Made by a program: the position numbers and the translations under genes. 64,000 nt of DNA from a virus. Lineage: Duplodnaviria > Heunggongvirae > Uroviricota > Caudoviricetes. The stretch lies in IMG/VR virus record IMGVR_UViG_3300029415_000001; one strand, given 5' to 3'. This document shows, in pieces, positions 1-64,000 of this stretch. Positions within the stretch are counted from its first letter, which is position 1; each line of letters starts with the position of its first letter. The notes below the pieces were generated by a model, which was not told the DNA's origin, ran no database searches, and worked only from the letters and a program-made list of their open reading frames with translations.

Positions 1-21449: not shown

Positions 21450-24400
21450 CTATATTTTTCCGCCTACGCCTTTAAACTTCTCAATAAACGAGACTATTTT
21501 CTGGAAAACTGCCTGTTTTTTCGTTTTATATTGCGGATTCAACGGACTAAGTTTTGGTAATGTTTCGTTTAATTCTGTGCCATTTTCGGTGGCATATTCG
21601 CGTTTTAAAGACGTGCGAATATAGCGTTTTGCTGCATCTTCATTGAGATTTTCTTCTTTTATCAATGCTTCTGCTTCACGTTGCTGTTCGCGTTGAGCAA
21701 ACGTAAAGAATGCGTCAATGATGCTGGCTTTGTCCGGTAAATCATCCAGGTTCGTTTGCTGAATAAAATCGACCACCAGGCCCTCTTTCGCCCGGTTCCC
21801 CAGGCTTGAACGAATTAAGCGTTTGACCTCTTCGATCATTTCGCCCTTACCTTTATTTTGTCTGTTGTGTTCGAAAATCAGTCCAAGGATATAATCCAGG
21901 TTTATTTCCTGAGACTTCAGCAAATCGACCTCAAAAACCACGTCATCCCAGTCAGTGGTTGATTTTTCTTTTTTATCAGCTTCTTTCTCGCGGCGCTGCC
22001 AGTCACGAATATCGTTATAGGCAGAACGATAATCCTGAATCTTGCGTTCAGCAGGGAGACGAATCGTTTGCAATTCAGCGAACTTTTCATCATCCACATA
22101 ATGTTCTTCTTTGAATTTTTCTACCGCAACAGGATCGCTAAGATCGATTTGTTGCAGGGCTTTCAGCGTGGCAAATTCATCATAGTTTTGCAGGATGTTC
22201 TCGGCACGCAGGTATTCACCAAACAGTTTAACGAAGTCTTTCTTCTCTTTTTCACTTTCAATACTGGCAGGGTCAGGGAACCGTTGTTCCAGTTCTGAAA
22301 CTACTGCCATAAAGCCGCGCTTAGCTTCACCAGTGGCAGCATCAGTAAAGCCTTCCATATACTCTGCATAACTCTTTTCTAAAACCACATTTTTGGTGTT
22401 TTTGTCACCAAACAGCGTTATGGCATCAATAGTTGAGCGTTCCAGATCCCGGAAAGTGACGATATTACCGAAGGTTTTAGTTGCATCATAAATACGGTTG
22501 GTGCGGGAAAATGCCTGCATCAAGCCGTGAAAACGCAGGTTTTTATCGACGAATAGCGTGTTCAATGTTGGAGCATCGAAGCCAGTTAAAAACATCCCCA
22601 CGACAATTAACAGATCGATATCCTGATTTTTAACCCGTTGGGCTAAATCGCGATAGTAGTTCTGAAAACCGTTACCGTCGGTGCTGAAGTTAGTTTTAAA
22701 ATAGCTGTTATACTCACGAATTGCAGCGTCAAGAAACTCTTTAGCACTGCTGTCCATTGCGCTGGTATCAAAAGTTTCATCGGAAATTTCACCAATGGCA
22801 TTTTGTTCTTCATTAGCGGCAAAGGAGAAGATTGTCGCAACACGCAGCGGTTTATAAGTTGCAGATTTATTAGCGGCTTCCTCTTGTAACCGTTTAAACG
22901 CCGCGTAATAGGCTTTTGCAGCATCCACGCTGCTCACTGCCAACATAGCATTAAAGCCTTTGGAACCTGGGAAAGTACGGTGGGTCTTCTGGCGGAAGTT
23001 ATTCAGAATATATTGCGTAATTTCCTGTATACGCATGGGATGAAGAAACGCCTGCTGATTTTCAGCCGCACTTAGTTTTTTCTCGTCAGTTTCTGTCTCT
23101 AAAGACTTAAACTGTGGCCGCACATCGTTGTAGTCCACCTTGAATTTGAGCACTTTTTCATCACGAATCGCATCGGTAATTACATACGAATGCAATTCAC
23201 GACCAAATACGCTGGCGGTCGTTTCTGAGCCTAAGGCGTTTTCCGGGAAAATAGGTGTGCCGGTAAAACCAAACTGATAATAGCGTTTGAATTTCTTCTT
23301 CAGGTTTTTCTGCGCTTCTCCAAACTGGCTGCGGTGGCATTCATCAAATATAAACACCACTTGCTGATTATATACAGACAGGTCGCTTTCTGCTTTCATC
23401 AGGTTATTGAGTTTCTGAATAGTAGTGACGATAATTTTGTTATCGTCCTTATCCAGATTTCGTTTAAGGCCTGCGGTATTTTCCGAGCCGTTGACGCTGT
23501 CTGGCGAAAAACGCTGATATTCCTTCATGGTCTGGTAATCGAGGTCTTTCCTGTCGACCACGAAGAAGACTTTATCAATAAAGTCCAGTTCTGTTGCCAG
23601 ACGCGCGGCTTTAAAGCTGGTCAGTGTTTTACCAGAACCGGTAGTGTGCCAGATAAAGCCACCGCTTTCGGGGTTAGACCAGTTTTTCGCTTTATAGGAG
23701 CTGTTGATTTTCCATAAGATTCGTTCGGTGGCGGCAATCTGGTACGGTCGCATCACCAGTAGCGTCTGACTACTGTCAAAAACGCTGTAGTTCACCAGAA
23801 CATTCAGCAGAGTATGTTTCTGGAAAAAGGTAGCGGTAAAGTCTTTGAGGTCTTTAATCAGCGTGTTGTCTGATTTCGCCCAATTCATGGTGAAGTCAAA
23901 ACTGTTTTTATCGCGCTTTGTTGTGTTGGCAAAATAACGGGTATCGGTGCCGTTAGAAATGACAAACAGTTGCAGATACTTAAACAGGGAATTTTCGCTG
24001 TTAAAACTCTCTTTACTGTAACGATGTATCTGGTTGAAAGCCTCACGAATCGCCACCCCGCGTTTTTTTAGTTCGATTTGCACCAGCGGTAAACCATTAA
24101 CCAGGATCGTGACGTCATAACGGTTAGCATGAGAACCCGTCTGTTCAAACTGCTGGATAATCTGCACCTTATTGCGCATGAGATTCTTTTTATCTATCAA
24201 ATAGATGTTCTCAAGTCGCCCGTCGTCAAAAATAAAGTCGCAGATATAGTCGATATGGATTTTACGGGTTTTATCCAGAATACCATCGCTGGGGTTGTCC
24301 AGATACTGCTCCGTGAAGCGCCGCCACTCGCTGTCATTAAACATCACACCATTGAGGCTCTGAAGCTGTTCCCGAACATTAGACAGCATTGCCGACTGTG

Positions 24401-24566
24401 ATTTTACGGAAATAAATTCATAACCCTGATTCCGCAGGTCCTGAATCAGTTCACGTTCCAGGTCCGATTCGCTCTGGTAGCTGTCGCTTGTTTGCTCAGC
24501 TTTGATGTACTTATCAAGGACGATAAAGTTATTGGATTCAGCAATGGTGTGTGTTTGATGAGTCAT
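21450..24566 (-). CDS. hsdR: type I restriction enzyme R subunit (EcoR124-like, type IC)
   Basis: 1038 aa; helicase motifs TGSGKT, FDECH, nuclease-like N-terminal region; length matches EcoR124I HsdR as recalled. Confidence 0.9.
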
Positions 24567-24687
24567 AGCGCATCCTTTGTGCCGCCTGGCAAGAGCCGGA
24601 AGGGCGTTAAGAGTGACTTCCGGCGCGTAAAAAATAGTCTATATACTGACCGGATGTTAAGGTGAGCCGGTCTGTAGCAATGGTCAA

Positions 24688-25940
<1,253 letters not shown>

Positions 25941-25944
<4 letters not shown>

Positions 25945-27503
25945 TTCTGCACCTCGCAGCCTTCAATTTCAGCCACAATCGCATCAATATCTTTGCGCAA
26001 TTGGTCGATTTTGCTGACCGTGGTTTTCAGCTCTGCATTCAACTCAGCGATATCGATAATTTCGCGAGTATCTTTCGCTTCCACATAGCTGCTCACCGAC
26101 AGGTTATAGTCATTAGCGACAACGGTCTCAAACGCGACAGATTTCGCCAGATGAGCAACATCTTCCTTGCTGGCAAATACCTGCATAATCTGGTCGATAT
26201 GGGCATCGGTCAGGATATTGTTGTTAGTCTCTTTTTTGAACAGTTCGCTGGCGTCAATAAACTGAACGTTGGTATCCGTTTTATGTTTAGACAGAACCAG
26301 AATGTTTACGGCAATGGTGGTGCCAAAGAACAGGTTCGGAGCCAGTGAAATCACGGTTTCGACATAGTTATTGTCAACCAGATACTGACGGATTTTCTGC
26401 TCCGCGCCGCCACGGTAAAAAATACCCGGGAAGCAGACAATCGCAGCACGACCTTTGGCCGAAAGATAATTCAGTGCATGTAGTACAAAGGCGAAGTCAG
26501 CTTTTGATTTGGGGGCCAGAACGCCAGCCGGGGCAAAACGCTCATCGTTAATCAGCGTCGGGTCATCGCTGCCAATCCATTTCACCGAATACGGCGGGTT
26601 AGAAACGATGGCATCAAACGGTTTTTCATCTCTGAAGTGCGGTTCAGTCAGCGTATTGCCCAGCTTGATATCAAACTTGTCGTAGTTGATGTTGTGCAAA
26701 AACATGTTCATACGCGCCAGGTTATAGGTCGTATGGTTGATTTCCTGACCAAAAAAACCTTCTTCGATGATATGGTCATCAAACTGTTTTTTCGCCTGCA
26801 ACAACAGCGAACCGGAGCCTGCTGCCGGGTCGTAGATTTTGTTAACGTTGGTCTGCCCGTGCATAGCCAGTTGTGCAATCAGCTTAGAGACGTGCTGCGG
26901 TGTAAAGAACTCGCCGCCGGACTTACCGGCATTCGCCGCATAGTTAGAAATCAGGAACTCATAGGCATCGCCGAACAGGTCAATCTGATGTTCGTGGAAG
27001 TCACCAAGTTTTAGCCCTTCAACCCCTTTCAGAACCGCAGCCAGGCGGGCATTTTTATCTTTAACGGTGTTACCCAGGCGGTTACTGGTAGTATCGAAAT
27101 CAGCAAACAAACCTTTGATGTCAGCTTCTGAAGGGTAACCGTAAGCAGAACTTTCGATAGCAACGAAGATGCTGTTTAAATCCGCATTCAGTCTGTCATT
27201 GGTATTTGCTTTCGCAGCTACGTTGCAGAAAAGCTGACTGGGGTAGATGAAGTAGCCTTTGGTTCTGATGGCATCGTCTTTAATGTCATCAGTAATAATG
27301 CCGTCATCAAGTGCCGCATAACAGATGCTGTCATCACCATTTTCCATATAACTGGAAAAATTTTCGCTGATAAAACGGTAGAAAAGTGCGCCCAGAACGT
27401 ATTGCTTAAAATCCCATCCATCGACAGAACCTCTGACATCGTTAGCAATTTGCCAGATTTGACGATGAAGCTCTGCACGTTGTTGAATACTTGTCATTTT
27501 CAT
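25941..27503 (-). CDS. hsdM: type I restriction-modification methyltransferase subunit
   Basis: 520 aa; N6-adenine MTase motifs [10 protein letters not shown] (motif I) and NPPYS (motif IV); ATGA overlap with hsdS. Confidence 0.9.
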
Positions 27504-27679
27504 CCACTTATTTCAGGTTTATGTAATTGGATGTGATTCTACAGCAACTTGGATGCTTTAGCAGTTCGGACATTAGGCTACGAATGACCTGCCTAGAGGT
27601 TTGTTAAGCCGCAAAGTGCTGGTGCTTTATGCCTGTGAAGTTTATAATTGTGTACACATAACGAGTACACGAGGTGTTT

Positions 27680-27901
27680 ATGCGATCCATTAACTTCCGT
27701 ACCGCGCGCGGCAACCTTTCTGAAGTGCTCAACAATGTTGAAGCCGGGGAAGAGGTTGAAATCACCCGCAGAGGCCGTGAGCCAGCAGTAATTGTCAGCA
27801 AGGCTACTTTCGAAGCCTACAAAAAAGCGGCGCTGGATGCTGAATTTGCATCCCTGTTTGACACCCTGGACTCCACCAACAAGGAACTGGTTAACCGATA
27901 A
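27680..27901 (+). CDS. phd: Phd antitoxin (prevent host death)
   Basis: 73 aa; [49 protein letters not shown] matches P1 Phd as recalled. Confidence 0.85.
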
Positions 27902-28281
27902 TGAGGCATATATCACCGGAAGAACTTATTGCGCTTCATGATGCGAATATAAACCGCTACGGCGGCCTGCCGGGAATGTCAGATCCGGGTAGGGCAGAGG
28001 CCATTATCGGGAGAGTTCAGGCCAGAGTTGCCTACGAAGAGATCACCGACCTTTTCGAAGTCTCCGCCACCTACCTGGTGGCTACAGCGAGAGGGCATAT
28101 ATTCAATGATGCCAATAAGCGTACCGCGCTAAACAGTGCGCTGTTATTTCTACGCCGTAACGGGGTGCAGGTATTTGATTCACCTGAACTGGCAGACCTT
28201 ACTGTAGGCGCTGCGACTGGCGAGATATCTGTATCTTCTGTCGCCGACACGTTACGTAGATTGTATGGTTCTGCGGAGTAG
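27901..28281 (+). CDS. doc: Doc toxin (Fic-fold kinase)
   Basis: 126 aa; Fic motif [10 protein letters not shown]; ATGA coupling to phd. Confidence 0.85.
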
Positions 28282-28285
28282 ATTA

Positions 28286-28465
28286 ATGGCACGCAAATAC
28301 AACAAATTGTCCCGTAAAGCGTTAAAGATGCTTCTTGATGGCGTGAGTCGCCGCGAGGTAAAGCAATACCTGGTTGGTAAGCAAATTGGTGCCAGGACCG
28401 CTATTGCTGTGTTATGCCGTCAGGAAATGGTTGTGCTTAAACAGAGAATGCCGGGCAGCAGATAA
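28286..28465 (+). CDS. hypothetical small protein downstream of doc
   Basis: GGAG RBS before ATG 28286; 59 aa. Confidence 0.35.
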   Translation: MARKYNKLSRKALKMLLDGVSRREVKQYLVGKQIGARTAIAVLCRQEMVVLKQRMPGSR

Positions 28466-28492
28466 AGCCCAATCAGTGATGAAAGGTGTGAT

Positions 28493-29536
28493 GTGAAAGC
28501 CGTAATTACTCCCTTTGTACAAAAAGAGCTTGGCGTCGCCACATTCAAAGTGGATCAGGAAGTCAGAAAGCTGGTGGAGGCTGGCCGTAAATTTATTATG
28601 GAGCCGGTGCCGCGTGAGTTAATCGAGCACATGGACGACGGCCTCGTTGTTTCCGAGCAAACTATGGCAACAAATGAGGCGTTGCAGCCGTTTTTTAACA
28701 GCGATGAACTGTTTCGCCGTATTGGTGGAATTGACGCGCTGGTGGCGTGGTTGCGTAGGAAAGAGGGTCAATGCCAGGCCGCAGATCGTAGTTGGTGTGA
28801 CAATCATATTGTCCACGCTGAACGAGACAATAGCGCGGTGTTGTTGTGCTGGCATCACGATAACCATTATCGGATGCGTGGTTTTAATGAGCTGAAAGAA
28901 ACGCTGCACAATAATCGCGTTAACTGGATACTGGATGTCGCCCGTCAGGAAATGGGCCTTTCAAATAGCCATGATTTAAGTATTCAGGAGCTGTGCTGGT
29001 GGGCTTTCATGCGCAACATGATGCACCTGATGCCGGAAGAAGTCTGCCGCATATCAATAAATAAGATGAAGGCTACTCCGCAGGATAGCGGACCTCTGAA
29101 AGAGGCGGATATTCGCCCGTATGACGATCGCGCTACAGCATATGTTCAGATGATGGAAGAACGCGCCGCGCCGATGCGTGCAAAAGTATGCCCTGTGGAT
29201 GTTGACTCCGACCCTGGCATGGCGCATTTCAAAATACCAAAACTTCAATCGCTAAAATTGCCCGAGTACATGGATTTTGTGGCTTCCCGTCCATGCTGTG
29301 GCTGTGGAGCTGCGGGAGCTGGCGCTCACATTACGCCTTATATCGTTCGTCATAGTCGATTATGCGCGCATGACATTTATGCTATTCCTCTGTGCCAGTC
29401 ATGCCAGCGTGATATTGAGCGTGACCGCGATAATTGGGAGAAGACGCACGGTAGGCTGGCGATGCATCAACGATTGTTCTTTGATTACGCGCTTGGAGTC
29501 GGCGCTATCACAAGTCATTCGTCGAGCGTTAGATAA
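28493..29536 (+). CDS. hypothetical Cys-rich protein downstream of doc
   Basis: 347 aa ORF; C-terminal [12 protein letters not shown]...CQSCQ. Confidence 0.5.
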
Positions 29537-29537
29537 A

Positions 29538-29554
29538 ATTGCTCTAATGTATTG
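29538..29554 (+). promoter_or_regulatory. C1 operator-like site (ATTGCTCTAATGTATTG)
   Basis: 13/17 consensus match. Confidence 0.5.
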
Positions 29555-29624
29555 CTATTTCTTTAATCTAGGGTATTATATTCGACGTTGATTAGTTGAC
29601 ATGGGCTAATCAGTAGGTGACAGG

Positions 29625-30077
29625 ATGTTACTTAACTGGCAGGGACGCCACTTCATGGAAATAAATCACTCACGAATAACATCGTACGAGATTGCGGATT
29701 ACATGATCCGCACTAAATCTCTTCTATCAGCGAAAGAACTCGCAGCAATTCTTGAAAAGGAATACCCGCATCTGGATGTCGATAAGCGCGATGTTTATCT
29801 GCGCTTAAAGGCTATCGCTGTGTCTAAGTATTCGTCTGTTTTGATTGATGACAGTACACGCCCACGTAGATTTCAGATCCACTCTCTGAATCCTGAATTC
29901 TTTCGCCGTAGCCGCGCTCCGCGCCGGTTTGATGAAAAACTCCAGAACGAACTCTATATGACGCAGGACGAAAAGGAACGCCGGGAGCACCAGCCTTGGG
30001 TAATGGCGCGTCAACTTTTCAATAAGGTGGCCCGTCAGCACCGTCATTACGGTAATGCCACATCCGCACGTATCTGA
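29625..30077 (+). CDS. hypothetical protein at the position of the P1 late-promoter activator (lpa), immediately upstream of pacA
   Basis: 150 aa ORF; assignment by synteny only. Confidence 0.45.
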   Translation: MLLNWQGRHFMEINHSRITSYEIADYMIRTKSLLSAKELAAILEKEYPHLDVDKRDVYLRLKAIAVSKYSSVLIDDSTRPRRFQIHSLNPEFFRRSRAPRRFDEKLQNELYMTQDEKERREHQPWVMARQLFNKVARQHRHYGNATSARI

Positions 30078-30162
30078 TTGATTGCTTGCCCGTTCCGGGC
30101 CTTTTGACATGTGACTTTCGTTACCCTCGCGTCAAAAAGAGTTTTTACGAAAGGAAGCATAA

Positions 30163-31356
30163 GTGACCTGGGACGATCACAAAAAGAATTTTGCTCGCCT
30201 GGCGCGAGATGGTGGTTACACCATCGCACAGTATGCCGCCGAGTTTAATCTTAACCCTAATACCGCACGTCGTTATCTCCGTGCCTTCAAAGAAGACACC
30301 AGGACTGCGGACAGCCGCAAGCCAAATAAGCCAGTCAGGAAGCCACTAAAAAGCATGATCATTGATCACTCTAATGATCAACATGCAGGTGATCATATTG
30401 CGGCTGAAATAGCGGAAAAACAGAGAGTTAATGCCGTTGTCAGTGCCGCAGTCGAGAATGCGAAGCGCCAAAATAAGCGCATAAATGATTGTTCAGATGA
30501 TCATGACGTGATCACCCGCGCCCACCGGACCTTACGTGATCGCCTGGAACGCGACACCCTGGATGATGATGGTGAACGCTTTGAATTCGAAGCTGGCGAT
30601 TACCTGATAGATAACGTTGAAGCGCGGAAGGCCGCGCGCGCTATGTTGCGTCGGTCCGGGGCCGATGTTCTGGAAACCACTCTTCTTGAAAAGTCTCTTT
30701 CTCATCTCCTTATGCTGGAGAACGCCAGGGATACGTGTATTCGCCTGGTGCAGGAAATGCGCGATCAGCAAAAAGACGATGATGAAGGTACTCCGCCTGA
30801 ATACCGTATCGCGAGCATGCTAAACAGCTGTTCCGCGCAGATAAGCAGCCTGATCAACACCATTTACAGCATCCGGAATAACTATCGAAAAGAAAGCCGG
30901 GAGGCGGAAAAGCACGCTTTGTCTATGGGGCAAGCTGGCATTGTTAAGCTGGCATACGAACGAAAGCGTGAAAATAACTGGTCAGTGCTGGAAGCGGCTG
31001 AATTCATCGAGGCGCATGGAGGGAAAGTGCCGCCCCTGATGCTGGAGCAAATCAAAGCCGATCTGCGTGCTCCTAAGACCAATACCGATGATGAGGAAAA
31101 CCAAACAGCATCTGGCGCTCCATCACTTGAAGATCTGGATAAAATCGCGCGAGAACGGGCCGCCAGCCGCCGCGCTGATGCCGCATTGTGGATTGAGCAT
31201 CGTAGAGAAGAAATTGCCGATATCGTCGATACAGGTGGTTATGGTGATGTCGATGCGGAAGGCATATCAAACGAAGCATGGCTTGAACAGGATCTGGACG
31301 AAGACGAGGAGGAAGACGAAGAAGTTACCCGCAAACTGTACGGGGATGATGATTAA
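30163..31356 (+). CDS. pacA: terminase small subunit / pac-recognition protein PacA
   Basis: 397 aa; contains the pac hexamer cluster within its coding sequence; acidic C-terminus. Confidence 0.8.
30356..30542 (+). other. P1-type pac site: four TGATCA hexamers (30356-30395) and three TGATCA/G hexamers (30498-30542) flanking the cleavage region
   Basis: Hexamers at 30356, 30364, 30375, 30390 and 30498, 30509, 30537; each contains a GATC Dam site. Confidence 0.85.
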
Positions 31357-32840
31357 TGGCCAGAAGTTGCGTAACGGACCCACGTTGGCGCGAGCTGGTG
31401 GCGCTATATCGTTATGACTGGATTGCGGCCGCTGATGTGTTGTTTGGGAAGACACCAACCTGGCAGCAGGATGAGATCATTGAGTCCACGCAGCAGGACG
31501 GCAGTTGGACAAGTGTGACCTCCGGCCATGGTACTGGTAAATCGGATATGACGAGTATCATTGCAATACTCTTCATCATGTTTTTCCCCGGCGCTCGCGT
31601 CATTCTGGTCGCTAACAAAAGACAGCAAGTCCTTGATGGTATTTTCAAATACATAAAGAGCAATTGGGCTACTGCTGTTAGCAGATTCCCGTGGTTGTCG
31701 AAGTATTTCATTCTTACAGAAACGTCTTTTTTTGAGGTGACTGGCAAGGGTGTTTGGACAATATTGATAAAGTCCTGTCGCCCCGGAAATGAGGAGGCGT
31801 TGGCTGGTGAACACGCCGATCATCTCTTGTATATCATCGACGAAGCGTCGGGTGTGAGTGATAAAGCATTCAGTGTGATAACAGGTGCGCTGACCGGTAA
31901 GGATAACCGTATTCTGCTTCTTTCCCAGCCTACGCGACCTTCAGGCTATTTCTACGATTCACACCACAGACTAGCTATTCGCCCGGGAAATCCTGATGGA
32001 TTGTTTACTGCGATAATACTGAATAGTGAAGAATCTCCGCTTGTAGATGCAAAATTTATACGAGCAAAACTTGCGGAGTATGGCGGTCGTGATAACCCCA
32101 TGTACATGATCAAAGTACGTGGTGAATTCCCCAAATCGCAAGATGGCTTTCTTCTTGGTCGTGATGAGGTTGAGCGGGCGACGCGGCGAAAGGTCAAGAT
32201 TGCCAAAGGATGGGGCTGGCTTGCATGTGTGGACGTTGCTGGTGGTACGGGACGGGATAAGTCCGTTATCAATATCATGATGGTGTCCGGCCAGCGAAAT
32301 AAACGCCGTGTAATCAACTATCGAATGCTGGAATACACAGACGTTACAGAAACGCAGCTTGCCGCCAAAATTTTCGCAGAATGTAATCCTGAGCGATTCC
32401 CAAATATCACCATAGCGATAGACGGCGATGGCCTGGGTAAAGCAACGGCGGATCTGATGTACGAGTATTATGGTATTACCGTACAGCGTATACGCTGGGG
32501 TAAAAAGATGCATAGCCGTGAAGATAAGAGCCTGTACTTTGATAAACGTGCTTATGCCAACGTTCAAGCCGCAGAGGCCGTAAAATCTGGTCGTATGAGA
32601 CTGGATAAGGGTAATGAAACTATTGAGGAAGCGTCGAAAATCCCTGTAGGGATTAACTCCGCAGGTCAATGGAAGGTGATGAGTAAGGAGGATATGAAGA
32701 AAAAACTCAACCTGCACTCACCAGACCATTGGGATACATATTGTTTCGCTATGCTGGCGGATTATGTTCCCCAGGATGAAGTGCTTAGCGTCGAAGACGA
32801 AGCGCAGGTTGATGAAGCTCTGGCATGGCTTAATGAATGA
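31356..32840 (+). CDS. pacB: terminase large subunit PacB
   Basis: 494 aa; Walker A-like GHGTGKS and Walker B-like [10 protein letters not shown]; ATGA-coupled to pacA. Confidence 0.8.
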
Positions 32841-32843
32841 ATA

Positions 32844-32860
32844 TTTGCTCTAATAAATTG
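32844..32860 (+). promoter_or_regulatory. C1 operator (TTTGCTCTAATAAATTG)
   Basis: 15/17 consensus match just downstream of pacB. Confidence 0.6.
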
Positions 32861-33397
32861 TGTTTTTTAACTACCGATGTTACATTGAGCCTGACCTCTT
32901 GCGCCTTGAGGCATTTTCGGTTTATGCTTATCAGGCACCTCATTAAAACGGGTGCCGGGATTGGCCTCCCGCTTAAGTCTAAGGCGATACAGACGCCGCT
33001 CGCGTCTTTTTTTTGTATCGGCGTACACGCACACCTCTACAATGGTGGGCTGTATGGGGCTACCTTCGGGTAGGCTGGTTACCTTGGACGCCAGTAAGGC
33101 CAACTCCGTACAGTCCACCGCCAGCAAGATTGGTCTCTTCTGCGGTGGTTACATACCAACGTCTAAGGAGGCTGCCAATATGGCTACTATCCCTACCCCA
33201 ACTCATCCTGAATTTATCTGGCGCTTTTACTCCTGCCAAAAACGTCACTATCACTTCGTTATTGCACCGACAGAAGATGAGGCCCGCTCTCAGCTTCCTG
33301 ACGCCCCATGTATTTTCTCTGCCCGTTTTTCCACTGATTCACGCAATTCTCTCAGTTACTGGTGCCTCCCTGTTAACGCTTCTGCTCAGGAGGGACT

Positions 33398-34516
33398 ATG
33401 AGAACGTCATTAGTCACCCGTGAAGAGATGATCGAGGCAATTGAACAGCACACTGCCTGTATCAGTACCAGGGATATACCAGGCGTTATTGCCAACTACT
33501 TCATGATCACCAAACAACTTTACCGGAGAAAGGACAAGAACGCGGTTCACCGTATCCTGTTGTCTGATATCCGCGAATACCTGCTCGAACAGGGTCATCT
33601 GAATTACGTAACCGCCGCAGCCGAAGCACGCAAGGAGGCACACAGAATGAAAGCAACTAACGTTAAATCAGAAAAAATTCATGCACCTTCAGTTCAAGAA
33701 TCGGAGCTGGTGGTTGTTCAGAATCAGTCTGATGAAATTCCCGTTCTGGAATGGCAGGGAGTGCGTGTAGTGACAACCGAGACTCTTGCTAGAGGGTATG
33801 GGACAGAAACAATCCGTATTCGCCAAAATCATCATGAGAACAAAGTACGCTTTGTTGAAGGGAAGCACTTTTTCAAAGTTGAAGGAGAATCATTGCGCGA
33901 GTTGAAGCACAGAGTAGCTTTAAACTACTCTGTAAAAATTGCTCGCAATGTTCGCTCACTCACCCTCTGGACAGAACGCGGCGCAGCCCGCCACGCTAAA
34001 ATGCTCGAAACCGATCAGGCATGGGCATTCTTTGAAAAACTGGAAGACAGCTACTTCCGACAAAAAGAACAGCAACCGATCGCAATCCCCCAGACGCTTC
34101 CTGAAGCCCTACGCCTGGCTGCCGAACTGGCTGAACAAAAGCAACTTCTGGAACAGAAAGCCCACCAGCTAAATCAGCAGCTGGTGGCCGCCGCTCCTAA
34201 AGTCGATTTTGCCGACCGGGTATCAGTAGCTAAAGGGATCCTGATTGGGAATTTTGCAAAGGTTGTTGGACTTAAACAAAACGCGCTGTTTGTCTGGTTA
34301 CGGGAGAACGGCATCCTGATAGCGTCCGGTGGACGTAAAAATGTGCCGTTCCAGCAGTACATCAACGCGGGGTATTTCACGGTGAAAGAAGTGGTGCTGG
34401 ATGATGAAGATGGCTACCAGATACGGTTGACGCCTCAATTAACGGGTAAAGGCCAGCAGTGGTTGACGCGTAAACTGCTCGATGCTGGCTTGTTAAAACC
34501 GGTGGCGGCTGAATAA
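33398..34516 (+). CDS. phage antirepressor-like protein (KilAC/Ant C-terminal domain type)
   Basis: 372 aa; GGAGG RBS; central PVLEWQGVRVVTTETLARGYG (ORF6N/Bro-N-like) and C-terminal QTLPEALRLAAELAEQKQLLEQKAHQL...DFADR (KilAC-type signature). Confidence 0.6.
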   Translation: MRTSLVTREEMIEAIEQHTACISTRDIPGVIANYFMITKQLYRRKDKNAVHRILLSDIREYLLEQGHLNYVTAAAEARKEAHRMKATNVKSEKIHAPSVQESELVVVQNQSDEIPVLEWQGVRVVTTETLARGYGTETIRIRQNHHENKVRFVEGKHFFKVEGESLRELKHRVALNYSVKIARNVRSLTLWTERGAARHAKMLETDQAWAFFEKLEDSYFRQKEQQPIAIPQTLPEALRLAAELAEQKQLLEQKAHQLNQQLVAAAPKVDFADRVSVAKGILIGNFAKVVGLKQNALFVWLRENGILIASGGRKNVPFQQYINAGYFTVKEVVLDDEDGYQIRLTPQLTGKGQQWLTRKLLDAGLLKPVAAE

Positions 34517-34548
34517 TGGAAGAATGCCCGGTTGATGCCGGGCATAAT

Positions 34549-35400
34549 TTATTGCGCGCTTTCGGGGTTGTCGTTTACTGGCTGCCCCTTCTTGGTTTTA
34601 CGGCTGCGCGTAACTGATGCGGCTGACTTAACCTTTTTCTCTTCGCGAGTGATGGCAATTTGTTTTTTTACATTTTCAATATCTGCCAGGCGATATATTT
34701 TTGCTTGCGGCCAGCGGTCGCAGATGATCGGTTCTATGGAGTCATAAAGGCTAAATTTTGCTTTTTCGAATTCACCGTTGATGATAATTCCATCACGGAG
34801 AGTTTCATCGCAGATAAACACGCCACACAGTGGCACATGGTAACTAACTGATTTACCATCATTGTAGTTAGGGCTACTGGAAATGTAGTGGACGCGCAGC
34901 ATTGTTTCGCTAAAGCCGTGTACGCGCATACGGAATTTTTCATCCTCCGGGTACTGCCTCATTAGCTCTTTTGTTGCTTCCAGGTTCTCTATGTATTTCG
35001 CACTGTGCTCATTGAGCCCCGCGCTTTTTTGGATGCGAATGTCCTTATCAATCAGATGAATAATGCGGCCAGCGGTCATGTTGACGCTGTTCACAGCTTC
35101 TGTCTGATAAGTTGTAACCTTACGTACACCGCGAAGGATGTTAGGCACTGGATATAAAATAGTCTTTGGGATATTGAGGTCTGGGTACTGTTCCAGTTCC
35201 CGCGCCATTAAAGTCCATTTATCAATTTCAGCCTGAATGCTGTCAGTTTCTTTGAACGGTAGAACGACAACCGGGCGTACAGGACGACCGTCGCTGGCTG
35301 TATCAACGTGTTGGGCGCGTGCAACAGCTTTTTTTAGAAAGAGATCCCTGAAGCTGACGAACTCCTGGTACAGTTGTTCGCCGTAGACATAATTTATCAT
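34549..35400 (-). CDS. c1: C1 repressor of lysis (P1 immunity repressor)
   Basis: 283 aa; recognised as P1 C1 from sequence; adjacent coi and multiple operators. Confidence 0.9.
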   Translation of the reverse strand: MINYVYGEQLYQEFVSFRDLFLKKAVARAQHVDTASDGRPVRPVVVLPFKETDSIQAEIDKWTLMARELEQYPDLNIPKTILYPVPNILRGVRKVTTYQTEAVNSVNMTAGRIIHLIDKDIRIQKSAGLNEHSAKYIENLEATKELMRQYPEDEKFRMRVHGFSETMLRVHYISSSPNYNDGKSVSYHVPLCGVFICDETLRDGIIINGEFEKAKFSLYDSIEPIICDRWPQAKIYRLADIENVKKQIAITREEKKVKSAASVTRSRKTKKGQPVNDNPESAQ

Positions 35401-35495
35401 TGATCCTCCTCCAGAATTGACATGGTCAATAACGCCCGGCTGAGAAAACCGGTCATTACTGACCTATATTATAGAGGGATCAAACAAAAATAATA

Positions 35496-35512
35496 GATTT
35501 ATTAGTGCATTT
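35496..35512 (-). promoter_or_regulatory. C1 operator-like site between coi and c1
   Basis: Minus-strand AATGCACTAATAAATCT, 13/17 match. Confidence 0.5.
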
Positions 35513-35720
35513 ATTGTGAGTCTAACTGGTTAGTTGCCATGAGATATTCGATTGTGTCAGTGAGGTCATCCAAGTCGTCTTGGGTGATGCGGTACTCCTG
35601 ATTGGATATCTTTGAGTAGTGTTCAGCAATGGCGCGGGCAGCGTCGGTTTCGGCAGGGTCTACAGATAAAGCGTTAGAGCAATGTCTAACGTCGTCGATG
35701 GTTGGTTGAATGAAAGCCAT
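35511..35720 (-). CDS. coi: Coi (C1 inactivator)
   Basis: 69 aa ORF immediately upstream of c1 on the same strand. Confidence 0.75.
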   Translation of the reverse strand: MAFIQPTIDDVRHCSNALSVDPAETDAARAIAEHYSKISNQEYRITQDDLDDLTDTIEYLMATNQLDSQ

Positions 35721-35958
35721 AATTATGCCTCACTGTATTGACAACACAGAGCCTGAAGCTCTGACCTACTGTTTCACCCATGATCCATGCTGGGGTAATC
35801 TAACAACATTGCGCTGTGTGTAAGATGAGCAATGCATAGCTGTAATGCCGTTGTATAAGGTTTCCCTGTTTGCTCATTTCCTTCTGAGCCGCTCTACAAC
35901 GCTGAAGACACATTAAATAGTGAATCCAAAGTCGTATTACGTAACGGCGGCAAAACTA

Positions 35959-35975
35959 TAATTTATTAGAGCAAT
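35959..35975 (-). promoter_or_regulatory. C1 operator (minus strand ATTGCTCTAATAAATTA)
   Basis: 16/17 consensus match in the coi/c1 promoter region. Confidence 0.7.
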
Positions 35976-36041
35976 TGTCAAACAACTATGAAAAACAATC
36001 CAGTTTTTAGCTGGTGGAGTGGGATTTTTCTCTCCAAATTT

Positions 36042-36058
36042 ATTGCTCTAATAATTCT
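36042..36058 (+). promoter_or_regulatory. C1 operator (ATTGCTCTAATAATTCT)
   Basis: 14/17 consensus match; divergent partner of 35959..35975. Confidence 0.65.
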
Positions 36059-36101
36059 TGATTTTTGTGCGCAGCTGGACGTAAACTCCTCTTCGGACCT
36101 G

Positions 36102-36135
36102 ATAACTTCGTATAGCATACATTATACGAAGTTAT
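36102..36135. other. loxP site-specific recombination site
   Basis: Exact ATAACTTCGTATA-GCATACAT-TATACGAAGTTAT. Confidence 0.98.
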
Positions 36136-36324
36136 CTTAAGGGTTATTGAACATGATCAATTTACCTGTAAATCCATACAGTTCAATACCTTATCAGGTC
36201 AAATAGTGATCACTTGATCATTTGATCAAGGTAGCGCTACGTAAAATCTGCGAAATGTTGGCGGTGTTAGTCCTACAGATTTCGCGTAGCGCACTTAGCA
36301 CCACCAATCAATCAGAGGTGAAAA

Positions 36325-36546
36325 ATGGGATATTCAGCTGCTAAAGTGTCCACTCATCTTGAGCTTGAGAAAAACCGTGGTTACTGGCGGGCAAAAGGGT
36401 TTGATCGTGATAGTTGTCAACTGTCATTATCGCGCGGTGAAGAGAAAATAGAACGCACGCGCGGTCGCTGGCGTTTCTATGACGAGAACCATAAACAGGT
36501 AAAGGCAGAGCCGATCCTGTACACTTTACTTAAAACCATTATCTGA
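36325..36546 (+). CDS. possible small ORF between loxP and cre
   Basis: 73 aa, GAGGTG RBS; may instead be untranslated cre leader. Confidence 0.25.
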   Translation: MGYSAAKVSTHLELEKNRGYWRAKGFDRDSCQLSLSRGEEKIERTRGRWRFYDENHKQVKAEPILYTLLKTII

Positions 36547-36553
36547 GTGTTAA

Positions 36554-37585
36554 ATGTCCAATTTACTGACCGTACACCAAAATTTGCCTGCATTACCGGT
36601 CGATGCAACGAGTGATGAGGTTCGCAAGAACCTGATGGACATGTTCAGGGATCGCCAGGCGTTTTCTGAGCATACCTGGAAAATGCTTCTGTCCGTTTGC
36701 CGGTCGTGGGCGGCATGGTGCAAGTTGAATAACCGGAAGTGGTTTCCCGCAGAACCTGAAGATGTTCGCGATTATCTTCTATATCTTCAGGCGCGCGGTC
36801 TGGCAGTGAAAACTATCCAGCAACATTTGGGCCAGCTAAATATGCTTCATCGTCGGTCCGGTCTGCCACGACCAAGTGACAGCAATGCTGTTTCACTGGT
36901 CATGCGACGGATCCGAAAAGAAAACGTTGATGCCGGTGAACGTGCAAAACAGGCACTAGCGTTCGAACGCACTGATTTCGACCAGGTTCGTTCACTCATG
37001 GAAAATAGCGATCGCTGCCAGGATATACGTAATCTGGCATTTCTGGGGATTGCTTATAACACCCTGTTACGTATAGCCGAAATTGCCAGGATCAGGGTTA
37101 AAGATATCTCACGTACTGACGGTGGGAGAATGTTAATCCATATTGGCAGAACGAAAACGCTGGTTAGCACCGCAGGTGTAGAGAAGGCACTTAGCCTGGG
37201 GGTAACTAAACTGGTCGAGCGATGGATTTCTGTCTCTGGTGTGGCTGATGATCCGAATAACTACTTGTTTTGCCGGGTCAGAAAAAATGGTGTTGCCTCG
37301 CCATCACCCACCAGCCAGCTATCAACTCGCGCCCTGGAAGGGATTTTTGAAGCAACTCATCAATTGATTTACGGCGCTAAGGATGACTCTGGTCAGAGAT
37401 ACCTGGCCTGGTCTGGACACAGTGCCCGTGTCGGAGCCGCGCGAGATATGGCCCGCGCTGGAGTTTCAATACCGGAGATCATGCAAGCTGGTGGCTGGAC
37501 CAATGTAAATATTGTCATGAACTATATCCGTAACCTGGATAGTGAAACAGGGGCAATGGTGCGCCTGCTGGAAGATGGCGATTAG
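36554..37585 (+). CDS. cre: Cre tyrosine recombinase
   Basis: 343 aa; MSNLLTVHQNLPALPVDATSDEVRKNLMDMFRDRQAFSEHTWKMLLSVCRSW...; catalytic region HSARVGAARDMARAGVSIPEIMQAGGWTNVNIVMNYIRNLD; loxP 436 bp upstream. Confidence 0.98.
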   Translation: MSNLLTVHQNLPALPVDATSDEVRKNLMDMFRDRQAFSEHTWKMLLSVCRSWAAWCKLNNRKWFPAEPEDVRDYLLYLQARGLAVKTIQQHLGQLNMLHRRSGLPRPSDSNAVSLVMRRIRKENVDAGERAKQALAFERTDFDQVRSLMENSDRCQDIRNLAFLGIAYNTLLRIAEIARIRVKDISRTDGGRMLIHIGRTKTLVSTAGVEKALSLGVTKLVERWISVSGVADDPNNYLFCRVRKNGVASPSPTSQLSTRALEGIFEATHQLIYGAKDDSGQRYLAWSGHSARVGAARDMARAGVSIPEIMQAGGWTNVNIVMNYIRNLDSETGAMVRLLEDGD

Positions 37586-37602
37586 CCATTAACGCGTAAA
37601 TG

Positions 37603-37619
37603 ATTGCTCTAATTCTTTG
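37603..37619 (+). promoter_or_regulatory. C1 operator (ATTGCTCTAATTCTTTG)
   Basis: 13/17 consensus match upstream of the 37636 ORF. Confidence 0.55.
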
Positions 37620-37635
37620 ATATTTATGGTGGCAT

Positions 37636-37947
37636 ATGAGAAAGGATTTCAACATCGACGGAAAATATGTAGTGCTGTCTGTAAGCTCTCAAATTCAGTC
37701 ACCATCTGTCATTGTCACCGTAAAGTTGAGCGATAGGATGCCTGATATCGACTCGATATCTGTTGCGTTCCCCGTTAAAAGCATGCGGAGTGCTGAACAT
37801 TTTGTGATGAATGCAACGGAGGAGGAAGCGCGGCGCGGGCTTACTAGAGTGATAGGGGAATTTGGCGAACTCCTGGGTAAGGTAAACAATGCCCTTTCAA
37901 TCAGTTCAGCAAGGTCCAAAGCGTTAACAGCTTCCATGATGAAATAA
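37636..37947 (+). CDS. hypothetical C1-controlled protein (position of P1 cra)
   Basis: 103 aa ORF downstream of an operator; the overlapping minus-strand ORF is rejected. Confidence 0.4.
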   Translation: MRKDFNIDGKYVVLSVSSQIQSPSVIVTVKLSDRMPDIDSISVAFPVKSMRSAEHFVMNATEEEARRGLTRVIGEFGELLGKVNNALSISSARSKALTASMMK

Positions 37948-38079
37948 AAAAAAGCCTGGCAAGGAGCCAGGCTGCACAAAAGAGCGGGTTTGTATTCCGC
38001 ATCCAATCAATCAAGAAGGAGTATAGCACACAGGTACTGAAGTAAAAAAATGTGATTCGCGAGAAACAAAATATCTACC

Positions 38080-38109
38080 ATTGCTCTAATTGATTGCTAT
38101 AATTTAGCC
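38080..38109 (+). promoter_or_regulatory. tandem overlapping C1 operators upstream of ref
   Basis: ATTGCTCTAATTGATTG (38080..38096) and ATTGCTATAATTTAGCC (38093..38109). Confidence 0.65.
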
Positions 38110-38194
38110 GCAGTTTTTGTCAACTACGAAGACGTTGCCATTACTTCACTCCTTGACATCATTGGCGGCCATTAGGCCGCCTTTTTTTTGCCAT

Positions 38195-38755
38195 ATGAAA
38201 ACAATCGAACAAAAACTTGAACAGCGCCGCGAGTGGCAGAAGGCAGCCAGAGAACGAGCGATCGCTCGGCAACGGGAAAAGTTGGCTGACCCCGCCTGGC
38301 GAGAATCGCAATATCAGAAAATGCGGGATTCTATCGACCGCCGTATCGCTAAACAGAAAGAGCGCCCACCAGCCAGCAAAACGCGGAAAAGTGCGGTAAA
38401 AATAAAATCTCGTGGCTTGAAGGGGCGAACACCGACGGCGGAGGAACGGACCATCGCCAATGCTCTTGGCACTCTCCCCTGCATTGCCTGCTACATGCAT
38501 GGAGTAATATCTGAAGAGGTGTCTCTGCACCATATCTCCGGTCGTACCGCGCCGGGTTGTCATAAAAAGCAATTGCCACTTTGTAGATGGCACCACCAGC
38601 ATGCAGCACCGGCTGAAGTAAGAGCAAAATACCCCTGGCTGGTCCCTGTTCATGCCGATGGTGTGGTTGGAGGCAAGAAAGAATTCACCCTGCTGAACAA
38701 GTCAGAGATGGAGTTACTGGCTGACGCCTATGAGATAGCAAACATCATGCACTAA
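38195..38755 (+). CDS. ref: Ref recombination-enhancement HNH endonuclease
   Basis: 186 aa from ATG 38195; Cys/His HNH-like core CIACYMHG...HHISGRTAPGCHKKQLPLCRWHH; C1 operators upstream. Confidence 0.75.
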   Translation: MKTIEQKLEQRREWQKAARERAIARQREKLADPAWRESQYQKMRDSIDRRIAKQKERPPASKTRKSAVKIKSRGLKGRTPTAEERTIANALGTLPCIACYMHGVISEEVSLHHISGRTAPGCHKKQLPLCRWHHQHAAPAEVRAKYPWLVPVHADGVVGGKKEFTLLNKSEMELLADAYEIANIMH

Positions 38756-38916
38756 TAAATATATTATTTTTAATGATAAATGATTGACAACTGACAAGTG
38801 ACTTCAGTCAGAATCATCACACGCCCGGTACGGATGGATCCCTTTTCAAATATTCCATGGACGGCACAGTCTGAGTACCGGGCGCTACCTTCAGTTGTAT
38901 TGCTAAGCCGCCGCTG

Positions 38917-39585
38917 GTGGCTTTTCTTTTTTGTAGGGGCGCTATGGATAAGAAAATATGCGTTGTTTCGATGAGCGTCGGCAAACCGGCGTCAATGACT
39001 GCCGCATGGATCAACAATGAGCTGATAATGGCTGAGCGGACCAGCTACCCTGAACGCCGCCGCGATATGGAACTCCAGCTGCTGCGCGAATTGCGAGAAA
39101 AAGAGGAAAAGGGTTTTATCGTGCTGGTGGAAGAGGAAAACAGCTTTATTACCGGTCGAGTTGGCCAGCGTGTAAGGTTGCGTGATCCCTTCATGAACGG
39201 CAGACCGGTACTGATTGAAGCAATGCAGATTTACAAGGAACTGGAACGCCAGAAAGCGATCAAGTTACCGCGCAAGGAATCCGGCAAATACATCCTTCAC
39301 CAAAGCATCTTCGATTCCGAACATGACAAAAAAGGCGATGAATTTTTCAACATCAACTGGAGCGAAATAACGACAGAGCACGTTCTGACGTTGTTATGCT
39401 GCTTCGCAACGGAATACAACAACGTTGCAAGCTCCGACTACATCAGGGCAATGGCTGGAGAAGTTGAGGCACGCCAGGAACCATCGTTACTAAGCCCTCT
39501 GATTAACATAATTCGCGGAACCCAAACGCTGGCACAAAAACAGGTGCCTAAGGGAGTATTAACAGGAAAAGGAAATTATCTATAA
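38917..39585 (+). CDS. hypothetical protein at the position of P1 mat
   Basis: 222 aa ORF; G+C composition like backbone. Confidence 0.45.
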   Translation: MAFLFCRGAMDKKICVVSMSVGKPASMTAAWINNELIMAERTSYPERRRDMELQLLRELREKEEKGFIVLVEEENSFITGRVGQRVRLRDPFMNGRPVLIEAMQIYKELERQKAIKLPRKESGKYILHQSIFDSEHDKKGDEFFNINWSEITTEHVLTLLCCFATEYNNVASSDYIRAMAGEVEARQEPSLLSPLINIIRGTQTLAQKQVPKGVLTGKGNYL

Positions 39586-39641
39586 ACGTCAATGCATTAG
39601 GGTATACTTCTCCGTAGAACTATAAGTAAATGGAGTAAGTA

Positions 39642-40949
39642 ATGAGCGAATATGTTGAGTTAGCATACGCTGCCGCTACAAGCAGGCTTTGTCTATTTAC
39701 CGGGACTGGCTTTTCAAAGGCAGTCTCGAACGGTGAAGCTCCAACGTGGAAGGAACTATTAAAAAAAGTTTGCAGCAAAGTTCACAATGCCAAAAAGTTG
39801 GAAGACACGTTATTCCCTGATGATAAACCACCAGCACTGAGTCTTGAAGAAGCCGCACAAATACTATCTTTGAAGCTCAATATTGAGGGTAAGTCGATTT
39901 ATGATGAAATTGTTGACATCATATCTCCAATTCAACTTGGAGAAGGTATATCAAATATAAAAGACTTTTTCCAAAAAAACTCATTCCGTGTCATTACAAC
40001 AAATTATGACAAATTGGCTGAATGCTTGGTTGGAGATGAGAGAGTTCAGTCTATCACTCCAGGATTACCAGTTCCGAAGTATCGTTCTAATGTGAAAATA
40101 TATCATGTTCATGGCTCTATTGACTCACCAAAAAATATGGTTGTCACTTCTGAAGACTACTTTAGGTTTATAAACTCTAACACTTATTTTTCACGAAAAC
40201 TGAGTACAATGCTGCATGAAAATACAGTTGCGATATTAGGATATTCTTTAAGCGACACAAACCTTAAAGCAATTATAAATGATTACAAAACCTTCTCGAA
40301 AGGTAATGCGCTATGCTCTAATATATTTTTCATTTCTCGCAGCAAAGTAAGCCAAGACATGAAGGATTATTATTTTTATTGTTTTGGGATACGAGTAATT
40401 GATAAAACTGAAATAGATTGTTTCTTTGAGCGTCTGAGTAGTAAAATGGTGTTGATTGAAGACATCATGGCAAGAGCCAGAGAAAGTATAAAAAGAGTTG
40501 TTTCAGGGGCTTTTAACTATAGGGATGAATATCTCAAATTAGAGGATTCTTTTTACCAAATAACATCTTCTATTATGTCGGAAGGTTTCGATTGGAGTGA
40601 CAATAAAGTTGTTGGTTTTTTTAAAAGGCTAATCGAACAAAAAAGAGAATTAACAAGAAAAGATGGGGCGTGGGAACAATATGAGCATCTTGCAAAATGG
40701 CTCATATATTTTGGAAGCATCATAGAAATTACTGACACTAAGTATGAAAATGTATATTTAGAGGCAGTCGAATACTCAATGTCCAATATGAGCAAAGAAA
40801 GGCGGTTAGGTTATTCGTGGCATGCTTATAGAGCTTGGGAAACGCGATGGTCTTCAATCATTGCTTCAAATCGATTAATTATAAAAAAACACATCGAAGA
40901 CCTTGGCGTGCTGGATGACGCCAATTCTATAGTGAAAAATATAGTGTAA
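39642..40949 (+). CDS. SIR2-like (sirtuin-fold, predicted NAD+-binding/NADase) protein with uncharacterised helical C-terminal domain; candidate single-gene anti-phage or abortive-infection effector
   Basis: 435 aa; LCLFTGTGFSKAVSNGEAPTWKELL (SIR2 Rossmann start), VITTNYDKLAE, YHVHGS (candidate catalytic His), VAILGYSLSDTNL; gene is markedly AT-rich relative to both flanks. Confidence 0.75.
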   Translation: MSEYVELAYAAATSRLCLFTGTGFSKAVSNGEAPTWKELLKKVCSKVHNAKKLEDTLFPDDKPPALSLEEAAQILSLKLNIEGKSIYDEIVDIISPIQLGEGISNIKDFFQKNSFRVITTNYDKLAECLVGDERVQSITPGLPVPKYRSNVKIYHVHGSIDSPKNMVVTSEDYFRFINSNTYFSRKLSTMLHENTVAILGYSLSDTNLKAIINDYKTFSKGNALCSNIFFISRSKVSQDMKDYYFYCFGIRVIDKTEIDCFFERLSSKMVLIEDIMARARESIKRVVSGAFNYRDEYLKLEDSFYQITSSIMSEGFDWSDNKVVGFFKRLIEQKRELTRKDGAWEQYEHLAKWLIYFGSIIEITDTKYENVYLEAVEYSMSNMSKERRLGYSWHAYRAWETRWSSIIASNRLIIKKHIEDLGVLDDANSIVKNIV

Positions 40950-40971
40950 TTGAAACTCTGCAAACATTTAA

Positions 40972-40991
40972 CGGGCAGCTACAACTGCCCG
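40972..40991. terminator. hairpin between the convergent SIR2-like gene and lxc-like gene
   Basis: CGGGCAG-CTACAA-CTGCCCG followed by A/T-rich sequence. Confidence 0.45.
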
Positions 40992-41000
40992 ATATATAAA

Positions 41001-41249
41001 TCAATCCGCATTCAGGAGCAATGCATTATCTATGATGATTTGCTCCCATTCTTCGAATGCCCGGTCGCGGACGCCCTGGGGAACGCTGTTAGTTTTGAAA
41101 TCGACGACCGTACGCCATTTCCCATCCGGACGGTACATACGCAGAGCTTTACTTCCCCCTTCCCTGCGCACCTCAACGTTATGCTTGTCAGCAAACTCTT
41201 GTAATGCTCGTAGCGTCCCATGCTTTACTGTGTAGTATCGCTTTTTCAA
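41001..41249 (-). CDS. small protein at the position of P1 lxc
   Basis: 82 aa; assignment by position upstream of darB-like gene. Confidence 0.5.
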   Translation of the reverse strand: MKKRYYTVKHGTLRALQEFADKHNVEVRREGGSKALRMYRPDGKWRTVVDFKTNSVPQGVRDRAFEEWEQIIIDNALLLNAD

Positions 41250-41686
41250 GTTTTCTCTCCAGCCTGTGCCAAGGCTTCAACTTCCAAATCGTAAGACTCA
41301 AACTCATAGTCCTGGTCGTCAACTTCTTCAGGCACTGGCAGTAAATGCCAGGCTGAGTATATCTGACCATTATCAAAACGCTCCTGGCTGTAGAGCGTCG
41401 CGGCTATGAGCGTCAGCGCCGGGCGGTCATAACGGTAAATTTTGCGAACGTCACGGTCAACGAGACGACCGAAATTACCATAACCGCGCTCCAGTAATAA
41501 TTTTTTAATTTCCGGCCAGTATGGACCATAGCTGCGGTACAGGCGGGGATTTTTCAGTAATCGCCCGCGTAGCCCTGACAGGAAGAAATCAACGTATTCG
41601 TCTTCTGTCTTTCCTAACAACGCTGTACGGAGTACCGCCTCAAGATATGTTTTATTCGGTTTTATTGTATCAGATAGTGTGGCCAT
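41246..41686 (-). CDS. protein at the position of P1 ulx
   Basis: 146 aa; ATGA-coupled to downstream small gene. Confidence 0.45.
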   Translation of the reverse strand: MATLSDTIKPNKTYLEAVLRTALLGKTEDEYVDFFLSGLRGRLLKNPRLYRSYGPYWPEIKKLLLERGYGNFGRLVDRDVRKIYRYDRPALTLIAATLYSQERFDNGQIYSAWHLLPVPEEVDDQDYEFESYDLEVEALAQAGEKT

Positions 41687-41719
41687 ATTATGCGACGCCC
41701 GGCGAACCGGGCGCTCCTG

Positions 41720-44700
41720 TTATGCGTATTGTTGGATGACGGCCAGAACGTCCGCCACGTTGTGTTTTGTCTCGATAATCCACCAGTTACCCGGGAAATC
41801 GCTGTTCTTCGCCTTCGCTGGCAGCCAGCGAGCGCCGAATTTCGCCTTGATTGCGTCTTTCGCACGGAAAAGAACGCCTTTCATGCCTGAGGCTTCCTGA
41901 AGCCCAAATACCTCGCCAGCGGCGAATTTTGGTGCGTACATCATCTTCAGGTCGGCGGTGGATACGCGATAATTCAGACCAAGAGACTGAGCTATGCTGG
42001 TGGCATCACCCTGTATTGATGATAACTCTTCTTGTTTCTCGTTTCTGGCGGCAATTTCTTCCTCCGTGATGTTGCCAAGGGCCAGGTTTATCCGATCAGC
42101 GTCGGCCTGTTTCTCTTCATCGGTGCGCCCGGCAAGAACCGTGTTAATTCTCTGCAATATCTCCACATGGTTCTTGCGAATGCTGAGCAATTCCGGCGTA
42201 ACCTCGTTAAGGTCCACCAGCCCAAGGATGGCAAGGTCGGAAAACATTGATACCAGGTTGTAGGTCATGCGATAGCTGAGTTGGCCATAGGCTGATGGCA
42301 ACTGCACCGCATCCATTTGATAGGCATCCATAAATTTAGAGCCGTCGTTTACGACATCCGCAATTGCCGGTGTGATTTTCCCTGTGGTGGCGGCCTCCCT
42401 GATTGCTGTTACCCACGATTGAGTCAGCGCGGCGACTGCATGATTCAGATTGGCTTCCCGTTCTGCTGCGATGCGCGCGCTTGCTGCGTCCATTGCCTGC
42501 TTGATCTCGGCTTTATTGCTGTAAATGCCAATAGTGCCAAACTGTGCTGTGGTGATCTCATAATCTGACGCCCGGAACTCATGGGTACCGAAAATGGCAT
42601 TGGTGACCTCAAGTTCAGAATCCCCGTTACGAGTAGCCCCCTGGCTTGTTTTCTCCGGCATTTTTGCGATCGCATCCACTATTTTCTCCTGAATTGCTTC
42701 AGGGGATAACGTATCTCCGTATGACGCGATTACATCGCCATAATTGGAGCCAAACAATTCAACCAGGAATGTTTCTGCCGAACGGATCTGGCGGTTATTC
42801 CCTTCCGACATCATACCAAGCACCCATTTTGCAATTGACGACTTCAGCGCGCCGTCACGGCGATCCGGGTAAACCGCATGCTTCAGTGGGGCCGTATAGG
42901 TACCAACAAAATCAATGCTATAGCCTGACTCTGTAGTCTGAACGCCGTATGAGTCAGTGATTTTGATCATGCCGCGCTGCTGGAAACGGTAGAAATCGTC
43001 ACAGGAAATGATGTCGTTAATCCCGGCGATGGAGACGCCACCACTGATTTTCTGCATAACAGCATCTTCATCGGGAGTTACATCAACCTGTTTATCCAGC
43101 GTCTTCACATCCCAGTTACCCGATTTGGTGCCTTTGAAGGTAAAGATGATCTCCACGTCTGCGCGCTGGCTGTCGAAGTCCAGCGACTTAATGCGAACGA
43201 TATCACCGGCACAATCGTAGTATTGGCCTACACGCCATGAGCGATCGCCGATAACAAGGAACTCATTCGCATGGTTAACCAGATCAGGATCAACATCCAG
43301 AATGCCTTTATTTATTGCATCCTCCACCAGCGGGCGCAGGCGTTTGATATCCGTCGCGGCCTTCTGGGTACGGTTCAATAATTTCTCATAGCGGGAGATG
43401 GCCTGAGAGATATTAGCCTTGCGCTGAATGGCGCTTTTCAACGACGCGCGATACTGTGCTAACAACATACGGTCTGTGTGATGGACACTCCCCCAGCGGG
43501 CCTTCCAGTCTGCGTTATCCGCTGCCTTGGCCATTGCCGCCTGTTTGAATTTAGCTACCTCGGCGGTGGTCTTTTCAAGTTCCGCTTTGCTTCGCTCTAA
43601 TTCAGCGGTAAGTACCTCCACATCCTCGCCAGCTGCGTGCTGCGCCTTGATGTAGTTCTGAAGGTCGATAGTAGCCTGTTCTTTCTGGCGAGCGCGTTTC
43701 GCAGCTTTCGCCTTATCCATTTGAACCTGCATCATTGCCAGACGTTCGCCGTCATCCTTCGCGGTATACATCTGCATTTCGATCATGTCATTGGCGTCGG
43801 CGTTCTCCATTTCTGACTTATCTGAACGGAGGATATCGGAGATCCAGCCTGCTTTACGCTTCAGCGTCTTCAGTCGGTATTCATCGAAAGACCCCTTGCC
43901 GCAGTAGTAGTGAACGCGAACGCTTGCACGGTTGGAACCAACTCGGGCACCGCGACCGTTACGCTGTGCGATACTGGCTGGTGTCCACGGCAACGTCAGG
44001 TGGTGGATATCCGTCGTTCCTCGATGCAGGTTGATACCCACCTCTGCCTTTTTGTTGCAGATGATGATCGGAGTCCGGCCCTCCTGGAAGTCGGCTGCAA
44101 TCTTTTCCAGACCGCCCAACGACATTTCATTTTGCTGCGCGATATAGGCGTCATACAGAGCCATTTGCTCGTTGTATTTCGCTATCTGTGCATCTGTTGG
44201 TTCATCCGGTAACTCTTTCGGCGGTTTAACCGCTTTCAGTTTCTTACCGGTTTTACCTGCCTCGGCAACCGTCTGAGCATTCAGTATCCCCACCTTTGAA
44301 GGTTCAAGGTTAAGAGCATTGCAGATAATGCGCTTGAGCTTCTGGTGCTGCGTTTTTTCATCGGTGAAGATGATTTGCTTACCTTCCGGGAAAAACTCCT
44401 TCAGCGTGGCAATCAGCTTCGCGTATTTGGGCGTAACGGGGTGAGTTACGGTCTGTTCGTCAATGCCAAACCTGGCCAGGCGCTTATTCACTTCCTGCTC
44501 GAACGCTTCCGGAACCTGCAACTGAATAAACTCGCCCTTATCTATCAGGGAGTATTGCGATTGCTGCGTGATTGAATCATCACTGTCGTCGTCTTCGCTG
44601 GTGGCTTGTTTAGGCAAACTGTCCGCCAGCTGCTGCACCGCATCGGCGTACTCCGGCAGGAAACGATAGGTGATCCGGCGATAGTACAGGTCCATGTCAG

Positions 44701-47700
44701 TACATACGCGGTCCATATCCCTGATTATTGAGAAGATCGGACGGGCTTTCTCGTGCTCAATCACGCCGTCTTCATTGACCGAGGTCGTTACGCCATTGTT
44801 GGCTTTGGCCGCCGCTTCCGCCTGCTGACGCAATTCTTCATACGCCGCCAGTTGTTCTTCAGTAAGTGGTGCATCCTGCTGGTGTTCGTCCAGCTCCGGG
44901 ATCTCCACGGTATCCTTAACGTCTTCCGCCGTTTTAAGCGTTACCCAGCGATGGAATATACCGCGCAGCGCATCAAGGTTTTCAAAGCCCACCAGCGCCA
45001 TTTTTTCTTCAACTTCACCGCTGATTTTCTGTACCGTTTCCAGCCTGGTCTTGCCGAAGAATTTAACGAAGTCATCAGGACCGTAGATCCCCATCTTCTG
45101 CCAGTATTCCTTCGGCAGAACATGAGAAAGCATGTTGTATGCATCGATCGGGGTGTTAACGACTGGCGTTGCAGTCAGGAGAACCGGCCCGCGCCCGCCA
45201 TTCTTTTTCATCAGGTACGCGTTTTTAATTGCCATATCTCGCGCCGATTGCGCCACCGCGCTGGTGGGCAGATAGGCCAGTTGTGACGCTTCGCGACCAT
45301 TTTTATAGCTATTGCGGTAGTTGTGACCTTCGTCAGCGATCACACTATCGAAGCCCATATCCTCAAAGTACGGATACTTCTCTGCTTTTTCGGTGCCGGT
45401 ATCTGAATACTCCGACAATACCCGGCGACGCGCAGCCTCTTTGCGGTGGGAGTCGGAGTCCATTGCGCTGGCTACGCGCCCGGCGGCAACGAAGTCATAA
45501 AGCATATCCTGTGCATGCTCATCTACGGTGTCATCACGTAGCGGAATGCGGGCGTATTGTTCTTTGGTAAACACGACTGCACGGTAATTTGAGTGCGGGA
45601 TCGCGTTCATCCGCGCCGTGATAGTGGCTTCATCTGCCAGCTTAAGAGCATCGCGCATAACTGGAGTGCCATCAGTACCAAGAACAGGTTTACCGTTCTC
45701 ATCGAGCACCGGCACCTGGCGAATCTGATCGCCATCCATCAGCACATCAAGACCGACGAACAGGTAGTTACTGAATGCCTCTTCACTCAGGAATTCTTTT
45801 GCTTCGTAATACCAGTTTTCCAGCACTGATTTAGGCACTACATACGCAGTACGGGTGGAGCGACCGTTCTCATAGTTGAACGCCTCAAGCGCCAGCGCGG
45901 TCGTGGTTTTACCCAGCCCGGTGCCGAAGCCAAGGATGCCGCGCCCATCTTCGGACAGTCGGCGCACCTCGCTATTCTGGTAATCAAATGGCTGGCGCTT
46001 ACCGCTTAATCCCTTCAACCCAAGCGGATCGCCAGAGTGTTCATACGGGATATTGCTATTGAACACATCGTTGTATTTGGCAACCAGCTCATCGTAGCGA
46101 TCGTGCGTCTTGATCCACTTATTGAACTGGTCCTCAAGCAGTGCCATCTGCTCGCGGTAGCCGTTCGCCGTCGCGCTATCTTTGCCACCGATACGCGCAC
46201 CATTGAGATACTTTTCCAGCTGTGCCGGGAACCCGGTCGCGTTTTCACCTGATTTACGGTCCCACTCGTAGCGGATCTCGCCTGTTTCTTTATCCTTACG
46301 CTGGACGACACCGTATCGGTGCCCGACGAACAGACCATCACCACCGTGATAGGTGTCAGAAACCATTTCGTCGCCTTCCAACTGCACTGACTGCACATAG
46401 CGCAGATCCGGATAGCCGTTTTCCTGCAAAAACTCCAGAATGACGGAACGGTCGAACCAACGGCTATTGAGCTTAAAGCGGATATTCTCTGCTGGCGTCT
46501 TGATGCGCTTCTCTTCGATCGCTGCCAGCTGATTAAGGACGTTGTTCTTTACTGGACCGTCGGGGAGCGTGGCGAGGAATTCCTGTTTTGGAGCCACTAT
46601 CTCGTTAATGTTGCCGCTGGTGGCGCGGGCGAACGGAACAATCCCGCCATACGGTGAAACCGCAATGCCAGGGGTGCTGGCCAATAAATTAAGCAACTCG
46701 TCATCACTGGCTGGCAGTTCGCCGGTAAACGCAAGGCGGAAATCATCGAGCTGGATTGGATCGCGAGTGAGATCACTGTAGAGATAACGCAGGGTGTCCT
46801 GATAGCTGGTGGAGTCATAACTGGCGCTGGAATCATGCGTAACCAGTTTTCCTGTCAGCTCGTCAGAAATAGTGCCATCCAGCTTAATTGCACCACGGAA
46901 AGCAAACCAGGCGCGAGCACCGCTCCCCGATAATTTCGCTATCGGACCGCGACCGGGGTTACCAAAACGGTCAATCTCTGCCTGCAAACGGGATACCAGA
47001 GAAAGGCGCTGCTGTTCGATTTGTTCAGCACTATGCCCGGCGGCCTTCATGTCCTGATATTCAATTAACATCCGGCCAATCATCGCCCCGCGATACAAGC
47101 GTTCACGGTATTTTTCAGGCTGGCTGTTAATCCAGTCCACCAGCTGCACCATATCGTCGCTGATTGATGTGGTGTACTTATCGCGGACATTTGCCATCTG
47201 GGTAAATGTCATACCGAGACGGCCTTCTGTTGTAGTCAGGTTACGCTGAAGAGCCTCCCAGCTATCCGCGCCATAACTGGCAGCATCAATCTTAAGCTCC
47301 TTACCAGCATCAGCTTCAATCCAGCGACCACCAGCATATTTTTGCCATACGCCATTAATCAGGCGCATTTCCCCTTCATCAACAACATCTGCGGTCGGTG
47401 ACGGTTCAGCCATATCGAGCAAAGACCAGTCGATACGACTTTCGAAACGATGAATCAGCTTCGCTTTAAGAGCCTGGTTATCAATCTGCCCGTCGGCACG
47501 AACCTCAATACGCCCCTGGAATCCCTTCTCCTGGGTGCCATGAACAAACCGGCGGCCGTCCTTTTCAAACCACTTGCCAGAAATAAACGTTGGCCAAAGC
47601 ACATTTGCCGATTCAAGAGTGCTCTCATCCACCAGGGGGATTTTCTCAGCCATCTCTGCCGGATGTTTGCGCATCAGCACCACATCTACGACCGTACTGG

Positions 47701-48487
47701 TCCCGTTTGCGTCAAAAGTACCGGTAGGCAAGCGGTGGGCACCAAGAAATTCAGCTTTACGGGATAGGCGCAGGCGTAACCGCTTCATGTTTGAACCTGA
47801 AACAATGGACGGCGGCACAATCACACACATGAATCCGCCAGGCTTTATCTTGTCCAACATGCGGAGCATGAAGTAAGACCCCATGTCCGTTTCTTCTGCG
47901 TAAGGTTTATCGATGTTGCGTGTGTTATCACGACCACCGAACGGAACGTTACCCACCACATGGTCGAATGAATCGTTAGGCGTGCTTACAGCCAGCTGTT
48001 CAAACGGGGAAATCTGTACGCTGTCTTCCGGGTGTAACAGCTGGTTTATACGACCGGAAACACTGCTGATCTCAGTCGCGGTCATCACCGTACCAACCGG
48101 TTTTGTCTCATTAAAAACGCCGGTGCCCGCCGATGGTTCCAGAGTGTTACCTACGTCCGCACCATAGAGCTTCATGATCTCCCAGACGCCTTCAGCGATA
48201 GGCTTTGGTGTGTAATATTCGGAGACGGACCCGCCAATGCCGCCTTCACCGGTGTACCCAGCCAGGATCTGGCGCTGTTCATCTGTCAGTGTCGCGCCAT
48301 CCACCAGCGAATTAAGCAAATCTATCGCCTTCTGATTCGCCTCCCGGCGTAGTCGGTCATAGCTTTTGCCTTCCACCTTTTCCACGCCGTATCTAATCGG
48401 CGCTCGGTGAGATGTTATTGCCCTAATGTATTTCAATATTTCGCTGACACTTGAACAGCGAAACACCCCCATAGATAGCTTGTTCAT
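41720..48487 (-). CDS. darB: DarB-like defence-against-restriction protein (N6-adenine MTase plus SF2 helicase, virion-injected)
   Basis: 2255 aa; N-terminal LEPSAGTGVF and NVPFG MTase motifs; helicase GFGTGLGKTTTA and VIADEGHNYRN; size matches P1 DarB as recalled. Confidence 0.85.
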   Translation of the reverse strand: MNKLSMGVFRCSSVSEILKYIRAITSHRAPIRYGVEKVEGKSYDRLRREANQKAIDLLNSLVDGATLTDEQRQILAGYTGEGGIGGSVSEYYTPKPIAEGVWEIMKLYGADVGNTLEPSAGTGVFNETKPVGTVMTATEISSVSGRINQLLHPEDSVQISPFEQLAVSTPNDSFDHVVGNVPFGGRDNTRNIDKPYAEETDMGSYFMLRMLDKIKPGGFMCVIVPPSIVSGSNMKRLRLRLSRKAEFLGAHRLPTGTFDANGTSTVVDVVLMRKHPAEMAEKIPLVDESTLESANVLWPTFISGKWFEKDGRRFVHGTQEKGFQGRIEVRADGQIDNQALKAKLIHRFESRIDWSLLDMAEPSPTADVVDEGEMRLINGVWQKYAGGRWIEADAGKELKIDAASYGADSWEALQRNLTTTEGRLGMTFTQMANVRDKYTTSISDDMVQLVDWINSQPEKYRERLYRGAMIGRMLIEYQDMKAAGHSAEQIEQQRLSLVSRLQAEIDRFGNPGRGPIAKLSGSGARAWFAFRGAIKLDGTISDELTGKLVTHDSSASYDSTSYQDTLRYLYSDLTRDPIQLDDFRLAFTGELPASDDELLNLLASTPGIAVSPYGGIVPFARATSGNINEIVAPKQEFLATLPDGPVKNNVLNQLAAIEEKRIKTPAENIRFKLNSRWFDRSVILEFLQENGYPDLRYVQSVQLEGDEMVSDTYHGGDGLFVGHRYGVVQRKDKETGEIRYEWDRKSGENATGFPAQLEKYLNGARIGGKDSATANGYREQMALLEDQFNKWIKTHDRYDELVAKYNDVFNSNIPYEHSGDPLGLKGLSGKRQPFDYQNSEVRRLSEDGRGILGFGTGLGKTTTALALEAFNYENGRSTRTAYVVPKSVLENWYYEAKEFLSEEAFSNYLFVGLDVLMDGDQIRQVPVLDENGKPVLGTDGTPVMRDALKLADEATITARMNAIPHSNYRAVVFTKEQYARIPLRDDTVDEHAQDMLYDFVAAGRVASAMDSDSHRKEAARRRVLSEYSDTGTEKAEKYPYFEDMGFDSVIADEGHNYRNSYKNGREASQLAYLPTSAVAQSARDMAIKNAYLMKKNGGRGPVLLTATPVVNTPIDAYNMLSHVLPKEYWQKMGIYGPDDFVKFFGKTRLETVQKISGEVEEKMALVGFENLDALRGIFHRWVTLKTAEDVKDTVEIPELDEHQQDAPLTEEQLAAYEELRQQAEAAAKANNGVTTSVNEDGVIEHEKARPIFSIIRDMDRVCTDMDLYYRRITYRFLPEYADAVQQLADSLPKQATSEDDDSDDSITQQSQYSLIDKGEFIQLQVPEAFEQEVNKRLARFGIDEQTVTHPVTPKYAKLIATLKEFFPEGKQIIFTDEKTQHQKLKRIICNALNLEPSKVGILNAQTVAEAGKTGKKLKAVKPPKELPDEPTDAQIAKYNEQMALYDAYIAQQNEMSLGGLEKIAADFQEGRTPIIICNKKAEVGINLHRGTTDIHHLTLPWTPASIAQRNGRGARVGSNRASVRVHYYCGKGSFDEYRLKTLKRKAGWISDILRSDKSEMENADANDMIEMQMYTAKDDGERLAMMQVQMDKAKAAKRARQKEQATIDLQNYIKAQHAAGEDVEVLTAELERSKAELEKTTAEVAKFKQAAMAKAADNADWKARWGSVHHTDRMLLAQYRASLKSAIQRKANISQAISRYEKLLNRTQKAATDIKRLRPLVEDAINKGILDVDPDLVNHANEFLVIGDRSWRVGQYYDCAGDIVRIKSLDFDSQRADVEIIFTFKGTKSGNWDVKTLDKQVDVTPDEDAVMQKISGGVSIAGINDIISCDDFYRFQQRGMIKITDSYGVQTTESGYSIDFVGTYTAPLKHAVYPDRRDGALKSSIAKWVLGMMSEGNNRQIRSAETFLVELFGSNYGDVIASYGDTLSPEAIQEKIVDAIAKMPEKTSQGATRNGDSELEVTNAIFGTHEFRASDYEITTAQFGTIGIYSNKAEIKQAMDAASARIAAEREANLNHAVAALTQSWVTAIREAATTGKITPAIADVVNDGSKFMDAYQMDAVQLPSAYGQLSYRMTYNLVSMFSDLAILGLVDLNEVTPELLSIRKNHVEILQRINTVLAGRTDEEKQADADRINLALGNITEEEIAARNEKQEELSSIQGDATSIAQSLGLNYRVSTADLKMMYAPKFAAGEVFGLQEASGMKGVLFRAKDAIKAKFGARWLPAKAKNSDFPGNWWIIETKHNVADVLAVIQQYA

Positions 48488-48553
48488 TGGTAATCCTTAA
48501 CAAGTGACTAGTGTTAAATTCCGTTCAAACACGATGCGAATTATTCTAATTAA

Positions 48554-51284
<2,731 letters not shown>

Positions 51285-51575
51285 CCACCAAAAATAACCC
51301 CGGCGGCTGCCGGGGGTATCGTTAACTATTATCGCCTTCGCCTGCGTGCCATATATTTGCGCACCGCGCGGCGTGGACAATCTGAAGCGGTTTCTTTCTG
51401 TTGCATCAATCTCGCAGCCATGCTCAAAAATGTCAGGCACAGCCGAAGCTCGGCATACAATAGCGGTTCCAGTGGCCACGTCTCATTGAGCACATATACC
51501 GCCATGAAAATCGAGTCAAAAACTATCGCCGCCAGCGATAACTTCATTGTCGAAAGTCGGCGGAGCTGCCGGAGT

Positions 51576-52133
51576 TTATTCATTGACCAGCCCCGTCAGG
51601 CAAAGCTGGCGTTCATTTTCACGGCGAATCTTTAACCCAGGCAGGGGGACGCCGTTACTGTTCACAAAATCAGGGAGATGGTTACACATATTCACCCATT
51701 CCCCTTTCTGCGCCCACTTGTGGATGGACGTTTCGACTCGCATGCCTCGCGCTTTGCTGTAGTAGGCCCGTAAACTATTGCATCCCATATTGAATGCCGC
51801 GCTTGTCATTGCGCTGAAGGCATTATCGGGCATGTCTTTGCCCCGGAAGTGCTGGTTAATACAGCGTTCAGCGATCAGGATATTCTTTTCCCAATCAGCG
51901 GCGATTTGCTGGTCTGTTTTTCGCACACCCGGCGTTACCCCGTGTGTATTACCGATCCCGTCAGTCCATACCCCTGCCGGGCACATGTATGGATCACGTC
52001 GGCAACCTTCAGCGTTTCCGATAAGCTCAAGCCCCGCCTGGTTGGTTCGCACATTGCCATTACCCATCACGATGGTAATCATCACCGCGATAGCGCAAAT
52101 TGCACCGCCTCCTGCGGCTGTTTTTCCCTTCAT
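51576..52133 (-). CDS. lyz: SAR-endolysin (T4-lysozyme-like muramidase with N-terminal signal-arrest-release helix)
   Basis: 185 aa from ATG 52133 (GAGG RBS); N-term MKGKTAAGGGAICAIAVMITIVMG SAR segment; ORF track start at 52478 is an upstream extension. Confidence 0.8.
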   Translation of the reverse strand: MKGKTAAGGGAICAIAVMITIVMGNGNVRTNQAGLELIGNAEGCRRDPYMCPAGVWTDGIGNTHGVTPGVRKTDQQIAADWEKNILIAERCINQHFRGKDMPDNAFSAMTSAAFNMGCNSLRAYYSKARGMRVETSIHKWAQKGEWVNMCNHLPDFVNSNGVPLPGLKIRRENERQLCLTGLVNE

Positions 52134-52266
52134 AAAGACCTCATAAGCGAATTTTTTACGCTCCAGGACAAACACCCATTCACAGCCATTACCGACTGAC
52201 TCGATCCCTTTAGAAGGCACAGGATAATGCAAATCACTTGTTAGCCACGTTTCAAAGATATACATT

Positions 52267-52283
52267 ATTGCTCTAATTAATTT
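52267..52283 (+). promoter_or_regulatory. C1 operator (ATTGCTCTAATTAATTT) upstream of ssb
   Basis: 15/17 consensus match. Confidence 0.6.
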
Positions 52284-52302
52284 ATTTTGTTGGGTAAGAA
52301 AA

Positions 52303-52791
52303 GTGGCACAACGCGGTGTAAACAAAGTCATCCTGATTGGTACCCTGGGACAAGACCCAGATATCAGGTATATACCAAATGGCGGAGCAGTCGGAAGACT
52401 CAGCATCGCAACGAATGAATCATGGCGCGACAAGCAAACAGGCAAACAGAAAGAGCAAACAGAATGGCATAAAGTCATTTTGTTCGGAAAAATTGCTGAA
52501 ATTACGAGTGAATATTTACGAAAAGGTTCTCAGGTCTACATCGAAGGGAAACTTAAAACCCGTAAGTGGACAGATGATGCCGGTGTAGAACGTTACACGA
52601 CGGAAATTATCGTCAGCCAGGGCGGCACTATGCAAATGATCGGCGCTCGCCGCGACGATTCACAATTCTCAAATGGCTGGGGGCAGTCAAACCAACCTCA
52701 AAACCACCAGCAATACAGCGGTGGCGGTAAACCTCAGAGCAACGCCAATAGCGAACCTCCAATGGACTTTGAAGACGATATTCCATTTTGA
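52303..52791 (+). CDS. ssb: single-stranded DNA-binding protein
   Basis: 162 aa; OB-fold N-terminus [19 protein letters not shown], Gly/Gln-rich linker, acidic tail DFEDDIPF. Confidence 0.95.
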
Positions 52792-52842
52792 GAGGGCTGA
52801 AAGTTGCTCGATTACTTAAAAATAACTTTACCTAATTGGTGT

Positions 52843-52870
52843 AAAAAAATGGGCGCAACAAAGCGCCCCA
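52843..52870 (-). terminator. rho-independent terminator of the porin gene
   Basis: Minus strand GGGGCGCTTTGTTGCGCCC followed by ATTTTTTT. Confidence 0.6.
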
Positions 52871-54015
52871 ACAATAGAGTTTCAAATTAATAAAAAGGTA
52901 ATAAATAACATGAAGTTAAATTGAGAAGAGGCAATTTTATTGCCTCTTCAAAGGTGGCATGAGGGTGCCACCTATATGCGGGCAGTGACATCACTCCCTT
53001 CCCGCATATTCTTACCTACCAAAATTAGAATTGGTAGGTCATACCAACAGCAACGATGTTGTCGGTTGCAACGCCAGATTTTTTGGTAAAATCACTTTCA
53101 TCGATCAGGTTGATCTTATAGTCAACGAAAGTGGACATATTCTTGTTAAAGTAATAAGTCGCGCCCACGTCGATGTATTCAACCAGATCCTGGTTACCGA
53201 ACGCACCAATATTTTCACCGCGAGAGTGTAGGTAAGCGATGGACGGACGCAGGCCGAAATCAAACTGGTATTGAGCAACGGCTTCAAAGTTTTTCGCCTT
53301 GTTCGCGATATGGTCATCACCGAAGACTGTCATATTCTGAGTTTCAGAATAAGTTGTAGCCAGGTAAATGTTGTTTGCATCATATTTCAGGCCCGTAGCC
53401 CATACTTCAGCAGTTTTACCAGAGGCATTCAGAGGGCTGGCTTTAGCATAGGATACCTGTCCATCAGTACGGTCAGATTTTGCATAGGTTGCAGCAACGC
53501 CAAATCCTTCATAATCGTAAGTAGCTGACAGACCAAAGCCATCACCATTAGATTCAACTTCGTCGCGGCCTTTCCAGTTGTTCACTTTTGCAGCACTATC
53601 ATTTTTACCTTGATACTGCAAAGCAAAGTTCAGACCATCAACCAAGCCGAAGAAATTATTGTTACGATAGGTCGCGACGCCAGTAGCACGCTGGGTCATA
53701 AATACATCAGTCTGAGTCCAGGTATCTCCACCAAACTCCGGCAGCACGTCAGTCCAAGCGCCAACATCATAAGCTACACCGTAGTTGCGACCATAGTCGA
53801 GCGAACCATAATCGCCAAAGCGAAGCCCTGCAAACGCAAGACGAGTTTTATCTTTATCAGAACCTTCAGTTTCAGAACGGTTACCTTTAAATTCGTACTC
53901 CCACTGACCAAAACCGGTTAACTGGTCATTAATCTGAGTTTCACCTTTGAAACCCATACGAGCATAAGTTTTATCCCCGTCATCACTAGCCGAAGAAGAG
54001 AAGTAATGCTCTGCA

Positions 54016-55344
54016 CTGATGAATCCCCTAATGATTTTGGTAAAAATCATTAAGTTAAGGTGGATACACATCTTGTCATATGATCAAATGGTTTCGCGAA
54101 AAATCAATAATCAGACAACAAGATGTGCGAACTCGATATTTTACACGACTCTCTTTACCAATTCTGCCCCGAATTACACTTAAAACGACTCAACAGCTTA
54201 ACGTTGGCTTGCCACGCATTACTTGACTGTAAAACTCTCACTCTTACCGAACTTGGCCGTAACCTGCCAACCAAAGCGAGAACAAAACATAACATCAAAC
54301 GAATCGACCGATTGTTAGGTAATCGTCACCTCCACAAAGAGCGACTCGCTGTATACCGTTGGCATGCTAGCTTTATCTGTTCGGGCAATACGATGCCCAT
54401 TGTACTTGTTGACTGGTCTGATATTCGTGAGCAAAAACGACTTATGGTATTGCGAGCTTCAGTCGCACTACACGGTCGTTCTGTTACTCTTTATGAGAAA
54501 GCGTTCCCGCTTTCAGAGCAATGTTCAAAGAAAGCTCATGACCAATTTCTAGCCGACCTTGCGAGCATTCTACCGAGTAACACCACACCGCTCATTGTCA
54601 GTGATGCTGGCTTTAAAGTGCCATGGTATAAATCCGTTGAGAAGCTGGGTTGGTACTGGTTAAGTCGAGTAAGAGGAAAAGTACAATATGCAGACCTAGG
54701 AGCGGAAAACTGGAAACCTATCAGCAACTTACATGATATGTCATCTAGTCACTCAAAGACTTTAGGCTATAAGAGGCTGACTAAAAGCAATCCAATCTCA
54801 TGCCAAATTCTATTGTATAAATCTCGCTCTAAAGGCCGAAAAAATCAGCGCTCGACACGGACTCATTGTCACCACCCGTCACCTAAAATCTACTCAGCGT
54901 CGGCAAAGGAGCCATGGGTTCTAGCAACTAACTTACCTGTTGAAATTCGAACACCCAAACAACTTGTTAATATCTATTCGAAGCGAATGCAGATTGAAGA
55001 AACCTTCCGAGACTTGAAAAGTCCTGCCTACGGACTAGGCCTACGCCATAGCCGAACGAGCAGCTCAGAGCGTTTTGATATCATGCTGCTAATCGCCCTG
55101 ATGCTTCAACTAACATGTTGGCTTGCGGGCGTTCATGCTCAGAAACAAGGTTGGGACAAGCACTTCCAGGCTAACACAGTCAGAAATCGAAACGTACTCT
55201 CAACAGTTCGCTTAGGCATGGAAGTTTTGCGGCATTCTGGCTACACAATAACAAGGGAAGACTTACTCGTGGCTGCAACCCTACTAGCTCAAAATTTATT
55301 CACACATGGTTACGCTTTGGGGAAATTATGAGGGGATCTCTCAG
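54016..55344 (+). mobile_element. IS10 (1329 bp) with 9-bp target-site duplication TGCTCTGCA
   Basis: Ends CTGATGAATCCCCTAATGATTTTGG and GGGGAAATTATGAGGGGATCTCTCAG; TSD at 54007..54015 and 55345..55353. Confidence 0.95.
54123..55331 (+). CDS. IS10 transposase
   Basis: 402 aa; MCELDILHDSLYQFCPELHLKRLNSLTLACHALLD... recognised as IS10/Tn10 transposase. Confidence 0.95.
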   Translation: MCELDILHDSLYQFCPELHLKRLNSLTLACHALLDCKTLTLTELGRNLPTKARTKHNIKRIDRLLGNRHLHKERLAVYRWHASFICSGNTMPIVLVDWSDIREQKRLMVLRASVALHGRSVTLYEKAFPLSEQCSKKAHDQFLADLASILPSNTTPLIVSDAGFKVPWYKSVEKLGWYWLSRVRGKVQYADLGAENWKPISNLHDMSSSHSKTLGYKRLTKSNPISCQILLYKSRSKGRKNQRSTRTHCHHPSPKIYSASAKEPWVLATNLPVEIRTPKQLVNIYSKRMQIEETFRDLKSPAYGLGLRHSRTSSSERFDIMLLIALMLQLTCWLAGVHAQKQGWDKHFQANTVRNRNVLSTVRLGMEVLRHSGYTITREDLLVAATLLAQNLFTHGYALGKL

Positions 55345-55711
55345 TGCTCTGCATTAACTTTGCCGTACAGATCCAGTTTGTTACCGTCTTTGTTATAGAT
55401 TTCTGCCGCTTGTGCAGACATTGCCATCAGAACAGATGCTGCAACCGTAGAAAGTGCCACTGTAATTTTTTTCATTTTTTTTCCTTTAGATTGAACTTTT
55501 CAACAGAAAAGAAGTCACTTAGGGGAGATGTTTATCTTTTTTTGATTTACATTTCAAGTTTTTTAAATAAATATCGAGATATTTTCGTGATCAGGATCAC
55601 AAAAACACCATTGCAAACCAATTAATTATTAGGATGGTATTAATAATATAGAGTAAAAAATAACACTAAGGCCAAATCGCAACCAGAAACAACAGCGCAG
55701 TATAAAACACG

Positions 55712-56480
55712 GGTAGTGCATCCAATTAGTAGAACATGTGTTTTTCGATAAACGCTCCGATCACTTTTTCGTGGATCTCAACTGAGCGTGAGAAGCAGAT
55801 TGTTTTTTACGAGCCAACTGCTTAATGCGGGTGCGTAGCGTCAGATTATTACGCTCAATGCGTTGGGTGAATATTTTGCCGGTCAGATGCTTATTCTTCG
55901 CCCCCCCCCCGGCCATAGCTGCCCCTGTCATCGCTGGTGAGCATGCCGATGTTGAAGGGTGTAAGCAGTGCCAGTAGCTCCCGGCACGCTTGATCGGTTC
56001 GGGGACCAAAAGTGTAGGCCAGTACACCGCCTGTTTTGGTGTTGTACGCGTACCAGAGCCAGTGTTGCCGGGCTTTACTGCCAACGTAGCTCCATTGCTC
56101 ATCAAGCTCGCAGATAAGCGCCACATCAGCATGGGCAACAGGAGAAGAAGTTATTCGCGTTGGCGCGAGTTTTTTAAAGTCCGGATGACGGTGCTAATAC
56201 CAATTTTCAGTGTCCTGGCGGTATCGCGAACCCCGGCACCATTAAAGGCCATTTCAGTGATCAGCTCTTTCATACCCGGCTTACGTGCTTGATAAGTATA
56301 AGTGAGCTGAAACACACGGTGGCAGTCACGGCAGCGAAATCTGTCACGGCCTTTAGGGTTCTGACCATGGCGGTAAACCCGAGCTAACTGACAACGGGGA
56401 CAATGAATATTAACGCTGGCTATGAGATAACCTCAAAAGCCCATATTATACATCAGATTCAACTAATTAGAGGCATCACC
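55712..56480 (-). mobile_element. IS1-family insertion sequence (divergent isoform), insA/insB region with a C10 homopolymer
   Basis: Imperfect terminal IRs GGTAGTGCATCCAATTAGTAGAA and GGTGATGCCTCTAATTAGTTGAA; InsA-like and InsB-like translations on minus strand; InsB frame broken near C10 tract at 55901..55910; no canonical ATG for insA. Confidence 0.75.
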
Positions 56481-56580
56481 AGAAATGGCTTGCTTCCATA
56501 GCCTAAAGCAAGCCACAACACATTTACCTTAAGTACACAATTAACATACCAGAACAGATTATTTTTGCACAATCAGGGAG

Positions 56581-56892
56581 TTAATATACGATCTGGTCTA
56601 CATGATCACCAAAATCATCATCGTCGTCGTCATCATCGCCACCATCTACTGCTGGCCAATCAACAAACCAGCCAGCGTAAAGATGCAGCGTTCGGAGAAC
56701 ATCACTTGCGGGAGCATCAAGGGTGTTAACGAATCCCATATAGCTATTGGGATTTGCCCCAGCTATGGCTTCAGCGATCATGTCCTCGGTAATGTCACCG
56801 GAGATAATGCTTAAACGCTCGGAAACTTCTTCATTATCATCAAATTCGATAATGGCATTTCCGCCTAATGGCGCTGCGATTTTAATCTGCAT
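56581..56892 (-). CDS. small acidic protein (position of P1 hxr)
   Basis: 103 aa; poly-Asp run GGDDDDDDDDFGD. Confidence 0.45.
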   Translation of the reverse strand: MQIKIAAPLGGNAIIEFDDNEEVSERLSIISGDITEDMIAEAIAGANPNSYMGFVNTLDAPASDVLRTLHLYAGWFVDWPAVDGGDDDDDDDDFGDHVDQIVY

Positions 56893-59869
56893 TATTTAGC
56901 TCCTTTGCCACACCTAATAACAGTTCCAGCAATCCGTCACCATTCATCAGTGATGCGGCAGCGGCCTCTTTGTCATGATACAACTGAAGAGCCATAGAGA
57001 ATACTTCCGTTGCTGACGTTTTGGAAATAGTCGGTGATTTCTGCCGAATTTTCCCTGAGTTACTCACTGAGACTGGCGGGTATACCTTCGCCATATAAAT
57101 ATTACTCAATCGAGATCTGAAGCACCATTCAGGCTTGCCACGCCCACCTATATTGACGAAAGATGGCTTATCCCCTTCAACATTGGCCTTCAGGAATGAC
57201 CGGGCTTTCTCTAACAAACCAGGGTTACTGTACTCAAGATGATGACCCAGCTCGTGCCACAGTGCACTTGCATTTTCATCGTTCAAATTGACAGCAACAA
57301 CACCATTTAGATTTGCATATGCCCTTCCCTGGTGGTGAACCACTTTTGATAAGGTCGATATTTTCCCGCCGGTCAGGCGATAAATATCAGCAAGTTCCTT
57401 GCGCAGGTCTATCCCACCATTCTGTCCAGCGCGGGCTTCTTCCACTTCTTCCGTGATAAAAGAGTCGGCCCACTCAAGAGCTTTTTCTTCAGATACGGAT
57501 GAGTTTGCGATCGCACTGTTCATGGCAGATAACACTTTCTCGTGGACCGAACCCATACTTCGCTGATTCATTTGCCAGCGTGTCTGCGGGTTATATGAGA
57601 ATCGCTTAAGTAGTTGGTCAAGCTGCTCAAGTTCTTCTTCACTGACATACTTTTTAGCCTCACCAATAATGCCAGGGAGAATATTGCCGTTAGGATTAAA
57701 CGCTCGCGAAAGGAAGAGTTTCAGCGCCCCCATGCCCTCCGATGCTTCAATATCACCAATAACCCGGTTAACAATGGCCGCACTCTTCGGATTAGCATCC
57801 GCCAACGCTCTGGCTACGATTTGCAGGGACGATACGACCTCACGCTGCATATCAGTCCTGATCTCATCAATAAACTCTGGCGTTATGCCGTGCTCTTTAA
57901 GGATATCCCGGCCTTCCGCCGTTACCCCATCGATATCACCGACATGTTTATTAACCCGACTTTGCAATGCCTTAAATGCCTTCAGAATTCCACGGGCATC
58001 ATCCGCTTTACTAACGGCCTTCCTGAATGCTGTCAAGAAGTCTGAGTTAACCTCATTTTGTTGATCGGCCCACTGAATGGAGGCATCTTTCATCTCGTCC
58101 AGAGTCAGATCACCCAACGCGGTATGGTCTGTGAATATGAGCGACAACCTCTGAACCATTTCTGCCAATGGTGATGCCGAATGCGCCGCGCTAAGGAATG
58201 CTTTCACCCTGGTTGGGCGAATGGAAAACCAGTCAATAGCTGGTGGCATATCTCCGTTTTTTATCGCCTGCGCTATCTCGTCAAAGCCATCGCGCCCAAG
58301 GGAGGATGCGTGATTTAACAAGCCGCGAAGTAACGAATTGCTGATACCGAATAATCGGCACCATTTTTTCACGTCGGCAACAGGCATTCGAACAAAATGC
58401 GCAAGCACTTGTACAAGCTGTTCATCCTGGGGATCTTTACGGGAAAGCAGCCTGATCAGATGAATAATGTCTTTGATGCCGGATGCCCGATGTAATAGCA
58501 AACTGGTATATGGAGCAACACCGTTGTAACTACCGCCGGAAACGGACTCGAAAAGACCGCCGGATATCCCTTGCATGCCTTCGTTTTCCAGTTCCTGAGA
58601 CACCTGGCGAAGGATATCCTGTAACGACACATCACCACCGCCAAACATATCCCCCAGCGCCTGGCACTGGTGCTGTAACTCATCATTGATACGTTGAGCC
58701 ATCAATTTAAAGGCGGTGGCCATACGCTTCGCGCTACGGTTATTCGCGACGATGAACAACGCGAGAGCTTTCACTTCCGGGGCTGTTTCGCTGAACATAT
58801 CCCCCTGAGCAATAACATCGGTAATATGTTGGCCTGACTCCTTCGATTGTCTTACCAGGTCTACCGCATCTTTCAATGCCGCCAGCGCCTTTTTATCGAG
58901 GCTATCCGCTGTCTCAATGCCATCAACAATAGTTGTCACAGCCTGCTTGTGCGCTTCTCCTGATAAAGCCTGCATCTGGACAAAATCATTGGCTGCCGCA
59001 TTAAGCGCCGTCAGAACATTACGCATATCCGGATCAGGTTCTTCTGCAACCATCCTTACCAGGCGCGCATCCTTATATGCCTTGGCAAATATCGCGTTTT
59101 GTATACGGTCAACAAGTTGCCGTGTTGGTCGCCCATCTTCAGTTACAAGGCCAGCCGCCTGTGTGGCACCAACTTGCGTCATAAATCCGCGAATAAACGC
59201 GTCATTACTGCGGCTAAGCAGATCTCCGCTTTCTGACGGGTTAAACAACGCCATCATCGCCGGAGTTATGTTGTCGGTATCAACAAAAGCCTTTTCACTG
59301 GCTGCCATTTCCTGAAGATCAGAAATATTTGAGTCCTTGGCAAACTGAACGCGGTCAACCTTCGTTAACCGGCGGCGCACCAGTACCGGAGCCGTCATTG
59401 ATTCAACCTTTTCAGGTCGTATGCCGAATTCGGTCGCATGATCAATCAGGTACTCACGATACCGATCCGCATTGCCGTCCTGATAGGCTTTGATGATCCC
59501 CATGGTCCGTCCATTACCTGACTCAACAGCATTGTCCTCACCAATTATCGGCGCGCCATGGCTGGATAAACCGGAATCAGTAAGCTGAGCAGGCCGCAAA
59601 TCTTTGGATATCTGGTTAACTTGAAGAAGGCTGGATGCGCGGGTCCGGTCGCGCGGCTGAAGTTCCTGGGGATAGTCAGGATTAATTTTCCCATCCAGAG
59701 TATTGGATACCAAAAGAGCTGAGGCATCGACGATATCAAACGCTGTTTTTACCTCGTCTCCCTTCGCTGTCACCACATACGAAACCCGCCCATAATCGGG
59801 CAGGTTCTTAAGCAGCTCGATCAGCGTTTCTATGCTGGTGGCCATTACCACCTGATCGCTTAAGCTCAT
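56882..59869 (-). CDS. large darA-operon protein (position/size of P1 DdrB)
   Basis: 995 aa; C-terminal HELGHHLE zincin-like motif; synteny. Confidence 0.5.
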   Translation of the reverse strand: MSLSDQVVMATSIETLIELLKNLPDYGRVSYVVTAKGDEVKTAFDIVDASALLVSNTLDGKINPDYPQELQPRDRTRASSLLQVNQISKDLRPAQLTDSGLSSHGAPIIGEDNAVESGNGRTMGIIKAYQDGNADRYREYLIDHATEFGIRPEKVESMTAPVLVRRRLTKVDRVQFAKDSNISDLQEMAASEKAFVDTDNITPAMMALFNPSESGDLLSRSNDAFIRGFMTQVGATQAAGLVTEDGRPTRQLVDRIQNAIFAKAYKDARLVRMVAEEPDPDMRNVLTALNAAANDFVQMQALSGEAHKQAVTTIVDGIETADSLDKKALAALKDAVDLVRQSKESGQHITDVIAQGDMFSETAPEVKALALFIVANNRSAKRMATAFKLMAQRINDELQHQCQALGDMFGGGDVSLQDILRQVSQELENEGMQGISGGLFESVSGGSYNGVAPYTSLLLHRASGIKDIIHLIRLLSRKDPQDEQLVQVLAHFVRMPVADVKKWCRLFGISNSLLRGLLNHASSLGRDGFDEIAQAIKNGDMPPAIDWFSIRPTRVKAFLSAAHSASPLAEMVQRLSLIFTDHTALGDLTLDEMKDASIQWADQQNEVNSDFLTAFRKAVSKADDARGILKAFKALQSRVNKHVGDIDGVTAEGRDILKEHGITPEFIDEIRTDMQREVVSSLQIVARALADANPKSAAIVNRVIGDIEASEGMGALKLFLSRAFNPNGNILPGIIGEAKKYVSEEELEQLDQLLKRFSYNPQTRWQMNQRSMGSVHEKVLSAMNSAIANSSVSEEKALEWADSFITEEVEEARAGQNGGIDLRKELADIYRLTGGKISTLSKVVHHQGRAYANLNGVVAVNLNDENASALWHELGHHLEYSNPGLLEKARSFLKANVEGDKPSFVNIGGRGKPEWCFRSRLSNIYMAKVYPPVSVSNSGKIRQKSPTISKTSATEVFSMALQLYHDKEAAAASLMNGDGLLELLLGVAKELNNAD

Positions 59870-59881
59870 CCCTGTTACGCC

Positions 59882-60247
59882 TTATGCTGCCTCTTTAATG
59901 TTGGCGGCTATCCATGCCGCCGTGTGCTGTTTAACCTGGTCCAGGTCGATGTATGTGCCAACATATTGACTCAAGTCCTGCAAGGTACCGATAAATGCAT
60001 CTGTGCTCTGATCGACGAATTTATCAGCCAAGAAATCAGCAACCAGTTTTGGCACACCATCATGTACCGAAGGTTGTTTTTCCTCGCCACTACTGCCGCC
60101 GGACGCGCCGTACCCCATCTGTTGCATGATCTGGTCAATTTCATCGCTGATATCCAGCAACTCCATGCCACTCGCGGTAGCCGCTTTGGACATCAGAGCA
60201 TCCAACTTATCGCTGAGATCCATTAACTCAATAGCTGATAGTGTCAT
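59882..60247 (-). CDS. small darA-operon protein
   Basis: 121 aa ORF, coupled to neighbours. Confidence 0.45.
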   Translation of the reverse strand: MTLSAIELMDLSDKLDALMSKAATASGMELLDISDEIDQIMQQMGYGASGGSSGEEKQPSVHDGVPKLVADFLADKFVDQSTDAFIGTLQDLSQYVGTYIDLDQVKQHTAAWIAANIKEAA

Positions 60248-62163
60248 GCCGCTACCCCCGCTTTCTGGATTGCTACCAACAGATCAGCCAGGTGGCGAGC
60301 TGCGCCGTTAACCAGCTCTTCGTTTTCCTCAAAACGTCCGGCAGCCTGAAGGGCTGCAATCGCTTCCCGGACATTGCCCCGGGCGTTACGGATCTCCGCC
60401 ATGTCAGTGCTTTGCATATCCATCACGCTATTGAGATATTCAATGGCTTTATTAGCCTCTGCATCTGCTTCGCTAACCGTTTCATCAGGCTGTGCCGGGA
60501 CCGGTTCTGGTTGAGTAATCTCACCGACTTCGGCCTGCAATGCATTGATCATGCTCTGCACCATTTTCTCGATGCCAGCGCCCCCTGGAAACGCAATATT
60601 GGGGAAAGTTTTTTGAAACTGAGTTTTCAGCATTACGCGGAACTCGTCTGGTGAGCTGGTGGCCAGCTCCAGAGCTTTTTGTGCATATTTGCCAAACGGA
60701 CCATTAGTAAGTGTCTTCGCCAGGAAGTCGAAAGAATCCTCGCGAGGCAATAACTTCAGGTCGTACTCACTCATTTGCTGATCAGAAAGCGGGGTATCGT
60801 AAGTAACAATGCCGTAGCGTGCATATTCATAATACGGGTCACCTTCATCAGGGCGCGGCAGAATTGCTTTGTTACCTTCAGGTATTGCGCCAGGGGCCGC
60901 CGGACGCATTTGCAGGGCATATCGATATGCACCTACAGAGACTTCTGGTTCAGGCAAAGAGCTATCGGTATCCTCCGCTGATTCAGGTTCGACGTTTTCC
61001 GGTTTATGTTCTTCTGGTTGGACCAGATATTCCGATACATTACCCGCTTTATAGGCTTTAAACAGCTTGCCGATCGCATCTGCCATGTCCACACCCTGTA
61101 TGGATTTAGCCTTGATCATGTACACGCTGCCATCCGAATCGGTTAACTGGATATACCCTTCGCCGTCCTCAATGAATTGCTTCATTGATGCACCATTACT
61201 GAGCGTCACTTCCCCGTTCATATGCATACGATTTTTGATACTGGCAAGGCGATCCGTCAGCGCGCGAGAGTGCCCACCAGTCATCCCCGCAGGAGCAATG
61301 GTATCGCGCCCACCAGTGCGATTGAGCTGATCAATCTCCGTCTGCAAACGCTCATTCTCTTCATAAAGAGAATCCGCTTCCGATGCAACAGCGTTAATTT
61401 TCTGCTCCAGATCTGCCTTCTGCCCTTCTACCGCTGCCACCTGATCCGCGAGGTCGCTCATGGCATCCTCTTTCTGGTCACTGTCAGCCTGTAGTTGGGT
61501 TATTTCATCAACAAGGGCTTTTTTCTTCTTCTGCGCACGCTGGAATTTTGCCGAGTTTTTCTCTGCAAGGTTGGCAAGTTTCATGGTGACCTGCGCCAGC
61601 GTCATATCACGTCCACTCATCGGAGCAACGGTGTGAGTAACGTCTTTTTTATTCAGTAAGAACTGGAAAGCAACCAGCGTATCACTATTGGTGATCCGGT
61701 TTTCCGCTGTCGGGCTATGAAACAGAATGCTGATAGTCTGACCATCACTGAGCGGAATAATGGCTGGCAGGACTGGCAGCCCGTTAACGTTACGTGCCCG
61801 GCCAATTTCAGCGCCGCCGATCGCGCGCGCGCCGCTCTGGGCCACATCCCCCGTTTTATCACTCCCCGCAGAGATTCCGGTACCATTCAGCTTCTGGTTC
61901 AATGCCCGGACAAATGCCTGCATGGTCCGGTGTAACTGCAAACGAGTAGAACTAATCGCCTCCAGTAAATCCGTAGCACACCAGTGGATCGGCGTGTCAT
62001 AGAAGAACGTAGCCTCGATTTCCTCCAGGGTGTTGGATTCCGTCATCAGATAGCGGTCCTCACCGGCCATTAATGCGCGATATTCATCATCAGTCACTGG
62101 CGGGGGAAGCACGTCAAGCCCAGGTTTAATCGTCACCCCTTTATTGATATTGAACTGTTCCAT
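60244..62163 (-). CDS. DarA-like anti-restriction protein
   Basis: 639 aa; central coiled coil; size and position match P1 DarA as recalled. Confidence 0.5.
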   Translation of the reverse strand: MEQFNINKGVTIKPGLDVLPPPVTDDEYRALMAGEDRYLMTESNTLEEIEATFFYDTPIHWCATDLLEAISSTRLQLHRTMQAFVRALNQKLNGTGISAGSDKTGDVAQSGARAIGGAEIGRARNVNGLPVLPAIIPLSDGQTISILFHSPTAENRITNSDTLVAFQFLLNKKDVTHTVAPMSGRDMTLAQVTMKLANLAEKNSAKFQRAQKKKKALVDEITQLQADSDQKEDAMSDLADQVAAVEGQKADLEQKINAVASEADSLYEENERLQTEIDQLNRTGGRDTIAPAGMTGGHSRALTDRLASIKNRMHMNGEVTLSNGASMKQFIEDGEGYIQLTDSDGSVYMIKAKSIQGVDMADAIGKLFKAYKAGNVSEYLVQPEEHKPENVEPESAEDTDSSLPEPEVSVGAYRYALQMRPAAPGAIPEGNKAILPRPDEGDPYYEYARYGIVTYDTPLSDQQMSEYDLKLLPREDSFDFLAKTLTNGPFGKYAQKALELATSSPDEFRVMLKTQFQKTFPNIAFPGGAGIEKMVQSMINALQAEVGEITQPEPVPAQPDETVSEADAEANKAIEYLNSVMDMQSTDMAEIRNARGNVREAIAALQAAGRFEENEELVNGAARHLADLLVAIQKAGVAA

Positions 62164-62164
62164 G

Positions 62165-62776
62165 TTAATTTCCTGCTTTCAGTTGCTTAAGACGGCGTTT
62201 GAGTTCGCCATTTCGGGCCTTTTCGTTATTGAGTCGGCCTGTCTCCTTATCCTGCTTCGCCCGCAAATCAGTGATCTGCTGTTGATTGAAAGACACCGAG
62301 TTCTGCGCTGATTTATAAGCGGCAACCACCTGAGCATTCCGCTGTTTTGCCTCTTGCAGGCGCTGAAAGTTGGATTTAACTGCTGGTTTCTTGTCTACCG
62401 GATTAGCAACACGCTTCGCTTTGGCGATCAGTGATTTCTGGAATTTTGCGGAGTTTTTGCGGGCCGCTTGCCCCATGACGGTACCAAGCGTCTTGATATC
62501 TGGCGACTGTGCGTTAGGAATAGCTTTTCCATTCAGTTTCACTGCCGATATATCGCCAGTATCGTTTACCTGTATGGCAAGAATTTGTCCGTCGTTAAGA
62601 ACCAGCTTTGCGGTTTTAACTTTAACCCCATCTTTCGTTGTTGCGCGGTTGCTGGAGTCAACCTCAATTACCGTAACACCGGTTTTATTGATCGTCGCGA
62701 TAAGGGATTTCAGCCCCTTTTCATTAACCTGGTCAAAATCGACCGTTGCATACTTATTTTTCGTCATCTGACACAT
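62165..62776 (-). CDS. darA-operon protein (position of P1 hdf)
   Basis: 203 aa, Lys-rich. Confidence 0.45.
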   Translation of the reverse strand: MCQMTKNKYATVDFDQVNEKGLKSLIATINKTGVTVIEVDSSNRATTKDGVKVKTAKLVLNDGQILAIQVNDTGDISAVKLNGKAIPNAQSPDIKTLGTVMGQAARKNSAKFQKSLIAKAKRVANPVDKKPAVKSNFQRLQEAKQRNAQVVAAYKSAQNSVSFNQQQITDLRAKQDKETGRLNNEKARNGELKRRLKQLKAGN

Positions 62777-63197
62777 CCTGTGCGAGATTTATTACGTAAC
62801 TTCTGCGGATTTGCTGAGTAACAGGGAAAATCCGATACAACGGGTTAATGAACGAGTCGCCATGCGTAACCATGACGTTGAAATGCCACAGTCGCTCTCC
62901 TTTACCCATATATTCAGTGGGTATGTACAACCATTCACTGTTTTCGCCCTGTTCAGCCGACGTCAGACAACGTTGTTCGCCTTCAATCACTGTCGTCGGC
63001 TTCTGAACATCGCGGATCCAATATCTGACCGTTGCGCCGCGCAAAAACGGGAATTTAGACCGGTATTTGAACGGCACCCGGATGAAACCCGATTTAATTT
63101 CCACATCACCAAGTTCTAAATGCGTGATGTCCTTGCGTTTTAGCAAATAGCGATCGGCTAAGGCTAACGCAAGAACGCATACACCCCAGCCAATCAT
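62754..63197 (-). CDS. hypothetical lysis-cluster protein
   Basis: 147 aa ORF. Confidence 0.4.
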   Translation of the reverse strand: MIGWGVCVLALALADRYLLKRKDITHLELGDVEIKSGFIRVPFKYRSKFPFLRGATVRYWIRDVQKPTTVIEGEQRCLTSAEQGENSEWLYIPTEYMGKGERLWHFNVMVTHGDSFINPLYRIFPVTQQIRRSYVINLAQDVSDDEK

Positions 63198-63523
63198 TTC
63201 CCGCCTCCCTTTTTCACCAAACTTGTAAGAACATTCAGAATGCTATCGATATTCACTCGTTTCATCCCTGAAATCACCTCATGACCGTTATTGCTGGCTA
63301 TCGTTACCATTAAGTACGTAATTGATAACTCCCAGCCCTCGTGTTGCCCCAATAGGTACGCCACCGCGCCAGCTGTCACTGCAACAAAGATCTCCGTAAC
63401 CAATCCCAACAAATTGCCAGACTGGCGACCGTCTCGGACATCCATCAGGAACGTGCCTATCCCACCAATTACTGAAAGCAGGAGCGCAATAGCAACTGGA
63501 GCTAATTCCTGTGTGTCAAGCAC
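63194..63523 (-). CDS. holin-like membrane protein
   Basis: 109 aa with three hydrophobic helices and charged C-terminal tail (KKGGGK). Confidence 0.5.
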   Translation of the reverse strand: MLDTQELAPVAIALLLSVIGGIGTFLMDVRDGRQSGNLLGLVTEIFVAVTAGAVAYLLGQHEGWELSITYLMVTIASNNGHEVISGMKRVNIDSILNVLTSLVKKGGGK

Positions 63524-63590
63524 AAGTTCCCTCCTACGTTGTCAGGAGGTAATGGTATGCAAAGTAACTTCTCAATCGGTCATTTGTTGC

Positions 63591-63872
63591 TTAAGAGGCA
63601 TTTCTATTGAGGTACGAATCGATAATCCTTTGTGACTTTTCAAGAATGAGCCTGTTATTGATGCTGCAAATAATAGTCACGCAATTCTGAAGACTTTCAT
63701 CCATACCCTTATATTCCGCGAAATACATGCCTATAAAGCCTGCAAGTACGGCAGCAATACACTCGGCCATCAATTGCCTGCATGACGCCTCGTAACGTTT
63801 TTCACGAACCCCATTCAGAAACGAATGCACCCCGCCAAGGATGGAGAGGAACATTATTGTGACATCAAACAT
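63591..63872 (-). CDS. small membrane protein (holin/antiholin-like)
   Basis: 93 aa, two or three hydrophobic helices. Confidence 0.4.
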   Translation of the reverse strand: MFDVTIMFLSILGGVHSFLNGVREKRYEASCRQLMAECIAAVLAGFIGMYFAEYKGMDESLQNCVTIICSINNRLILEKSQRIIDSYLNRNAS

Positions 63873-64000
63873 AACTATTTCCTCAATAGTGAATTAAATC
63901 TCATTGGGAAACGGTATGTACTTTGTGATTTCCACACACACAGGTTTTTGTTAATTAAAATCCGCAGCTTGCTATAAATAACGATAGTGAGCAGAAAATA

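What the first reader, a model, noticed from the sequence alone, without database searches (positions are those of the whole stretch)
33398..34516. Antirepressor-like gene convergent with c1, between pacB and the immunity region
The 372-aa protein has an ORF6N/Bro-N-like segment and a KilAC/Ant-type C-terminus (LPEALRLAAELAEQK...). I do not recall a gene between pacB and c1 in P1, so this may be an extra immunity-circuit component or heterologous antirepressor. Its position next to c1 and an operator-like site suggests it could modulate C1 or a co-resident prophage repressor.
Basis: partly seen in the sequence, partly recalled or inferred. Interest (0 to 1): 0.4.

Follow-up and report, generated by a model that had tools for sequence, protein, structure and literature searches.

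The report
Second immI antirepressor cassette in P1-like phage
The gene is a real antirepressor gene, and it is the last gene of a complete extra copy of phage P1's "immI" immunity operon (operator, antisense RNA, icd, ant) inserted between pacB and c1; the insert is common in P1-like plasmids and has been mentioned in print, so it is a modest finding.

Summary
Window 33398-34516 (+) encodes a 372-aa protein with Pfam ORF6N (E 2e-19) and ANT/KilAC (E 4e-31) domains. P1 has only 24 bp between pacB and c1.

The ORF is the last gene of a 1.7-kb insertion (32841-34548) that reproduces the P1 immI operon piece by piece:
- a C1-operator-like site overlapping a promoter-like site;
- a leader carrying the a1/b1 target sites (Rfam isrK);
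- a C4 antisense RNA (Rfam, 75.9 bits);
- a2/b2 target sites over the icd ribosome-binding site;
- an Icd-like ORF, 80% identical to P1 Icd, joined to ant by an ATGA overlap;
- a conserved internal Ant2-like start;
- a terminator-like hairpin.

The recognition loops of this C4 differ from those of the canonical immI found in a 97-99.6% identical relative. Across 14 allele combinations in related loci, the loops change together with both target sites.

The most likely function is a second antirepressor switch controlled by its own antisense RNA and acting on C1. The action on C1 is inferred, not shown.

About 44% of P1-like plasmids in PLSDB carry a cassette at this site. RCS47 annotation and Venturini 2019 mention the ant gene. 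I rate it a new member of a known kind, of modest interest.

The parts
32841..34548 (+). Whole 1708-bp insertion between the pacB stop and the c1 stop. It replaces the 24-bp spacer of P1.
   Evidence: Comparison with the P1 junction. The same insert is present in vB_EcoM-673R5 (99.7%), RCS47 (93%) and JL22 (89%). 290 PLSDB plasmids carry at least 80% of it.
32844..32860 (+). C1-operator-like site TTTGCTCTAATAAATTG, the counterpart of P1 Oc4/Op51.
   Evidence: 2 mismatches to the consensus. An operator-like site in the same orientation lies 191-216 nt upstream of every C4 examined. It marks the 5' boundary of cassettes at every insertion site.
32858..32886 (+). Promoter-like site TTGTGT-17-TACATT whose -35 overlaps the operator, the counterpart of P1 P2c4.
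   Evidence: Read from the sequence. Its offsets from the operator match the annotated P1 P2c4 promoter. It was not picked up by the stricter consensus scan.
32899..32928 (+). Second promoter-like site TTGCGC-18-TATGCT, 7 nt upstream of the start of the isrK match, the counterpart of P1 P1c4.
   Evidence: Read from the sequence. Its offset from the operator (+55/+79) matches P1 P1c4 (+55/+78). Inference only.
32935..33012 (+). Leader RNA of the Rfam isrK family. It carries a1 (UUGGCCU, 32961-32967, in a hairpin loop), b1 (GUCUAAGG, 32977-32984) and a terminator-like hairpin (32991-33007) followed by a T run.
   Evidence: Rfam RF01394 scores 60.8 bits against a gathering score of 50. Terminator scan. 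Complementarity to the C4 loops. Fold.
33038..33125 (+). C4 antisense RNA gene. The b' loop is CCUUGGAC (33082-33089) and the a' junction is AGGCCAA (33097-33103).
   Evidence: Rfam RF01695 scores 75.9 bits against a gathering score of 45. The fold is -41.6 kcal/mol, z = -3.5. 11 of 23 pairs keep pairing through changes on both sides across 8 variants.
33130..33171 (+). Target sites a2 (UUGGUCU, 33130-33136) and b2 (GUCUAAGG, 33161-33168). b2 overlaps the icd Shine-Dalgarno sequence AAGGAGG (33165-33171).
   Evidence: Complementarity search. Cognate duplex energies are -8.6 and -13.9 kcal/mol, against -1.9 and about -4 with P1 or P7-type targets.
33180..33401 (+). icd-like ORF of 73 aa. Its stop overlaps the ant start (ATGA).
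   Evidence: 80% identical to P1 Icd. NCBIfam NF033153 phage_ICD_like scores 49.8 bits against a cutoff of 25. Sequence.
33398..34516 (+). ant (Ant1-like, 372 aa): a P1-Ant1-like N module, a central ORF6N module and a KilAC/ANT C module.
33647..34516 (+). Probable in-frame Ant2-like product (289 aa) starting at Met84, preceded by AAGGAGG.
   Evidence: The same Shine-Dalgarno sequence, spacer and ATG as the annotated P1 ant2 start. Inference from the sequence.
34524..34545 (.). GC-rich hairpin between the convergent ant and c1 stops, a possible bidirectional terminator. It forms the 3' end of the cassette.
   Evidence: Terminator scan. The same hairpin ends cassettes at other insertion sites.

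Best explanation
The ORF is the antirepressor gene of a second, self-contained immI-type operon carried by this P1-like phage-plasmid in addition to the canonical sim-c4-icd-ant-kilA immI.

Proposed working, by analogy with P1 immI. Transcription starts at two promoter-like sites, and the upstream one is overlapped by a C1 operator. The transcript contains a leader with decoy sites a1/b1, the C4 RNA, and the icd-ant message. Mature C4 pairs through its a' junction and b' loop with a2/b2, which covers the icd ribosome-binding site. With icd untranslated, the translationally coupled ant (ATGA overlap) is not made, so a lysogen stays repressed. If the message is present without enough cognate C4, Icd and Ant (Ant1- and Ant2-like forms) are made and Ant inactivates the C1 repressor. 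This would happen when this phage enters a cell whose resident prophage lacks this C4 type.

This cassette's C4 loops are orthogonal to those of the canonical immI, so the two switches are controlled independently. That would widen both the immunity a lysogen provides and the range of resident immunities the infecting phage can break.

Shown here: the anatomy, the homologies, the complementarity and its covariation. Inferred: processing of C4, translational repression and coupling, and C1 as the target of Ant.
For: - Domains and homology. The protein has ORF6N and ANT/KilAC domains and matches PHROG Ant. It is 55% identical to P1 Ant1, with a near-identical C module and a homologous N module.
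- Operon parts. C4 RNA scores 75.9 bits and the isrK-type leader 60.8 bits, both above Rfam gathering scores. Icd is 80% identical to P1 Icd and passes NF033153. The ATGA overlap and the conserved Ant2 start with its Shine-Dalgarno sequence are read from the sequence.
- Operator and promoters. The C1 operator and two promoter-like sites lie at the same offsets as in annotated P1 immI. An operator-like site is conserved in all ~78 cassettes examined.
- Antisense pairing. a'/b' are complementary to a1/b1 and to a2/b2, and b2 overlaps the icd Shine-Dalgarno sequence.
- Covariation. 14 a'/b' allele combinations, 5 of them at the pacB-c1 site across 56 loci, each have matched changes in both target sites.
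- Orthogonality. Cognate duplexes are -8.4 to -9.1 kcal/mol (a) and -11 to -14 (b). Window C4 against P1 or P7-type targets gives -1.9 and about -4.
- Co-occurrence. Relative 673R5 is 97-99.6% identical to the window over 47 kb. It carries both this cassette and a canonical immI with different C4 loops. With one exception, co-resident cassettes in the other multi-cassette IMG/VR contigs and samples also differ in at least one loop.
- Published mechanism. The P1 mechanism (C4 blocks Ant synthesis; Ant1/Ant2 antagonise C1) is taken from PMC8546580 and PMC12197685.
Against: - No experiment exists for this cassette.
- The part of P1 Ant that contacts C1 is not known to me. The central module here (ORF6N) is not the one in P1 Ant1, so the target could differ.
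- a2 and b1/b2 each include one G-U pair in the window allele.
- The promoter-like sites are weak matches and were missed by the stricter consensus scan.
- The leader belongs to the isrK family. In Gifsy-1 the short IsrK RNA activates translation of the downstream antirepressor (PMC4825925), so regulation may be more complex than plain C4 repression.
- The canonical immI of this particular genome lies outside the 64-kb window. Its presence is inferred from the close relative.
Confidence: 0.75

Rival explanations
1. The cassette's Ant does not act on C1. It acts on the repressor of other, co-resident prophages such as lambdoid or Gifsy-like ones, or it acts as a DNA-binding regulator through its ORF6N module, as AnrP does when it switches on antQ in Gifsy-1.
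For: The central module is swapped relative to P1 Ant1 and is the most variable part of the protein (63-100% identity, or replaced, while the N and C modules stay 94-100%). The leader belongs to the Gifsy-1 isrK family. In Gifsy-1 the isrK-orf45-anrP operon has the same small-ORF/ATGA coupling (PMC4825925). Similar leader/C4 sequences occur on E. coli chromosomes.
Against: The N and C modules are P1-Ant-like. Some cassettes at the same site carry the P1-type central module instead (L074). Every cassette is headed by a C1 operator, which ties it to the C1 regulon. No antQ-like target was looked for or seen next to it.
Confidence: 0.15
2. The selected function is the C4 RNA as a superinfection-exclusion device that silences the ant of incoming phages of the same type. 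icd-ant would be passengers or decaying remnants.
For: C4 loop alleles are diverse and differ between co-resident cassettes. The 673R5 record shows a truncated ant.
Against: ant and icd are intact here and in 63 distinct full-length homologues, with strongly conserved N and C modules. The a2/b2 targets co-vary with C4, which only matters if icd-ant expression is being controlled. The 673R5 truncation sits in a record whose c1 is also split, so it looks like sequencing error.
Confidence: 0.07
3. The insertion is a non-functional relic of recombination between P1-like genomes.
For: Cassettes occur at several sites, and apparent recombinants between sites exist (L044, L083).
Against: Every functional element is intact. 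Three-way covariation is seen. The cassette is present in about 44% of P1-like PLSDB plasmids and in 279 of 5426 complete E. coli genomes.
Confidence: 0.03

Closest known systems
Phage P1/P7 immI operon (Oc4/Op51 - P51a/b - a1 b1 - c4 - a2 b2 - icd - ant1/ant2)
   Same: Same order of parts and the same spacing of operator and promoter-like sites. C4 RNA of the same Rfam family. a'/b' complementarity to two pairs of targets, with b2 over the icd Shine-Dalgarno sequence. A 73-aa Icd that is 80% identical. ATGA coupling to ant. A nested Ant2 start. N and C modules of Ant are homologous.
   Different: It lies between pacB and c1, convergent with c1, instead of between sim and kilA-repL. The C4 scaffold and loops differ (a' AGGCCAA, b' CCUUGGAC against P1 CUGUCAA, UCACUAAC). 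The leader matches Rfam isrK rather than c4-a1b1 (20.5 bits, below the cutoff of 46.7). The central module of Ant is ORF6N, which P1 Ant1 lacks. The cassette ends in its own terminator hairpin.
Gifsy-1 isrK-orf45-anrP locus of Salmonella (PMC4825925)
   Same: The leader passes the Rfam isrK gathering score and has a Rho-independent terminator. A small ORF overlaps the antirepressor start by ATGA. A processed ~80-nt RNA is reported from the region downstream of isrK.
   Different: It is located in a plasmid prophage under a C1 operator. The small ORF is a conserved Icd homologue of 73 aa, not the 45-aa ORF whose amino-acid sequence varies. No antQ is seen nearby. The published Gifsy-1 model is activation by short IsrK, not C4-type repression. 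Whether the two descriptions are two views of one mechanism was not tested.
ant gene between pacB and c1 of RCS47 and pTZ20_1P (NC_042128 annotation; Venturini et al. 2019, PMC6906374)
   Same: The same insertion at the same site. The proteins are 88% identical. [quoted passage not shown]
   Different: RCS47 carries a different C4 specificity allele (a' GUCUCAA, b' CCUUUGAC) and a divergent ORF6N segment. The RNA parts and the operator are not in the RCS47 annotation or in the passages of Venturini 2019 that I read.

Membership tests
P1-type immI operon | C4 antisense RNA gene upstream of icd-ant | tested here: met
   Rfam RF01695 scores 75.9 bits against a gathering score of 45. The structure is supported by compensatory changes.
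P1-type immI operon | C4 loops a'/b' complementary to a2/b2 at the icd ribosome-binding site, and to a1/b1 upstream | tested here: met
   7-nt and 8-nt complementary runs at 32961-67, 32977-84, 33130-36 and 33161-68. They co-vary across 14 allele combinations.
P1-type immI operon | icd ORF translationally coupled to ant; nested ant1/ant2 starts | tested here: met
   Icd is 80% identical to P1 Icd and passes NF033153. The ATGA overlap is read from the sequence. The Shine-Dalgarno sequence and ATG at Met84 are conserved with P1 ant2. This is sequence-level evidence only.
P1-type immI operon | C1-controlled operator at the operon promoter | tested here: met
   An operator-like 17-mer with 2 mismatches overlaps the -35 of a promoter-like site, at the same offsets as P1 Oc4/P2c4. 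Binding by C1 was not testable.
P1-type immI operon | Genomic position between sim and kilA-repL | tested here: not met
   It lies between pacB and c1. The canonical position is occupied by a separate immI in relative 673R5.
P1-type immI operon | Ant binds and inactivates C1 repressor | not testable with these tools
   Supported only by homology of the N and C modules to P1 Ant1.
Pfam ANT / KilAC (PF03374) | Score above the Pfam gathering threshold | tested here: met
   107.9 bits against 25.3, residues 260-361.
Pfam ORF6N (PF10543) | Score above the Pfam gathering threshold | tested here: met
   70.1 bits against 27.8, residues 116-202.
   No Bro-N hit even at E<=1.
Rfam isrK (RF01394) | Score above the gathering threshold, with a terminator hairpin | tested here: met
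   60.8 bits against 50. Terminator-like site at 32991-33007 followed by a T run.
Rfam isrK (RF01394) | The short RNA activates the downstream antirepressor in trans, and antQ is the output | not testable with these tools
   Described for Gifsy-1 (PMC4825925). No antQ was searched for here.

The most novel reading that the evidence does not exclude
P1-like phage-plasmids carry one to several interchangeable 'immI cassettes'. Each is bounded by a C1 operator and a terminator hairpin, and each has its own C4 'barcode' built from combinatorial a'/b' loop alleles (at least 14 combinations seen). Co-resident cassettes are kept orthogonal. Together they would form a multi-lock system that sets which P1-like elements can superinfect or displace which others. 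The hypervariable central module of Ant would be a second axis of specificity, and the cassettes would also serve as recombination substrates that rearrange the genome.
Probability: 0.45. Interest if true: 0.55.

Novelty: new member of a known kind. Interest (0 to 1): 0.3.

Why it matters
P1-like phage-plasmids are frequent carriers of resistance genes in E. coli and Salmonella. Which of them can coexist with, exclude or induce one another depends on their immunity systems. Classical work knew two immI specificities, P1 and P7. Here nearly half of the P1-like plasmids sampled carry an additional immI module at pacB-c1, with several specificities of its own. This gives concrete, testable predictions for superinfection immunity, prophage induction by incoming relatives, and plasmid incompatibility-like behaviour. 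For the single gene that was flagged, the result is mostly a clarification: it is an Ant paralogue in a known type of circuit.

Tried and rejected
- Bro-N reading of the central domain: rejected. Pfam gives ORF6N only.
- 'Operator next to c1': the operator-like site that belongs to this gene's operon is at the pacB end (32844-32860), not at the c1 end.
- Sequence search of the PDB with Ant: no hit at E<=0.1. NCBIfam has no model for Ant.
- Structure prediction and the large protein searches were not run. They could not decide the open question, which is the target of Ant.
- Literature searches for a description of a second immI, or of C4 at pacB-c1, found only Venturini 2019 and the RCS47 annotation. 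The classical papers (PMC196329) are not held.
- The consensus promoter scan did not report the two promoter-like sites. They rest on positional correspondence with the annotated P1 promoters.
- The isrK leader fold is not more stable than shuffled sequence (z = -0.96). Its assignment rests on the Rfam score and on the a1/b1 covariation.
- The MAFFT alignment of C4 variants (A1) was slightly out of register for the P1-type scaffold. I therefore located C4 with nhmmer and read the loops with a structure-anchored pattern instead of building a covariance model.

Full report
**1. Observation**

The window is a P1-like (Punavirus) genome. Its layout around the finding is pacA (30163-31356), pacB (31356-32840), the flagged ORF (33398-34516, + strand, 372 aa), c1 (34549-35400, - strand), coi (35511-35720, - strand) and cre (36554-37585).

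The ORF has Pfam ORF6N (residues 116-202, E 2e-19) and ANT/KilAC (residues 260-361, E 4e-31). Both score well above the curated cutoffs. It also matches PHROG 63 'anti-repressor Ant' over its full length (1e-130). No Bro-N match was found.

In P1 the pacB stop and the c1 stop are 24 bp apart with no gene between them. The window therefore has a 1708-bp insertion (32841-34548).

**2. What the insertion contains**

Rfam finds two RNAs upstream of the ORF, both above their gathering scores:
- a C4 antisense RNA (33038-33125, 75.9 bits);
- an isrK-family element (32935-33012, 60.8 bits).

Between C4 and the ORF lies a 73-aa ORF (33180-33401). It is 80% identical to P1 Icd and passes NCBIfam phage_ICD_like. 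Its stop overlaps the ant ATG (ATGA).

Directly after the pacB stop is a C1-operator-like 17-mer (32844-32860, 2 mismatches). Two promoter-like sites follow:
- TTGTGT-17-TACATT at 32858-32886, with its -35 overlapping the operator;
- TTGCGC-18-TATGCT at 32899-32928, 7 nt upstream of the start of the isrK match.

Both lie at the same offsets from the operator as the annotated P2c4 and P1c4 promoters of P1 immI.

Met84 of the protein is preceded by AAGGAGG, exactly as at the annotated P1 ant2 start. An Ant2-like product is therefore likely.

A GC-rich hairpin (34524-34545) sits between the convergent ant and c1 stops.

The insertion therefore reproduces P1's immI operon part by part.

**3. Antisense recognition**

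In P1, the C4 junction a' (CUGUCAA) and loop b' (UCACUAAC) are complementary to a1/b1 upstream and to a2/b2 at the icd ribosome-binding site (annotation; sequences).

In the window's C4, the equivalent positions read AGGCCAA (33097-33103) and CCUUGGAC (33082-33089). Their complements are found at four places:
- a1 at 32961-32967, in a hairpin loop of the leader;
- b1 at 32977-32984;
- a2 at 33130-33136;
- b2 at 33161-33168, overlapping the icd Shine-Dalgarno sequence.

The predicted C4 fold is more stable than shuffled sequence (z = -3.5). Across eight variants, 11 of 23 pairs keep pairing through changes on both sides.

**4. Comparative evidence**

I fetched 78 IMG/VR loci encoding relatives of the protein. 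I located C4 in them with a profile and read off the loops and the best complementary sites.

Fourteen a'/b' combinations were found. In every one, both target pairs carry the matching change.

At the pacB-c1 site alone (56 loci) there are five alleles:
- the window type;
- all four combinations of a' GUCUCAA or GUUCCAA with b' CCUUUGAC or CCUUUUGC.

Duplex energies are -8.4 to -9.1 kcal/mol (a) and -11 to -14 kcal/mol (b) for cognate pairs. For the window's C4 against P1-type or P7-type targets they are -1.9 and about -4. This three-way covariation is the strongest evidence that the antisense control is functional and allele-specific.

**5. Is it an extra copy?**

The window holds only one C4 and does not reach the canonical immI position.

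Phage vB_EcoM-673R5 is collinear with the window and 97-99.6% identical over about 47 kb. It carries both this cassette and a canonical sim-c4-icd-ant1-kilA-repL region whose C4 has P7-like loops.

Among the other IMG/VR contigs and samples in which more than one cassette was captured, the co-resident C4 alleles differ in at least one loop. The one exception is an apparent tandem duplication in L065.

**6. The protein**

Against P1 Ant1, the N-terminal ~95 residues are clearly homologous and the C-terminal KilAC part is nearly identical. The centre does not align meaningfully, and P1 Ant1 has no ORF6N hit.

Among 63 distinct full-length relatives, the N and C modules are 94-100% identical to the window protein. 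The central module ranges from 63% to 100%, or is replaced by the P1-type centre. Ant is thus a three-module mosaic with a hypervariable centre.

No solved structure is detectable by sequence.

**7. Distribution and mobility**

- In PLSDB, 591 plasmids match the end of pacB, and 261 of them (about 44%) carry the pacB-cassette junction.
- 290 plasmids carry at least 80% of the cassette.
- 279 of 5426 complete E. coli genomes carry at least 80% of it.

Related cassettes sit at several other places in P1-like genomes. In 673R5 coordinates these are about 10.7 kb, 38.3-38.8 kb and 39.6-40.9 kb, with further cassettes whose one mapped flank lies near 48-50 kb. One RCS47-type (B2-scaffold) cassette occupies the canonical site in front of kilA. 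All begin exactly at a C1 operator and end at a terminator hairpin.

**8. Mechanism**

I take the P1 mechanism from the literature. C4 RNA blocks Ant synthesis by pairing around the ribosome-binding site, and Ant1/Ant2 antagonise C1 (PMC8546580, PMC12197685).

On that basis, the most likely reading is a second Ant switch. It is wired to C1 through its operator and gated by its own C4.
- Shown here: the parts, the homologies, the complementarity and the covariation.
- Inferred: C4 processing, translational repression and coupling, and C1 as the target of Ant.

Two points limit confidence. The isrK-type leader recalls the Gifsy-1 system, where short IsrK activates the coupled orf45-anrP (PMC4825925), so the leader may modulate C4 action. 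The swapped central module leaves open a different or broader repressor target.

**9. Novelty**

The gene is annotated as 'ant' in RCS47. PGAP annotates it as an antirepressor next to an Icd-like protein in hundreds of plasmids. Venturini et al. 2019 mention an ant gene and two short ORFs between pacB and c1 (PMC6906374).

I found no description of it as a full immI paralogue with its own C4 specificities. It is a new member of a known kind. Interest is modest for the gene itself. It is somewhat higher for the multi-cassette, multi-allele picture.

Noticed in passing
window 33042-33155 (C4 RNA region); L085 1402-1515: PGAP annotates an 'ash family protein' pseudogene exactly over the C4 RNA gene. 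Pfam Phage_ASH (PF10554) matches the translation of this region (39.6 bits, residues 20-88 of ORF 32952-33401). The C-terminal part of that protein family may be partly a translation of conserved C4 RNA genes, or Ash genes may overlap C4-like RNAs.
   Followed up: partly
L014, L017, L020, L034, L037, L042, L059, L070, L076-L082 (IMG/VR loci): icd-ant cassettes of the same build occur at several other sites in P1-like genomes, in either orientation. In 673R5 coordinates these are about 10.7 kb, 38.3-38.8 kb and 39.6-40.9 kb, plus cassettes with one mapped flank near 48-50 kb. Most carry a palindromic (bivalent-looking) C1 operator at the 5' end. L017 has two divergent cassettes back to back.
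   Followed up: partly
L044 and L083 (two contigs of one IMG/VR sample): Their flanks look like reciprocal products of recombination between a cassette at pacB-c1 and one at the ~10.7-kb site. The left flank of one site is joined to the right flank of the other. This suggests the cassettes mediate genome rearrangements.
   Followed up: no
L001 / L084 (vB_EcoM-673R5, ON470615.2) 33518-35517: In this otherwise near-identical phage record, ant is truncated (called 'Roi', 257 aa) and c1 is split into three CDS. pacA is also split into Pac1 and Pac2. These are probably sequencing frameshifts, not biology.
   Followed up: no
window, 17 sites (e.g. 4992-5019, 35495-35511, 35959-35975, 36042-36058): There are 17 C1-operator-like 17-mers in the window against 0.27 expected. 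They include an overlapping inverted pair at 4992-5019. This is as expected for a P1 regulon.
   Followed up: no
window 54061-54130 (-); 5674-5824 and 7828-7900 (+): Rfam finds RNA-OUT, which implies an IS10 element, and three tRNA genes.
   Followed up: no
window 5927-7819 and 39579-41001: These two stretches do not align with the otherwise collinear relative 673R5. They are variable regions. The second coincides with one of the sites where other genomes carry an icd-ant cassette, but the window has no C4 there.
   Followed up: no
L084 21673-27624 (673R5; corresponds to window ~21.5-27.5 kb): The relative is annotated with a type I restriction-modification system (HsdR/S/M) just upstream of phd-doc. 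I did not check this in the window itself.
   Followed up: no

What the first reader, a model, noticed from the sequence alone, without database searches (positions are those of the whole stretch)
39586..40991. AT-rich single-gene SIR2-like cargo at the P1 res/mod position: candidate undescribed defence gene
Between the cre-ref-mat block and the lxc/ulx/darB block, where canonical P1 (from memory of its map) carries the type III res-mod genes, this element has one 435-aa gene. Its N-terminal ~270 residues carry SIR2-type motifs (LFTGTGFSK...PTWKELL, TTNYD, HVHGS, GYSLSD); the C-terminal ~165 residues are helical with no motif I can place. Hand-counted 60-nt lines give about 30% G+C here against about 55-58% in the flanking mat-like gene, so it looks horizontally acquired. 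No TIR (ThsB), HerA, Argonaute or other known SIR2 partner is adjacent. A phage-plasmid carrying an NAD+-depleting abortive-infection gene in its variable defence slot would be a superinfection-exclusion module.
Basis: partly seen in the sequence, partly recalled or inferred. Interest (0 to 1): 0.85.

Follow-up and report, generated by a model that had tools for sequence, protein, structure and literature searches.

The report
Short SIR2 defence gene in P1 hotspot
A P1-like phage-plasmid carries, where classic P1 has its restriction enzyme, a single 435-residue sirtuin-type gene that most likely protects its host by destroying NAD+ when a rival phage infects; it is an untested, unnamed variant of a known kind of bacterial immune protein.

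Summary
An intact 435-aa ORF (39642..40949, +) fills the whole gap between mat and lxc, where phage P1 carries res/mod.

Residues 1-264 are a SIR2_2 domain whose closest solved relative is the SIR2 domain of DSR2. The two residues aligned with DSR2 N133 and H171 (N121, H157) are invariant in 50 homologues. There is no zinc module.

Residues 265-435 form a confident all-helical repeat domain. It has no specific relative and occurs only in this SIR2 family.

The family (~434 aa, 52-61% identity) is spread across Proteobacteria, has no conserved neighbour, and sits at a prophage edge and next to R-M, GmrSD and STAND genes. It is under purifying selection (dN/dS about 0.15).

The mat-lxc slot is a variable cargo site in about 700 P1-like plasmids. 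Contents include four SIR2 allele classes, type III R-M, the SJ46 RelA/SpoT gene (CapRel), PIN, DUF2971, YaaC, EAL, GNAT, or nothing.

It meets no named system's definition (DSR1/2, ThsA, LmuA, SIR2-HerA, PDC-S25), and I found no paper on it.

Best reading: a self-contained, DSR-like NAD+-depleting abortive-infection protein. Function is untested.

The parts
38917..39585 (+). mat (maturation control), conserved P1 backbone; left boundary of the variable slot
   Evidence: ORF. Homology among P1, RCS47, SJ46 and JL22 runs up to the mat stop codon and breaks right after it. The Omat/LPmat region upstream is 99% identical to P1.
39586..39641 (+). 56-bp leader of the SIR2 cassette, with the ribosome-binding site (GGAG 39632-39635)
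   Evidence: At most 2 mismatches across the 56 bp between any two of the four SIR2 allele classes in P1-like plasmids, including the class with only 58% protein identity. Unrelated to the sequence after mat in RCS47, SJ46, JL22 or P1. No sigma-70-like promoter at 9 of 12 or better and no terminator. Its fold is not significant.
39642..40949 (+). SIR2-family gene, 435 aa, stop codon included
   Evidence: Full-length match to PHROG 7567 (E 3e-233). 708 homologous clusters.
39642..40433 (+). N-terminal SIR2_2 (NADase-type sirtuin) domain, residues 1-264. Catalytic codons N121 = 40002-40004 and H157 = 40110-40112
   Evidence: Pfam PF13289. phmmer against PDB: DSR2 E 1.3e-9 over residues 14-269, with N121 aligned to DSR2 N133 and H157 to H171 (the H171A variant shows Ala at that column). 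Foldseek against the isolated DSR2 SIR2 domain gives TM 0.70. N121, D123, H155 and H157 are invariant in 50 homologues. No CxxC motif.
40434..40946 (+). C-terminal all-helical repeat (HEAT-like solenoid) domain, residues 265-435; proposed sensor or regulatory module
40972..40991 (.). 7-bp GC-rich hairpin between the convergent SIR2 and lxc genes; possible bidirectional terminator
   Evidence: dG -13.4 kcal/mol, z -3.7 on the + strand; also folds on the - strand. It is not followed by a T-run, so the terminator scan did not call it. The 58% allele class and the empty site each have a different hairpin at this place.
41001..41249 (-). lxc (modulator of C1); right boundary of the slot
   Evidence: Homology to all P1-likes resumes at the lxc stop codon.
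41246..48487 (-). ulx (41246..41686) and darB (41720..48487), conserved backbone; context only

Best explanation
The gene encodes a self-contained, single-polypeptide defence-associated sirtuin. The N-terminal SIR2_2 domain (residues 1-264; catalytic N121 and H157) is an NAD+ glycohydrolase of the DSR2/ThsA type. The family-specific C-terminal helical-repeat domain (265-435) keeps it inactive and senses infection, probably by binding a protein of an incoming phage and changing the oligomeric or conformational state of the SIR2 core. Activation depletes NAD+ and aborts infection. This protects the clonal population that carries the P1-like plasmid-prophage from competing phages. The gene is cargo of a recombination hotspot between mat and lxc, in which P1-like elements exchange defence genes.

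Shown: fold, conserved catalytic residues, absence of a Zn module, single-gene status, purifying selection, hotspot location, and association with defence genes. Inferred: NADase activity, the trigger, the abortive-infection outcome, and expression in the lysogen.
For: SIR2_2 domain, 82.8 bits against a 24.5 cut-off. The closest solved relatives are all antiphage NADases: DSR2, KomC and ThsA, plus the FAM118B sirtuin. Query N121 and H157 align with DSR2 N133 and H171, and both are invariant in 50 homologues at 52-98% identity.

There is no CxxC zinc module and no hit to the canonical SIR2 Pfam family. The C-terminal domain is a confidently modelled alpha-solenoid. DSR2 uses a HEAT-like solenoid to capture the phage tail-tube protein and open the NAD+ pocket (PMC11850899).

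No gene is conserved next to seven homologues examined in ten places. Their contexts are typical of defence genes:
- the integrase-proximal edge of an E. coli prophage
- next to type I R-M and GmrSD
- in an island with HNH, DUF4145, DUF87 and AAA_16-TPR genes
- between a NERD-UvrD helicase and a DUF2971 gene

The same slot holds EcoP1I type III R-M in P1. In SJ46 it holds a RelA/SpoT protein that matches PDC-S33 over its full length and is presumably CapRel^SJ46. It is empty in RCS47.

dN/dS is 0.13-0.17. The C-terminal domain accumulates 2.4-6 times more non-synonymous change than the SIR2 domain. Four allele classes (100, 88, 86 and 58% aa identity) sit in flanks that are about 97% identical.
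Against: There is no experimental evidence of any kind, for this protein or for any family member that I could find. It fails the full-length criteria of every named SIR2 defence system.

The C-terminal domain has no specific similarity to the DSR2 MID/CTD or to any sensor of known function. The sensor role therefore rests on analogy of architecture only. The domain is never found on other effectors, so the domain-shuffling signature typical of immune sensors is absent.

No own promoter was detected. The gene lies 56 bp after mat with no terminator between them, so it may be transcribed from the C1-repressed/late mat promoters rather than constitutively in lysogens.

Some homologue contexts are uninformative (Pseudoalteromonas L007; Pantoea L021).
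Confidence: 0.6

Rival explanations
1. It is a phage-serving enzyme of the lytic programme. It would be co-transcribed with mat from the C1-controlled and late promoters. It would then modify (deacylate or ADP-ribosylate) host or phage proteins, or lower NAD+, to favour the element's own development or to exclude co-infecting phages only while the element is lytic. It would not be a lysogen's standing immune sensor.
For: Same orientation as mat, only 56 bp downstream. No promoter-like site (9 of 12 or better) and no terminator between them. The P1 Omat operator and LPmat late promoter are 99% conserved upstream of mat (annotation). RefSeq now names the protein 'NAD-dependent protein deacylase'.
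Against: Homologues sit in non-phage chromosomal islands beside R-M and other defence genes, with no mat-like gene upstream. There is no Zn module or acyl-lysine-type sirtuin signature. The nearest relatives are NADases. The slot is empty or holds unrelated cargo in most P1-likes, so the gene is dispensable for development. In pRHB16-C13_3 a Tn3-family transposon separates an identical gene from the mat promoter, yet the gene is retained intact.
Confidence: 0.13
2. It is an orphan effector that needs a signal or partner encoded elsewhere, like ThsA (gcADPR from ThsB) or KomC (a dITP-derived signal from KomAB). It would not sense phage by itself.
For: The SIR2 domain also resembles ThsA and KomC. 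PADLOC ThsA models hit at E 9e-18.
Against: There is no SLOG/STALD or other known ligand-binding domain; the C-terminus is a helical repeat. There is no TIR or Kom gene nearby in the window or in ten contexts of seven homologues. The two-domain architecture is rigidly conserved, as expected of a self-sufficient unit.
Confidence: 0.1
3. It is a counter-defence or plasmid-competition factor. It would consume or modify an NAD-derived immune signal, or act against other plasmids, in line with the adjacent anti-restriction genes ulx and darB.
For: It lies immediately beside ulx ('Ulx-like anti-restriction') and darB, the defence-against-restriction gene. Phage-plasmids are expected to carry anti-defence genes (PMC11652158).
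Against: Characterised occupants of the same slot are defence systems, not anti-defence. Homologues are chromosomal and lie in defence islands. At 435 aa with an intact DSR2-like catalytic pair, it looks like a host-type effector.
Confidence: 0.06
4. It is a decaying or functionless hitch-hiker.
For: No function has been shown and the composition is foreign.
Against: dN/dS is 0.13-0.17 in both domains. There are 100 invariant columns across 50 homologues. The ORF is intact in all alleles examined.
Confidence: 0.02

Closest known systems
DSR2 (defence-associated sirtuin 2, Bacillus subtilis; PDB 8wkt, 8k98, 8wy8 and others)
   Same: Single-gene system. N-terminal SIR2 domain is the best sequence and structure match (E 1.3e-9 over residues 14-269; TM 0.70 to the isolated domain). 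The catalytic Asn and His are conserved. The SIR2 domain is followed by an alpha-helical repeat region.
   Different: 435 aa against 1005 aa. There is no counterpart of the DSR2 linker, helical-bundle or 11-repeat HEAT-like domains. The C-terminal domain shows no specific similarity to DSR2. The NCBIfam Dsr2 equivalog scores 27 bits against a 1400-bit cut-off. Trigger and oligomeric state are unknown.
PADLOC candidate PDC-S25 (and PHROG 2695)
   Same: Best PADLOC hit (E 3e-29). It is a single-gene SIR2 candidate, and the SIR2 cores are of the same subfamily.
   Different: The best matched stretch covers only profile positions 134-284 of 517; a second, unlisted stretch was also reported. The C-terminal halves do not match, and the profile is about 90 residues longer. 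PDC-S25 is itself only a candidate.
Thoeris ThsA (SIR2-SLOG) and Kongming KomC
   Same: SIR2 NADase core with the same motifs.
   Different: No SLOG/STALD domain, no ThsB/TIR gene, no KomA/KomB genes.
Lamassu LmuA with SIR2 effector
   Same: Profile of similar length (433). The N-terminal SIR2 part matches at E 5e-17 over residues 13-222.
   Different: The C-terminal half does not match. There is no LmuB (SMC) or LmuC neighbour in the window. The one SMC_N-like gene seen near a homologue (L009) is 4.4 kb away and is not conserved.
CapRel^SJ46 and EcoP1I res/mod (other occupants of the same P1 slot)
   Same: Same genomic position between mat and lxc. CapRel is likewise a single polypeptide that joins a toxic effector to a C-terminal sensor that binds a phage structural protein.
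   Different: Unrelated proteins and chemistry: tRNA pyrophosphorylation and DNA cleavage, against NAD+ hydrolysis.
Human FAM118B / FAM118A non-canonical sirtuins
   Same: Weak but significant similarity of the SIR2 domain (E 3e-4, residues 16-214). They are described as similar to bacterial antiphage sirtuins (PMC12700824).
   Different: Vertebrate proteins that form filaments. Nothing here shows filament formation.

Membership tests
Pfam SIR2_2 (PF13289) | Score above the gathering threshold of the family HMM | tested here: met
   82.8 bits against 24.5; profile positions 3-140 of 141.
NADase-type defence sirtuins (DSR/ThsA class) | Catalytic Asn and His equivalent to DSR2 N133 and H171 | tested here: met
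   N121 and H157 align to them (including the H171A variant) and are invariant in 50 homologues.
NADase-type defence sirtuins (DSR/ThsA class) | NAD+ hydrolysis on infection and phage resistance | not testable with these tools
   Needs plaque assays and NAD+ measurement.
Canonical sirtuin protein deacylases (Pfam SIR2, PF02146) | Match to PF02146 and a Cys4 zinc-binding module | tested here: not met
   Only PF13289 is reported at E up to 1. Six Cys in total and no CxxC motif.
DSR2 (NCBIfam NF041819 equivalog) | Full-length match at or above 1400 bits; about 1000 aa with MID and HEAT-like CTD | tested here: not met
   27.4 bits, SIR2 region only. 435 aa. The C-terminal domain is not DSR2-like.
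DSR1 (NCBIfam NF041818 equivalog) | Full-length match at or above 1400 bits | tested here: not met
   29 bits, residues 112-209 only.
Thoeris (ThsA + ThsB) | SIR2 fused to a SLOG/STALD domain, with an adjacent TIR-domain ThsB | tested here: not met
   ThsA profiles match only the SIR2 core. No Pfam domain in residues 265-435. Neighbours are mat, lxc, ulx and darB.
SIR2-HerA / SPARSA (SIR2-APAZ + pAgo) | Adjacent HerA ATPase or short Argonaute | tested here: not met
   None in the window neighbourhood. None is conserved near homologues.
Lamassu (LmuA-SIR2 + LmuB) | Full-length LmuA match and an adjacent SMC-like LmuB | tested here: not met
   The profile matches residues 13-222 only. No SMC gene is adjacent.
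PADLOC PDC-S25 candidate | Near full-length match to the 517-528-position profile | tested here: not met
   Best stretch covers profile positions 134-284 of 517. The C-terminal halves are unmatched.
PHROG 7567 | Full-length profile match | tested here: met
   E 2.8e-233, positions 1-434 of 434; category 'unknown function'.
P1 mat-lxc variable (defence) slot cargo | Insert bounded exactly by the mat stop and the lxc stop, with alternative cargo or an empty site in relatives | tested here: met

The most novel reading that the evidence does not exclude
This is a minimal (~435 aa) self-sufficient sensor-effector sirtuin. Its family-exclusive helical-repeat domain would directly recognise a conserved phage protein. 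The four allele classes that replace each other behind an identical 56-bp leader would be specificity variants. Together with R-M, CapRel, PIN, DUF2971, YaaC, EAL and GNAT cargo, it would define a so far undescribed defence hotspot of P1-like phage-plasmids, comparable to the P2/P4 hotspots. The gene may be wired to the C1/late-controlled mat transcript.
Probability: 0.4. Interest if true: 0.65.

Novelty: new variant of a known kind. Interest (0 to 1): 0.55.

Why it matters
If it is active, this would be one of the smallest single-protein SIR2 immune systems, less than half the size of DSR1 or DSR2. That makes it a tractable model for how a short helical-repeat domain gates a sirtuin NADase and what it recognises.

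It is carried by P1-like phage-plasmids that are common in clinical and farm E. coli and Salmonella. I estimate roughly 15% of about 700 P1-like plasmids carry a SIR2 allele in this slot, extrapolating from an even-step sample of 60. It could therefore affect phage-therapy host range and competition between mobile elements.

The mat-lxc slot itself is a ready-made source of candidate defence genes (YaaC plus a partner, DUF2971, EAL plus HTH, PIN, GNAT) next to two validated systems.

Tried and rejected
- **Partner genes.** I looked for a conserved neighbour in ten contexts of seven homologues and found none.
- **C-terminal domain by sequence.** Pfam at E up to 10, and a profile against all PDB sequences, gave nothing.
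- **C-terminal domain on other effectors.** An exhaustive HMMER search of 1.84 billion representatives found it only in this SIR2 family. Two weak hits to glycoside-hydrolase/laminin-G proteins are spurious.
- **Promoter and terminator scan of 39300-41300.** No + strand promoter and no canonical terminator were found. The two - strand promoter-like sites lie inside the gene and number fewer than in shuffled sequence.
- **Leader RNA fold.** Not significant.
- **Deposited phage genomes.** tblastn and megablast found no full-length homologue.
- **tRNA at the E. coli prophage locus.** A scan found none, so I make no claim about the attachment site.
- **Literature.** One search was swamped by 'short dsRNA' hits. 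Searches failed on term length.
- **Positive selection in the sensor domain.** Pairwise dN/dS is about 0.2, so it is not supported at this resolution.
Full report

Yes. A 435-codon ORF runs from 39642 to 40949 on the + strand. A GGAG lies six bases before the ATG.

The gene is AT-rich. It has 35.8% G+C and GC3 of 31.9%. mat has 47.8%, lxc-ulx 48.7%, darB 52.2% and the whole window 48.0%.

**2. Where does it sit?**

The window is a P1-like phage-plasmid. cra, cre, c8, ref and mat are collinear with P1, and the Omat/LPmat control region is 99% identical. In P1 (NC_005856) the interval between mat (ends at 3468) and lxc (9750-9998) holds res, mod and IS5.

In the window, similarity to P1, P7, RCS47, SJ46 and JL22 ends at the mat stop codon (39585). 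It resumes at the lxc stop codon (~41001-41003). Its neighbours are mat, lxc, ulx and darB. No TIR, HerA, Argonaute or SMC gene is adjacent.

**3. What is the protein?**

Residues 117-252 match Pfam SIR2_2 (PF13289) at 82.8 bits against a cut-off of 24.5. The canonical SIR2 family is not matched. There are six cysteines and no CxxC motif, so the protein lacks the zinc module of deacylase sirtuins.

Against PDB sequences the best hit is DSR2 (E 1.3e-9, residues 14-269). KomC, ThsA and FAM118B follow. In those alignments N121 falls on DSR2 N133. H157 falls on H171, which is visible as Ala in the H171A entries.

An AlphaFold2 model built on 50 homologues has a mean pLDDT of 86. Foldseek places the DSR2 SIR2 domain first (E about 1e-11; TM 0.70 to isolated SIR2 chains), then ThsA and KomC.

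**4. The family.**

The search of 5.8 billion proteins returned 708 clusters. Beyond the close E. coli alleles, there are full-length proteins of 431-444 aa at 52-61% identity in:
- Xenorhabdus, Pantoea, Klebsiella, Vibrio, Halomonas and Pseudoalteromonas
- Idiomarina, Marinobacter, Pseudomonas, Stutzerimonas, Paracidovorax and Delftia

An alignment of 50 has 69% mean column identity and 100 invariant positions. These include TTNYD, H155/H157 and GYSL-D, and in the C-terminal domain W344, Q346, Y347, W353, G390, S392, W393, W399, W403, N410 and R411.

A profile of the C-terminal domain was run against 1.84 billion representatives. It finds only 96 clusters. Every true hit is a protein of about 405-480 aa, or a fragment, with the domain at about 265-435. 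The eight most divergent true hits scanned all carry SIR2_2 N-terminally. The two domains are thus an obligate pair, and the C-terminal domain is not shared with other effectors.

**5. Is it a single gene, and is it defence-associated?**

Ten contexts of seven homologues share no neighbour.
- In E. coli chromosomes the 59%-identical homologue follows a 392-aa integrase-like gene. It lies at the edge of a prophage block (S24 repressor, YfdP, DUF2303), next to response-regulator and ccm genes.
- In Marinobacter it abuts type I R-M genes and a GmrSD_N protein.
- In Halomonas it lies in an island with HNH, DUF4145, DUF87, FRG and AAA_16-TPR genes.
- In Stutzerimonas it lies between a NERD-UvrD helicase and a DUF2971 gene.
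- In Paracidovorax it lies near PDDEXK_4 and AAA_23/SMC_N genes.
- The Pantoea and Pseudoalteromonas contexts say little.

**6. The slot is a cargo hotspot.**

The flanks match 709 PLSDB plasmids, mostly non-mobilizable E. coli and Salmonella replicons. Those I opened are 94-146 kb, and most type as IncY. In an even-step sample of 60 of them, the interval holds one of the following:
- SIR2
- RelA/SpoT
- YaaC plus a 169-aa partner
- EAL (sometimes with an HTH gene)
- DUF2971
- GNAT
- PIN
- nothing: RCS47 has 39 bp between mat and lxc
- inserts too long to be joined by the search (res/mod-type)

The SJ46 occupant is a 373-aa RelA/SpoT protein. It matches PADLOC PDC-S33 over its full length. SJ46 is the phage that encodes the validated CapRel^SJ46 (PMC10118264). 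That this is the same gene is my inference.

So two occupants of the slot are proven defence systems. The DUF2971 and PIN occupants give partial hits to PADLOC candidates.

**7. Allele turnover.**

SIR2 genes in this slot fall into at least four classes: identical protein (L001), 88% (L014), 86% (L016) and 58% (L015). The flanks stay about 97% identical.

The 56-bp leader (39586-39641) differs at no more than two positions between any two of the four classes. Divergence of the 58% class starts just after the start codon. On the 3' side each class has its own hairpin before lxc. In the window this hairpin is at 40972-40991, with dG -13.4 kcal/mol and z -3.7.

Pairwise dN/dS is 0.13-0.17 overall, about 0.1 in the SIR2 domain and about 0.2 in the C-terminal domain. 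The C-terminal dN is 2.4-6 times higher. This is purifying selection with a faster-evolving C-terminus. It is not demonstrable positive selection.

The gene (at 80% nt identity or more) is in 58 PLSDB plasmids and in 63 of 5,426 complete E. coli genomes. Of 66 places in those genomes, 65 are on plasmids. No deposited phage genome carries a full-length homologue.

**8. Expression.**

No sigma-70-like site (9 of 12 or better) and no canonical terminator lie between mat and the gene. The leader does not fold significantly. Read-through from the C1-controlled Pmat and late LPmat promoters (P1 annotation; conserved here) is therefore possible. So is a weak promoter in the leader. This is unresolved.

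One hint bears on it. In pRHB16-C13_3 a Tn3-family transposon and integron sit upstream of an identical gene, cutting it off from the mat promoter, and the gene is still intact.

**9. Most likely mechanism.**

The protein joins a DSR2/ThsA-type SIR2 core, with both catalytic residues intact, to a helical repeat. In DSR2 a HEAT-like solenoid captures the phage tail-tube protein and enlarges the NAD+ pocket (PMC11850899).

I conclude it is most likely a self-contained NAD+-depleting abortive-infection protein whose C-terminal domain senses infection and gates the NADase (confidence 0.6).

Shown: fold, residues, single-gene status, selection, hotspot location and defence contexts. Inferred: activity, trigger, phenotype and timing of expression.

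Rivals, with confidences:
- a lytic-programme enzyme co-expressed with mat (0.13)
- an orphan effector that needs an unlinked signal (0.10)
- a counter-defence or competition factor (0.06)
- a functionless passenger (0.02)

**10. Comparison with what is known, and novelty.**

It works like DSR2 or DSR1 (a single-protein SIR2 sensor-effector) but is not a member. The NCBIfam Dsr1 and Dsr2 equivalogs score 29 and 27 bits against 1400-bit cut-offs.

It is not ThsA (no SLOG, no ThsB). It is not LmuA (no LmuB; only the N-terminal half matches). It is not SIR2-HerA or SPARSA (no partner). It matches the PADLOC candidate PDC-S25 only over the SIR2 core.

It is PHROG 7567, 'unknown function', and RefSeq annotates it generically. 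Ten literature searches found nothing on this family or on a mat-lxc hotspot in P1-like elements. Reviews of phage-plasmids list R-M, PrrC, CBASS, Rst, Mokosh and CRISPR, but not SIR2.

I rate it a new variant of a known kind. A specialist would not be surprised to find a SIR2 gene in a prophage hotspot. Its small size, its exclusive sensor-like domain, the allele series and the hotspot itself make it a worthwhile experimental target.

Interest: 0.55.

Noticed in passing
window 21450-27503 (- strand): A complete type I restriction-modification operon: hsdM 25941..27503 (N6_Mtase, E 1e-120), hsdS 24688..25944, and hsdR 21450..24566 (HSDR_N, SWI2_SNF2, EcoR124_C). The element lacks P1's type III res/mod but carries a type I system elsewhere.
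   Followed up: partly
window 39586-39641; L014 1445-1500; L016 1445-1500; L015 1186-1241: The 56-bp leader before the SIR2 start codon is almost identical in all four allele classes, even where the proteins are only 58% identical. Divergence begins right after the ATG. Either recombination breakpoints cluster at the start of the gene, or the leader is conserved for expression. Unexplained.
   Followed up: partly
L001 (CP057733.1) 1-5518, upstream of an identical SIR2 gene: In pRHB16-C13_3 a TnAs3-family transposon with a class 1 integron (intI1, dfrA12) sits immediately upstream of the SIR2 gene. The match to the window only begins at about 39192, inside mat. The SIR2 gene is retained intact without the mat promoter region.
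   Followed up: no
L012 (OP279344.1, 'P1 isolate del res del mod') 1143-2768; L019 943-1632: A P1 record labelled as res/mod-deleted carries two hypothetical genes in the slot. They have the same size and layout as the EAL-domain cargo seen in many P1-like plasmids. It is unclear whether that record reflects an engineered or a natural replacement.
   Followed up: no
L018 985-1995 (P1-like slot) and L024 9407-10237 (Stutzerimonas, next to the SIR2 homologue): DUF2971 proteins turn up both as alternative cargo of the P1 mat-lxc slot and directly beside a chromosomal homologue of the SIR2 gene. The slot version gives partial hits to PADLOC candidate PDC-S31.
   Followed up: no
L017 978-2527 (NZ_CP138414.1): A two-gene cargo, a YaaC family protein (346 aa) plus an overlapping 169-aa gene, occupies the same slot in several plasmids and has no PADLOC match. 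It is a candidate for an unrecognised system.
   Followed up: no
window 33398-34516 and 28493-29536: An Ant-like antirepressor (ANT + ORF6N domains) and a DUF968 protein. Both appear to be ordinary P1-type backbone genes.
   Followed up: no

What the first reader, a model, noticed from the sequence alone, without database searches (positions are those of the whole stretch)
53025..55475. Phage-plasmid-borne OmpC-like porin gene inactivated by IS10
A complete general-porin gene (signal peptide, [17 protein letters not shown] mature N-terminus, ...MTYQF C-terminus, own terminator) sits between ssb and the IS1-family element. It is split by IS10 with a perfect 9-bp target duplication TGCTCTGCA, which matches the symmetric IS10 hotspot pattern. 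An intact gene would be a lysogenic-conversion porin altering host permeability or phage receptor display; the insertion may have been selected to relieve its cost.
Basis: seen in the sequence. Interest (0 to 1): 0.5.

Follow-up and report, generated by a model that had tools for sequence, protein, structure and literature searches.

The report
IS10-split P7-type phage porin gene
A P1/P7-family phage-plasmid carries the known P7 porin gene nmpC, recently knocked out by an IS10 insertion at a site IS10 hits repeatedly; the same disruption is already published for a sister plasmid, so the finding is real but ordinary.

Summary
A porin gene on the minus strand (ATG at 55475, stop at 53025-53027) is split inside codon 44 by a complete 1329-bp IS10 (54016-55344). 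The IS10 is flanked by a perfect 9-bp duplication, TGCTCTGCA. Removing the IS and one repeat restores an uninterrupted 370-aa precursor.

The gene is not a new OmpC. It is the nmpC gene of phage P7 (96.5% aa), in the same ssb-nmpC-odaA/hxr-ddrB position. It is 79-82% identical to lambdoid Lc/NmpC and 57-61% to OmpC, PhoE, OmpN and OmpF. More than 100 P1-like plasmids carry it, mostly intact. One (pRHB16-C13_3) matches the IS-free locus at 99.86%, so the knock-out is recent.

"P7 nmpC interrupted by IS10, DR TGCTCTGCA" was published in 2019 for pSvP1, where the IS lies in the opposite orientation. IS10 also occupies the homologous codon-44 site (TGCTTAGCA, a perfect consensus) of chromosomal lambdoid nmpC in 14 complete E. 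coli genomes, in both orientations. Target preference therefore explains the event, and selection for porin loss is untested.

Extra finding: the porin's 3' UTR is a structured homologue of the DLP12 interval that I take to be IpeX. The claimed hotspot match is 5 of 6 bases, not perfect.

The parts
55345..55475 (-). Porin (P7-type nmpC) 5' fragment: start codon, 23-aa signal peptide and mature residues 1-21. Codon 44 is completed by the IS10 end and followed at once by TGA.
   Evidence: ORF 55341..55475; reconstruction; P7 sig_peptide annotation of 69 nt.
53025..54015 (-). Porin 3' fragment (codon 42 onward, to ...MTYQF and TAA). It is in frame with a chance ATG inside IS10 (ORF 53025..54071), which would give a product without a signal peptide.
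   Evidence: 99.9% nt identity to the intact ompC/nmpC of pRHB16-C13_3.
54016..55344 (+). Complete IS10 (annotated ISVsa5 in RefSeq), 1329 bp. The outside end is at 54016 and the inside end at 55344.
   Evidence: length, inverted repeats; identical (0 mismatches) to the IS10 copy in the 88COLEC chromosome; it is the only copy in the window.
54123..55331 (+). IS10 transposase CDS, 402 aa, intact.
   Evidence: NCBIfam NF033591 IS4-family transposase, 404 bits.
54061..54130 (-). RNA-OUT / pOUT transcript. It is transcribed towards the outside end, so in this orientation it points into the porin 3' fragment.
   Evidence: Rfam RF00240, 98.8 bits, E 2e-19. pOUT reads outward into adjacent DNA according to PMC2744996.
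54007..54015 (.). Target-site duplication, copy 1: TGCTCTGCA.
55345..55353 (.). Target-site duplication, copy 2: TGCTCTGCA.
52843..53024 (-). Structured porin 3' UTR, homologous to the DLP12 nmpC-quuD intergenic region (IpeX-like). It ends in an intrinsic terminator at 52851-52868.
   Evidence: Alignment A2; 12 compensatory base pairs; MFE -66.9 kcal/mol, z = -6.0; terminator scan; sub-threshold Rfam GcvB hit of 30.5 bits.
55521..55601 (-). Inferred porin promoter region: a CRP-like site TGTGATCCTGATCACG (55586-55601), -35 TTGAAA (55552-55557) and -10 TAAACA (55529-55534). It aligns with the CRP site annotated upstream of PA-2 lc.
   Evidence: Alignment A3; PA-2 CRP annotation. Promoter assignment is inference only.
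55712..56480 (-). Degenerate IS1-family element upstream of the porin promoter. It is neighbouring context, not part of the porin::IS10 event.
   Evidence: Pfam DDE_Tnp_IS1 and HTH_Tnp_IS1; sequence; also present in pRHB16-C13_3.
52303..52791 (+). ssb, the flanking backbone gene, convergent with the porin.
   Evidence: Pfam SSB; P7 synteny.

Best explanation
The window is part of a P1/P7-family (Punavirus) phage-plasmid. At its variable ssb-hxr/odaA cargo locus it carries the P7-type nmpC module.

The module is a self-contained unit homologous to the lambdoid lc/nmpC module. It comprises a CRP-type promoter region, a general-porin CDS, and a structured IpeX-like 3' UTR with a terminator.

An active IS10 transposed by cut-and-paste into a near-consensus target (TGCTCTGCA) inside codon 44, duplicating the 9 bp. 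The result is a null porin allele: the 5' part encodes only the signal peptide plus 21 residues, and the 3' part has no signal peptide.

The event is recent. The rest of the gene is undamaged and differs by 1 nt from an intact allele.

The site is a recurrent IS10 target, so the insertion needs no selective explanation.

Shown here: the anatomy, the homology, the recurrence and the recency.
Inferred: loss of porin production; polarity on the 3'-UTR RNA; possible low-level read-through from pOUT; reversibility by precise excision between the 9-bp repeats.
For: Anatomy:
- Exact IS10 anatomy and target duplication.
- In-silico excision restores a 370-aa ORF.

Identity of the porin:
- 97.2% nt and 96.5% aa to P7 nmpC, with identical synteny.
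- NCBIfam OmpC-subfamily score of 532 bits, above the 484 cut-off.
- 113 PLSDB plasmids carry the gene.

Recency and independence:
- The IS-free locus is 99.86% identical over 4163 bp to pRHB16-C13_3, which has the intact gene.
- Its CDS differs from the window's by 1 nt.
- dN/dS among P7-type alleles is 0.09-0.31, indicating purifying selection on the gene family.
- The same site and repeat carry IS10 in the opposite orientation in pSvP1 and p204A1-114K.
- pEC21Z048-103K has the same orientation as the window, but on a different backbone and with an IS10 differing at 7 nt.

Recurrence on chromosomes:
- Chromosomal lambdoid nmpC carries IS10 at the homologous site in 7 records in one orientation and 7 in the other. 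The two copies inspected (88COLEC, WI2) have the repeat TGCTTAGCA.

Published precedents:
- PMC6906374: 'IS10 ... [quoted passage not shown]
- PMC10044804: IS10R in K-12 nmpC at codon 44.
Against: - No expression data, so loss of porin and the fate of the 3'-UTR RNA are inferred.
- The target has one mismatch to GCTNAGC. Meanwhile 17 perfect consensus sites in the same 64 kb are unoccupied. Target preference alone may therefore not fully explain three independent hits. Flanking-sequence context, or survivorship because nmpC is dispensable, may contribute.
- The plasmid replicon (repA/parAB) is not inside the window. 'Phage-plasmid' status rests on homology to P7 and on IncY-typed relatives.
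Confidence: 0.88

Rival explanations
1. Adaptive knock-out. The IS10 allele rose because losing the plasmid porin (and perhaps its 3'-UTR RNA) benefits the host, for example through lower antibiotic or bile permeability, or loss of a receptor for phages or colicins.
For: - There are at least three independent hits at a one-mismatch site, while 17 perfect consensus sites in the window are empty.
- Several chromosomal nmpC::IS10 carriers are clinical or multidrug-resistant isolates, for example 88COLEC with mcr-1 next to the locus.
Against: - Only 3 of about 113 PLSDB plasmids with the gene carry IS10 at this site.
- About 116 complete E. coli genomes (100 places on plasmids, 41 on chromosomes) have the intact P7-type site.
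- dN/dS of 0.09-0.31 shows that the gene is normally maintained.
- The same insertion arose in a laboratory K-12 strain whose nmpC was already dead from IS5, where no porin-related benefit is possible.
- No phenotype data exist.
Confidence: 0.2
2. Functional uncoupling. In this orientation pOUT of IS10 reads into the porin 3' fragment. The IpeX-like 3'-UTR RNA would then still be made constitutively while the porin is lost, leaving an element that represses host OmpC/OmpF without supplying a replacement porin.
For: - RNA-OUT/pOUT is on the minus strand and points at the 3' fragment.
- pOUT is documented to drive adjacent genes (PMC2744996).
- The 3' UTR is intact and strongly structured.
- IpeX is reported to be made as part of the porin transcript (PMC12197685).
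Against: - There is no orientation bias across events: 8 records have the window's orientation and 7 the opposite in complete genomes, plus 2 opposite in PLSDB.
- About 1 kb of untranslated, signal-less ORF lies between pOUT and the 3' UTR, so Rho-dependent polarity is likely.
- No RNA data exist.
Confidence: 0.12
3. The IS10 arrived by homologous recombination or gene conversion from a chromosomal nmpC::IS10 allele, not by transposition into the plasmid.
For: - Chromosomal nmpC::IS10 alleles at the homologous position exist.
- The IS10 in 88COLEC is identical to the window copy.
Against: - Both repeat copies are the plasmid-type TGCTCTGCA, not the chromosomal TGCTTAGCA.
- The flanks are 99.86% identical to the intact plasmid allele right up to the IS.
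- The flanks are only 74-78% identical to lambdoid nmpC, which is too divergent for efficient RecA exchange.
Confidence: 0.03
4. Assembly artefact or chimera: an IS10 copy was mis-placed into the porin, or a chromosomal porin was mis-joined to the plasmid.
For: None found.
Against: - The IS is full length, with a perfect 9-bp duplication and an exact in-frame restoration.
- Synteny matches P7 and more than 100 plasmids.
- The same junction occurs in the independently finished plasmid pEC21Z048-103K.
Confidence: 0.02

Closest known systems
nmpC of phage P7 (AF503408, 'NmpC precursor'), and its IS10-interrupted copy in plasmid pSvP1 (MN510446; Venturini et al. 2019, PMC6906374)
   Same: - Same gene: 97.2% nt and 96.5% aa identity.
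- Same locus, between ssb and odaA/hxr.
- In pSvP1, the same insertion site and the same 9-bp repeat, TGCTCTGCA.
   Different: - The window's IS10 is in the opposite orientation to that of pSvP1 and p204A1-114K.
- The window's backbone is the pRHB16-C13_3 type, with an IS1-family element upstream.
- It is therefore an independent event in a different lineage.
Lambdoid phage porins: Lc of PA-2 (J02580) and NmpC of the DLP12 cryptic prophage, with the IpeX 3' RNA
   Same: - The whole module is homologous: promoter region with an aligned CRP site, CDS (79-82% aa), and a structured 3' UTR plus terminator.
- Like K-12 and phage 434 nmpC (IS5 after codon 346), the gene is silenced by an IS.
- IS10 hits the homologous codon 44 in 14 chromosomal copies.
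   Different: - The carrier is a P1-type phage-plasmid, not an integrated lambdoid prophage between Q and the lysis genes.
- The target site has one mismatch (TGCTCTGCA against TGCTTAGCA).
- The 3' UTR has an extra 18-nt segment and many compensated stem changes.
Chromosomal general porins OmpC, PhoE, OmpN and OmpF of E. coli K-12
   Same: - Same family, with a full-length match.
- Shared features: signal peptide, AE(I/V)YNKDGNK N-terminus, PEFGG loop-3 motif, C-terminal Phe.
- PDB matches at E about 1e-134.
   Different: - Only 60.5%, 61.0%, 60.9% and 57.3% aa identity respectively.
- None of these four genes contains a GCTNAGC site anywhere in its coding sequence.
IS10 / IS10R of Tn10 (IS4 family; ISVsa5 in RefSeq naming)
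   Same: 1329 bp, 402-aa transposase, RNA-OUT, 9-bp duplication, and preference for GCTNAGC-like targets.
   Different: Nothing notable. It is a solitary IS10 with no Tn10 in the window.

Membership tests
General bacterial porin, OmpC subfamily (NmpC/Lc clade) | Whole-protein match to the curated family model, above its cut-off | tested here: met
   NCBIfam NF007841 'porin OmpC' subfamily: 532.3 bits against a cut-off of 484. The PhoE and OmpF equivalog models fall below their cut-offs.
General bacterial porin, OmpC subfamily (NmpC/Lc clade) | Sec signal peptide, conserved mature N-terminus, loop-3 PEFGG motif and C-terminal aromatic residue | tested here: met
   Reconstructed sequence: MKK...AQA|[10 protein letters not shown]..., LPEFGGDTW...MTYQF. 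P7 annotates a 23-aa signal peptide.
General bacterial porin, OmpC subfamily (NmpC/Lc clade) | 16-stranded trimeric beta-barrel with channel activity | not tested
   No structure was predicted. There are full-length sequence matches to solved OmpK37, OmpC and PhoE at E 1e-130 to 1e-137. Activity is not testable here.
General bacterial porin, OmpC subfamily (NmpC/Lc clade) | Closest to phage NmpC/Lc rather than to chromosomal OmpC | tested here: met
   Identity is 96.5% to P7 NmpC, 82.5% to ev099, 81% to K-12 NmpC and 79.2% to Lc. It is 57-61% to OmpC, PhoE, OmpN and OmpF.
IS10 (IS4 family) | 1329-bp element with imperfect terminal inverted repeats and a 402-aa DDE transposase | tested here: met
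   It differs at 0-7 nt from IS10 copies in five public records.
IS10 (IS4 family) | Antisense RNA-OUT at the outside end | tested here: met
   Rfam RF00240: 98.8 bits against a gathering score of 41.
IS10 (IS4 family) | 9-bp target-site duplication | tested here: met
   TGCTCTGCA on both sides.
IS10 (IS4 family) | Target resembling the symmetric consensus NGCTNAGCN (a preference, not a requirement) | tested here: inconclusive
   GCTCTGC matches 5 of 6 specified bases. The homologous lambdoid site, GCTTAGC, matches 6 of 6. The consensus is taken from PMC10044804 and PMC2744996.
P1/P7-type phage-plasmid (Punavirus) | Collinear backbone homology to P1/P7 phage genes | tested here: met
   48,657 of 64,000 bases align to P7 at 95-98%. 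Aligned regions include darB, proA/B, lyz, ssb, ddrB/prt, darA, lyd, pacAB, cre and tRNAs. There is a C4 RNA hit and a ddrB-ParB domain.
P1/P7-type phage-plasmid (Punavirus) | IncY plasmid replicon (repA, oriR, parAB) | not testable with these tools
   The window starts at the equivalent of P7 position 66230, just past oriR (65242-65483), so the replicon lies outside it. The near-identical relative pRHB16-C13_3 is typed IncY and is circular.
IpeX-type porin 3'-UTR small RNA | Lies immediately 3' of a phage porin stop codon and ends at an intrinsic terminator | tested here: met
   The interval is 53024-52843 on the minus strand, with the terminator at 52851-52868.
IpeX-type porin 3'-UTR small RNA | Sequence and structure homology to the DLP12 nmpC-quuD intergenic region | tested here: met
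   It aligns with K-12, PA-2 and other lambdoid copies (A2). Of 51 predicted pairs, 12 are compensated. Caveats: only two lineages are compared; the ipeX coordinates are taken from memory, because the RefSeq table does not annotate it; and no ipeX match was returned by the Rfam searches.
IpeX-type porin 3'-UTR small RNA | Represses OmpC/OmpF production | not testable with these tools
   This needs experiment.

The most novel reading that the evidence does not exclude
Codon 44 of phage-borne nmpC/lc genes is a conserved IS10 landing pad. It would work as a recurrent, in principle reversible, off-switch for a porin + IpeX-like RNA conversion module shared by lambdoid prophages and P1-type phage-plasmids.

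In the window's orientation, pOUT would keep the OmpC/OmpF-repressing 3'-UTR RNA on while the replacement porin is off. That would give a low-permeability host state that could be favoured under antibiotic or phage pressure.
Probability: 0.08. Interest if true: 0.45.

Novelty: already known. Interest (0 to 1): 0.15.

Why it matters
The finding matters little on its own. It is one more copy of a documented accessory porin gene of P7-like phage-plasmids, silenced by a documented IS10 event.

Three by-products are modestly useful:
- IS10 has hit the same codon of nmpC-family genes many times, on plasmids and chromosomes and in both orientations. Annotators should read such pseudogenes as hotspot insertions, not as shared ancestry.
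- P1-type phage-plasmids carry the complete lambdoid-type porin module, including a structured IpeX-like 3' UTR. These widespread plasmids may therefore modulate host OmpC/OmpF, which is relevant to antibiotic permeability and phage receptors.
- Near-isogenic natural pairs exist (the pRHB16-C13_3 type intact, this window disrupted), which would make that idea easy to test.

Tried and rejected
- **Orientation bias, as a sign of selection for pOUT read-through.** Rejected. Complete genomes hold 8 records in the window's orientation and 7 in the opposite one, plus 2 opposite in PLSDB.
- **Import of the IS by recombination from chromosomal nmpC::IS10.** Rejected on the repeat sequence and flank identity.
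- **Chimera or artefact.** Rejected on synteny.
- **Rfam naming of the 3' UTR.** There is only a sub-threshold GcvB hit (30.5 bits against a gathering score of 42). It lacks the G/U-rich R1 region, so I treat it as generic hairpin-plus-terminator resemblance, not as GcvB.
- **Canonical IS1 inverted-repeat search.** It found nothing at up to 3 mismatches. The element is a diverged IS1-family member identified through Pfam instead.
- **Literature.** The IpeX primary paper (PMC1347279) is not held, so IpeX facts come from reviews and from memory. Searches for functional work on P7 NmpC or PA-2 Lc found nothing usable.
- **Source record.** The window's exact source was not found. The only same-orientation junction among plasmid records (PLSDB and complete E. 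coli genomes) is pEC21Z048-103K, which has a different backbone.
- **Scripted dN/dS.** My script missed the lambdoid CDSs in the dN/dS table because their N-terminus reads YNKDSNK. Protein identities were obtained separately.
Full report
**1. What is in the sequence**

The porin reads on the minus strand. It starts at ATG 55475 and encodes [23 protein letters not shown]|[21 protein letters not shown]. It then runs into the inside end of an insertion sequence, which supplies an immediate TGA (ORF 55341..55475).

The gene resumes at 54015 and continues to ...MTYQF-TAA at 53025.

Between the two parts lies a 1329-bp element (54016-55344) with these features:
- imperfect terminal inverted repeats;
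- an intact 402-aa transposase on the plus strand (54123-55331; NCBIfam IS4-family transposase, 404 bits);
- a full-length Rfam RNA-OUT match (54061-54130, minus strand, 98.8 bits).

It is flanked by a perfect 9-bp direct repeat, TGCTCTGCA (54007-54015 and 55345-55353). This is IS10.

Deleting the IS and one repeat copy gives a continuous 1113-nt ORF of 370 codons, with no other lesion. The break lies within codon 44.

**2. What the porin is**

It is not a novel OmpC. The reconstructed gene is 97.2% (nt) and 96.5% (aa) identical to nmpC of phage P7 (AF503408, annotated 'NmpC precursor'). It is 94.6% (aa) identical to the porin of the P1-like phage JL22.

Identities to other porins:

| Comparator | aa identity |
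|---|---|
| Lambdoid porins (ev099, K-12 DLP12 NmpC, PA-2 Lc) | 79-82% |
| K-12 OmpC | 60.5% |
| K-12 PhoE | 61.0% |
| K-12 OmpN | 60.9% |
| K-12 OmpF | 57.3% |

It passes the NCBIfam OmpC-subfamily cut-off (532 against 484 bits) but not the PhoE or OmpF equivalog cut-offs. It also matches solved porins full length at E about 1e-134.

In P7 the gene sits exactly where it sits here: darA - odaC - prt/ddrB - odaA/hxr - nmpC - ssb - lyz - proB/A - darB. Phage P1 carries isaA-IS1-isaB at this locus instead. This is the 'RD-2' variable region of Venturini et al. 2019.

Overall, 48.7 of the 64 kb align to P7 at 95-98%, and a C4 antisense RNA is present. The plasmid replicon falls just outside the window. 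The closest relative, however, is a circular IncY plasmid. The 'chromosomal chimera' refutation test therefore fails, and the porin is genuine phage-plasmid cargo.

**3. How common is the gene, and how recent is the lesion**

- 113 PLSDB plasmids carry the gene.
- About 116 complete E. coli genomes (100 places on plasmids, 41 on chromosomes) have the uninterrupted P7-type site.
- Among P7-type alleles, dN/dS is 0.09-0.31, so the gene is normally maintained by purifying selection.
- With IS10 removed, window 52000-57500 is 99.86% identical over 4163 bp to pRHB16-C13_3 (CP057733). That plasmid has the intact gene and the same upstream IS1-family element.
- The two coding sequences differ by a single nucleotide.

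The knock-out is therefore recent.

**4. Already published, and recurrent**

Venturini et al. (Sci Rep 2019, PMC6906374) describe in pSvP1: 'IS10 ... [quoted passage not shown]

I compared the junctions directly.
- pSvP1 and p204A1-114K have IS10 at the same site, with the same repeat, but in the opposite orientation.
- pEC21Z048-103K has the window's orientation. It sits on a backbone that lacks the IS1-family segment and is about 97% identical, and its IS10 differs at 7 positions.

Hence there have been at least three independent insertions at this one 9-bp site in P7-type nmpC.

The homologous site in lambdoid nmpC (quuD-nmpC-essD context) also carries IS10:
- in 7 complete chromosomes in the window's orientation;
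- in 7 in the opposite orientation.

In the two copies whose junctions I inspected (88COLEC and WI2), that site and its duplication read TGCTTAGCA.

These include the laboratory K-12 strain BM28, for which 'nmpC, I, codon 44/346' is published (PMC10044804). K-12 nmpC was already dead from IS5, so that hit cannot have been selected for porin loss.

The lambdoid site is a perfect match to the IS10 consensus GCTNAGC (consensus quoted). The P7-type site matches 5 of 6 specified bases. OmpC, OmpF, PhoE and OmpN contain no GCTNAGC site anywhere in their coding sequences.

**5. Interpretation**

The simplest reading is cut-and-paste transposition of IS10 into a strongly preferred target within a dispensable accessory gene.

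The 'selected to relieve its cost' idea is not excluded. One point favours it: 17 perfect consensus sites in the same 64 kb are empty, while a one-mismatch site (one of 269) was hit repeatedly. However, flanking-context effects and survivorship would produce the same pattern, because insertions into phage or plasmid genes that matter are lost. Only 3 of about 113 plasmid copies are affected.

Import by recombination from a chromosomal nmpC::IS10 is rejected for two reasons:
- both repeat copies are the plasmid type, and the flanks are plasmid type right up to the IS;
- identity to lambdoid nmpC is only 74-78%.

**6. Beyond the given coordinates: the whole module**

Nucleotide homology to lambdoid lc/nmpC extends beyond the CDS.

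*Upstream.* A CRP-like site, TGTGATCCTGATCACG (55586-55601), aligns with the CRP site annotated upstream of PA-2 lc. It is followed by a conserved TTGAAA (-35) and TAAACA (-10). The promoter assignment is inference.

*Downstream.* The 182 nt from the stop codon to a strong intrinsic terminator (52851-52868) have these properties:
- they fold far better than shuffles (-66.9 kcal/mol, z = -6.0);
- they align with the K-12 nmpC-quuD intergenic region and its PA-2 and lambdoid counterparts;
- 12 of 51 predicted pairs keep pairing through double changes.

From my own knowledge, that K-12 interval is where the 167-nt IpeX RNA maps. Reviews state that IpeX is made from the phage porin promoter as part of the porin transcript, and that it lowers OmpC production. 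The primary paper was not available, and the RefSeq table does not annotate ipeX.

So the P7-type cargo appears to be a complete porin + IpeX-like module.

The IS10 insertion should be polar on the 3' UTR. In this orientation, though, pOUT (same strand as RNA-OUT) points into the 3' fragment, and pOUT is known to drive adjacent genes. Residual expression of the 3'-UTR RNA is therefore possible. The lack of orientation bias across events gives no hint that this is selected.

**7. Verdict**

The feature is real, correctly described and correctly interpreted in outline. It is a known gene (P7 nmpC) inactivated by a known kind of event. That event was published with the identical target duplication for a sister plasmid, at a site IS10 hits again and again.

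- Novelty: already known.
- Interest: low.
- The only mildly new points are the documented recurrence at codon 44 across plasmids and prophages, and the IpeX-like 3' UTR on P1-type phage-plasmids.

Noticed in passing
window 52843-53024 (minus strand): The porin 3' UTR is a strongly structured RNA (z = -6) ending in an intrinsic terminator. It is homologous, with compensatory stem changes, to the DLP12 nmpC-quuD (IpeX) interval. P1/P7-type plasmids therefore seem to carry an IpeX-like RNA. Rfam gives only a sub-threshold GcvB hit of 30.5 bits.
   Followed up: partly
window 55586-55601, and 55529-55557 (minus strand): A near-consensus CRP site, TGTGATCCTGATCACG, lies about 118 nt upstream of the porin ATG. 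It aligns with the CRP site annotated upstream of PA-2 lc and is followed by conserved -35/-10-like hexamers. This suggests catabolite control of the P7-type porin.
   Followed up: partly
window 55712-56480: A 769-bp IS1-family element with diverged inverted repeats and no flanking direct repeat. It appears defective: the insA start reads ATA, and insB is broken at a G10 run (55901-55910). Together with about 80 bp of extra sequence, it replaces 483 bp present in P7. The same element is in pRHB16-C13_3.
   Followed up: partly
L004 (E. coli 88COLEC chromosome) 2633-7193: A chromosomal lambdoid nmpC::IS10 at the homologous codon has an ISApl1-PAP2-mcr-1.1 unit inserted immediately upstream of the porin start. 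Two mobile-element events sit side by side at this prophage locus.
   Followed up: no
window 21450-27503: A complete type I restriction-modification system (hsdR 1038 aa, hsdS 418 aa, hsdM 520 aa) replaces about 8 kb of the P7 backbone. This is the RD-5 region of Venturini et al.
   Followed up: partly
window 39642-40949: A 435-aa SIR2-like-domain protein (Pfam SIR2_2) occupies the locus where P1/P7 carry their type III res/mod genes. It is a candidate anti-phage defence gene at the known defence hotspot.
   Followed up: no
window 32935-35400: Between pacB and the 283-aa c1-like ORF (34549-35400, minus strand) lie isrK-like and C4 antisense RNA hits (32935-33125), followed by a 372-aa ORF6N/ANT antirepressor (33398-34516). 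An immI-like c4/ant module thus sits next to c1, unlike the P7 layout.
   Followed up: no
one search hits H125 and H126 (E. coli SCEC020001 and FXCREC035 chromosomes): The P7-type porin site is found at 99% identity on chromosomes. This suggests integrated P1-like elements, or transfer of the porin module to the chromosome.
   Followed up: no
window 53025-54071 (minus strand): An ATG inside the IS10 outside end is by chance in frame with the porin 3' fragment. It gives a 348-aa ORF (19 IS-derived residues plus porin from Ala42) with no signal peptide. It has no obvious Shine-Dalgarno sequence and is probably meaningless.
   Followed up: partly
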